The translations under genes were made by a program, and so were the position numbers. DNA of 60,855 nt, the filler included, from Dugesia japonica (taxonomy: Eukaryota), in NCBI GenBank assembly GCA_001938525.1. It is 6 parts of 6 records of this genome, joined end to end, with 100 filler letters (N's around TTAATTAATTAA, not from the genome) between each part and the next. Parts side by side here need not be neighbours in the genome. Positions count along the whole stretch, not along the records: positions 11,921 to 20,708 come from MQRL01589119.1; 5 more parts are not named here. One strand, 5' to 3'. Under the pieces are notes generated by a model that had not been told where the DNA came from, ran no database searches, and saw only the letters and a list, made by a program, of their open reading frames with translations. This document shows positions 1-60,855 of this stretch, piece by piece (position 1 is the first letter of the stretch; every line of letters starts with the position of its first letter).

Positions 1-79
1 TATATATATATCTTTGTTTGGCAATTATAGCGAGAATAATTGTTGGACGTAACCATTGATCGTTTTATAGAATTCATTA

Positions 80-200
80 AAATGAAGGCTTTGATCAAAA
101 ATTTTTTTAGTTTTTGATAATAATTCTATATTTGGACTTTGTCTTCTTCAGAAAATGATAAAAAGTCAATTATTAAAAATTGGCATTGAAAATTTATAGA
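80..200 (-). ncRNA. Degenerate minimal hammerhead ribozyme (Penelope-like terminal repeat remnant), copy 1
   Basis: Minus strand reads atttt-CTGAAGA-A-GAC-aaa-GTC-cAAA-tatagaattatta-TC-aaaaa. CUGANGA core, 3-bp stem II, GAAA mutated to CAAA. Followed by TTTGATC as in copies 2 and 3. Confidence 0.45.
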
Positions 201-234
201 CAAAAATTATATTTTCCTTTAATATGAATAGTGA

Positions 235-760
235 GGCAAATATCAAAACCGATGAAAATCTAATGGAGTGAGATCTGAAGAGTAAACCAAGATTCTGAAA
301 ATCTGTATTTGTGACGTTGGAAGTCAGTACATGATCATTATCGTTCTACAAAAAGGAATTATTTTTCATCATCATTAACAATGTGAGACAAAAAAGGTCA
401 ACGTTGTTAACGAGCTAAGTGATGATGAGCTAGCAGTGAAGAGCAAATATTGACACACCAATGTTTTAAACTTGGGCCATGGAATTTAAATGTCGTTCTA
501 TAGTCGATTGATTATCCATCATAATTGGTAATTTTCGAGTTTTTGACGCGGATGTTCATGAATTAGGATGTTCATAAAATTCTCGCAGTACGTTGAGAAT
601 ATTCAAAACGGAGAAATTTATTTTATTGCTGTACTTTTCAAAATGACATTCTTTCTATAAACAACATAAATGGTTCTAGTGGCCTTTGATGCATGAACTT
701 GTTCGTATATTCAAATAAGTATAAACATTGGAAATTACCGTACAATATATATATACTTGC
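235..760 (-). mobile_element. Degenerate, internally deleted mariner transposase
   Basis: Hand translation: HASKATRTIYVVYRKNVILKSTA (HTH), NQSTIERHLNSM, PFLSHIVNDDEK, YSSDLTPLDFH (YSPDL motif). Many stops. Confidence 0.75.
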
Positions 761-2199
761 AATCCATTTTCTTTGCAAATAACTATATGAAAACTATCGC
801 CAAATTCAATATTTCTAAAATAATTAATTTAAACAATAGTTTGTCAATATTAAGATAACTTTAATATATGTATAAAAATTTTCATTTCAAAGCATTGTTG
901 CTTGACAGCATTTGATACTAGCGCTCTGAAACAACACCTTGTCTATCCCTCTCCAACAGATACTAAGTGTGTAGTAAAATGCTGTGTTTTCGTGATGGAA
1001 ATTTTTTTTAAATCTTTTGGCGGGTAAATTTCAAAATTGGATTGATAAATTCTTTAAAGAAACTTCTAAAGAACAGAGTACACTTTTTTCTGATTGGATA
1101 TAATTTGTATCAATGCAAGNGAAAATTATTGGTTCATATTTTGATACTTTTTTCGTTTAAACGTGTCAAATGTGCTATTTGATATTAGCGAAAAACCGTT
1201 TACACACTCAAATGAAATGTGCACATTGATTTTCAGCTAATTCTGGCTGTACATTGTCTAAAGAACTTTTGGAGTAAAGTGCTTTCTTCTCGATGCACTT
1301 ATTTAATCTGATAAACGAAAATGTAATATGACTGACGAAGTTGTTGTTATCCGTTATATAGAAGTAATGTTTTAAAAATATGACTTCTTTATATTTGGTG
1401 CAAAGTAATTAATGTTTAAGACTCGTACTATACGCATGATATATGCATGCCATACATATTAAGTACACATTTAATTCGCAAGTTTGTGGATTCAAAATCG
1501 CTCTTAAAATTATTTTATTGATTATTTATTGAGATTACATAATTGNCGTTACATAATCGTTTAAATTTCAAAAATAGAGTTTTTAATGATTTTTAGTGGC
1601 GGAATGATTACAATATTTTTTGTCGAGATTAATTATCAATAAATAATTTATTAAATGACGTTCCTTTATTTTTATGAAAAAGTTACCATTGTTTTTTAAT
1701 TTGATAATTAAATAATTATTCTAAAATTATTTTTAATAATATATTTTATTTTACAATTTTTTATATTATTTTTCCATCGAAATTGAATATTTTTTATATC
1801 TTAAAGCAGACAAGCTTTATCTACAGTTCACGATTCACAAATGAATTTGTAATGTTTCCTATTATACCCTAGTCCGGCTCCGATTATAATTATCAATGGT
1901 TAGTCAGCTATTGATACTGCTTTAAAATTTTATCANGAAGTTAGAACAAAAAAAATTTACAATAAAAGAACTGTCACTAAAACTATTCATTAATATTTAT
2001 TTTAAAAAAAATCATTTTAATTAATTTCACGTGATTTAAGTTTAAACTCAATTAATACTTAATTATTATTTAAAAATTGGTTTAATGTTTTTTGTTACAT
2101 TATGTATACTTTATTATTATTATTAATGTATAATGTATTATTTGGAAATTTCCGAAAAATATAATACAAATGAAAATGTACTTTTAATGCAGATAACAA

Positions 2200-3060
2200 A
2201 GGTCAATCAATTATGTAATATCCACCTATTCGTATAACCATTCGCCATCTTTCCACCGAACTTTGAATACCATTTTTGTAAAATAATGAAAATAATGTTT
2301 ATGTTCCGATTTTATAGCATTTATGTTTGAGAATGAATTTCCTGACTAAAAAGTAGACAATGATCAAAACAAATAATAGGCAAATGTCGCACAGTCTTGG
2401 GAATAAGGAGAATGTGGCATGAACTCCCATTTCAGGTTGTGTAACATTTGCATATTCTTCTTTGTTGCACGTGGTTTGATATTGTATTAATGAAATATCA
2501 TCCTTTCTGTGTTGACTAATGCTTGTTGCTAAATTGTTTGTAGTAATGGTCTCATACATTGTTAACATTTCTAAATAAAATTTTAAAGGTATGTATTGAT
2601 AAATGACTTGGAGAGAACCATTAATGTTTTCTTTGAGGGTTTTCAAAGAACACCTATTTCTTATCTGAAGCCACTATTCACTTACCAAAGGTTTCAAGTT
2701 CATGGTGAACGAGTAATGAATTTTAAATCGAGAAACACATTTCTCTTTGAATCAATGTCAATTTATAAGGCAGCTAAATACCAGTTCAATTACCAATCAA
2801 ATGGAAATGTTTTTGAGCAGTTAATCAACTAATCTCAAGAGTGATTGCCATTTCTTCGATGGTCAACTTCGGATCATAGAGCATCATTGTCCAAAGAAAT
2901 TTCACGGCCAGGTCTTGGACGATCTTTAAAAGATGTGTTAGCTTCCTGGGATCGTTTAAACCAATTTATATCTTGCATGTCACTGATGATATTTCCATAA
3001 ATTGCACAAATCTTTTTGGTAGCTTGTGTTACATTATAACTATACCTTATCTCTTCTATG
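2200..3060 (-). mobile_element. Degenerate mariner transposase
   Basis: ATKKICAIYG...NWFKR...KDRPRPGR, DPKLTIEEMA, WEFMPHSPYSQDCATFAYYLF, C-terminus GIQSSVERWRMVIRIGGYYIID*. Confidence 0.85.
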
Positions 3061-3741
3061 AGTTAAATTAACAATATCAACATTTTTGTATTTTATTTAT
3101 TACCGTATATTTAATATCTATATTCTAAAAATTCAAAAACATATTTCAATCACACATAATTGCTAAATAAATTTCATCACAACACAAAATACAATATATA
3201 ATATATTACAAATTGTTTTTCTAAAGTATGAACTATTTCTTCCAACTTGAAAAACCCATAATTTTAGGAAATTGTGATATGAGTAACAAAGCATTATACC
3301 AACAATCAAATTAATCATCACTTTTTACTTAGTATTTGTTTTACTTGTATTTCAAAATTTTTCATAAAAAATTTTCACTTTATTATTCATGGCAGTTTTT
3401 TTAATCCTTTCTTCATTAATCATTTTTATTTTCTGCTAATAACGAACCCGTCATTTTGAGATTGTCATCTTTTTAATAGATTGTATTTTAAATTGTTCAC
3501 GTATCATTCTTTTGGTATTATTTTTGGTATAATTTCTTTCTGAATTTATTCATCTTTAACATGATAAACTTAAAAACACATTGGAGTTTTAGTTGGAGAA
3601 GAACAAAACGAATATAAATGGATTTTAATAATTACCGTATTTTTCCATCGATAACACTCATCTTATGTATATTGTGGATTTGGTGGTTTATAAAGAAAAT
3701 GGTATAAAATATGAAAATCATTAAATAACGAGTATCGAACA

Positions 3742-4089
3742 AAGGGGTCTCAAATATAATGCGAGTTTGCCACATGCTGCCCGCGTCGTGTTTAAATGCA
3801 GCCCACAATGCTTCACTGGAACTAGCATAAATATATAAATATTTAGCTAATTAATCAGTATAAAAGTAAGTCTGATGTAAAAGTCCATAATTTTCAATAA
3901 TTATTTAATGTACTAAAAATAGGTGATTGAAGAGCAAATTACTTTATATTGAATTAATCTTAATGTTACGTAAAGTGCTATAAAGTTTACATTTTACAAT
4001 TATAAAACATTTATAGCATTACTGCGGCTGTTTGGCTGGCATATTTTGGCTAAAGCAGCCCGAGAGATCGTCTGAGTTTGAGACCCCTG
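3742..4089. mobile_element. Non-autonomous hAT (Charlie-like) MITE
   Basis: Left end aAGGGGTCTCAAA and right end TTTGAGACCCCTG are inverted repeats. Flanking 8-mers ATCGAACA and ATCTACCA match at 6/8 (decayed TSD). Confidence 0.8.
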
Positions 4090-5045
4090 ATCTACCAGAT
4101 CTTGGAATTTCCATATAATAGGTAAATATTTCCATCAACAGTTCATTTCTTCTTTTAAATCGCTTTAAGCATGAATAATATGCTCATTATTGATTTGGAA
4201 ATACCATAATCAATATTTCGTAAAGAATCAACATTTTTCAATTCTCAAAATTTGTATCATCATAATTCAAGAAGAACTGATCTACCAAGGAAAGAACTTA
4301 ATTAGTTGAGCTTAGTAAGTGTCAAAAGCAGTTTAATATAATATAAAATAAGAAATGTTAAATAAGAGTCACTTCTGTTTATCTATTTAATTACTGATTA
4401 ATATGTTTAATGAAATATGTAAGAAATAGCTCATGCCATGCGATATTTTTAAATTTTCTAGAGTATATTTAGATTATTATTGTACATTAAAATATGTATT
4501 GAAAATAATTAATTAAATAATTAAAATTATTTAGTATTTATTTTTGACTATTCTTCAAATATCGATTTTGAAAATATTGATTAAAATTATAATGGAAAAT
4601 TATAACTAAAATTATTTACTCAAATATCACTTTTGAAATTATGGATTAAAATTATAATTTAAAATTAAAATTAAAAATATTGAGTCTATATTAAAAAAAT
4701 ACTGTTTGTAAATAATATTATGGAAGATTTTAAATATTAAAATATTAGATTAGATATTTTTCAAAAATATATGAAAATTTATTTTATGTATGTATAAATA
4801 TTTGGATATCTTGAGGTATGGTTTATTTTTTAAAACATTATTTCATCAAAATATAAATGAGAGTTAATTTGTTTGAATATTCTGAGTATTCATCTTTTTT
4901 TAACTTTCAACAAAAACCAAAACAATTTGTGATAAAATAAATATTTATGGAGACTTGCGATATTGTTAACCAAACTAATAAAAATTTCTTTAAAAAATCT
5001 TTTAAAATTTTATTTACAAATTACAAAGAAAGAAATTCAACTCAC

Positions 5046-5582
5046 CAATAGTAAGATCTTGGATACAATAATCTTGCGATTGTTCAATGTAAACTAGTCT
5101 TTTTTTAGACGGTCTTCTGAACTGGTTTCTGCTGAAAGTGAGAGATTTCTGAAACGGATTATAAGAAACTTTTTGAGGTTTATTATAAAGTTTCTTTAAC
5201 ATATCTCCAATTCTTCGAAAATCATTCATTCTTTGCCAACAAGTTCTCAGTGAGCACGCTCCACTAACTCCATGACATTTACATTTTTTAAGTCTTGTTT
5301 TCCAAACCACCTAATTTAAGAAATTATGTTTTCTTAGAGGTTTTTTTTAAAATTTTCTTACTCTTCGTCCAACTCTGTTGTTGTGTTGATTCATAAGACT
5401 TCGTCCAGTTTGATCCTTTCGATCATGATTATCAAGAAATATTGTACTCACTTTCATACCAAATCTAAAATTTAAAAGAATACAATGAAATGTAAAAGTA
5501 GGTATATAGTAATCATTACTGTAATAAATATTATATTAATAGCTGTATGTTTTGAAAAGCGCGTAGAAATTTTTGTACTTTG

Positions 5583-5649
<67 letters not shown>

Positions 5650-5780
5650 NNNNNNNNNNNNNNNNNNNNNNNNNNNNNNNNNNNNNNNNNNNNNNNNNNN
5701 NNNNNNNNNNNNNNNNNNNNNNNNNNNNNNNNNNNNNNNNNNNNNNNNNNNNNNNNNNNNNNNNNNNNNNNNNNNNNNNN

Positions 5781-5846
<66 letters not shown>

Positions 5847-6037
5847 CTTAAAATCTAAGTACTTTATGTGATCACTACAGCCACCCCACGTGAAATCCCC
5901 ACTGCCATCTTTATCTTGTCCATGTCTCTGGGGATCACAATAGCATTCCTTCAAATCTCCTTTGCTGCACGAATTAGTAATGGAATAAACTACACCTGAT
6001 GACCATATAGAAAATAAAAATGCTGTTTCTTTCACAC
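5046..6037 (-). CDS. wnt2: Wnt ligand, Wnt2-like; three internal exons (6037-5863, 5464-5362, 5310-5046); first and last exons not found
   Basis: Spliced GT-AG product: GVKETAFLFSIWSSGVVYSITNSCSKGDLKECYCDP...FTWGGCSDHIK/FGMKVSTIFLD...SLMNQHNNRVGRR/VVWKTRLKKCKCHGVSGACSLRTCW. Wnt family is certain. Wnt2 is suggested by the CxCDP...KDxxGxFxWGGCSD segment. Confidence 0.9.
5584..5846. repeat. (ATT)n microsatellite in Wnt intron; similar tracts at about 8007-8071, 8770-8984, 11787-11820, 34822-34886, 37668-37707, 51512-51580
   Basis: Trinucleotide runs, mostly flanking assembly gaps. Confidence 0.95.
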
Positions 6038-6419
6038 CTGAATTTATTATTAATAATCAAAAATATTTTTACGAATCATAATTATAATAATTTTAGATAT
6101 TTTGAACGAAATTTGGTTTTGTATCTTTAATTTTTAATGAAGAATGTTTACAACACTAGAAATTTTAGAAAAGACAGAAAACCTTTAATTAATAACAATT
6201 AATATATTGATCATTATTTAATTAATAGTTTAATTAAGAATATTATAAAAATTATTGTTTGGATTAGGTTTGCCGATTTTTCCAATTTACATTTCAATAT
6301 ATAATCTATAAATTTTTCCTTGAGAAAATAATTTTTTTGAATATATCACTTTGAATTAAGCACATATTTTAATATTTAAAATATTATAATCTCATATTTG
6401 AAATTTTGTATTAGTTAAA

Positions 6420-7440
6420 ATGGTGGGTAAAAAGTGAATCATTCGTTTATTCTTATAGCAGGAGTTTAAACTTTGTCTAATGCCACAGAAGAATTTCGAA
6501 AGATTTGTTTTGCATTTACAGCAATTAACTGGTCGTAATTGGTTCTAAACGTTTGTTTTGGGTGATGAGAATCTGAAAGATGCACCCAAATCTGGGAGAC
6601 CAAAGTTCTATGAGCAATGATAAGAAAAATAATGGAAAAAGGCAATTGGGTCTGACATTTCAAGAACTTGGTTTGATGTTATTTAATATCAATGAAGAAA
6701 CAATAATATTACATATGCATCAGATTGGAAAGAGTTGGAAATTAAGCAGATGGATTCTACATGTCTTGACACCAGAGAATAGATTCCAACGACTGACAAT
6801 ATGCACTTCTCATTTTAATCAACTAAAAATAGAGTCTTGATTAGCGACGAAAAGTGGTTAATATATTCAAGTTCTAAGATAACAATTAATTTGTTATCTT
6901 TTATGGATTCCTTATCACAAGTTCCAAAGGCTGGGCTATTCTGTAAAAAGCTTTTACTTTGTGTTTGGTGGACTTGTGAAGGAATATTCATCATGAGTTT
7001 CTAAAATTGAAAGAAACAATAACCGTGAACATATATTGTGCTCAATTAAAAAGAGTTCATGAAAAATTATTAGAAAACAGACTGCATTAGAAGGTTTTAT
7101 TTAGAAGTTTTTTTTTGTTTACAGAAATAAGATTTTATTTCTTCAAGACAATGTTCGACCACATGTGGTAAGAAAATTGTTATTATGATAACACAACTTG
7201 AGTAGGAGATTATGTGCCATCCACCATATTCATCAGATCGATCGCCAACATATTTTCACTCGTTTTTAATCTTGATAATAATCTGAAGAAAAAGATGTTC
7301 AAAAACAGAAGTGTCAGATTTCTTCCTGATTAATTCTACAGAGTTCTATATTACCAAGTTCCAAAACCGATGAAGAATAAATATCAAAAATTTTTACTTT
7401 TTTAATATTTTACTTTTTTTAAAATCGACAAAACATTTTT
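6420..7440 (+). mobile_element. Degenerate mariner transposon
   Basis: LKDAPKSGRP, KLSRWILHVLT, SDEKWLIY, LLLCVWWTCEGI, LQDNVRPHV, HPPYSSDRSPTYFH. Confidence 0.9.
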
Positions 7441-8006
7441 TGGGACGATCTGGAAAGAGAACTGAAAATATTTTTACAAAATTTATTTAATAATAAATTA
7501 CAATTTATATTAATATCAATTATAATACGATTTTACTTTAGATTATTTTTACTAAAAATTTTAAATAATTTACAAAGATTATACTACGATAATATTAATA
7601 CGAAAAAAATTAAAAATTAGACGATAATCGAAAATTCGGATAATTACCAAAAAGAAATAAAAAAAAAACAACATTTGGATCGAAGCTATTTATTTAATGC
7701 AATCTGCAATACGATCAATAGTTAAGTCCAACAATTTCTCGCGCAATAACTCTTGTAATTGTAAAATAATATTAACTTTGATTTACAATACTAAAAAAAT
7801 CATATTTTAAAAATTATACCCACTTTTTTAATAAAACTGAAATATTTCAACAACACAAATATTACAAATAATGGATAAATTAAAAATATACAACCAACCT
7901 AAAATATTCTACNNNNNNNNNNNNNNNNNNNNNNNNNNNNNNNNNNNNNNNNNNNNNNNNNNNNNNNNNNNNNNNNNNNNNNNNNNNNNNNNNNNNNNNN
8001 NNNNNN

Positions 8007-8071
<65 letters not shown>

Positions 8072-8765
8072 GAAAATTATACATATAATCTAAAACATGA
8101 GTAAAATTAAAATTATTTATTAAAAGATAAAGCAGGTTTATTGAATTTTGTTTAAGATATTATATGAAAGACGAAACTAAGGCGAATTATTCAAACAAAA
8201 AGTGAATAATCTGATTATAAAAATAACAAGTAGCACATTCACTATAATGGTAATGATAAATCCTTAAAGAGAAAAAAAACATTTCAGTTATTTCAATTTC
8301 TTTATTTATATAGCTGTCATTTTGTTTCGCCGCGATTTTCCTCGTGCAAGATGGATATGTTTATATTTGACAAGTTGGTCTCGTCAGATAATTGAAATTT
8401 GAAATTACTGATCCAAAAAAAAGAAAAAATTAATCATTTATGATTCCTAAAAATATTTTATAAATGATAATGATAATGACATTTTTGAAAAATTAACACT
8501 GATCAGGTGATTTTCAAAGTGTAAAAAAATGTAAGATTCAACTTAAGAAATTCTGTTAGCATTTTGTTGTTGAAAGTTGAATCTCTGATTAGTTTAATTT
8601 ATAAAATTTTCAGCTGAAAATATTTTAAAAAATTTCAATGTCATAATTTTTTGATTAATTTTTGTTTTAATTATAAACATTTCAGTGGTTATTAATTTAT
8701 TTTTCACAAATTTAGCATTTAGAATTACCTTTAAAATATTACAAAATTTTATTTATTTATTATGA

Positions 8766-8830
<65 letters not shown>

Positions 8831-8919
8831 NNNNNNNNNNNNNNNNNNNNNNNNNNNNNNNNNNNNNNNNNNNNNNNNNNNNNNNNNNNNNNNNNNNNNN
8901 NNNNNNNNNNNNNNNNNNN

Positions 8920-8984
<65 letters not shown>

Positions 8985-9299
8985 GTTTGATAAAAAATAA
9001 ATAACACAATTTAAAATAAAATTTTATTGTTATATATTTTGACTGTTATGCCAACTACTGGAGACAAAATTGGGGCCCTGGAGAAGGTCAGTAATGTGTA
9101 CTCGCAAAGAACCAGATGATATAAACCAAATAAAGTGTTCTCAAGATGTTCAATGAAAAGATTTCTTAGAATAGAAGGACCCGAAGAGCAGAAGTAATTG
9201 TTGTAGAATAACTGTAACCCAATTTTATTGGCGGTGTGCATTTAATGAAGTTATTTGGAATCAAATTGAACTCAGTTTGCAATATTGGTTCTGTTTATT

Positions 9300-11690
9300 T
9301 GAAGAAGAAAATATTAGACAGTGATAAAGAAATTATGTAACATCATTTTTTTAAGATCAATTAAGTATGCGATAACATAATTTATTGTGCCAATTTCGCA
9401 ACATATTTTATGATATCAACTCTTGACTTTGGGCATACCAATGTAGTTCAACATTATATCGAAGTAACAGACACACCTATTTTCCAACACTCATGTATCT
9501 TTAGTCGAAGGCTGATAAATTGATTTCACATCTCGTAATCGCTAGCTTTGTTTCGAAATGCAAAAGACCATGAAGTTCTCCTTTAGGGGTGGTTGGAAAA
9601 AAAGATTGATTGATTCGAATATGTTGATTTCAGGTGAATAAATGCAATCACCGAAAAATTTGCATTTCTTATGCCAGATAGGCAGATTTTATTTGACTGT
9701 TTGGCTGATTCCAAGTTTCTTTCAACAATAGATTTGGGCCAAGCATTTTATCAAGTAGAAACGTCAGAGAAATCAAGATTAATTACAGATTTTAGTATCA
9801 AACAGGGCCAGTTTTGTTTCAATCGTATGCCTTTTGGATTAGCAACAGCATCAGCAATATTGCAGAAATGAATGCATGAACTGTTAGAAGGCCTTTCTTT
9901 TAGTTGTCTACTGATTTATCTTTATGATATTATGATGTATAGCTCTAAGAAAAAGAAACACGATGATAAATTAGAGGGAGTTTTCAACGTATTAGTAAAG
10001 TTGGTTTGAAAGTAAATCCGGATAAATGTAAATGTAAAATTTACTCTTTCTGGGACACACAGTAAGTGTCGATGAAGTAAGAAAAAATAAAAAGAAAATT
10101 GAAGAAATTTTAAAAGCAGAACCTACTATTTGAATTTCTCTTCCGCATTCTTTCTTGGGATTAGTAAACTATTATAGAAAATATATTCACGGATATGCAG
10201 AAAGTGCAACACCATTGGATGATGCAATTTCAGGTAGGGATAAAGTCTTACAATGAACTTATTGATGTCAACAAAGTTTTCAAAATCTTAACAATAAATG
10301 TGCAATGCACCAATATTAGACTCTCTTTAGAAAAAATGAGTTTTTGTGCTTGATACAGATGCTAGTTTGGGTCCCGTTGGAGGAGTACTTAGTCAAAGAA
10401 GAGAAGACGGAACTGAGGTGGTTATTGAATATGGATCCAGACGTTTATCGACTCATGAGCTGGAATACTATGTAACAAGAAAGACGTTGTTAGCCTTATA
10501 CGAATTGTTTTTACATGTTTAACAATATCTTTATGAGAAACAGTTTATTGAACGCACAGAAATTGAATTGAAGTACAGAAAAAGCAAGCAGTATGATAAT
10601 GCTGATGGGATATCAAGGATTTCTTACATTATATTAGGTCTCCAAGCTTGACTTTGCTGTTTTTATTTATTATAATTTTAGTTAGATAGAATTTAATTAA
10701 TGTAAATTATATTGTTGTTTAAATAATATACACTTTAAGCGCTATTTATAAAAATGTAAGAAATTGTAAACACGTTAAAAATTTAATTTTTCTTCATTTT
10801 AGATGACTGAATTTGTACCTGAAAATCAACATAAGCGGGAAGCATTGCTTTTCTTATTTCATTTGAAGAAAAATGCTAGTGATGCGCATAAATTAATTAT
10901 AGAGGCTTATGGCAAACATGCTTTAGCCGAAAGAATTTGTTTGTAGTGCCAAACAAAACTGTGATGTCAAGATAGAAAAGCTCAAAACAAGATTTATCAA
11001 CGTGGTGCAGGAAAATATTGTTCTGCTGAAGAGAATACAACGTGAACAGAACTTAGATCCACTTATTAATGTGTTCAAAGAATTTTTAACAGTGGAGAGT
11101 AGGGAGTTGCTAGANGTTTTATAAAAGAATACTAATATGTATTTCATGAGAAACAGTCTTAATGTAGTTAACGATTTTCTGGTTCTAAAAAAAGATGATA
11201 AAAGTCTTATTTTAATGCCAGAGGAATTTGTACATGAGTTCATAACAAATATTCATTTCTTTAAAATGAGTTTGTAAAGAGAAAAACTGGCAGGAGTTAC
11301 TCCTGATGATTGAGTTTAGTGGAAACACAACTCAACAAAGTTCGACGGGAATCTTTGGCTTTTGAAATCGTGTTTGGTTAAAAAACTACATTCAGAAATG
11401 AATCACCAAAATATACTAAATACAGAAAAATTCAAAAGAAGTCAGGAAGAATTTAGAGACTGCTACTAACAGAATTGTCAGTTTTGAAAATTAAAAACGA
11501 GACCAACGTAATTTCAAAATCGGAGACAAGTTATTGATTAGGAAAGAACACTAAAACGAGAAGAAAAATGATTTCCAATAATAATCACTAAGTTTGTATC
11601 GCTCCATCAGATCGAATTGAGCGAACCAGAAGAAAGAAAACTGATAAGGATCGAATAGCTTAAAAATTGGTTTAGCTCTGTGAGAGGGAG
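9300..11690 (+). mobile_element. Decayed Ty3/Gypsy pol (RT, RNase H, integrase remnant)
   Basis: FLSTIDLGQAFYQV...FNRMPFGLATA, IYLYDI, RNase H LDTDASLGPVGGVLSQ...IEYGSRRLS, NADGISR. Purine tract GAGAGGGAG then TATGT near 11682-11700 (possible PPT/LTR start). Confidence 0.9.
10634..10935 (+). mobile_element. 5' fragment of a Mos1-like mariner nested in the Gypsy element
   Basis: TA then TTAGGTCTCCAAGC... TIR-like start. ATG at 10803 gives MTEFVPENQHKREALLFLFHLKKNASDAHKLIIEAYG. Confidence 0.8.
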
Positions 11691-11784
11691 TTATGTATTA
11701 CATAATTTTGTTTTGTTTTAGTAAATAGATTTTGGTTTAGCGTGATTACTTAATGTTTGAATCAAATATTAAGAATGATCTTAT

Positions 11785-11820
<36 letters not shown>

Positions 11821-11920
11821 NNNNNNNNNNNNNNNNNNNNNNNNNNNNNNNNNNNNNNNNNNNNTTAATTAATTAANNNNNNNNNNNNNNNNNNNNNNNN
11901 NNNNNNNNNNNNNNNNNNNN
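11821..11920. other. Artificial assembly linker N44-TTAATTAATTAA-N44 (12-mer cores at 11865, 20753, 29545, 40969, 50990)
   Basis: Identical 12-mer with stops in all six frames centred in five 100-nt gaps. Confidence 0.95.
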
Positions 11921-11939
11921 AATAACATCGAAAATAAGA

Positions 11940-12230
11940 GTCTGAAGATAACATATTCTGATGAAGATAGAAAAAATAACAGGTTGAAGTTGTTTAAACA
12001 AATAGATAACAGAAAAATGGTTCAGTTAATCCAGAATTTTGGTGAGATATTCATGGCTTCAAAGTTCGATATTGGGCATACGTGAAAAGTAATACATGTA
12101 ATTAAGGTTAATAGTACAGCACCCTAGAAGACAGCCTATGCATTTAGAAAAGAAAATTGAAAATATGATTAAAGAATTAGCAAAGATTGGTGTAATCAGC
12201 AAGTCCAATAGTCCTTGGAATTCTCAAAAA
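11940..12230 (+). mobile_element. Gypsy pol fragment (region just before RT)
   Basis: IFMASKFDIGHT, MIKELAKIGVISKSNSPWNS. Confidence 0.7.
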
Positions 12231-12567
12231 ATATATTTATTTTCTTTATAAAACATTAGAATATATCATAAATAATAAAATAAACAAGAAATATTGGAGG
12301 CGGCTATTTGCTAAGGCGCGACCAACAACGTAAAAATTTCTCAGCGGTTGGTTAACCTATATTAATTTCAGTGCATACTTTTATAACATCCAATATCCTA
12401 TAAATACTGATATATGACACATAGTTCTATGAATACTCCCTTTAGCCATTAGACTCGCGTTCTAGACCCACAGTTTTAAGTCTGCCATGAACCAACAAGA
12501 TTACATAGTCTACTATTAAAGTTAATTCGACGAATTCATTATCTATTCTGGTAAATTATTTGATTAA

Positions 12568-13731
12568 TCAGGTCGATTAAAAAAAGGCATTTCATGAAAC
12601 TCATATTTTTACGTAAAAGAAAATATTTTTGTGATTATTTCCTTTTCATTTATTGTACTACTTATAAGTATTGCATAAAGGTCATATTTACTTATTTAAT
12701 TATTAATTTTAAAAATTTTCTTTAGGAATAAAAGAATAAAAGGATACAATTCATGTACGTTTACACACAATATAGAAAGAAAGGAATGTAAGTGAGAGTG
12801 TTCTATTTATTAATGAAATGATGGGCCAAGATATAATATCAGCAAGTATGGTGCAAAAGTGGTTCCAGCAATTTAAAAAAGGACGGAAAGGTCCTGAGCA
12901 AAAACAAGATTCTGAAAGACATATAACTTTGGATCGACAAGCTCTACCAGAATGTCTTGCTCCTGAACCAATATCATCCAGCTCAAAAATTGCCGCAGGC
13001 ATTTGCTCTCAAAAAACTGTATTGAGGTGACTCTATTCAAGAGGGCAAAAGCCACAAAAATAACTATGTATCCTGCACAATTTGACGATTTACCAAAAGA
13101 CTAAGTGTGTTAGGTGATGTCAGCTTTGTGTTCACTATGATCCAAACGACTCCTAGACCATAAATCCACGGAAAGAAGAGGTTACTCTCGGTTTTTGGTC
13201 AGCAACTGGAATCATTCACTGGTAACTTATTCCTTCTGGAAAACCCACGTCAGCAGATATCCTCCAAAAACAACTGCATGGTTTTGAAGCTAATTTGCAG
13301 AAACACAGGGCCAAAGGAAGCTTCAAAGAAAAGTTAGACTTCAGATGAACAATGCTTCTCCGCATACTGCTACTGCAAAGAAAACATACATCAAGGACGA
13401 GCTTGAAACATCATTCACAACACACCTTTTTTTCCAACCTTGCTCTAAGTGATATTTACCTTTTTTGGTCACTTAAAGATTTTATGAGGCAAGAGACTTG
13501 AGGAAAAGTGTGATGAGGGTGATATTCTTCAATTTACCATCGCCAAGTTCTTCGAGAAGTCTCTGGTGGACTATTTCAATAGAAATAAAGAAGCTCCCAG
13601 AAAAATGGGGACTTGTAGTAAACAATAATGGAGAATTTATCTTGGATTGATTGAATATATTTAAAATATAAGTTATTAGATTTGTCTTTTATTCGTTAAT
13701 TAAAATGCGCCCTTTTTATGAATTGACCTGA
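12568..13731 (+). mobile_element. Near full-length degenerate mariner with both TIRs
   Basis: Left TCAGGTCGATTAAAAAAAGGCATTT; right (reverse complement) TCAGGTCAATTCATAAAAAGGGCGCATTT. Internal MVQKWFQQFKKG, FWSATGIIHW, MNNASPHTA, LALSDIYLFWSL, EKWGLVVNNNGEFILD*. Confidence 0.9.
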
Positions 13732-13869
13732 CATTAGTTCAAATTAATTTAAATAATGTAGAATTTCTATAGTTAACATGGTGGTTGAAATATAGTATTA
13801 GACATTTTCATCAATAATAAAATTTTCCTCCAAAACAATGGTTGTTTTTCACTTATTAATAGTATTTTC

Positions 13870-14580
13870 ATCACTCAAATCGATGAAAATCTTTCAAAAA
13901 TTGAATAATGGTCAATGAAATCGTTGAAAACTATTTGAAATATGGCAAAAACTTTTCAAAAATTAAATGGAAATCAATAGAAATTCTCAAAAATTATATA
14001 AAAGTAAATACATTTGTCAAAAATTTGCCTGAAGTCGATAAAAAGTTTCAGTAGGTAGATTGGTCAGCATAACCCCATCATTTTGATTGGTAAATTCTGC
14101 TCCACCCTTTTCCCCCTCAGATCAATAATTATTGACTATTGATTTTTTGATCTGATTGATTATGGATTTTTAAAGTGATTATTGATGTTCAAGTTCGTTT
14201 TCGAGTGCTTTTCTTTTTAAATTTTTTTTGGCGCCAAATTTAAAATTTTTTTCTTTTCTTCTTTTTGTGTATTCTATCTTTTTTTATTTTTTGTAAGGTT
14301 TCGATGTTGTATTTCAATAAAGTTTTTAAGTCTGTATCTAATGACATAGATAACTTTTACAAAAATGTTCCTGTTGGTGACGCGTTTTCGGATTTCAGGT
14401 TCCAGTGTTGCGGTTTTTTGTCGGATTTTTTTGGATGAAAATTACTGTATGTCAATAAAGGTTTTTAAAGATTCGACAGAAGTCAATGGACGTTTTAATA
14501 AATTTACTAGAAATCAAGAAAATCTTTCAAAAATTTACTATATGTTAATGAAATTTTTCAAAGATTCAAATCAGGAAAAT
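13870..14580. repeat. Degenerate ~31-bp minisatellite (units like GAAATCAATAGAAATTTTCAAAAATT) at 13870-14045 and 14445-14580
   Basis: Recurrent a(a/g)tc(a/g)at...tttcaaaaatt units on both sides of the 14050 terminus. Confidence 0.55.
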
Positions 14581-14850
14581 CAATACAGAATTGTATGAAT
14601 CACAGTTTTCTGCTTAATAAGAGTTTTCCAATTAATAAAATTACAATCGTCAATACTCAATCATCAAATCTTGGGGGATAAAATTGGTTAGCAGCTTACA
14701 ATAAACCTGAAAATATACTGGTTTTCGATTCATTTGGATTTTATTGAGCAAAACTTGTTAAATTTTATATCTAAAATCACCAGGGTGATTTAAAAATAGC
14801 AACACGTGTCAACAGTATATCTGTCATCTACAGGGAAACTGCTCTAAACT
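14050..14850 (+). mobile_element. Deleted Polinton/Maverick derivative: AGTAG terminus plus adenain protease remnant
   Basis: Starts AGTAGGTAGATTGGTCAGCA followed by a C-rich run; E2F-like TTTTGGCGCCAAATTTAAA near 14225. 14640-14750 translates TIVNTQSSNLGG*NWLAAYNKPENILVFDSFGFY, homologous to the protease at 60090-60498. Confidence 0.7.
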
Positions 14851-15371
14851 ATGAATTTAGTATATATACCGAAAATTCCGCATTATGCAAACGATTATTA
14901 AATTGACTCAATAAAATTCTAATAAAATAAACATTTAATAAGATCTAATCATCGTTGCTTTGAACATCACTCTTCCAAGTCTTTTCCTCCTCTGAAAGAG
15001 AATTATATAAATAATTTGCTAAAAATAAAGGTTTTATTGTTTTTATAAAAAATTCTTTTTTTCAGTGTAAAATATTTTATTGGTTTATTTATTTGCAATT
15101 TTTTATTTTTCCCATAATACTAATATGTCATAATGTTAACTTTGTAATACTTACAANNNNNNNNNNACATTATAGGTAATGACTCATATTTTTACCGATT
15201 TACGGATATTTTCATTTTTCTGTAATTTTCATACAGAAACACAAAATGCGCGAATAATCAAAATTTTTAACAAATTCATTATGAATCGTTTCAATATTAA
15301 AAATCATATTCAAGTGAAAAGTTGCATCAAATATCATAAGATTCATTTTTAAAATATTCTTTTGAATGAAA

Positions 15372-15802
15372 TCAAAGATTTCTATTGGCGACTCCAATCA
15401 AAAAATAGTAAATCATGTTAACAATTAAAGTTCCAGTTCTATATGATTCAATAATGGGATTAAACTCAGAAATATCGAACATTCTGACATTGTTACAAAG
15501 ACCAGCTTGATAACAAATAGACAGAGCTTCTTCTGAAGTTAGTCCAATCGACGACGGACAACTAACACCAGGACAATCACTAGACTGTATACTATCCAAG
15601 TCAAATGAAATGAAAACATTGTCATATTTTTTATTATTTATAATTTCAACAAATGTTTCCACAGTAGTACGTTTCATTGTAGAATTTTCAAGTAAAGAAC
15701 CATGCAGGTCCTTCAACCAAATGATTTTCCCACCTTTCTTTTGAACGTATTCTACATGCTCAGTAGAACACTGACTTCCTTGGCTAGCAAATTCAATGAA
15801 AT
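15372..15802 (-). CDS. Arginase/ureohydrolase-fold enzyme, formiminoglutamase (HutG)-like; terminal exon
   Basis: Acceptor ttag at 15806-15803, then open frame FIEFASQGSQCSTEHVEYVQKKGGKIIWLKDL...VFISFDLDSIQSSDCPGVSCPSSIGLTSEEA...FDISEFNPIIESYRT...*. Contains the DxD metal motif, PGVSxP and ExNP. Confidence 0.85.
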
Positions 15803-16029
15803 CTAAGGTCTAAATGTATTTAATTAATTACTTGCTCAAACAACGTATTAAAAAGAGTTTAATACAATATAACAATACTAATATAATAATATGTTATATT
15901 TAAATGATTTAAAGGTTGTTTTAATATTGTTGTTATTTTCAGTTTGTTTCAAATTTTGTATAAAAGCTATAAATTTGGAGTATGCTAATAAATGATTTGG
16001 TCATAAGCCCAGCTGAGTTTTATGTATTG

Positions 16030-16745
16030 GACCAATTAACGTATGGGAAAAACCTTATTCTCAGAAACGAGATTACCATTAAACTTTTCAACGGAAATCA
16101 CAAGTAACTGCTGGAAACAAGTATTCGGAAGTTTGTATGATGAAAAGCATACCAAGTGAAGGAAAACTTATAGATACATGCACGACAATACCAGAGAAGG
16201 ATCAGAACTTACTGATTAATGACAATGATTTCATCGCATGGTTTGACAATGGTAAATGGGCCNNNNNNNNNNNNNNNNNNNNNNNNNNNNCTATTGGTTG
16301 AAAATATTGACACAATTACCCGATTGCTTCTGGTGACTTGCAGTTATTCAACCGCGAAATACAAAGCTGAACATAAGATGGAATATTGGTTGAATGCGAT
16401 TATGAGAAACACGATGAAGTCAGGAACATGATGCCCATCGTGAGTGTACGACAAGTCAAGGGCAGTAAAACGAAAGTGCGGCCTTTACTTGATTACATGT
16501 TCTTAAATGATCAAATTGTTAGTTACCCACATTGGTCACTTTCTAGATGTCAAGAAAGACTCGGATAATGGCATATGGTGGGGCCTGGTTGTACTTTTAT
16601 GGAATTCTACAAGGCTTACTTAAAAATTAAAATCGACAAAGATTTGTAAACATACCAAGTTGTACAGTTTGGTGATAGGCTATATTTTATGACTGGGCTT
16701 TGCTTTGGTTTGAAAATTCCACTAAAGGTTATGTCAAAGTTATTT
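16030..16745 (+). mobile_element. Decayed LTR-retrotransposon reverse transcriptase fragment
   Basis: KVRPLLDYMFLN, EFYKAYLKIKIDKDL*TYQVV, MTGLCFGLKIPLKVM. Confidence 0.75.
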
Positions 16746-17424
16746 ATCAAAAGGGCACTTTATTATTGAGTTTCACCAGAACAATATTAATACCTTAAAA
16801 TCATTGACGCCTAAAGTGTCAGAGTTCAATGTTTACATTAAGTTCTGAAATGTGATATCAAACTGACTCACTGCCTTACTAACCTTCTTCCAAAAATTTT
16901 AGTGGTGTATTAATTTTACGTGTGTTTAGTGGGACAATAAAAATATATAACAGATGTGCATATTTTTACGTAATAGTGGTGTATGAAATTTACGTATATT
17001 TAGCGGGAACGATTGGATTATGTAACTTTAAATCGTACTTTTTGTGTGTGGCCAGTTCAATTTTTTAATTTATTTGTATTTAATTTTCGCGCTCAACTTT
17101 TGGCGAAAAATTTTAATTTTAAATTTAATTTTAATTTAAATTACATTTCATCACGCAAAATTCTAAAACAACATATTAAATTTCTAAGTCAAATATAGTA
17201 TTCATTATTGAAAATAAACACTTCAACATGGAAAATAATCAATTTGTCATGAAAAATTATAGTTTCAACACAAAACATAGACACTTAATCATATAATACA
17301 GGTATCATCATGGTAAATATACGAGTCATCATATAAATATTAGATACACTACATATGAAGTATAGAACGCGTCATTCATAATACAAATTTCAAAATAAAA
17401 CTTAAAATTCAAAAGATTTTAAGA

Positions 17425-17650
17425 AAAGAATTTATCAGTTAAAATTTAATAAGAATCAAATTTTATCAGCTTAAAATTAATACAAAATTAAAATTGATCA
17501 ATTTGAAATTAATATGAATCAATATTTAATAGCTTGAAATTAATATGAATCAAAATTTATCAGTTTAAATTTAATATGAATTTAATTTGATATGCTTAAA
17601 AGTAATACGAATCAAAATTAAACAGCTTAAAATTATTATAAATTAAAATT
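17425..17650. repeat. ~31-bp AT-rich minisatellite, about 7 copies
   Basis: Units like TTTATCAGCTTAAAATTAATATGAATCAAAA. Confidence 0.75.
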
Positions 17651-18719
17651 TAAAATTGATTTTTGTTAAATCATATTAATTAACATATCTCAAACAATTA
17701 TTTATTATTAAATAATTTTGTTTAAAAATATTAATTAAATATGACCAGAACAGAATAATTTTATTATTTCTTCATTATTTTGCCATTTTAACAATATCAA
17801 GTAAGATTTTTTATTTAATTTGCTATATTATTAATTTTAGATTATTTAGGAAAACTTATTATGATTTATTTATTATGATCAATGCTATGAAAGCTTATTT
17901 TGATCAATGTTATTATAAAATTTGATAAATTATGAAAATAAGTAATGATTTATTTAAATTAAACGGTAATGATTTTTTTAAATTGTAATAACTTTCGTAT
18001 TAATTTTATTTTAAGTTAACAATTTTTAAAATTCATAATTTCTTTTCAGTTAATAAATTGATCTTCAGATGATAATTGTATACGTTATGAATTCTTAATG
18101 ATATGATTAAAGTTATTGTAAATATGGTAACGTTTTACGAATTGTGATCATTGTTATGAACTTTGACAATAAATAAGGATTTATTTTTATTTAAATTAAA
18201 TGGTAATAATTTTTATTTAAATGGTAATGTTTTTCTTAAATGATTTATCCTAATGAATTTTTAGTAGTGCTTTTCTTTAATGATAATAAGTAATGATTTT
18301 CAGTAATGATTTAATTTAAAGATTTATTTAATAACAGTTGACTTTGAATGATTTACAATTTTGCGGCTTTGTGTCCAGCCAATATTGACGTTGACGACTA
18401 ACTGTTTTTATCTTATAAAGGTTATGCAGTTGTAGCAATGCATATTTGAGACCGAATGTGAACAGTTGGAAGCATTACTGCCATAGATGCATATACTGTA
18501 TTCAAGCTTAGTCTAGTTTAAACTACACAAGCTGATCAATAAGTTCAATTATGAACGGACTGGATTGGATGCTAACGAACCTTGATGGATTCGCTCCATC
18601 GGAATATACATATCGGAGGAAATAATGTAATGGTATGGAATTCAAGCAAAACTGTTAATGAAATAAAGTATGAAAATAATTTATAATGATATTAATAATT
18701 TTACTAAGACATACAAATT

Positions 18720-19635
18720 AGTAGATGGATAGTAGCACATAACACCACCTACATTTAGTGACCCCACCCCCCCCGGCCCCTTTACGTAATCGGATTATTA
18801 CATAAGTGGTTTTGAATTTTTCTAATGTAAATAGGCGGTGGCACACAGTAGTTGATAAATATTTTATGAAATTGCAGAGTAGTCGATAAAAATATTTTGA
18901 AATTGCACAGTAGTCGNNNNNNNNNNNNNNNNNNNNNNNNNNNNNNNNNNNNNNNNNNNNNNNNNNNNNNNNNNNNNNNNNNNNNNNNNNNNNNNNNNNN
19001 NNNNNNNNNNNNNNNNNNNNNNNNNNNNNNNNNNNNNNNNNNNNNNNNNNNNNNNGAAATTACACAGTAGTCACAAAATATTTTATAAAATTGCACAGTA
19101 GTTGATAAAATTTTTCTGAAATTGTACAGAAGTATTTAAACATTTTATAAAATTTACATGAAGTATGCAAGATGAATGAATATTTTAATGCATTACATAT
19201 AAAGTTTGTGTCCATTACGAGAGTGAGAATAGTGCAATATGAATAGAACTCACTCGACATTCTAATATTACTCAAGTAAATGAATAAATGATAATTAATG
19301 ATTCTAATACTGACAAGTTTCATAACCCACTAATGTATTCATATAATTACTTGGCAAAAATTGGTTTCAAATGTTAATATTATAGGAAAGAATATATAAA
19401 CATACACAATACTCGTTACCAAGAGCTTTATCAACACAATACTCAGTACCATTAAGTCTTAACATATATGATACTCACTAACAGCTATATAAACACAATA
19501 CTCGCAACCAACAAGTCTTAATACATAATGCTCGCCACCATTAAGTCTTAACATATACGATACTCGCTATCAACTACTATTAACCTATACAATTCTCACT
19601 ATAATCAAGTGTTAACATAGATAATACTCACTANN
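18720..19635 (+). mobile_element. Polinton-like terminus followed by two different ~29-30-bp tandem arrays
   Basis: AGTAGATGGATAGTAGCAC nearly matches AGTAGATAGATAGTGGCAC at 53961; C-run at 18762-18780. Arrays AAATTGCACAGTAGTCGATAAAAATATTTT (18840-19160) and ACACAATACTCGCTACCAACAAGTCTTA (19400-19633). Confidence 0.55.
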
Positions 19636-21099
19636 NNNNNNNNNNNNNNNNNNNNNNNNNNNNNNNNNNNNNNNNNNNNNNNNNNNNNNNNNNNNNNNNN
19701 NNNNNNNNNNNNNNNNNNNNNNNNNNNNNNNNNNNNNNNNNNNNNNNNNNNNNNNNNNNNNNNNNNNNNNNNNNNNNNNNNNNNNNNNNNNNNNNNNNNN
19801 NNNNNNNNNNNNNNNNNNNNNNNNNNNNNNNNNNNNNNNNNNNNNNNNNNNNNAACTATTAACCGGTTAATTGTTCAAATTTTTTCACCTTAATATAGAA
19901 AATTCCTTTGATAATATATTTCTAATGCGTTTATTCACCTATTAATCATCACCTTGTAATATAAATTTATTCTTTCATTAATTAAAATTCTAACCAATTA
20001 TTCATGAACCTAATATTTATCTTTGAAAATAATTAATTAATTAAATTTTCAAAGNNNNNNNNNNNNNNNNNNNNNNNNNNNNNNNNNNNNNNNNNNNNNN
20101 NNNNNNNNNNNNNNNNNNNNNNNNNNNNNNNNNNNNNNNNNNNNNNNNNNNNNNNNNNNNNNNNNNNNNNNNNNNNNNNNNNNNNNNNNNNNNNNNNNNN
20201 NNNNNNNNNNNNNNNNNNNNNNNNNNNNNNNNNNNNNNNNNNNNNNNNNNNNNNNNNNNNNNNNNNNNNNGTATTATAAGTATTTTAGAATTCATTTTAA
20301 AATATATTTTGTTTTAATATTATGTGTACAATGTGTATATTTTTTTTTCAAATTTTTTCGAAGTAAGTAAGTGTTTTATTTTAAAATAAATTTTTTGATT
20401 TAAATATTTTAGAACAAATGAAAAGAAAATATGTTAGAAGATAGAGAAATAAAGAATTTCGATATGAAAAATTGATAAAATATAAAGATTTACCTATCAT
20501 AATGTCTTGGGAAAATGATCTATCAGAGAATTAAACCTGAAAAATGAAACCACCTGTATCCATTCTTCGGTAAGAAACCCAAGAGTTAGTTGATATAGTT
20601 AAATCTATTGTCAATAAAAAACATGAAAAATACTATTGAAAATGAGAATTGTGAATAAGGAATGATGAGGTTAGTTTATTTATAATTATTATTCTTTTAA
20701 TTATTATTNNNNNNNNNNNNNNNNNNNNNNNNNNNNNNNNNNNNNNNNNNNNTTAATTAATTAANNNNNNNNNNNNNNNNNNNNNNNNNNNNNNNNNNNN
20801 NNNNNNNNAGTTATTTAAATTTTCTCTAAATAAAAATTCATAAATCATAGGAAATTAGTTTCAATAATTCTTATTTGTAAACAATTATGATTAATTTCTT
20901 CAAAAGAAATATAAATTGTTTTTTCTTTATATTATTAATTTAGTCCTTTTGTTTCGATCTTTAATCTTGATATTAAAACAAAACTATTATTATAATTTTT
21001 ACTTCAATATATAAATTACATTTACATTGGTAAAGTTCTCAATAAATAACAACACATAACAATATATAAATAAACACTAATAAATTTCACGCATCTGCA

Positions 21100-23605
21100 T
21101 GGCAGGAAATCCAGGAAATTATATCCCTTATATATATGTGTGTGTATGTATATATATATATATTATTTTTTAAAGAAATCAGAAGCGCAAAAATTTTTTA
21201 TTTCGTTATTTAATAAATTTTGAGATTAATTAGTTTTAGATTTCATTCACAAATTGCTACCATGCTTGTTCTAATAAATATATTTGTCCAGATTTATATG
21301 ATAGATGAATAGATTTATAAACTTTTATTTAGGATTGCTGTAGAACTTTTAACATCAGTAATATCGAAGAAAATTCAAGAAGATCAACTATCAAAACTAT
21401 GATCAATAGATAATTAATCCCGGTTTATGAAGCGGTTGAAATCAGTGTTACTGCATTTGAAGAAAGATTAAGGAAAGCATTACAGAAACCAATTTCACTT
21501 ATTATTGATCTTTAACGTAAAATGGAATACCGAAAAGTATCAATTACTGCAGAAAACATTTTTGAAGTTATATATCGTATGATGAAAAAGTTATTATGAC
21601 ACAAATGGAACCAAAATGAACTAACAAAGTTATTTTAATGCATTGTGTTGATGACAAAGAAATTCAGCAAGAAATAAATATATGAGAAGCAGTAACAACC
21701 GTCAGAGCATGAAGAGATATTTTGAGCGAGTTAACTCTAGAAAGAGGATTATAGTTGTTAACTGTTGCTAAATTATTAGGTTCGTTTTCAATAAATGAAT
21801 TCATAAAATAATTGGAATAACTTCAACATTTATTTAGAACAATATTTTAAATTAATATTCTAATTCAGAATATTAAAACAAAGTTTTTCAAGGCTAGTTT
21901 ATTTTAATGTTGGCAAAATTTACTGGCTATAATAATCAATACAAAGCTTATTAAAATTTTTTAAAATATGATGATTTTCGATAATTACAAATAGAAGCTT
22001 CTTTTTAAACTCCTAATAAGAGCGATATAGAATCTTATTTGAATACATGGTAATCGAACGAGATAAATTATATAAACGAGACATGTATTTAATAGAACTC
22101 AGATTAAAACCTAAAGAGAATACAGAACTAAAATTAGAGTATGATGATGGACAACCAAGAAACCTCGAGTTATAGTCAATCAGTAGAATCAGAACAAAAA
22201 TGAGAAAAGTGTATCAAGAGGAAATAAATAAAATAGAATATTTGAAAATAGTACATGATAACCAAGACTGATTAATAGCAAACGTGGAAAACGTTAAAGA
22301 TAACTTTTGCAAAAATTTAATTAATAATTCACGAGAACTATCAGTATTTTAAAAGAAGGTGAAACTAAAGAAGTAGCGGATCGATTGAATCAATTAGGCA
22401 TGATATTTGGGAAACCTTCAACGAATCAATGCGATCAAGAGTTTTATTACATAAATCGGAAAGCCAAAGCAAATAGTGAAGAAAACCGTATATTTTCTAG
22501 ATTAATCAAGTAAAGAATTCGTGATAAAGACAACAACAAAATGGAAAAAGTTGATAAAACATATAATCAAATACATACATCATAATATTAGATAACAAAG
22601 AGTTATTAAGCAAAGAACTAATTTGAACATTCAATATTTGATGGAAACAGCCGAATAAATTATATATTAAACCAGGATGGGTCAAGAAATTTATTAAAAG
22701 GAAAGTATCGAAAGTCAAAACGATGCCAACGGAAAAAATAATTTAACCGCAAATTACAAAGTATACACAACCAATTATTATAGACAATGAATAGTGAACG
22801 AGTAATGCAACTTTAAAATCAGTAAAATAAAAAGAAAACATATCTACCAAGAAGAATACGACAAAAGAGAAGATAATTAAACAAATATTTGAATTACCGA
22901 GTGAAGATGACAAAGAGCTACAGATAACTAATATTAATCCAGATACGATAACTAAAGTACAAATAATAAGGGAGAAAATGGTAAAAGAAAGATTCAATCC
23001 TATGAAAATGGATTACGCTATTAAAGATGAATAATTTTTACCGAAAATTCCAGAAGTTATTAAACATAAACCGCTTTCACTGATAGAACTTGAGCAAAAT
23101 AAAAGAATGCCGACAATTTAGAATACGAATTTTGGAGAGAATAAACGAATTAGACAGTCAAACTGCATAGATTGTGCTAAATGTTTTTAGAATTTTATTA
23201 GCAAGTGAAGAAGACGACAGCAACGTGGATACGCAAAATTTAGCACCAATGCTAACCCCAGGATTCAAGGTATTGAAGAAGAGGTTAATGATAAATTGTC
23301 GAACAATGGATTGTATGATATACACAGTAGTATGTAGCTCGATAATAAATTCAAAGTTGTTACTCAAAGTAGACAAATTAATGACACGCAAAACATTGGG
23401 GGAATCGATAATGATAACAGGAAAAACTGTTGAAGTGGTTGGAGAAATAGATTGCTTAATACATACTCCAGGAAGACAATTTATGCATGGTATAATGAAT
23501 ACCATAATAATCGAATGTATTATTGGATTAGAAGTAATTAGGGAATGCAAAACCGAAAGGAATTTTGAAAACCGGTATATTAAGTTTCTACGGAACCAAA
23601 ACTAG
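21100..23605 (+). mobile_element. Decayed Gypsy gag/protease region
   Basis: Retropepsin-like RLMINCRTMDCMIYTVVCSSIINS (degenerate DTG) ... CIIGLEVIRE. A-rich coding bias upstream. Possible LTR end/PBS (CA then TGG) near 21100. Confidence 0.55.
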
Positions 23606-24647
23606 TATCCCCGTTTCCAAATCCGAAAATTTGATACTTCAAAAAAGAATTCAGGTGATTTAATTATTGAACTTTATTTCATATTTTATTACAAAATTAT
23701 TTCATTTTTATAATAATTCATTAACAAATAATATATTGTAATAGAAAATTACAAAAACTATGTAGCATTACAAATAAAATTAGCGTTTTAGTTCTATATA
23801 TTTTTAATTGTTTTAAAATAAATTCGCAGGAAACACAAAGCATCAATTGGCTCATCGTTTAGGTTTGTTCGAAGTTTTGTACAGATTTGAATTGCAGCCG
23901 AAAATGCTCTTTCAGACTCAACACTTGTAAGACGGATTTTCAATACAACATCATAAATTTACTGGATATATTTGACCGTGTTCCGTCTTCTTCAAACAAC
24001 GCCATTTCTTTTTTCAAAAGATTAGAATTATTTTGGATTTTCTTTGTTTTCTTTCTGGAAATCACATAATTTACTTCTTTCAATATAACCTGATCAAGTA
24101 CTTCCTTCACACTACGATTTCCAAATTGGTTCTGCAGTTCTTTAATTTCTTGAACTTTACAATCATTATAGTCTGCATCGCTATTTTCGTCACTAACTTT
24201 CTCTTTTACATAAAATAAATCGAATTTTTTTTATTTTAAATCGTATTCAACAAGGATTTGCGTATTAGAATTTTAGTGAGTTTTGAAAATGAAAATCTTT
24301 TTAATCTGCAAAGCACGTTTCTTTATTTACTTTAAATGCATCATGTAAATATTGAATAATGCCCGAAGTTTCAGTGTGACGCTCATAAATACATTTCTTA
24401 GGTTACTATTTAAATCGTTTTGTCTGTTATAATTAAAAACATTTTGTCAGATTTAGTGTACTGCAAGACTAATAGTTCCATAGATTGTAATTAAATTAAT
24501 ACGGAGTTTGTATCATTCAATACCTAAATTATTTGAAAACTAAAAAACCTAAATTGAACCAACAAAAACCGGTATTGAAAACCGGCTAAAAAAATGGTCC
24601 GGAATCCCGGTTTTCGGAATTCCGAGATCCCAGAATTGCATGCCCTA
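23605..24647 (-). mobile_element. Internally deleted hAT transposon
   Basis: hAT dimerisation domain TSVESERAFSAAIQICTKLRTNLNDEPIDALCFLR at about 23820-23935. Terminus TAGGGCATGCAATTCTGGGAT with repeated CCGG-like subterminal motifs at 24647-24570. Confidence 0.85.
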
Positions 24648-24824
24648 GACGTAATGCCTAAAATATTTCCAAGTGNNNNNNNNNNNNNNNNNNNNNNNNN
24701 NNNNNNNNNNNNNNNNNNNNNNNNNNNNNNNNNNNNNNNNNNNNNNNNNNNNNNNNNNNNNNNNNNNNNNNNNNNNNNNNNNNNNNNNNNNNNNNNNNNN
24801 NNNNNNNNNNNNNNNNNNNNNNGA

Positions 24825-26398
24825 AAAGATGTGCAAAAAGTAAACTAATAGATCACAAAACGAAGCGTCGTATGAAAGTTATACATCAATGCATAATTTC
24901 GGAGAAAATAGACATACAATCGAAACATGTGAAAAATCACCCAAATGTTTTATATATGAACATAAAAGAAATCAGTGTTTGAAACGGAATAAATCAAAAA
25001 AGTAAGAATTTAAAACTAAACAATCAGAAAACGATGACAAAGCAGTCCCTTGATTGGAGAACTAGAAGGGTGGCTTAATCATAGTTTACGGGCGAGAAAA
25101 AAACAGCCTTATTAGTTACAACAATATCAGTATTGCTCTGTGATATATTATTGACATTAAAGTGGTCTTACATTAAATCATCAAACACGAAAGTATTAGT
25201 AACCTATGAAGTCAACTAGAAGTAATTGGAAAATTAAAATGCAAAATAGAATTTCAAGGCAAAAGTGTTTTACATGAAATAACATTAATGAAGATTTAAT
25301 TCTGTCATTAATTTAAAATGTAGTATGACTACACTATATGACTACACTACAGATTATGGATCAAAACTAAATTTTTTTTAAAAAGATAACGAGATTTATA
25401 TAGGTAAAAAGATATTAATACCAAGGAGGAGTTAGGTATTCTATATAGCAAAGACGAACGCAGATTTTAATGTCAAAATGATTTTCGAACCGCATAAAAT
25501 GTTTTCAATAAAGTATAGATTACCAAAAGCCAGAAAAGTAGTAAAGATATTAGAGGCGCTCAAAATACCACTAAATGTGTCGAATACGACTGGAATATAT
25601 ATTACGATATATCCCAACTGAAAGATTGGAGGTTGAAACCAATAGAGGAAACTGAGGAAAAGATCGAGGAGAATGGAGAAACAAATAATGGATACACTGA
25701 AATGAGAAATGGTAGAATTAATGGAAATCGAGATTAATTCGAAAAAAAAAGAAGTAAGTCGAACGTTTAAAATCGAATCATTAATATTATCTATATCGAA
25801 AAAATGACAGTTACTGAATTATTCAAGGATATATTCGTGTTGATAACGAACTAGGAACATTTTCAGTGACAAAACATGCAATTGTATTAACAGATAAGAC
25901 AATAATAAAGTTAAAAACTAACAAAACATACAGAATTACACAAATAAGTTTGTAATAAAAAGGTCGATGAAATGCTCAAAAGTAACTTAATTGAATCGAG
26001 CTATTTAATATGGCAATTTTCAGTAGTATTAATCAAAAAAAAGATGGGTAAACAAGGTTTTGTATTTACTATTGATAGTTAAGTGCCAAGATGAAAAAAG
26101 ATATATATCTTCTGTGAGACATCAATGAAATGTTGATGCTTTTATATAATGCAAAAGTCTTTACACCACTAGATTTGAGAAGTTAATATTGGCAAATTGA
26201 AATCTAGGGGGAAAGTAAAGAGAAAACCACGTTTTTAGCAGGAAAAGACTTATACCAATTTGTGAGCATACCATTTGGATAAACAAATGCGCTAACATCA
26301 TTTCAGAGGACAGTAAATTTTGTGACTCATGGAATATCTCCGAGCATGGTATATATCGACAACTTCCTGATACTTTATGGCATTTGAGGAACACTTAA
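24825..26398 (+). mobile_element. Decayed Gypsy gag zinc knuckle, protease and RT
   Basis: Degenerate CCHC knuckles near 24870-24985; VVLIKKKDGKQ, FTPLDLRS*YWQI, IPFG*TNA, VYIDNFLI. Confidence 0.85.
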
Positions 26399-26400
26399 AG

Positions 26401-27190
26401 CATTGGTGTCAAACTCGTGGCCCTCAACAAACATTTTTGCAACCCGTCTAATATATCGGCACACAATAATATATAATAAAAAACAAACCAACGTAGAATA
26501 AAAATAAGATAGGTAGAATTCGCTTAACATTTTTTTAATTATACTCTTTTTTTGCTATTATTAAACAATTTGCTTACATTTATGTTGAATATATCACCAT
26601 TAGGTAACTAAAGTAGTTAAACATGAATAATATCTAAAATATGTCAAATTTAAATTACTGATTTTTTGACAGATGAAAAATTTTGAATTTTAAAAAATAC
26701 AAACCAAATTCTTTAAGAAAAGTTGATTAAATGTTCAACTGTTAAATAATTAATAGTAATTTGTTGATGAACGGAAAGCGGAAAATATAGATTATTATTA
26801 AGATGTCGTGTTAATAATTAAAAATCTTTAGCTGTAAAAACAAATGATTTACGTAAATTTTAGAGAGAAGGTAATAATATGCAATGATTAATAAGGAATC
26901 AAATCACATGTGAATAAACTTTTGAACAAGATTGTACCATAGATTTGTTCCACCTAAAATAGTTATTAAATCGTCCGTAATATNNNNNNNNNNTAATTCT
27001 CCAACTATATTCTTGAACGGATTGATGCACTTAAAAGAAAATATTTTGCTTTCGGAAAATAAAACGTATATAATATGTAGTATTATTGCTTAATTCATAT
27101 TACTTTTATTGATTTGTAACTCTAGGGCCTAGAGTTATAGTATTAATGCGGCCCTCTGACTAACGAATTTGGTCTAATTCGGCCCTGTCA
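26401..27190. mobile_element. Charlie-like hAT MITE truncating the Gypsy RT
   Basis: Starts CATTGGTGTCAAACTCGTGGCCC; (G)CGGCCC subterminal motifs at 27148-27187; right TIR decayed. Confidence 0.5.
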
Positions 27191-30100
27191 CACTAAATTG
27201 TCAATCAAACATAGAATTTTAACCCATCATATAAAACAAATTCCATCACACTTAATTTTCCAAGGAGGAAATATTTTCAAAGGTGAAATTATTGCATCAA
27301 CCCCAGTAAAGTAGTATAAAATGTATTAAATATTTAGTGTAATTATTTATGCTTAGTTACTTTTAAAAAATTACTTGATAGTAATTTAATTTCAAAACTT
27401 CGCAAAAATTTTAAACTTTATAATCAATGACATACTTTAAATGTAATTATATTTTTTGCGATGTTTGAAAAATTCAATTATTATCAATTAAAATAGTTTT
27501 ATAATTATTTTTAACATATGCGAAAGAAAATCATTCATATATTTAAAATTTAAATTTTTACAATTTTCTTTCATATATTTTAAAAATAATGATAAAATCA
27601 TTTTTCATAATTGACAACATTAGATAATTAAAATTTTAGTCTTTTACTTATATTATTTAAGTAGTTTAAATTGAATGTTTTAATACACTAACCCTTGTAA
27701 TTTAATTTTAATTCAAATAAAATATTAAATTCGTTCGGTGATTCCAATTATCTGTCAAATTAGATGGTGCTATCGTTTTTATGATATGTAATTTAAGAAA
27801 AAATTGACGTTCATTACAATGCCTTATTTAACTTCAATTTTAATAGCTTATTTTATTCTCATGTATTGTAATGTTGCTATATAATATTGCGGTTTCTTAC
27901 AAATTTTATTTTTACCGCTGAAATCAATATCTTATCATAATCCATTTGTGTATTTTTACATATAATGGTAATAAGTAAGATTACAGCTGAAATTTAGTTT
28001 TTCTATATACAAATTTTTTAAATTGAATTTTAAATTTTGTATAAAGAACATGTTTCATTTTATGATACTTTGGAATTTATCAAATCATTGAATGTTATTT
28101 AAGCATGTCATTGTGTAAATTAAAATGTTATAGAAATTCGATTTGTAATTATAATCTTGATTTTAATTATAAGTTAATAATTTAATGGAATTATTGTTAA
28201 GGTTGTCCGAAGTCTCAGTTATAAATCAAAGGAAATAATAGAAAATTACTGAACATTAATTTTTTAAAAAGTTTTAGTTTATTTATTAATAGTTTTTATT
28301 TTAATAAATTTTCGTTCATTGTAATTGATAGATTTTTACTATAAGTATTTTTATGTTTTTAAAGCGGAAATGGTTGAATTTTGCTAGTCATATTTTTTAT
28401 GTCGTAATCGTAAAATCTTATTTTACTCGAAAACTAAATGTGCAACCAATATATTGAAAGATAAACCGTGACGTTAAATTATTATTTAAAATTAATTAAC
28501 TCAAAAACTATTTTCACTGATTGGATATCATAATAAAGTCGTCAGCACAGTAACAATATAAAATAAGAAAAGTCTAATTATATATTATGGACGCACAGAG
28601 AGGAAGGGAGATAGTTTGTTATAGAAGATTTTACATTTGGGGATAGGAAGAGGTCTCGACTGAATGCGTAAGTCCGCAAAAAATTGTTTTTGCCAACGTA
28701 GCAAGATGAGTTATTAAATTTAAAAAAAGTATGGCAGAAATACGGTTTTTATTAAGTATAAATTGGGTTTACTGGAAGCATTCAGACCAAACATTCATTA
28801 TTAAATTGCTCTAAAAAATCAATAATTTAAACAGATATTTACGATGGATGATTGAGTAAATTTCCATTTCTTGAAATTGATATACTGAAGTTCCTCTTTC
28901 CCTTACGTGCTTTATTTTATCAACATTTCTTTTCTTTAACTTCGGTATTTTATTCTCCAGTGTACCCAACATTTGAATAGTAATTTTAATATTTTGCTTC
29001 GAGGTTTTAACTCGAGCCATATATAGTTGTCAGTCAATTGCATGGAAATACATTTAAAAAAATCATTACTAGATATACATAGCCCTTCAATTATTAAACC
29101 GAAAGCAACACATTGCTGTAGTTTTTATTACAAATTTTACTTATCCTTAACTTTTGTAACTTGATACTTTTTACAAACAAATTCACTCACAGATTTGCAT
29201 TGTTCTTGCTTTTGTAATCCATACCTTAGCTGTCTTAAGTAATCACATTCATCCTGAAGTCGTGACGTTTTTCTTTCGCCCTCAAATAGGTTATCAACCC
29301 ATTCCTCAATTCGTTGCTTCCACTCTCCCTATCTTTCTGCTATCTTCTTCAACTTCACTTACGATGAAACTCACTGTTTAAATATTTTGATAAGCTCGTA
29401 GCACTTTAAACTTGCGCACCAGACCTTGAGTAAACACATTGTTTCCCGATCTCTTCATCTGGAGTTATAACAGTTAGTTTCCTAACATGTTATATTTTTT
29501 NNNNNNNNNNNNNNNNNNNNNNNNNNNNNNNNNNNNNNNNNNNNTTAATTAATTAANNNNNNNNNNNNNNNNNNNNNNNNNNNNNNNNNNNNNNNNNNNN
29601 ACCCCAACAGGGGGAAGTGATGAAGTATTAATTATTTTTGTTTATATCATCTATTTTATTGAAGTACATACTTTTCAAATTACTTGGATTCTTCTAATTT
29701 AAATAATGTCATTCGATATTGAATACAATAATAATATTAATAATGACAATAATAAGTATATGTATACTAATATCCATTCCGGATTATTTTCATAATCCCC
29801 TACTTCTACTTTTATAATTATAATAATGATTCCTCAATATATAATACTTTTACTTCGTGTAATAGTATTACTATCAGGTGTCATAGTAGCTTCATAAAGC
29901 CCGTCTCATAACTATAGGATCATACAGGTTTTACATTATATAAATCCATCTTATCTACCAAATTCATTAAAGTGACATTTTAAGTATAGCCACTCGTTAT
30001 GATAATATATATATATATATATATTCATAATATATATTCATAATATATATATTATGATAATATATATTCAAATACCATTTTAAGCTGAGTTTAATAATCC

Positions 30101-33100
30101 TAATAAAAGTAACTATCTATTAAATGCTAAATTATGAAGATTCATAGTATAAATAATAATAAATCGCTTATTAGAAAAAAAATTAATATAAATTAATTAA
30201 ATAATAGATAAATTGAAATATAACTTTTAAGATATAACAATTCATAAAAACACTGTTACATCAATTACTAAATAAAAAGAATTGCACCCGACCAAACACA
30301 AGAGCATCAGCCTCAAAATTAACACCGTCGTTCTGATTTAATAACAATTTTCTGATAACCATGGAAAGGATGGGTGGCAGGATTTATTAGCAAGAAATTA
30401 ATTTTTAAACGTATATATATTGTTTAATTTTATTAATGTATTTTATATGTTTATATTATAATAATAATTATGTTGGGGTCCACCTGAGTTAGAGGCAGAT
30501 AGAGGTGCCTGGGGAAAAAACAGCCCCCAGGGGAACCATTTCAAGAATTTAGATCTACCGCCCCGGAGTAGATTTTCAGTTCATGGTGGTTGACCTCACT
30601 CTTTATGGGAGGTGCACGCCCACAAACCTTTGTATTCGGGCTCACTATTTTCCCTACCCAAAAGAAAAATACCACGTTAGTTAAACACAATTTATTGCTT
30701 AAAACATTTACAGTAGATCCAGAGCCCCTGGGTCCAACCATTGAGTTGGATCCGTTATCGTAAAATTAAAGGCGGCGACATCGTCATTATCATCCCATCG
30801 GTTCCAAGTTGGATTCCTAATCTGGTGAGAGAGGTCGGCGATGTATTGCTTTAGGAATTCTATTTTCCTTTGCAATAGCTGTTGGGTTTCGGTTGCCAGG
30901 ACTTTAGTTTGGTTTGCTAAATCACTCTGTNTCTTTATTATGTTGTCAAGTTTTTTAATTAGCCTATCACGTTGATTTAAATGTCTCAATAAAGCTTTAT
31001 CTGTCTTTCGTTTCAAAAATTTTTTAAAGTTTTTAAAAGAGTACACATTTTTTTTTATATCGAAGGACCTTACATTTCGCCGTGGCCACCTCCGCCTCCC
31101 ACCGTCGCTTGGCGAGCCGGTAGAGATCCCACGTTATTTCGCGGTCCTCACTAGTATCCCGAATCTTTTTGGTAGGGGCTGAGGGACGATTTAGTGATGA
31201 GTTCACTACAAAATATACATATTATCGTGAATGATATTTAGAATTTTATGTTTATAAACAGGTACGTTAATTATAAGTCTGACTAATACTTGCTGATAGT
31301 AAGCTTACGAGATCAACCTGCGAACTGAAAACAAGAAAAAATTCTTTAATAACCACTCAAAACATCAAACATTTATTTCAGTTAATGTAGAACAAGAAAA
31401 CGCGAAACTCATGCTCTTTATGGCATCGGGGTTGGTTCATTATTTTCTAACCCTCCGCCACTAGCTTGATTCCGTATATCCCATAAGGTATTTCCAACGT
31501 CTATAGAGAATCTAGTTTTCCGGGGAAGATGGTTAACCGACACAGGCAATAATGTGGGACCATCCTGCCAAGTACTAGTGATCTGGTTATGTACGGAATC
31601 TATGGTGGTAGTTCGATGTAATACGTCTTGAGTGCGATCAGGGCCACTCCATTGGTAAAAAAATTGACGCTCTGCTGCGGCCCATTCTCTTTCATTGTCA
31701 GCGTCTTAACTAGACAAGTTGGAGTAGTCCACTAAGACACCCGCATTGCGGTCATGAGGATTCTTATATTTTTTAAAAATAGTTCGTCCCGTGCGTCTAT
31801 CCCATAACACTTCCCATGCGTGGTCCATTTATTACTTCCTACAATAAAGAGCAATTTGAGCACAGAAATACATAATGATAACGAAAACACAATGTCGATA
31901 GGATTTGACCCCTACGAGTAGATTTATAAAACAAAATATACGAAGTGATGATAACTAATTTTATTCAAACTAAAACATATTCAAGGATGGCTTTTTGCAA
32001 TGAAATTTCATTCTTCATCGAGGTCCACCGGGATGAATAGGGGAAACATCTCCGCAAAACACGCTAAATCTGTTTCGTCGGGATGTTTCACGCGGTGTGG
32101 AAATAATAAATGTCCGATTAACTGATGCGTCCGGGAGTGTTCGCGTTTTCGACGTATCAACCGAAGGGTCCTGAGAAATATGTCGGAAATGGGTTATCTA
32201 AAGAGAAATATTTTAACATTAATACTCCATTCCCGACAAATTAATACCAGTTATCATGTATAGGAATAATTTTCATCACGTTGCTATTAGTGAAAATGGT
32301 CGGACATATCTTTACTTCCCCGGGGTAATGAGAACTGAGACCTACTAGCTTAGCAGCTAACCCAACAAGGATACTGTTACGACCTGCTAACTCTCATTAT
32401 CTGAATAAAGTTAGGGATCGTTTGTTCCTCCTGATAAAGTATGGATGCAATAACCGTAATAGTGATAGAAAATGGTAAATTCCGATCTCAGGAAATAAAA
32501 CTCACTGCGATGTCATTTTAATTTATATAATTAATGTTATAGATGTTACCAGTGATCAGATGCATTTTAACGGGGAGTATTAATATAATATTGGTACATG
32601 TTAGTTGAGATTTTTATATTTATGTATTTTATTTCTTTCGTAATAATCGGTGATAAGCGCAAAATTAGTGTAAAAGTATCTATATTCCCCTGATCAAATT
32701 GGGCAGTGAATGATCACTTGGCAACCGAAGGGTATTAACAGTCTGCCAATAATACTACACTCGCGCATATCATCAACGATAAAGACCCAACTGACCCAGC
32801 AATGCAGGCCCTACTCTACACACGTCATTTATCTCAACTAGTCTGGATGAATTACCATAATTTTTTGAGAATCATAATCTTCACAACACCAGTAATCTTG
32901 ATAATAGTCGTCATAATATTAATAAAGTTAATAATCATTTTAACACGGATGAAAGAAATGCCGTAATTTTGATAGTCATACTAAGGTTAATACCGATAAT
33001 AAAAAGATAATACGGATTATTTATAATGATAAGTAATATAATGGTGGTTGTAAAATCGTAAATAATAATCGATTCCTTCTGGATTTTTGTAGTACGATAA

Positions 33101-34821
33101 ATGATAATAACGGGATGATATTTAGTTTGACACTCATTTTCAATTAAGAACCGGTAACTACGTAAGTTTTACTAGTGCTAATAATCAGGCATGCATATGC
33201 AGTCTGTTGCTGCAAGAAAATATAGATAGATGTGCATCAGGCGCATGTGTGTTAACGGAGGTTATTAGGTTGCTACCCAAAGCATATAGATAGTGTGTAC
33301 TACATGAGCGGGAGTCGTGTGCAGACTAAAAGGACAGATTGGATGGTGGATACAACCTGTATTGTGCAGAGTGATCTGGGCACATGATTAACTATGCTTA
33401 TTTTAGGCATTTGAGATCTGGCGATGCATGCATGTCGAAATCTTTTCCTCTCTGTAGGTGAGGCGACTAATAATCACTATGCATGTCCTAATTGGGAGGT
33501 GAACGGCAATATAGACATTGTTAACAGGTGGCATGATGAATTATCATCGATTCTAGTAAAACAAGAAATCCTTTTAAAACTCATTTTCAAATAACATCCA
33601 TATTGAATATCAATTATCTAATCAATGGGTTATAATTACATTCACCAATATATTTATCAATTCAGATTTATCCATTAATTTTATTTAACGACAACATATA
33701 ATATTTAACATTAAAATTAATTTCTTTCATAAACAATTTACTTACTATCAAATTCTGCAACGGAATGATTTTCAATAACAAATGCGATTCTTTTATTCTG
33801 CTACCTGAGTCACTATTTTCTTCTTACGAATCAACGTTTTACGATGAATCCTGGTTTCGTTTTAACTGCGACTACAATTACGATTTCTCTCTTCTATAAA
33901 ATTAATTAACGATGAAAACTGATTTTCTATAATAATTATCCATTTACGTGGTACGTTTAGCTGCTTTGATACACAAAAGTTGTCTATACTCCGTATATTA
34001 GTTAATGAACAGAAAAGTGTGTTTTCTGCTTAAAATAAGGGGGGTTTCAATACCGTTTTATTAGACACCCTAACATGTTTGACATTGGCTGGTTATTTTT
34101 AGTTTCACTCTTCTGTCTTTGATTGGTTTTGGTACCAATTTTCTGTAATTTTTTTCAGAGTTTTAGAACTCTAATTGGCCGTTATTTTTAGGACCTCATG
34201 TGATTTCTGGTGCTTTGTCTTATCTTTATTTTCTGAATCCTTATTGGCCGCCTCTTTAGATCCAGGTAGCACCCTTCTGGTTGAAGGTATATTTTTTTTG
34301 TGGATAAATCTCAATTTCTATGCTGCAGTTCCTCCGAATTTTTCTTACTACAGGGTCCTGAGGTTTCCTTGGACGGAGTTATTCGTGAAAAACTGATTTT
34401 GGTTTAATTTTAATTTATTTTTCTTTCGAAATTAATTAACGCTTTCTGATAGTTAATTAAATGTTTTCTTTATATTTTATTTATTCTATTAATTATTCCT
34501 TTGATTAGTAGAATTGATATGGTTGGCTTTGATCGTCCCAACTCTTTGTCTTTACCCTTTCGGTAGTTTATTTATTCCTTTCATCATAATTTAGTCCTAC
34601 GTGGTTTTCTGCGCCTGCTTATCTTGTCATTTTCCTTCAGCTTTGATTGATATCTTCCTTTACTTTAAACTATTAATTCTTCTTAATTTGTGCCCCTTTA
34701 CTTTAGCTACTTACGANNNNNNNNNNNNNNNNNNNNNNNNNNNNNNNNNNNNNNNNNNNNNNNNNNNNNNNNNNNNNNNNNNNNNNNNNNNNNNNNNNNN
34801 NNNNNNNNNNNNNNNNNNNNN

Positions 34822-34887
<66 letters not shown>

Positions 34888-37667
34888 TTATAATGCTAAT
34901 TTATACATATAGATCTAACCTACACAAAACTAAGCCAAGAATATATAAAATACTATTCTGATTACAGATTTAATATCAAAAACAAATATACATAAAACAT
35001 GCACATTACGATTGTCACGTGAATTATAATTCGTGGATTGATTCCAAGGTGTTCTCCATCTCTTATGGAGTGATGGACTCCACCTTCAAGATACGAAGAC
35101 CGGAGGTAAACGATTCAGCTTACAAACCCTGGGACGCCTGCCGTTTCCTTTCTTGTATCGCATGATCTTGCTGGGCCAGGAGTTCATCTAATGATTGTGT
35201 TCCATAGAGGAGAAATTTCTCCATTTGTGTGCCTTCGTCTATCATGCGCTGCTGCCGATCATAACTCGGTTTTAATCGCACCAGTAATACCTGGAACTCG
35301 CACATCCATCCGATCATGTCCTGTTTTAAGCTATGAAGGTGCTGATCCGCATCATGAGATTGACGCTGTAGTCGTTATCCCACTGATGGATTTTGTTTTT
35401 GTTTCGACGAAAAACTCTACATTGATATTCTATTTATCCATTGGCTTTATTACTAATAGGCCGCAGAGAAAACAATTACTAGTCAGCATTCACTAATTAA
35501 AATCTTGATCTGAGGTGGGCAAAGATGTGAAAAATAAATAGTTACAAATATTTTTTAATTAAATTAACAATTACTAAAATTAGTAGTCGTTAAAATTTAA
35601 TAATTTTGAAATAAGTAATTTTTANNNNNNNNNNNNNNNNNNNNNNNNNNNNNNNNNNNNNNNNNNNNNNNNNNNNNNNNTAAAATTTTTTATATATATA
35701 CTAGTCAAAAATTCATTTGACATACCCATAAAATTTAGTCAACAATTCTTGCTTGTGTTGAGATCATATACGCACTCATACAAATATACATAAAAACACA
35801 CATAATCAAACAACTGACACAAAAAAAATGTGACACTCTTCTCAACAGCAGATCAATAAATCCTCAACATGCGATGCAACAACTCAAAGTGTTATATCAA
35901 CTCAACATACGATGCTCTATCCCAGAATACTTGATCATGTGTATTGGTTGTTAAAATTTGTTATTTATTAAATCAGTAACTTTAATTCAGACACTTATCA
36001 ATGATAAAAAATATCTGAAATTTTTTTGTTTAATTTTAACAAGTCAGTTTTAAGTGTCTATATTGTATGAACGAACTGTATTGGAAATTTTATTTTCTGG
36101 AAAATTTTATGTAATTTTTGTAAATTCTATTTTATCCGGAATTAGTTGTATCTATTTTATTCAATTTCGGTAAGTAATTATTTATCTGGAAAATAACTGC
36201 AAATATTTTATATTTTTATGTAAATAATTGTATATTATTAAATATCTGAAAAATTGACTGCGATTATTTTCAATATTTTTAATCGATTAATTCAATAATC
36301 AATACTCTGTGGATTTTCGACAAAACGATTAAAGTATGAAAATTTTTTATTGAATTTTATTTATTTTATGGTATAATCATATTGATTTTAATAATTGTCA
36401 ATACTTTATTAGCGTGAGTAATCTCCAAAATTTTGGTATAAATAGAATTAGTTTTTAGTAGCTGTTCACCCTCAAAATTATAAATCTCAAGTCGAGTCGA
36501 GTTTTACTGAGACGACACTCGCGAGATAAAAATCTTAACGTTGAATAAACTATCATATATTTAATTGTTGAATAAACTTTCTTTAAAGTAATTGATTTAT
36601 ATTTTGCCAAATAGTTGACTATATAGCATATTCATATAAATATAATTTCTATATATTAACGATATTAAGGTTACATAAGGTATTCATATCAGTTTAATAT
36701 ATTTACTTTTGGATTGTCTATAACATATTAATAAAACTAATAAACTCACGCAATTACTGATTTGCTTTGGCAACAATCCCCAAAGCATCTCAACATAATG
36801 TTTATGTAAATAATTAATTTTGTTGGGTTGAAACAGCTGAAATAGAGAAGAGAAATGATTTCACGAAAAAATTAGTCAAATAAAATACATAAATAAAAAA
36901 TATTAAATATTGGTGATAAAGATAACCGGGTGGAAAGGAAAACTGATTATTAATTAATTAATATAAAGGCAAAGTGATAGATAAATAAAGAAATACATAA
37001 AATAATCAATAATTGATAAAGTTGAAAAATAAATACTATTACAGAATCAAAGGTGTGATAATATCAAAGGAATGATAAAATGAATCAGAAAAAACTACAG
37101 CATTAAAACAAAATAAAAGAATCTAATACCATAAAAAATTAGGAAATGAGAAGTAAACAAAACGAGATAGTGATTGCAAAGAATTTTTAAAAAGTACGAA
37201 AAGTAATGAGCAATAAACCACTAATTGGAAATATATAAAAAAATGAATAAAGTGACTTGACCAGAACAAAACAAGAGATTGGAATAATAAAAAAGAGAAG
37301 AATAAATGGAAAATAAAATATATGATTTATTTATAATTTATGAATATTATAAAGTAGTTAAAATTTTTGAAATTTAAAATAATTATATAATAAAAGAAAA
37401 AGAGTACAATAACAAAATGCCTTTACAGAAAAGAGCTAATAAAATTATAGTAGTGAATCTTAATATTATAATAAAAGAGTATTATTGTATAAGCTGTAAT
37501 TATTAAAATAAAATGTTAGTAAATTAAAACAAAATAAATGAATATTATGCGGTAATATTATAAAAACAAAACAGTACGTTTATTAAACTCAGAAATAGTA
37601 AATTAAAATAAAAAATTAATATTATTATTGTTATTATCATTATAGGAAAGGGTTCATGATTATAAAA

Positions 37668-37710
<43 letters not shown>

Positions 37711-40700
37711 AATATTAGTATCGTTAAATTAAACATCATATCATTAATATGAAATTAATTGGTAAAAGAATTTCTGATTTAAATGATTAACCATATACAA
37801 CAACAAGACCCATACGACCAAGATTGATACAACAGTAAAAATGAAAAACGAGACAATCATATATAAACCACTATTTCTTAAAAGTTGTATTTAAACACTA
37901 AATTTAGAAACTATTAATGTGGAAAAGAGAATTCTTATAGATTATCAGAAAAGTCATGGTGAATGACCACCGACAATCTTAGACTGAAGGAATTGGAGAC
38001 CTGTGACATATACGGCGAAATAGCGGAGTTAAAAATGAATTTGGCTAATCTGAACGATGAATTACTGCAACAAGAACAGATTCGACACCAAACAGAATGA
38101 TGCATTCGCCGAACTGCTAGGCAGGGTATCCAATCATCTAAGGAATCCACCAGCGATCACAGAACGAGTTACATCATTCGAGCTGCAGCTGTTATCGAAA
38201 AATCCTGCAAGAGACGGTCGGTAATACTAAACGAAAGATGTCCACCTTGAGGGAGAGATTGAGTGTGAGTCGTCAGAGAGAACTCACACTCATTGCGAAC
38301 AACCGGGTGATGGCAGAAATAATTAAATCATACGCGAATCGAGAAGCCGCCATGCACGCGAACATCAGAACACTAGAAAGAGTACGAAGACTAGTGTGTA
38401 ATGACGGAAGAAACTATTTTTGAATCTCCGTGATCCTTGTAAACATGAATGTATAGATGAATAAAATTTCGTAAGTTAAAGTTGAAATTAATTAAACTGA
38501 AGGTCTAACATCTGAATTTCTATAGACGAGATACCGCGAAGTCCCGCATGAACAACGAGGAAGATGGTCTCAACACAGGCGATGTTGATCAAATTTCTGG
38601 CGGTTTCTAGGTATCTACTTCTAGCAAAGAGATTCGAGAAAATGGTCAGGAAATTGAGAGTGAAAAGTAACATCGAAAACCTAGAAACCCAACACTTTAA
38701 CCATGTATGTGTGCTGAACAGAATTAGTATATATGCTGATATGTTTCAGTTGTTTCTCATTCAAATTTTGTCATCTGGACTCTAACCTCTAAGGGCAGCA
38801 GTTCCAGTTTGATCTAAAATTAGCTAATAAGGTATAAGTCTAGACTTATTATTAAACATCCAAATATATTATCAAAGGTATTATTTCCGTTACTTATATA
38901 AGGAAACTGTGACACTATATTATAACATTTGATTAATCATATTGCAGTTATATATTATTGTATTAACATACAGAGCAACAACAATAAAATCAAACACTCT
39001 AAAATAAAGACCTATTGTTAATCACCTAGTTTCAGTTTATCAAACCATCTTGAGGTAAGAATTGAAAATTTTGCATAACGCATTGAGTTTAATATTTCTT
39101 TAGTAGATCAACGCCAACAGCTCCTCCATTTTCAGTTGAATTGTAGAAGTATAGTTTCAGATCGTTTCGGAAAATTTAATATATGTCTAAGTTGGTAAAG
39201 AAACTTACTGGTTTTGTTGTGTTTGACATTTGTATTATTCTTAGGAAAGCTTATGGCGCTAATTTTGATTTCGCGCGTTCGGAATGCTTTAGAATGTAGG
39301 AATACTTTATATTCCTTTAGCTTCTGCTATCCTAACATACCCATAAAAAATATTTGTTCAAGTTTTCGTAAGCTTATTTGTATTTTATTAATTATTGTTC
39401 TCATTAATTTTATTATTATAGGAATTTTATTTTTACATAAATTTTCTAACGATTTACAATTGTTACAATTGTTAAATCCTTGTAGTTTAAATCAAATTTA
39501 GTTTTACTTGCGACTACCAATAGTTCTATTTGATTAAGTCGTTTAAGCGATTTTATTTAAATTCGATATTGTATACTTTCTTTTCTATTGACATATCGTT
39601 AATTTAAATCAACATTATCAAATTTTTGTTTCAAAGTAAATTATAACTGTAAAAATCGGTTATTAATTTGCTTGTTAAAAGTGTTTAAAAATCTAATGCA
39701 TAAAATCATTTAAACATCTTGATTATACGTGGTGTGAAGCTTTTAGGCCCTCCATACGAAAAATTTGAGGACGAAACTGTATTGCCGGTTGTGTCACTAA
39801 ATTATAAAGAAGTGGTTACCCTAAAATATTAGCAAGCTAATTTTTATTGTAATTTTATTTTAATAAATTTGTAAATTTCATTATAAATAAAGTTTAATCA
39901 TAAAAATTCTTTATTTTATTTATTTATTATTATTTATTTATATCTAAAATCACATACACGCGTTTTTAGGTTCATTTATTTGGAGTCAAAATTTTAAAAA
40001 ATTATTGTTAGATCTTAACCAAGAGACTCAACATAGTTATAAAAACCAGTTGTAGCTCGTTTCATTATTCAATTTTGAAATAAGTTATTGTTGTGCCGTT
40101 GTAATACATTGTAATACACAAGTTGTTAATTATATTAAATTTGAAATACATGTGCAAATTTGCACTTCCAACAATTATTTTTCTGCGTAAATTTATGTCG
40201 CCAGGGTAAACGTTTCAATTCTAGTACAGGCTTGCATTATTTTGGTTTTTCCAAAATTTTAAAATATTTTTGCGATATTAAATTCGAATAGATTTAAAGA
40301 TATATTTGTTCTAAAACAAACTGTTTTTAATTGAATTTTTTATTGTTTAGCACATCGTAGTGCACATATTATTTATTCATCTACTGACATTAATTTCACA
40401 TTATTTTTTCTCATTCGTGTTGTCCCACTTAACAGAATTCTATAAACCATAGTTTTTTTCATCCAAAGAAAAAAAGTCAGGTCTGAAAGGATTAACTTTC
40501 TTAAATAGATGGGTATGTAGGCACGTAAAAGTATTAAATTTATGCATATCATGGCAAAACTAACCTTACTTGTCAATTTTAATTTTATCGATCTATGTTT
40601 GCTTTGCAAATAACACCGATAGAATATCTATATATACATATATGGTGAAACTGTGGCCTGGATTTGTTTATGAATATATTTGTGTGCCCTGTTGACTCTC

Positions 40701-41024
40701 CATTTCTCTCAATTTGGTCAATTATGGCGTCTGCTATGCACTCTATTAACGTTCTATAATTGGTCGTAACTGTTGTGAAAATAATATGTATGTTTGTACA
40801 AAAATGAGCTAGCAGTCATTAAATTTTGACGATATAAACATTATTTGACCTTACGTCAAATTTAGACCTAATTGTGACTTATTAACTTTCTTGAGTCGGT
40901 ACATAGGCACGTAAAAGTATTAAANNNNNNNNNNNNNNNNNNNNNNNNNNNNNNNNNNNNNNNNNNNNTTAATTAATTAANNNNNNNNNNNNNNNNNNNN
41001 NNNNNNNNNNNNNNNNNNNNNNNN

Positions 41025-41120
41025 TATCAAGGGGGGAATGGACAGGAGGAAATATCAAGGGGGGAATGGACAGGAGGAAATATCAAGGGGGGAATGGAAA
41101 GGGGGGAATGGAAAGAGGGG
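41025..41120 (+). repeat. 28-bp G-rich tandem repeat (TATCAAGGGGGGAATGGACAGGAGGAAA)
   Basis: Units start at 41025, 41053 and 41081, then decay. Confidence 0.9.
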
Positions 41121-41821
41121 AAAGCCATAGACCCAAAACACTAATTGGTGAACTCATTTATTTTCATTCCAAATTGGAATCATTCGTGTTTGTGAGTGAA
41201 ATTATCTTGCTTTACATAAAATTAAAAGGTTGACAATTTCTATTGTTTCGAAGTGAATATATTTTGTTAGATGTTCAAGTGTATCATCATATGTTCTCGT
41301 TGTGGTCCGGGATAGATTAATATGTATATTTAACAGTTTATTCTTCCTATTTGTTTGTCCATTAGCAGCAGAACATCAATTAACAAAAAAACCTACGTTA
41401 AAGCGAAAATTTACTGCATTAAATGACAAAAATTAATATTTTAGATCGATTGAGCAGTAATGAAAAACCCGGATTGTTAGCAAAATCTCTCGATTTAAAT
41501 GAAATTTCATTTAGAAAAAAATAATTGGAAAATAGCCCTCTACTTTAAGAGTTGAATCTTACATAACACAGAATTTTTCTGTAATGTAACTTCTTCATTA
41601 TATATTCATCTTTAATAGATAAACAGATGTTTTACATTGCTTAATACTCGATAATGATGTTCATAATAGAGAAATACTAGAATAATTTAATTTTACTAAT
41701 AATTATAATTAATTAAAATGTTAAATAATTAAAATTATTTCAGAAATGCCAATTAGCACTGTTTTAATAGTGCACAGGTAATATAAACATTAATTTCTTA
41801 TAAAAAACGATATTTATTTAC

Positions 41822-42269
41822 CTTATTGACTTTTACACTTCCATTAATATCGATTGACGCTAGGTAAGGTATATGACTCTTACTGAATGCGATATCAGTA
41901 ATTTCGCCGGTAAAATCTTTAATAAGACATCGAGCGGAATGCTGTTCATTAAGAATTCGAATCATATAATTATTTGAGATAGAAAGAACATAGGCGATTA
42001 GAGATGTATGAGGATGATAAGAAATCAAATGCCCTAAGGTGTATCTATCTTCCCATGAATAATCTACAACATTGGTTGTCGTAATTTTATTACTAGCTTT
42101 GGAATCATCTTCCAAAGTTCTCGAGCTTGGTTGTATTACCACATTTCGAGAGTGAATTAAAATAGGAGATGCTTCATCTAATTGATCAAAATTTCTAAAT
42201 ATATTAATGAATAATTTAACATATACTTTAAAAAATTTACATAATTTGTTGACTTTCACGGCTGCTCAT
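41822..42269 (-). CDS. EDC4: Enhancer of mRNA decapping 4 (EDC4/Ge-1), N-terminal WD40 region; exons 42269-42241 and 42194-41822; remainder not found
   Basis: MSSRESQQI/INFDQ... after a 46-nt GT-AG intron. SNKITTTNVVDYSWEDRYTLGHLI, MIRIL...RCLIKDFTGEITDIAF and LASIDING match the EDC4 pattern YxWExxYxxGxLI...RxLxKxFTGxxxDxAF. Confidence 0.85.
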
Positions 42270-42814
42270 TATTTCAAATATTTGCTTTTTGTTTGTGTTT
42301 ATTAAACAAGAGTATTAAATAATTAAATGTAATTTTGACTAATTATTTTTATATTCTAATTCTAAATTATAGAAAATAAATAAAATTTTAAATATGAAAT
42401 TAAATTAGACTTTTATTTGAAATAAAATTATCTAACTTAATTTATTAATTATTCTAAATTTTATGTAATATTTTAAGTATTAACTTTATCTATCACTAAA
42501 TCCATTATGTGAAACGAATTCCAAATTCGAATATAAAATTTAAAGAATATTTTAATTCGTGATATAATGATTCGATGGAATTCCACAGAAAATCTTTGAG
42601 CACACTGCATTTAAGTATGTTTGGCTGGAACACAGACTAAAATCAAAATAATAAAAATTACAAGGAAATATAGACACAGGCGTGAAAATGGGATTAAATA
42701 AGAGTAACAATAGCCGATGATTGTTACTGGAGAATTGATGAGATTCTGATTTATTTTCTATAATTTATAATCAGAATAAAAAATTAATTAATCAAAATAA
42801 CATGAAACTATTTT

Positions 42815-42905
42815 ATACTTTTGACTAATAAACAAACAAAAATCAAATTTTTGAAATTATGAGTAACCGTGAAAGTCAACAAGTCGTGTAAATTTTTAAA
42901 CGATA
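42815..42905 (+). pseudogene. Inverted duplicate of the EDC4 5'UTR, exon 1 and donor site
   Basis: ATGAGTAACCGTGAAAGTCAACAAGTCGT-gtaaattttt (ATG at 42859) versus ATGAGCAGCCGTGAAAGTCAACAAATTAT-gtaaattttt; upstream 45 nt also similar. Confidence 0.75.
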
Positions 42906-45189
42906 TTACTGATAAAAAGATAAGACTCTGGAGTTTTATACTCCAGATGTTTTTATACTCCATACTTCAATGGTGTACATAAGGTGGGTAATTGAAGAGA
43001 AGTGGTTACATGACTTAATGGTGGGTTTATTTTACTAACACTCATTTTATCTTCATGGTACAACTGATATACTATCAACTTCATTATTTAACCAAATGCT
43101 GAGTATATCTGTGATCGTCATCCAATTGATATAGAATTTGCAATTTATTTTTAGTGAGTTTTCATAGTTACTTAACTGTGAATTTGAGAGCTTGCTTTAG
43201 TAAAACCATTAAACAAGCTCTTATCTTCTTATTTTAAAGATAAATTTAGATAATACTGTTTATTTCTTAGTGGGATCTAAAAGCTATTTTTGTAGCTTCA
43301 ATAACTCACTTTGGTAAAATCTTAGAATGATATATTTGATTTTATATGCATTTTACTACCGAAACCCAGAAAAAGACACTAAAATAAAAAAATATGATTT
43401 ACGGTATAAACAATAAACTTTCCTTAAAAAGCTAAGCGATTTTGATATAATTTGAAATTCATGTCTTTGACGTGTAATATTTACAAAAGTTATTTGAAGC
43501 CCTAATTGTAGGAATGTTGATTCGAATTGTGTTGGTGGTTTGTTGGGATGGGATGGTTGGCTATCTTTTCATTGGTTGCAAATATACTTTAAAATCTTTA
43601 GTTTAATAAATAATAGATTTTAAATAGAGGCAACTTTGTCTGAAAAGAGCAAAAGCGAAGAATAGCATTTAGTATGTTCTGTTACAGGAAAACCGCAGTT
43701 ATCTCAAGAGAACGAGAAGTTATTTATTTGCATTGGGTAGTTAGCGTCTTGTTAATAACGACTGCACCATTATTATTAGTGTAAGGTCTTTATTACTGAG
43801 TTTTAGTTTCGTTAGTCGCAAATATATCTCAAATAATAAATGTTATTAGACCAATATTGAGGAAGCAAACTGTAAAATAATGCAAGAGAAAATCAAAGTT
43901 AAAATACGGATATGGACACTACAGAAATACGAAATAATCCATTATAAATGCAAAAACAGTAAATAAAAACCAGTTACTGAATTTGGCAAGACAATGAATG
44001 AAGACAAAGAAAATATATAAAAATGAAATATCTGACAAATATTTTTGTGAAACTACATTTATTAACAAGTTATATCGGTTATGTTTCTCTTTGATTTGTA
44101 AATGCGAGTAACTTGTTATTTAAGTAAATTGAATTTAGTGTAAAATTTGAATAATTTCTCAATAAGGTTATTGTAAGTTTCAATTCAATCAAAGACACAA
44201 AACATAAAAGGATAAATACATAAATAAAAATATCTCGTTATAGATTCATTGAAATATAGTAAATACATGAAATTGGCACAATTGGATCATATTAACGTAC
44301 CAAAAAAATACTGGTACTATTGAAAATTTAGAATAAGATCAAACATCATAATTGGTGTTAGGTTTCAAACTATTTAAAAATATTAATATTGAAATGGGAA
44401 AAGTGAAAACGAAATTAGTGAGAAATGCGGTTATTATGGTCAGTTATCAATATAAATTTATGAGATAAAAACATAATTTATATTAAGAGCTTCTATTGCT
44501 CAAAACGATTAACTCAAAATTGAAGTTGTAAAGTANNNNNNNNNNNNNNNNNNNNNNNNNNNNNNNNNNNNNNNNNNNNNNNNNNNNNNNNNNNNNNNNN
44601 NNNNNNNAAATATTTTTACTTAAATCATAAAATAAATTTGTTAAATAATCATAAAAGTTTTACGTATTTAAGTGTTTTTTTGTTGTTGTCTTAAATAAAT
44701 CTTAGAATGAAAAGTGATCAATTTTTAAATGCAAAGATGAATGTTACAGATTCACAAAAGTTATTCTCAGTCACCTCGGCAATACATTACTGGTTGCGGA
44801 CAAATTGAGAACTAAAATTCAAATCTATTTAAAATCTATTTCTTTTTAAAAAATAATCCCGAAGAAGATAAAATCGAAAATTTGGGAAAAAATAAAAACG
44901 TTTTTTTTGAAAAAATCTTTGTAACTTTAATAAAAATTAAAAAAACATTTTTTGTTTAGTTTATTAGTTTATTTTTCGTAATTTTGAAAACATTGAATTT
45001 TATTATTCTGAGATCAATGGTTAAAATTTTAAAATCTAATTTTCACAATAAACAAAAAAAATGATCTGTATATTAAATAAATATTTGGAAAAACAAATTT
45101 TTTATTTAAAATTTATTTTTAAGTGCCAAGATTAAAATGACGTTCTTCTATTTTCAATATTTCAGAAAATTAAAAATTTTATGTTATAA

Positions 45190-45345
45190 TTTGCTACCAA
45201 TGAAAATTAATTTTAACTAAATTTATGTAAATTGTGTTTCTATTTAAACGTTTATAACCAGAATGAATTGAGCAATAGTTCCTGAAGAAGGCATAGCCGA
45301 AATATTAAACAATATATGAAGAACACCATTTTGATCTTTGCATTT
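45190..45345 (+). ncRNA. Minimal type I hammerhead ribozyme in a Penelope-like repeat, copy 2 (best preserved)
   Basis: GTTC-CTGAAGA(45282)-A-GGC-ata-GCC-GAAA-TATT-aaac-AATA-TA-tgaaGAAC. Core and stems II and III intact; stem I slightly off register. Confidence 0.7.
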
Positions 45346-46089
45346 AAAAATAAATTAAAAAAATTTTCTTTTCAAAATATTTATTTAATTAAAATTTCCT
45401 GTAAAATAATCAATTTGAATAATTAAAGAAAAAGTGAATATTATAACAACATTGTTAATACNAAAACTTTATTCCAAACAATGGTACTACTGAGAGGATT
45501 ATCGCCTCCTAATAAGATTTAAACAAAAAGCTAGATAAATAACAAGGCTATGAAGTACTTAATTGCAGAAGATTAAAATCAGTTGTGACATTCCAACACA
45601 TTTAACCAATTGACGTCTTTCTATTTCTCAATATACCTTTACAATTGCCTTATTATTTGATCTACAAATATTTTCCTGGAATTGGATCAATATTTTCAGA
45701 ATAATTTATTATTATAGTGGAATTCTGGTGAAATAGAAATTTTTAGAAAATTCTCTCTGATAACTCTTGGAAAGTAAAGTTCTGTATATTTATTGTTTTC
45801 CAGTAAAGTATTTCTACTAAATCAGATTATTTATTTCATTTGAGAAGATCAATATTTAGTTTTCGACAGCACAGTATCGATATGATGCCAACACATTCAA
45901 TATTCCAAATAAGAAATACAAATATACAGCGTTTTATTGATTTCATTAATTACAAATAATAATTTTGTTAATTTCTGCTAATTGCATCATAGTTGAGAAA
46001 ATATGTTATAAGAAATAATTATTAAATAACCGAAAGATTGGAATATATTCATGAATATAACATGATAATTAACATGACAAATCAACAAA

Positions 46090-49000
46090 TCAAACTGATA
46101 TCTGGTTAACAATGACATCATCAATTTTAAGATGATCTCCAGATCTTAATTTTGTTTTTACACGGTTCAATTCGGAAATTTGACGTCTTCGTAGATTATT
46201 AAAATTGGCATTCAGAGCATCGTACCTGCTTTCCATTGCGTATTGGAATGCATCTACAACCATCATCTGAAAGAAAAATAAATACAGGCAAGTTGATAAA
46301 TAATGATATTTTACGATTGTTAGCAAATTTTTGAGATTTGGAAAATTTTATAGTAAAACAACTTCACAATAGTAAGCAGATAGTGGCGCATCAGATAACC
46401 TCCCCCACTGACGTACAAAATTATTACGTAAGTAATTTGCTATTTTCTCTGCTTTTTAAGCAAATATAATTTGGCACACATTATATAATCGGATTAGGTG
46501 GTGTTAACTTCATCGTCGCGATTATTATGTAAGGGATTAAGTGATTTTGAATTCTTAGTATTTTCTAAGCGGCAGTATTTTTTTTTCTATTTCTTGGGTG
46601 ATTTTAGGTTAATTTTGGGTTTGGTCAATTTTGGTTGAATTATTTACGGAAATTGGTGTGAAATAGTCGAATTTGTTTAAATAATTAAAATTTTTATAGA
46701 AATTTTGGTAAACAATCTAAATTTTAAAAATCTTTTGAAAAACTATTTTTATCGAGATTTTTACACTAATCGATTCAGAATGACCTTGGGATAATTTTTA
46801 GCTAGAAATATTTTCTTCTCCAATTTAATTAAAAACTCTTCTATTCGATAGAGAATTTTAAGCTGACCATGATTAACCTAGTTAAAAGTCACCAAATCTT
46901 GTTGGGTGCTCAGTAAAATTTTCGTTAATATTTGAACATTTTTCTTCTTTGATCGTGGTGAATCACACATCATTCGATAGAGAATTTTTTACTTATCACT
47001 AAAAACATCATTTACAATTACCAAACTTAATTTTGACAGAGAAAACTCGAAAAAACATTCTCAAAATTAACGAGGATTCTTAACCGACACAAATAAAAAA
47101 TTATTTTTATAATTTTTATCCAAATTTAATGATCCATGCACTTTTCGATAGAGAACTTTTCACTGATTAAGAATAAATCCGGTAAAAAATGTCAAATCAA
47201 ATTACTTTGAAAATGGTTTACATTTTTTATTTCTTAATAAGTAATTTAAATTTCAAAAATGATATTTATAAAAATAAAAAGTATCTCAAAATTTATAATT
47301 AAATAATCTATTTAATAATTTTCAAATAATTAGTTGAAAAGTACCTAAAAACTTTAATTGTAAGTGTAAAATACAATAACTTTAGACTTTTTTAAATAAA
47401 TAGATTTAAGTTATTAAATTTAAAAATTAATGATAAAGAGGAAAAAACTTATGATTTGTAGTTACAAAATAAATAAAGATAGTTCTAGAATTAAATACAA
47501 TAAATCAAATATGGGTAATTTTTATTTTCAATTAGGATGTTAAAATTTTAAAGTAAAATTTACAATTTTTATATGTTGGATTATAATTTTAATATGATTG
47601 AATACACTTTTTATTTACATGTTAAAATTTCTGATTTTATTGGATTTTAAAGAATTAATTAATTCTGAAATATTTTAATGTTTTCAAGGGAAAATATCAT
47701 AAGTGAATGAATTACTTATCATATAATCCATAAAATCAGGAGCATAATTCCTGTTATTTAATGGTCCAATTGGATGGTTGGTGAAAATCCAATGAAATCT
47801 AAGAAAATTTATAAAACGTTGTATATATTTCTTAAAGTTTTTCATAAATCTATTAAAATTCTAAACAACCTAAAGATTTTAAGTAAATAACTTAAAGTAA
47901 CTCACACATCTTTTAAAACGTAGCCTATATTTTGTATGTTTTAATTAAAATTAATTAAAAATGTATTAAGAAATCAAAGAAAATTTAAGAAACTTCAAGC
48001 ATAATTTATTGAAATGAGTGGTCAAATGTATTAAGTGAATGTATTTAATAAATTAAGCATAAGCTCATTAAACGAATGATTGGTAGGTTAGATGAATTAT
48101 TTAAAATGAATAGTCAAATGGTTTGTTAATTACTTGTTTTAAAATCGGAAGGTCTATTTTATTATATTAAGGTGGAAATATGTGAATTGCATGTAAAATA
48201 TAGATTAAGGTTGACATTGTTCGAATTTTATAGTTGACTATGTGAAATAATTGATGAATGTAGTAGATTAAACAATTAACTGGTGTGTAAATTAATGGAT
48301 TTGGTATGTTAATTGAACATGTTTAAACTAATGAAAGCTTTATGAAAGCATAAAAAATCTCCGGAGAGAATATTAAAATTTGAAATCAATCTTTTACAAA
48401 GTATATTAAATTAATAGGTCATCAAACTTTATGCCACTTGTCAGTATTAGAATCATTATTTTTCCAGAGAAAATTATCACCAAAATATCACCTAAAACCG
48501 ATGAAGAAACAGATCAAACGGACCTCACCGAGTAAATTATTACCTAGAACTAGCCAAAACCAGACCTAATTAGACTTCAACAAGGAAATTTTTCTCGTCT
48601 AAAAAAACTGCCACATAAAAAGCTTAGAAAATACTAAAAATTCAAAATTACTTAATCCCTTACATTATAATCGAGACTGGTGATGAAAAATGGATAAATT
48701 TTATCAATAATAAGCAAAGTCATCATTGTTTGTAACCAAATGATTCCATACTCATTCTCTAGGAACCCTGATTCATGTCTCGAAGATCCTGTTTTGTGTA
48801 ATGTTCCCTAGTAATGTTCACTACGAGTGTTTGAAAAATAATCAAATAGTAACTGCACAGATTTACACAGAACAACTTGAACGTGCCAAAGAAACGTTGC
48901 TTCAGAAGCAACCTATGCTAACGAATAGAAATATAATAGAACAGACACTTTCCCGATGGATTATCATCTGTTTTTAACTACAGGAAATCATTTCAATAAT

Positions 49001-50478
49001 CAATATTTCAAAAATATTGAAAACATTTCAGCGAAAGTATGCATGTATTTCGTCTCTAAAACACAGATTTTCAAAAAAATGGAATTTACAAATTTATGCT
49101 CTATTTTTCATTATAAAGCTGACTATTTTGACGAATAAAATCATATTGTATGATTTATATTTTACATTTTATTTGACTTTCATAGCTTGATAAACAAATT
49201 CATGTGAACTTTGAGGTTTACCTAATTGTTGATGCAGTATCATTGAACATTTTTATTTTCAGGAATAATGATAATATTTGTTGATAAGCACAATGATATA
49301 CATCACATTTAAATTTAAAATAAATAAAACAACTCTAATTGATAAAATTCAAGAATTTACTTGAGATTGTATTCTTTTTAATCCTTTGAGCCACAAAACT
49401 TGACCAATCAATTGTTGTGAATCTAACGAGTCCTTAGTAAACATAACTGGAAGATTTACATTCTCGATTAACTTGTCTGATATGTCAATATCGGGTAAAA
49501 TTGAATCTGGAATAGAAATAATGACTTGACTCCATAGCAATTCACCTATTGCGAAAGATAGGCACCACATCCATTCATTGAAATCCAATTCTTTTGTGCT
49601 CAAAGCATGGCCTCCAAATTGAACAATTAAAATTTGGCTAACAATGGTGACAAGCCAAATCATGAAAAATATCGGATTACGTTGTAAACCACTAAAAACA
49701 TTTCTTTGGCCATGGATTTTTCTTGCGTTAAATTCATTGAATAACGTCATCAATACAAATGCGTTGAAAATCACTGTATAATGTTTATTAGGTCCTTTTA
49801 TACCTCTTAGTATCAAAGTTTCTCCATTATCTATGCAAAGCAGCCGATCTCCTAGAGTAATATTTTATCATTTATAACATGGTTTTATGAGATACCATAA
49901 AATAACAGAGTGGTTATCACAGCTATTTGGTAGATTGCGTGACCGACAATATTTTTAATCATAGTTTTATTGATCAGAGATGCTGTTCTGCCATATGGAG
50001 CTCGATCAAGCAATTCCTCGGAAGGAATCTCTGTTGCTAATGCCAATGAAGCTAATGTATCCATTATTAGATTTACCCATAACATTTGAATTGCTTTTAA
50101 TGGGCTGTCCTGAAAAAATGTTTTACTGAGCAACAAAATTAAGATTAATTATCAAACGGATATAAAACAGGCCCCAATAAATGCTATAATAATAGCCACA
50201 ACGTTGACAGTTAATTGGAATTGTAGAAATTTGGTAATTGAATCATAAACATTTCTACCCCACATTACAGCTTTAACAATACTATTGAAATTGTCATCAG
50301 TCAATATAATATCAGAGGCTTCTTTTGCAACATCTGTTCCAGCAATCCCCATTGCAAATCCTACGTCTGCTTTTTTAAGAGCGGGTCCATCATTTGTACC
50401 GTCTCCGGTAACTGCAACAATCTCCCTATTTACTGACAGAAAACTATTGATTATTCCATTGACAAGATTATATTTATC
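46090..50478 (-). CDS. ATP2B: Plasma-membrane Ca2+-ATPase (PMCA, P2B type), 3' exons 50478-50158, 50109-49896, 49851-49361, 46266-46090
   Basis: [75 protein letters not shown], CaM-binding [23 protein letters not shown]. In-phase GT-AG introns of 48 nt, 44 nt and about 3.1 kb. Confidence 0.95.
46371..48676. mobile_element. Long-inverted-repeat (Polinton-terminus-like/foldback) insertion in the last PMCA intron
   Basis: Starts AGTAAGCAGATAGTGGCGCA. 46519-46570 (CGATTATTATGTAAGGGATTAAGTGATTTTGAATTCTTAGTATTTTCTAAGC) is a close inverted copy of 48622-48673, with weaker similarity for about 80 nt further inward. Confidence 0.65.
48676..49226 (+). mobile_element. 3' half of a mariner in the PMCA intron
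   Basis: [43 protein letters not shown]; TIR-like end GGTTTACCTAA. Confidence 0.8.
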
Positions 50479-51774
50479 CTTAATATAAAAGTAATAAAAT
50501 GAAGAATTTTAGTTGAAATTTACATTACTTATGAAGAATAAAATAATTAATTTTTTATTTGTTTGCAAATTTTCTCAACTTCCTATCAGTGAATAGTTAA
50601 GATCATTCTGATCCGATTCTTCTTTATAAATTATTTGGAATAAAATTATAATGTTTGTATTTGAATATGCCAAATATTTATGTGCCATTAAGCAATATGA
50701 AAAAATTAATTTACTACAATGTGCTTTGACAATGACAATTATTTAATAAGTTCCTCGGAGACTCCCAAATAAAGTATTTGTTTCTCTATAACTTTTTATC
50801 TATAAGGTTTCTTGATTTTTAAATACGTTTTTCCTACTCAACTTTAAATTCTCTATCTAGTTGATACCTTAATGTTCGAATTTGAGTTACCCTTTCCAAA
50901 ATTCATAATTCCCTCCCGGACTCCCAAAATTAAGTACATGTTTTTNNNNNNNNNNNNNNNNNNNNNNNNNNNNNNNNNNNNNNNNNNNNTTAATTAATTA
51001 ANNNNNNNNNNNNNNNNNNNNNNNNNNNNNNNNNNNNNNNNNNNNGGGTAATTTGATATCAAAATTAATTATAAAGAACGGTTTTAATATAGCAATATAT
51101 TTTTGAAAAGCAAAACTTAACAACTTTTATAAGTTAAAAAAGTTTAAAATCACAATAATTTGCATATGATGGAGAAGATTGAAAAAGAAGAAAAATAGGG
51201 TTTTAGATTATTTGACAAAAAATACAATTTAGAATCATTTCAACACATCGATATCATTGCATGCCAGTAGCCAGAATAAGAGTTTTCTGTGGCGAATGAT
51301 AAATGAGGATGAAAAATAGATTTACTTCGATCATATGAAATTATAAATTTATAAACTCAAACCTGTTTTTGTGCGCTATATGAAAATTTCATATATTCAT
51401 ATACCTCACATAAACAGGTTTGAGTTTATGTGAACACAGTTTAACCAGAAAAATCGATTCCAAAAATGCAATGTGATTTTTAATTTTCGATATATTAAAA
51501 CAAAACGAAAGAATTATTATTATTATTTTTATTATTATTATATTATTATTATAATTATTATTATTATAATTATTATTATTAATATCATTATTATATAATA
51601 TTGAATGAGTTTATATGAAAATATGCATTTTATCTTCACAACACAGTAGCATACATATTGAGAAACAAAAATAAGTTTTCGTTGCAAAATATTTTTATCT
51701 TCCAATCAAGAAAAAATACAATTACAAAAATCAATTCGTTTTAACAACAAAACTTTTTGATTTAAAACATTTTT

Positions 51775-51930
51775 AAACAAGCGTGGATCAAAGTTTCTGT
51801 TCTTTATTTTTCAATATTTCGGCATAGTATTCTTCAGGAACTATTGTTCAGTAAAATCTTATTACAAACTTTGACATCAATACAGAGTTTAAATAAATCT
51901 GAGTAAATTCAATTTTCATTGGTTTTCAAT
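51775..51930 (-). ncRNA. Minimal hammerhead in a Penelope-like repeat, copy 3
   Basis: Minus strand: gaacaatagttc-CTGAAGA-atactatgcc-GAAA-TATT-gaaa-AATA-aaaGAAC...TTTGATC. About 150 nt homologous to 45190-45345. Confidence 0.65.
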
Positions 51931-52319
51931 TGTAATATAAAATTAAATGAAAGGCAACTTTGATATTTGCTAGTTAGAAAAATTTTTAAATAAAATACTT
52001 TTGTTGTTAAAAACGAATTTATTTTTTGATAGATTTATGGTTAAAAAATGTTTAAAAAAAGATTAATCATAAAAGTGATTACTTAAAATTATTAACTAAT
52101 ATTTATAAAAATATCTTTATAAATTAAAAACTTTTATTCAGAAAATTAGGAAGACAACATAATCTGAAATACAATTTAACATTTATATATAAACTATTTC
52201 GAAAAATTTCGTTTTGAAATTTTAAATATTCATAGATATTTCAAATTAAAATTGTGTTTAATTAATTGAATAGGTAAGCGTAACTTTAAATCCATGTTTT
52301 ATAAATTAATTAAAGATTA

Positions 52320-53340
52320 TTATGGAATGCACAAAAAATAACATGTAATTATTAATTGAAAATTTTAGACGTAATAACATGAAGCTTTGTGAGGTTTATG
52401 AGATCCTTCATAAAGTATGGCCGCAGGAATTTATAAGTGTTAGTCAAATTAAAAGACTTATGAGACAATTTTGTACTGGAGAAAAAAAACATTTCAGCGC
52501 TAGAAGGGAAGTGAAAAAAGAAAAAGAGAGGAATGATAATGCTAAAAGGTTTATTGAAGAATATGATAGTATGACTATTGAAAAAATATCCGAATATTTA
52601 CAAATAACGCGTTCAAGTATATCTCGAGATTCTAGGGTCACACACAACATGTGTACAATATGTTCTTACAGATGACAGCAAAGCTCTACATGTTGATCGA
52701 TATAATGAATTAATTGATTTATTACAAAAAAGGTTGTGTAGACTAAATCTTCTAACTGTTGACAAAAATTATTTTTATTGGCGAAGAATTAAAGATTCTA
52801 ACAAAATTAATACTTGGTTTACCGAAGAAGCTGTTGCTAGTGGATATGGTACTTCTCTGACTCCTGACAGATCAACGATGGAAAATGAGTATTTAGTCAT
52901 TATTGCTATTTCACAAAGAGGGCACCATTACTTTGAAAAAATAAAAACAGAATGAGACAATCAATGCTAAGATATATATCCAATTTTTTCAAAATCTTAT
53001 TAATTTTATTCAAAACGAATATCAAAGTTATCTCAAAATATGTATCTTATGCATGACAACGCTCGATCACATATTACTCATGATAATATTGAATTTCTAG
53101 ACAATAAAAACATAAAGCTTCTTTGCCAACTACCCTGTTGATCAGATATGAATATTTGTGACAATTATCTTTTTAAAAGACTGGAGAGAAGTCACGCAGA
53201 TTTTAAAAATATTGATGAAATACGAACATTTCTAAATAGTGANCCATTAAAATTCACAAATAATCGTATGACTAAAACATTGGATGCATCTATTAAAACT
53301 ACGAAGAAAATCATTGATGCTGGTGGCTGCTATGTATAAA
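52320..53340 (+). mobile_element. Degenerate mariner/Tc1-family transposase
   Basis: HTH-like KVWPQEFISVSQIKRLMRQF, LTVDKNYFY, LMHDNARSH, PC*SDMNICDNYLF, KIIDAGGCYV*. Confidence 0.85.
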
Positions 53341-54950
53341 AAACATTTACAGCGATTATTATTTTATAATACAGATCTAAAATGAAGTTTATCTTTTGAA
53401 TTTATTAAACAAATAAATTTAATTAAAAATATTTTAAAACAATTACATTTTTCGATAGAGCCTATAATTTAAGTACATCATATAATCCTTTCATTTACTT
53501 CAATTTTTAGTTTTATCTTATAATAAAATTATAAATGAAATTATTTGTTATGTATTATTGTTTTATGTTTGGTTAATTTCCGTAATAAATAATTCATCAA
53601 AAGGAATTATTGATCCATCAAGTTGATTCTTTGATAATTTGCTAATATTTGTTACAATGGATTTGTCAATTATAGATGTTAGAATTACTTTCTTTATGGT
53701 ATTTTACTTTGAAATTTGGGATTGTTTCATCACAATGTACTAAGCGGCTAATTTAAATGAATTATTATAGAAATTCTTTTTCAATTTATAAAAATCTTAT
53801 TTTTCTGACAAAGATATTTGCACAATTTACAATTTTTCAATTTGGTTTAATCTGGTTCTGTTGTATTATCTGTTAAAAAACTTTTTTGCCATGTAAATAA
53901 ACTTCTGTATTTAGTTTAATAATTACAATTATTGAGAGAATAATTGTTGGAATTAACCATAGTAGATAGATAGTGGCACACAGGAACAATTTAGCAATGA
54001 GCCAAAATTTGGGCACAATTATTTTTAAGCAGTTATCGAGCCCCCGAGAGGGGGGGGGCTCAGAAACACATTACGCTTGAGCTGCGTTTTTTTAACCATG
54101 ACTTTTGAAATTGATTTTTTTTATAAGGTTTTGGGATCAAAGCATTTTTGATCGGATCAAATTTTTTTTGATCTGATTAGTTTTTTTTATCCTGAGGGTG
54201 TGTGTATTTTTAATTTTCTGTGTGTTTGGGTTGTTAAGGTGTTTTTTAAAAAGTAGGTCAAGTTGTGTTTGTGTGTGTGTTTGTATGTGTGTGTAAAAGA
54301 CTGGAAAAAACGAGGAGGAGTAGCTGGAGATCTTGGAGATTTTTTTTTGAAGATTTTGAAGATTTATTTGTTGTTGGACAAAAATTTGGTCTATATATTG
54401 TCTAAAGGACTTATGAGTTTGGTTGGATGGTTTTCACTACAAGGGTAGTGACACACGGGCACAGGTGTATTAGTTATCGTGGGTGGTTTTTGTTTTGGTT
54501 GTAGGTTTTTATGTTGTTGATGGAATTTGTTGATTGATGAGTTGTTGGAGAGGTAATGTGATGGTGAAGATGTTGGTTGTCAAATATGCTTTGATTTTCT
54601 ATTTTAAGGGCTACTATTTGATTGGTTTATTTTGTAAGTAGTATAAGTGTGTTAAAAATTTTTTTCGTGAGGTGGAGGTTTGTATGTGTGCAAAGAGAAT
54701 TAATTATCGGATTTTTTAAGATTTATTTGAAAATTTTCTGTCGGTTGGTTATGACGTCATAAATTTTTGAAATATTTAATTTGATAAAAAATGCTGTATA
54801 TTGCTTAATTTGATGAATTTAATGAAAGTAATGTCATTTTTGAGTTTTTCATGTATTTTTAGTTATCTTTTTGGTATTTTTATCAGAAAAGTAATGTTTT
54901 GTAAGATTTTCGACTGGGAAAAAGGGGAGTCTTGATATTTTTGAAAATTT

Positions 54951-55050
54951 TTTTGGCGGGAAATTCAAAAAAAGTATTTTTGGCGTGAAATTCAAAAAAA
55001 AATATTTTTGGCGGGAAATTCAAAAAAATCTTTGTTTCGGGAAATTCAAA
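54951..55050 (+). promoter_or_regulatory. Four tandem E2F+CHR-like (DREAM-type) composite sites, period about 27-28 bp
   Basis: TTTTGGCGGGAAATTCAAA twice, TTTTGGCGTGAAATTCAAA, TTTCGGGAAATTCAAA. CRE TGACGTCA at 54752. Confidence 0.6.
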
Positions 55051-55234
55051 AAAAATTTAAAAACAATATTTTGGTTAGAAATTTTTTATGGCAATGGGGG
55101 GGGGGAATACTTTCATTATAATTAAATTAAATTAAATTACTTTTTTATGTTAAAGATATTTTGCAAGGGTCATGGGAGTCTCTATATTTTAGACGGTATA
55201 AGGGAGTCTAAAATTCATATGAGCGTGATTTTCA

Positions 55235-55440
55235 GTGCATGTGTGTTGCACCTGAGTTGTAAGCCTATTGCATTTATTAATAAAAAATTCATAATCTCGT
55301 GATTTATAATGTATGTGCGTTGCATCTGAGTTGCATACTTATTGCATTTATTTAAAATATAAATAAAAATTCCCAGGCATGTTATTTTATTTTCGTGTAT
55401 GTGTGTTGCTTATGAGTTGCATCCTATTGTATTTATTTAT
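55235..55440. repeat. Three dispersed ~43-bp direct repeats (GTATGTGTGTTGCAYCTGAGTTGCATxCTATTGCATTTATT)
   Basis: Copies at about 55235, 55311 and 55396. Confidence 0.8.
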
Positions 55441-55675
55441 CTAAAAAACTAATTACAATAAATAACATTTATTTCAACAACAACTGTTTTTCTTTTCTTC
55501 CTCCAGATGGATTTCTATTGGTTCCTAGATTGCTATTGGTTCCTGAATTTCTATTGGTTCTATCCCTTCTACAACCAATAAAAATTATACAAACATACAT
55601 AAATAGTATATAAATAGAAATTCTTTTAAATATTTCATTATTTTCAAAATGGTNNNNNNNNNNNNNNNNNNNNNN

Positions 55676-56175
55676 AAACAATATGAAATGCTCAAGCAGA
55701 TAGATATATGTAACAAAGATAATGAAGATTCTCTACCAAATGCTGGATACAAAGTATTGTCAATCATAAATCAAGCCTTTACACTGAAGTATATGGATCA
55801 TTTGAATAGATGTATAGTAAATAAAGCAAAGAGAAGAAAAATAGAATACAATCTAAAACCCTTTATGAATGCAATAACAGAAATATCCAATAACGAAATT
55901 TTGTTGTATCGATATAAGTTGGAGAAGAAACTACAAAAGGGACTTCATGCTTTGATAGAAATTCAATTTCTTGATAATTTGGTGGTAATAATATTATTAA
56001 TTTTAATACAATAATATTATTTAATTAGGTATTAGGAAAAGAAGAAACTATTAAAAAACTTGAATTCGATTCAAAGGTTCTTGAAAACATAACGTTTTTG
56101 ATGAAAAACTTGGTTTGGTTTTTTGAACTTGATCCACCAACAGCAGTTATCGAGATTTATAAGGAAAAAAAGTAA
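55676..56175 (+). CDS. Uncharacterised Polinton accessory ORF, probably spliced (intron 55985-56028)
   Basis: About 100-aa open frame. Removing a 44-nt GTAATA...TTAG segment joins it in phase to a further 48 open codons. No recognisable domain. Confidence 0.4.
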
Positions 56176-56955
56176 ATATTACTAATAAATTGAACATGGT
56201 CATACAATATCAGAGTCCAGAGATAATTAAAATTAACAGAACAAATGTTAAAATGCAAGCTCTATCCATTGTATTTGGTAAGCAAAGTCAGTGTCGTGTG
56301 GATAGAAAGTAAAATATCGGTATTATATTTTTTATTTATGTAAACTTATTAATTATTAGNTTAGATCCAGTATGCAATGTCAAACAATCACACCAACATC
56401 TTGTTTTTTGGTTGTAAAATATATGATTTTATTGTTGTATTTTTATGTGTTATTTTTTTTCAATGTATTAATAAATGTTTTTTATCAAAGACTTTTTTTT
56501 ATTTTAAACATACAGTTTTTTAATTAAATTACCTTCTTGAATTGTTGGTAATATTTTTACTTCGGATACGAAATAATTTCTTTCCATATTTTCAAGCATT
56601 TCTTCTATAATTAGGTCCAAATTCATTATTAATTTTGTTTATATTTAAAATGCATGTGTCACTCACAATGCATGCTTACGTCTTGCACAATGTCTGTTTG
56701 CATTAAAAAAAACTTATTAAATAATAATAAAAAAATGTTAATAACAACTTTTATTTAATTAAATACATTTATGCACAATTATGGCCCTAAAGAGGACCGG
56801 TTATACGTTCGCAATGTTTTCCTTTTTTGTATTCATAATATAAACAAAAACAAATAAAATAATATTTAAAAATTCAATAAAATAACTACCATTGTTTGAG
56901 ATTTTGTTCTTGACCAGACTGGATCGAATGAAAGGTTTTATGGCAAAAAGAATAA

Positions 56956-59200
56956 CTATGTGATACTATAGTGACCATATGGGACACTTTTATTTTTGCT
57001 TACCCATATTCGCTTATCGTCTGTATTTGTTAGTGCTAATTTTCTCGATTTAATGCTGTAGAGCTGATGATTTTTAGATGTTTATCTAAATTGCTCTACT
57101 GATACCGATTTGTTCTCATTATAACAGTCAAGTAAAGACTGATGAGAAATTTCAGTGTTCTTCAATGTTATACCTTTGGATCTCATGCTGTTCTTTTCTC
57201 CGAGCAGGCTATAGGATTTCGGTCTCAAAAATATCCATACTTGATACTTCTTCCTTTTATTCTCATCTTTGAATTTCCCTATAACTGAGTTCATGCTGTT
57301 ACTATAATGGGTATGATCTTTATCATAATTCGAAGTATCAAGTTGCTGATCTCTCACCATACTTGCTGTTATTTTTTCTTATTTATTATTTTCTATTTCT
57401 AGAAAAAACTAACTGTATTGCCGGCTACAATATTAATTTTACATTGAAATTCTTTCCTATACTTGTCCAACTCAATGTACTGAAGTTTGTACANNNNNNN
57501 NNNNNNNNNNNNNNNNNNNNNNNNNNNNNNNNNNNNNNNNNNNNNNNNNNNNNNNNNNNNNNNNNNNNNNNNNNNNNNNNNNNNNNNNNNNNNNNNNNNN
57601 NNNNNNNNNNNNNNNNNNNNNNNNNNNNNNNNNNNNNNNNNNNNNNNNNNNNNNNNNNNNNNNNNNNNNNNNNNNNNNNNNNNNNNNNNNNNNNNNNNNN
57701 NNNNCATATAAACTGTTGTTTAACAGTTTATAATAATTATTTTCCAATTCAGTAACACAATTTGATCTGAGAATTGTGTTGATGTTGATATAATTCTCGA
57801 AAAATGAAGACTAGCTGAATTTAACTGCTCGATGAACCTCTATTACTTTAACTCCTAAACTTAAATACATTTGCAGCAATCTCCAGTGCACTACGTAATG
57901 GTTTTTGGAGTTAACATTAATTTCTTCACTTTACAACCTGGAGCGCTTCTATGTTCTGCTGCAACCGGCAAATCATTCAAATAATCATGAATTTCTGCAG
58001 GAATCACCATGTCAACCTCTTGAGTGTATCCATACGACAATGAATATAGGTCTGCATTCTTACACTCTTCCAAAACCCTATCAAATCCATCATAGACCCA
58101 TTCCAAATTTGCAAAGGATAACTTTTGACTAAGTGCCCAGCCATATATATTATTAATATCTATATACAAAAAGTCAACATTTTCACTAGTAGCAACATGG
58201 TGCTTGTTAACGAATGTTAACCCTCTTCTTATACCTCCTTCGAAAAATGTATACATATCATTATCTTGAAGCAGCTCAATTAGTTTTTCTAATGACATAA
58301 ACGTAGATCCCCATGACATTCCAAGTATTCCAAAGAAATTAAACGGCTCCAAGTTGTTGTGTTCTAAAGACTTTGCACGGAATTTTGAAAGAAATATCCT
58401 AGAAAATACACATCTAGGTTTAAATATAACATCATATAGTCCAGAAATTTTTACATGAAAAAATTTCCCACATCGATAAGGCTTTCTCATACTCTTCCCT
58501 ACTAACTTCCTCCCATTTTGGTGGCATTTGCTTTGTTTCTTCCANNNNNNNNNNNNNNNNNNNNNNNNNNNNNNNNNNNNNNNNNNNNNNNNNNNNNNNN
58601 NNNNNNNNNNNNNNNNNNNNNNNNNNNNNNNNNNNNNNNNNNNAGGATTTAACAGCAGAGTCCAATGAGGAATTTATGAACTGATAACTGTCAATGAATT
58701 AAATTGTTGTTCGATTTTGTCGTACAATTAAACATAGAAATTTTTCTGATATTGTTGGGATGCAGGATATTGTCCAATTCTTGAACTTATTAATGCCATA
58801 CTTGAGGATATGATGTCGATCATATTTTCGTAATTTATGAAAGACCCCTGGTAGTTGAATATACAATTTTCTACTTAAATTGCATTGATTGCATGCTGCT
58901 CTTTTATATTTTCCTGTGAAATGGTCATGGTCGCGAACAGTATCTCTTATTTCCTTCTTACATAAATAACACGTTTTTGCAGCTTTGAATTCTTTATCTT
59001 GATCTATTGTTATTATAATTTTCTTTTTTTCATTCGTTTTATAATAAGGAAACACTATGTTTTCGCTTATTTTCTCCACAGCCTTTAAACAATTATTCAC
59101 ACAGTCATCTCCAATAAACTGCCTGTATGTTGATTCATTTGTAAAATTATTTACCAACAACAGACCAGCCGAAACGGTAAATGTTTCTGGAAATGCTTCT
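56956..59200 (-). pseudogene. Protein-primed family B DNA polymerase (pPolB) with EndoVII/HNH-like Zn domain
   Basis: CYLC...VRDHDHFTGKYKRAACNQCNL, exonuclease VFHKLRKYDRH and FIDSYQF, DMYTFFEGGIRRG, motif A YIDINNIYGWALSQ, degenerate motif C AGNTVS, IGKFKDE, LRPKSYS, DDKR...PYGHY. Confidence 0.93.
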
Positions 59201-60089
59201 CATTTGGAGGTAAAACCGGCTCAAAATCACATAAAAAATTACATTGACGATGCAATTTTTAATAAAAAGTTATTTTAGTGTTGCAATTTTAAATAAAAAA
59301 TCTCATTAGCGTTGTAATTTTCCAAAAAAATTCATAATGGTGATGCAATTTTCTCAGAAAAATTATAAAAGCATAGACTTTTTCATTAAAAAAATCATAG
59401 AGCATTTCTTCTTCATAACATAGAACATTTCTGGATAATATAGAGCATTTCTTCTTCATAACATAGCATGTCATATTTGTTCTTCATAATAAATTAACAG
59501 TTTTAATTTATTAAAATTTAACTTAAAAAATATTTAAAAATATAATAAAATCAAAATGACTAACGTAAATCACCATTCACAATCATCTGAGATCCTTCAC
59601 CTATATGTTGTATTTCGCTAAAATTATAAATTACATAATTAATTTATTAATAATAAATAATAACAATATTACAACATTCATAGTTGAAATAAGTCTTCTT
59701 CCATTTTGTTTATAAGAATTCATGTTTATTCTAAAAAATTAAAGTTAATAATGTTAATAACAAATTACTTTACGCTCACTTGTTTTCTTAAAATAATTTG
59801 AAATTGTGATGAATAATAATAAATTTACCAAGGTTTTCAAATATATCCAATCAAATCTAACCAATCAAATTAGAGTATGTGTGTATTTTAAAATATTGCA
59901 GACATAATACGTTGTGGTATTTTAAATTTATTTTACAAAATACAGATATATTACGTTGCAGTATTTTAAATTAGTTTTTTTGATAATACGTGTCAAAATA
60001 ATAAAATAAAACATGTATTATTAGCAAATTACTTACAATTATTTTATAAATAACAAAGATTTCCTTTCAATAAAGAACATTTATTTTTT

Positions 60090-60498
60090 ACAACAAGAAC
60101 AAATAAATATTGTCAAGTTTAATGTTGTTTTTTCAACCATAATAAACTTTTGACCACATGTAGTTGTAAATGGATCTTGATATCGGATTTTAATGTAGAC
60201 TATTGGTTTTGATATTTTTGATAAGTGTGACACCAACATTGATGGATAATAAAATGCTAATGGATCGAATACTAGTATTTGAGCAGGTTTATTGTTAACA
60301 GCTATCTAATGTTCTTCACGTATATTTTATGTATGAGTATTGACAATTAAGGCATTGTTTACTGGAATATATTTTGGAAGTTTATCTACTGCATAAACAC
60401 CTAACCATGCTGATCCAAGCCACTATGATGCAATCCGATCAATCTGAATAGTACTATTAAAATAAAAATCATTAATATTAAAAAAACACTTACTTCAT
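60090..60498 (-). pseudogene. Adenain-like capsid maturation cysteine protease (PRO), two predicted exons (60498-60494; 60453 to about 60090)
   Basis: MN/TIQIDRIAS*WLGSAWLGVYAVDKLP...LIVNTHT*NIREEH*IAV...VFDPLAFYY...YQDPFTTTCGQ; catalytic H, D, Q and C motifs present. Confidence 0.85.
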
Positions 60499-60531
60499 AA
60501 CATATACCAATTACACAACATATTGTTTACA

Positions 60532-60780
60532 CTAATACTGTTCAGTTTTTTTAATCTGAATTTCTTCTTTAAATACTCCATAAATTATAACATATGTCGA
60601 TGTGGTTAAAGCTTCGGCAAACTTGATTTCTAATCTCAAATTTCCTTGTTGAGGTAATTAACTCTAATTTATATCAAAATCTGTAGCAAGAACAAAATTT
60701 AAAAAAAGGATAATTATCCTTACAATCTTGAAGTGTTATTCCACAATTCATATTTTTATTCAAATATCCCATATTTCATA
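60532..60780 (-). pseudogene. Polinton major capsid protein, C-terminal fragment
   Basis: CGITLQD...FVLATDF...QQGNLRLEIKFAEALTTSTYVIIYGVFKEEIQI, the typical Polinton MCP C-terminus. Confidence 0.8.
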
Positions 60781-60782
60781 CT

Positions 60783-60855
60783 AGTAGTGGGATACGTCAG
60801 CACTGGCACGATGACCCCCCCGCCCCCCCCGTCGATCGTGCTAGTAATTGAAGTG
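60783..60855 (+). mobile_element. Another AGTAGT Polinton-like terminus interrupting the MCP gene
   Basis: AGTAGTGGGATACGTCAGCA followed by a C-run; resembles the 14050 terminus. Confidence 0.55.

Follow-up and report, generated by a model that had tools for sequence, protein, structure and literature searches.

The segment 15809–15375 on the minus strand of the window (the whole stretch of Dugesia japonica DNA analysed, 60,855 nucleotides) is most probably the last exon of an expressed and maintained host gene that belongs to the T. cruzi-type formiminoglutamase clade and was inherited vertically rather than acquired recently. The terminal coding exon (15375..15809, minus strand) comprises 145 codons and encodes the C-terminal half of a formiminoglutamase-like enzyme of the arginase fold. 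Translation gives a single open frame across 15812–15372 on the minus strand, and the TGA stop codon (15372..15374, minus strand) ends the protein at the same place as in its relatives. At the opposite boundary, the AG of the 3' splice site of a phase-0 intron (15810..15811, minus strand) follows a T-rich run and reads tttag at 15814–15810, hence the exon starts at 15809; the upper limit given earlier, 15802, falls on a second TTAG, 7 nt into the exon. The G+C content is 33% in the exon and 28% in the surrounding 8.8-kb piece of the window. In DNA of 28–33% G+C, chance would hardly produce an open frame of 145 codons. The sequence-only reading had described an intact terminal exon with a splice acceptor and host-like AT content, and both descriptions hold. 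The motifs it quoted, EFASQGSQCS, SFDLDSIQSSDCPGVSCP and SEFNPxxExYR, are all found in the exon translation, the last of them as SEFNPIIESYR.

Family assignment, conservation and predicted reaction

The exon matches the Pfam Arginase profile PF00491 with an E-value of 3.4e-15 and 56.7 bits (cut-off 22). The match spans profile positions 166–278 of 280, so that the exon corresponds to the C-terminal half of the fold. Among the NCBIfam models, TIGR01227 (hutG) is the best (E 7.3e-12, 45.1 bits), and agmatinase (35.6 bits) and rocF (29.5 bits) both score below it. In a search of the PDB, the best solved relative is the formiminoglutamase of Trypanosoma cruzi (4mxr, 2a0m), which is approximately 50% identical over residues 4–143 (E 8.5e-31). 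The second-best solved structure is an arginase with an E-value of 4e-08, agmatinases range from 6e-06 to 0.06, and human arginase-1 reaches 0.014, animal arginases and agmatinases being at least 20 orders of magnitude worse than the T. cruzi enzyme. A trypanosomatid-type formiminoglutamase, distinct from animal arginase and agmatinase, had been recognized from the motifs, and the contrast between 8.5e-31 for T. cruzi and 0.014 for human arginase-1 bears this out. Identity as a metazoan arginase or agmatinase is ruled out by the weaker rocF and agmatinase scores and by E-values of 4e-08 or above for arginases in the PDB. A feature search of the ESM Atlas returned generic bacterial 'arginase family' clusters only.

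Full-length members of the clade from Hydra, Clonorchis, T. grayi, Nitrospina and Capsaspora, together with P0021, the closest full-length relative of the window gene, score 131–168 bits on TIGR01227. The equivalog cut-off of this model, 229.15 bits, is missed by all full-length members tested, including the trypanosome one. At the same time, every clade member tested scores highest with hutG, by approximately 40 to 80 bits over agmatinase. The full-length members fall below the 229-bit cut-off, and the clade formed by the eukaryotic and Nitrospina proteins is a subfamily of its own, sister to bacterial HutG and distinct from the TIGR01227 equivalog.

When 48 clade members are aligned, 31 columns within the exon show conservation of 90% or higher, and the window sequence retains every one, including D70, D72, PGVS and D112/S114/E115/N117/P118/E121. 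The C-terminal pattern specific to the clade (EF..QG.QC...H, W, F.SFD.D, PGVS and D.SE.NP..E) is present in the exon. The columns of D70 and D72 in SFDLD and of E115 in SEFNP are 98–100% conserved in the 48 relatives. From established knowledge of the fold, we take D70 and D72 to be the equivalents of the arginase D-x-D ligands D232 and D234. Both coding differences found in other individuals, at positions 15708 and 15753, are synonymous. Compared with the same exon of L004, the nearest relative (70% protein identity), dN is 0.20 and dS is saturated. The conserved columns, the synonymous variants and the dN of 0.20 favour selective maintenance of the gene.

The product would be a binuclear-manganese ureohydrolase of approximately 320 residues belonging to the eukaryotic T. 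cruzi-type formiminoglutamase clade. The exon would supply the C-terminal half of the arginase fold, with the two Asp ligands of SFDLD, the PGVSCP loop and the SEFNP..E..R segment, and the N-terminal half would lie on upstream exons beyond the piece; the N-terminal metal ligands (H/N, D-x-H-x-D) would be located there, where relatives carry GGGNDQS and DAHLDVR. We infer the substrate and the pathway role of the predicted enzyme from homology: two Mn2+ ions would be bound, a bridging hydroxide would attack N-formimino-L-glutamate to yield L-glutamate and formamide, and the reaction would serve as the folate-independent final step of histidine breakdown. We propose, tentatively, that in the Hydra/fluke clade, this animal included, histidine breakdown ends, or can end, in this way, with formiminoglutamate hydrolysed to glutamate and formamide without the use of folate. 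The route would be an old eukaryotic one that a few animal phyla retained and that vertebrates, arthropods and most other groups lost.

It is unlikely, though worth weighing, that the same gene carries out other chemistry, acting on a different amidino, guanidino or formimino compound, and that its name is simply carried over from T. cruzi. The T. cruzi enzyme is the sole clade member assayed, for formiminoglutamate hydrolysis (PMC12203737), and the position of every tested member below the curated hutG cut-off speaks for the same alternative. However, the exon is approximately 50% identical to that assayed enzyme, the clade-invariant positions are identical in trypanosomes, Hydra, flukes and the window, and the lead of hutG over agmatinase extends to all members tested.

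Transcripts, the last intron and its repeats

The DNA of the exon, taken with 1.1 kb around it, is present in 20 runs from nine studies of a single organism. Four runs were compared with the window at 14900–20708, namely one of DNA (X1) and three that are RNA-like (X10, X9 and X13, from three studies). The X1 contig is continuous across 14900–16177 at approximately 11x. The RNA-like contigs, 1065–1151 nt long, cover only the interval from 15247 or 15293 to 15813 and have almost no depth on unique DNA outside the exon and the 3' untranslated region. Their lower ends lie at 15247 (X10) and 15293 (X13), below which RNA depth drops; transcript contig coverage thus delimits a 3' untranslated region of approximately 80–125 nt (15247..15371, minus strand). 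Past the acceptor, the RNA-like contigs run on for 544–688 nt that do not match the window. Since they leave the genome at the acceptor while the X1 DNA contig continues, the splice site is confirmed. The first 30 letters of the loose end encode ..FRQMLDTNIN.., matching SPFRQMLETNTNY of P0021, in which this peptide directly precedes SLDFVEF. The RNA-like contigs are spliced mRNA, and their upstream part could accommodate the 180 or so codons that are missing.

The X1 contig differs from the window by a 14-nt insertion behind 15222 and by substitutions at 15227, 15230, 15812, 15816 and 15872; these are differences between haplotypes, located in the intron and the 3' flank. The exon variants of X1 are also found in the RNA contigs.

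As aligned, the contigs match the window up to 15813, 4 nt beyond the splice site (15810–15813, minus-strand TTAG), and the junction reads ..NIN-TAG-TLDF.., with TAG in frame. If this TAG were real, the gene would be transcribed but broken, its mRNA either encoding the N-terminal half only or needing read-through, which we consider improbable. X10, X9 and X13 do align through 15810–15813 and yield the in-frame TAG. Against this, each of the three has exactly one unplaced mismatch, close to one end of its alignment, and of these ends only 15813 is common to all three. A mismatch within the junction codon would turn it into a sense codon in eight of nine cases, and P0021 has Tyr (TAY) there. Moreover, the 145 codons downstream are intact, all 31 conserved positions are retained and the variants are synonymous. 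The likeliest reading has the upstream exon ending in TTAY, with the aligner overrunning into the TTAG of the acceptor. The in-frame TAG combined with a TGA stop also raised a ciliate-type code, in which TAA and TAG encode Gln. This was rejected because all five Gln codons of the exon are CAA or CAG, and because the genome contains satellites of approximately 1e5 summed depth and a fluke shares the long spliceosomal intron of the gene.

No upstream exon was found in 15810–20708 by stop-to-stop frames, tblastn of six full-length relatives against the piece returned the terminal exon only, and the window does not contain the 30 nt with which the loose end of the transcripts begins. With the upstream exon absent from the visible piece, the last intron must be at least 4.9 kb long (15812..20708, minus strand), extending beyond the end of the piece; it is filled with satellites of approximately 31 nt and masked repeats. 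As to the upstream exons, whose recovery from RNA data had been suggested earlier, the first 30 letters of the loose end encode a conserved upstream peptide of the family; the exons themselves lie outside the piece.

Tandem repeats with a period of approximately 31 nt are located at 17429–17642, 18844–19154, 19418–19621 and 13885–14022, and the masked runs of N sit within such arrays. At these arrays the summed contig depth in X1 is 2e5–4e5, versus 11–20 on unique DNA. A short frame on the plus strand (12818–13030) matches the Mos1/mariner HTH_48 domain with an E-value of 1.9e-4 and 21.9 bits, the cut-off being 24.1, and would at best be a decayed mariner remnant. Thus, of the earlier picture of an exon embedded among host transposons, high-copy satellites of approximately 31 nt stand, and the transposons are reduced to one decayed, sub-cut-off mariner HTH piece.

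Distribution and descent in animals

In an exhaustive search of representative sequences, 719 relatives were detected, of which 34 had E < 1e-30. Animal copies are present in Hydra vulgaris (XP_065667727.1), Clonorchis sinensis, Opisthorchis viverrini, Calicophoron daubneyi, Adineta vaga and A. ricciae, that is, in at least Cnidaria, Platyhelminthes and Rotifera. NCBI names the Hydra vulgaris protein 'formimidoylglutamase' and that of Clonorchis sinensis 'formiminoglutamase'. Capsaspora, a close relative of animals, also has a family member. Fungal members come from chytrids and Paraphysoderma, and protist members from Trypanosoma, Acanthamoeba, Balamuthia, Acrasis, Carpediemonas, Blepharisma, Planoprotostelium and Arcella. 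Bacterial members are those of Nitrospina and its relatives. In addition, environmental metagenomes often contain related sequences.

Several members of the family attract attention in their own right. The proteins of Chytriomyces hyalinus (P0312) and Arcella intermedia (P0321) pair with 100/100 support and short branches, an odd fungus–amoeba pairing that suggests either a contaminated data set or a transfer. In Adineta vaga, a gene for a 166-residue PP-binding (carrier-protein-like) protein lies approximately 100 nt downstream of the formiminoglutamase-like gene. The same pair occurs on two metagenome/Logan contigs. The loci in question, that of A. vaga included, are L007:3001-4586, L001:9444-11045 and L003:54-1089. 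Either the two genes form a conserved pair or these contigs are rotifer DNA. The Nitrospina and Nitrospinaceae copies (P0333, P0331, P0241, P0297, P0306) are approximately 49% identical to the Hydra protein and lie basal to the eukaryote clade, apart from ordinary bacterial HutG. This position may reflect an old transfer between Nitrospinae and eukaryotes, in either direction.

A tree of 52 rows was built with IQ-TREE under LG+C20+F+G4 and rooted with more distant ureohydrolases (supports are UFBoot/SH-aLRT). In this tree, the window forms a trio with P0001 and P0021 (98/96), which is sister to three trematodes (91/80), and the trio, the trematodes and the Hydra group make up a clade of 17 rows (99/92). 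All named members of this clade are animals (Hydra and the three trematodes), and many of its rows come from metagenomes or transcriptomes. Bdelloid rotifers are placed outside this clade, at a position without resolution; a constraint uniting every animal row, the bdelloids among them, could not be rejected (p-AU 0.31, for a group chosen after the tree was seen). The eukaryote clade is separated from Nitrospinae with 96/99. Phylogeny within the arginase family had been put forward as a check of the sequence-only reading, and it places the exon inside the eukaryotic T. cruzi-type clade (96/99) and, within that, in the animal subclade (99/92). In both the window and L004 (208|209), T/S-L-D-F-I/V-E-F comes directly after a phase-0 intron, with which the last intron of Clonorchis agrees in place and phase.

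The animal clade (99/92) and the intron whose place and phase are shared with Clonorchis favour patchy vertical retention with many losses over recent transfer. On this evidence, the gene would be an old eukaryotic one that passed vertically within animals and was lost in many animal lineages. The tree and the intron also suggest that the host is a flatworm or closely allied to one. Recent horizontal transfer from a protist or bacterium is highly improbable. It might be suspected from the patchy presence of the family in animals and its frequency in protists, from the identity of approximately 49% between the Nitrospina copies and the Hydra protein, and from the intronless Hydra copy. Yet the window groups with trematodes and Hydra, with no protist or bacterium among them, its spliceosomal intron of at least 4.9 kb agrees in place and phase with that of Clonorchis, and the composition of the exon (33% G+C) is host-like. 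Thus, of the two origins considered earlier, transfer and patchy retention, it is retention that finds support. A contaminant contig from a protist or symbiont of the animal is scarcely credible, even though environmental metagenomes frequently yield related sequences, since the exon is found in 20 runs of nine studies at single-copy depth (approximately 11–20x, the same as adjoining unique DNA) and is physically joined to satellites of 1e5 summed depth in the same DNA run. The exon thus belongs to the host genome, as had been stated, being found in nine studies of one organism, spliced, and sharing its intron with a fluke; the repeat-rich genome and the tree point to an animal as this host.

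The animal adds one more name to the short list of those in which a hydrolytic formiminoglutamase has been kept, either in place of the folate-dependent FTCD step or in parallel with it. It makes a modest point on metabolic gene loss in animals and leads to the prediction that formamide is an end product of histidine catabolism. Our literature search found no paper on a formiminoglutamase of this clade in any animal. Nevertheless, sequence databases already contain this kind of gene, the clade and its animal members, and knowledge of the family is unchanged because the Hydra and Clonorchis copies already bear names in NCBI. The sequence-only reading was right about the family. The surprise it attached to an animal formiminoglutamase is smaller than first assumed because orthologues in Cnidaria, Platyhelminthes and Rotifera exist and have been named. 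One of the conditions set for refuting that reading, a wide occurrence of orthologues among animals, applies in part.

Comparison with known systems

Bacterial HutG (TIGR01227) provides the best curated model for the exon, and sequence similarity suggests that the reaction would be the same. The relatives of the clade have GGGNDQS in the N-terminal half and form a subfamily separate from bacterial HutG. Animal arginase-1, arginase-2 and agmatinase have the PF00491 fold family in common with the exon but are otherwise distant.

The formiminoglutamase of T. cruzi (4mxr, 4myf, 2a0m; EC 3.5.3.8) resembles the exon in SFD.D, the PGVSCP loop and SE.NP..E.YR. Residue numbers for the T. cruzi enzyme are N114, D228/D230 and C242, checked against the offset of an 8-residue tag in the PDB alignment; the Cys of the PGVSCP loop of the exon aligns with the T. 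cruzi Cys, C242. The two proteins differ in the loop after WLKDL, which is 9–10 residues longer in the Dugesia exon. They also differ in their place in the tree, the T. cruzi gene being on another branch with Carpediemonas and the Dugesia exon in the animal subclade.

Closer comparisons come from animals. The sister group consists of Clonorchis sinensis, Opisthorchis viverrini and Calicophoron daubneyi (P0026, P0214, P0235), whose proteins owe their names to annotation. The Clonorchis formiminoglutamase is 53% identical over the exon, and its last intron, in phase 0, lies four codons before IEF; the gene has three exons over 9 kb. The trematode homologues differ in their long branch and in other loop lengths. 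In Adineta vaga, the intron is 4 nt off and in phase 1. The Hydra vulgaris formimidoylglutamase (P0168) is 54% identical over the exon, has the same conserved positions and belongs to the same clade (99/92), whereas its gene (L005:3001-3924) is a single exon without introns, in contrast to the last intron of at least 4.9 kb in the window gene.
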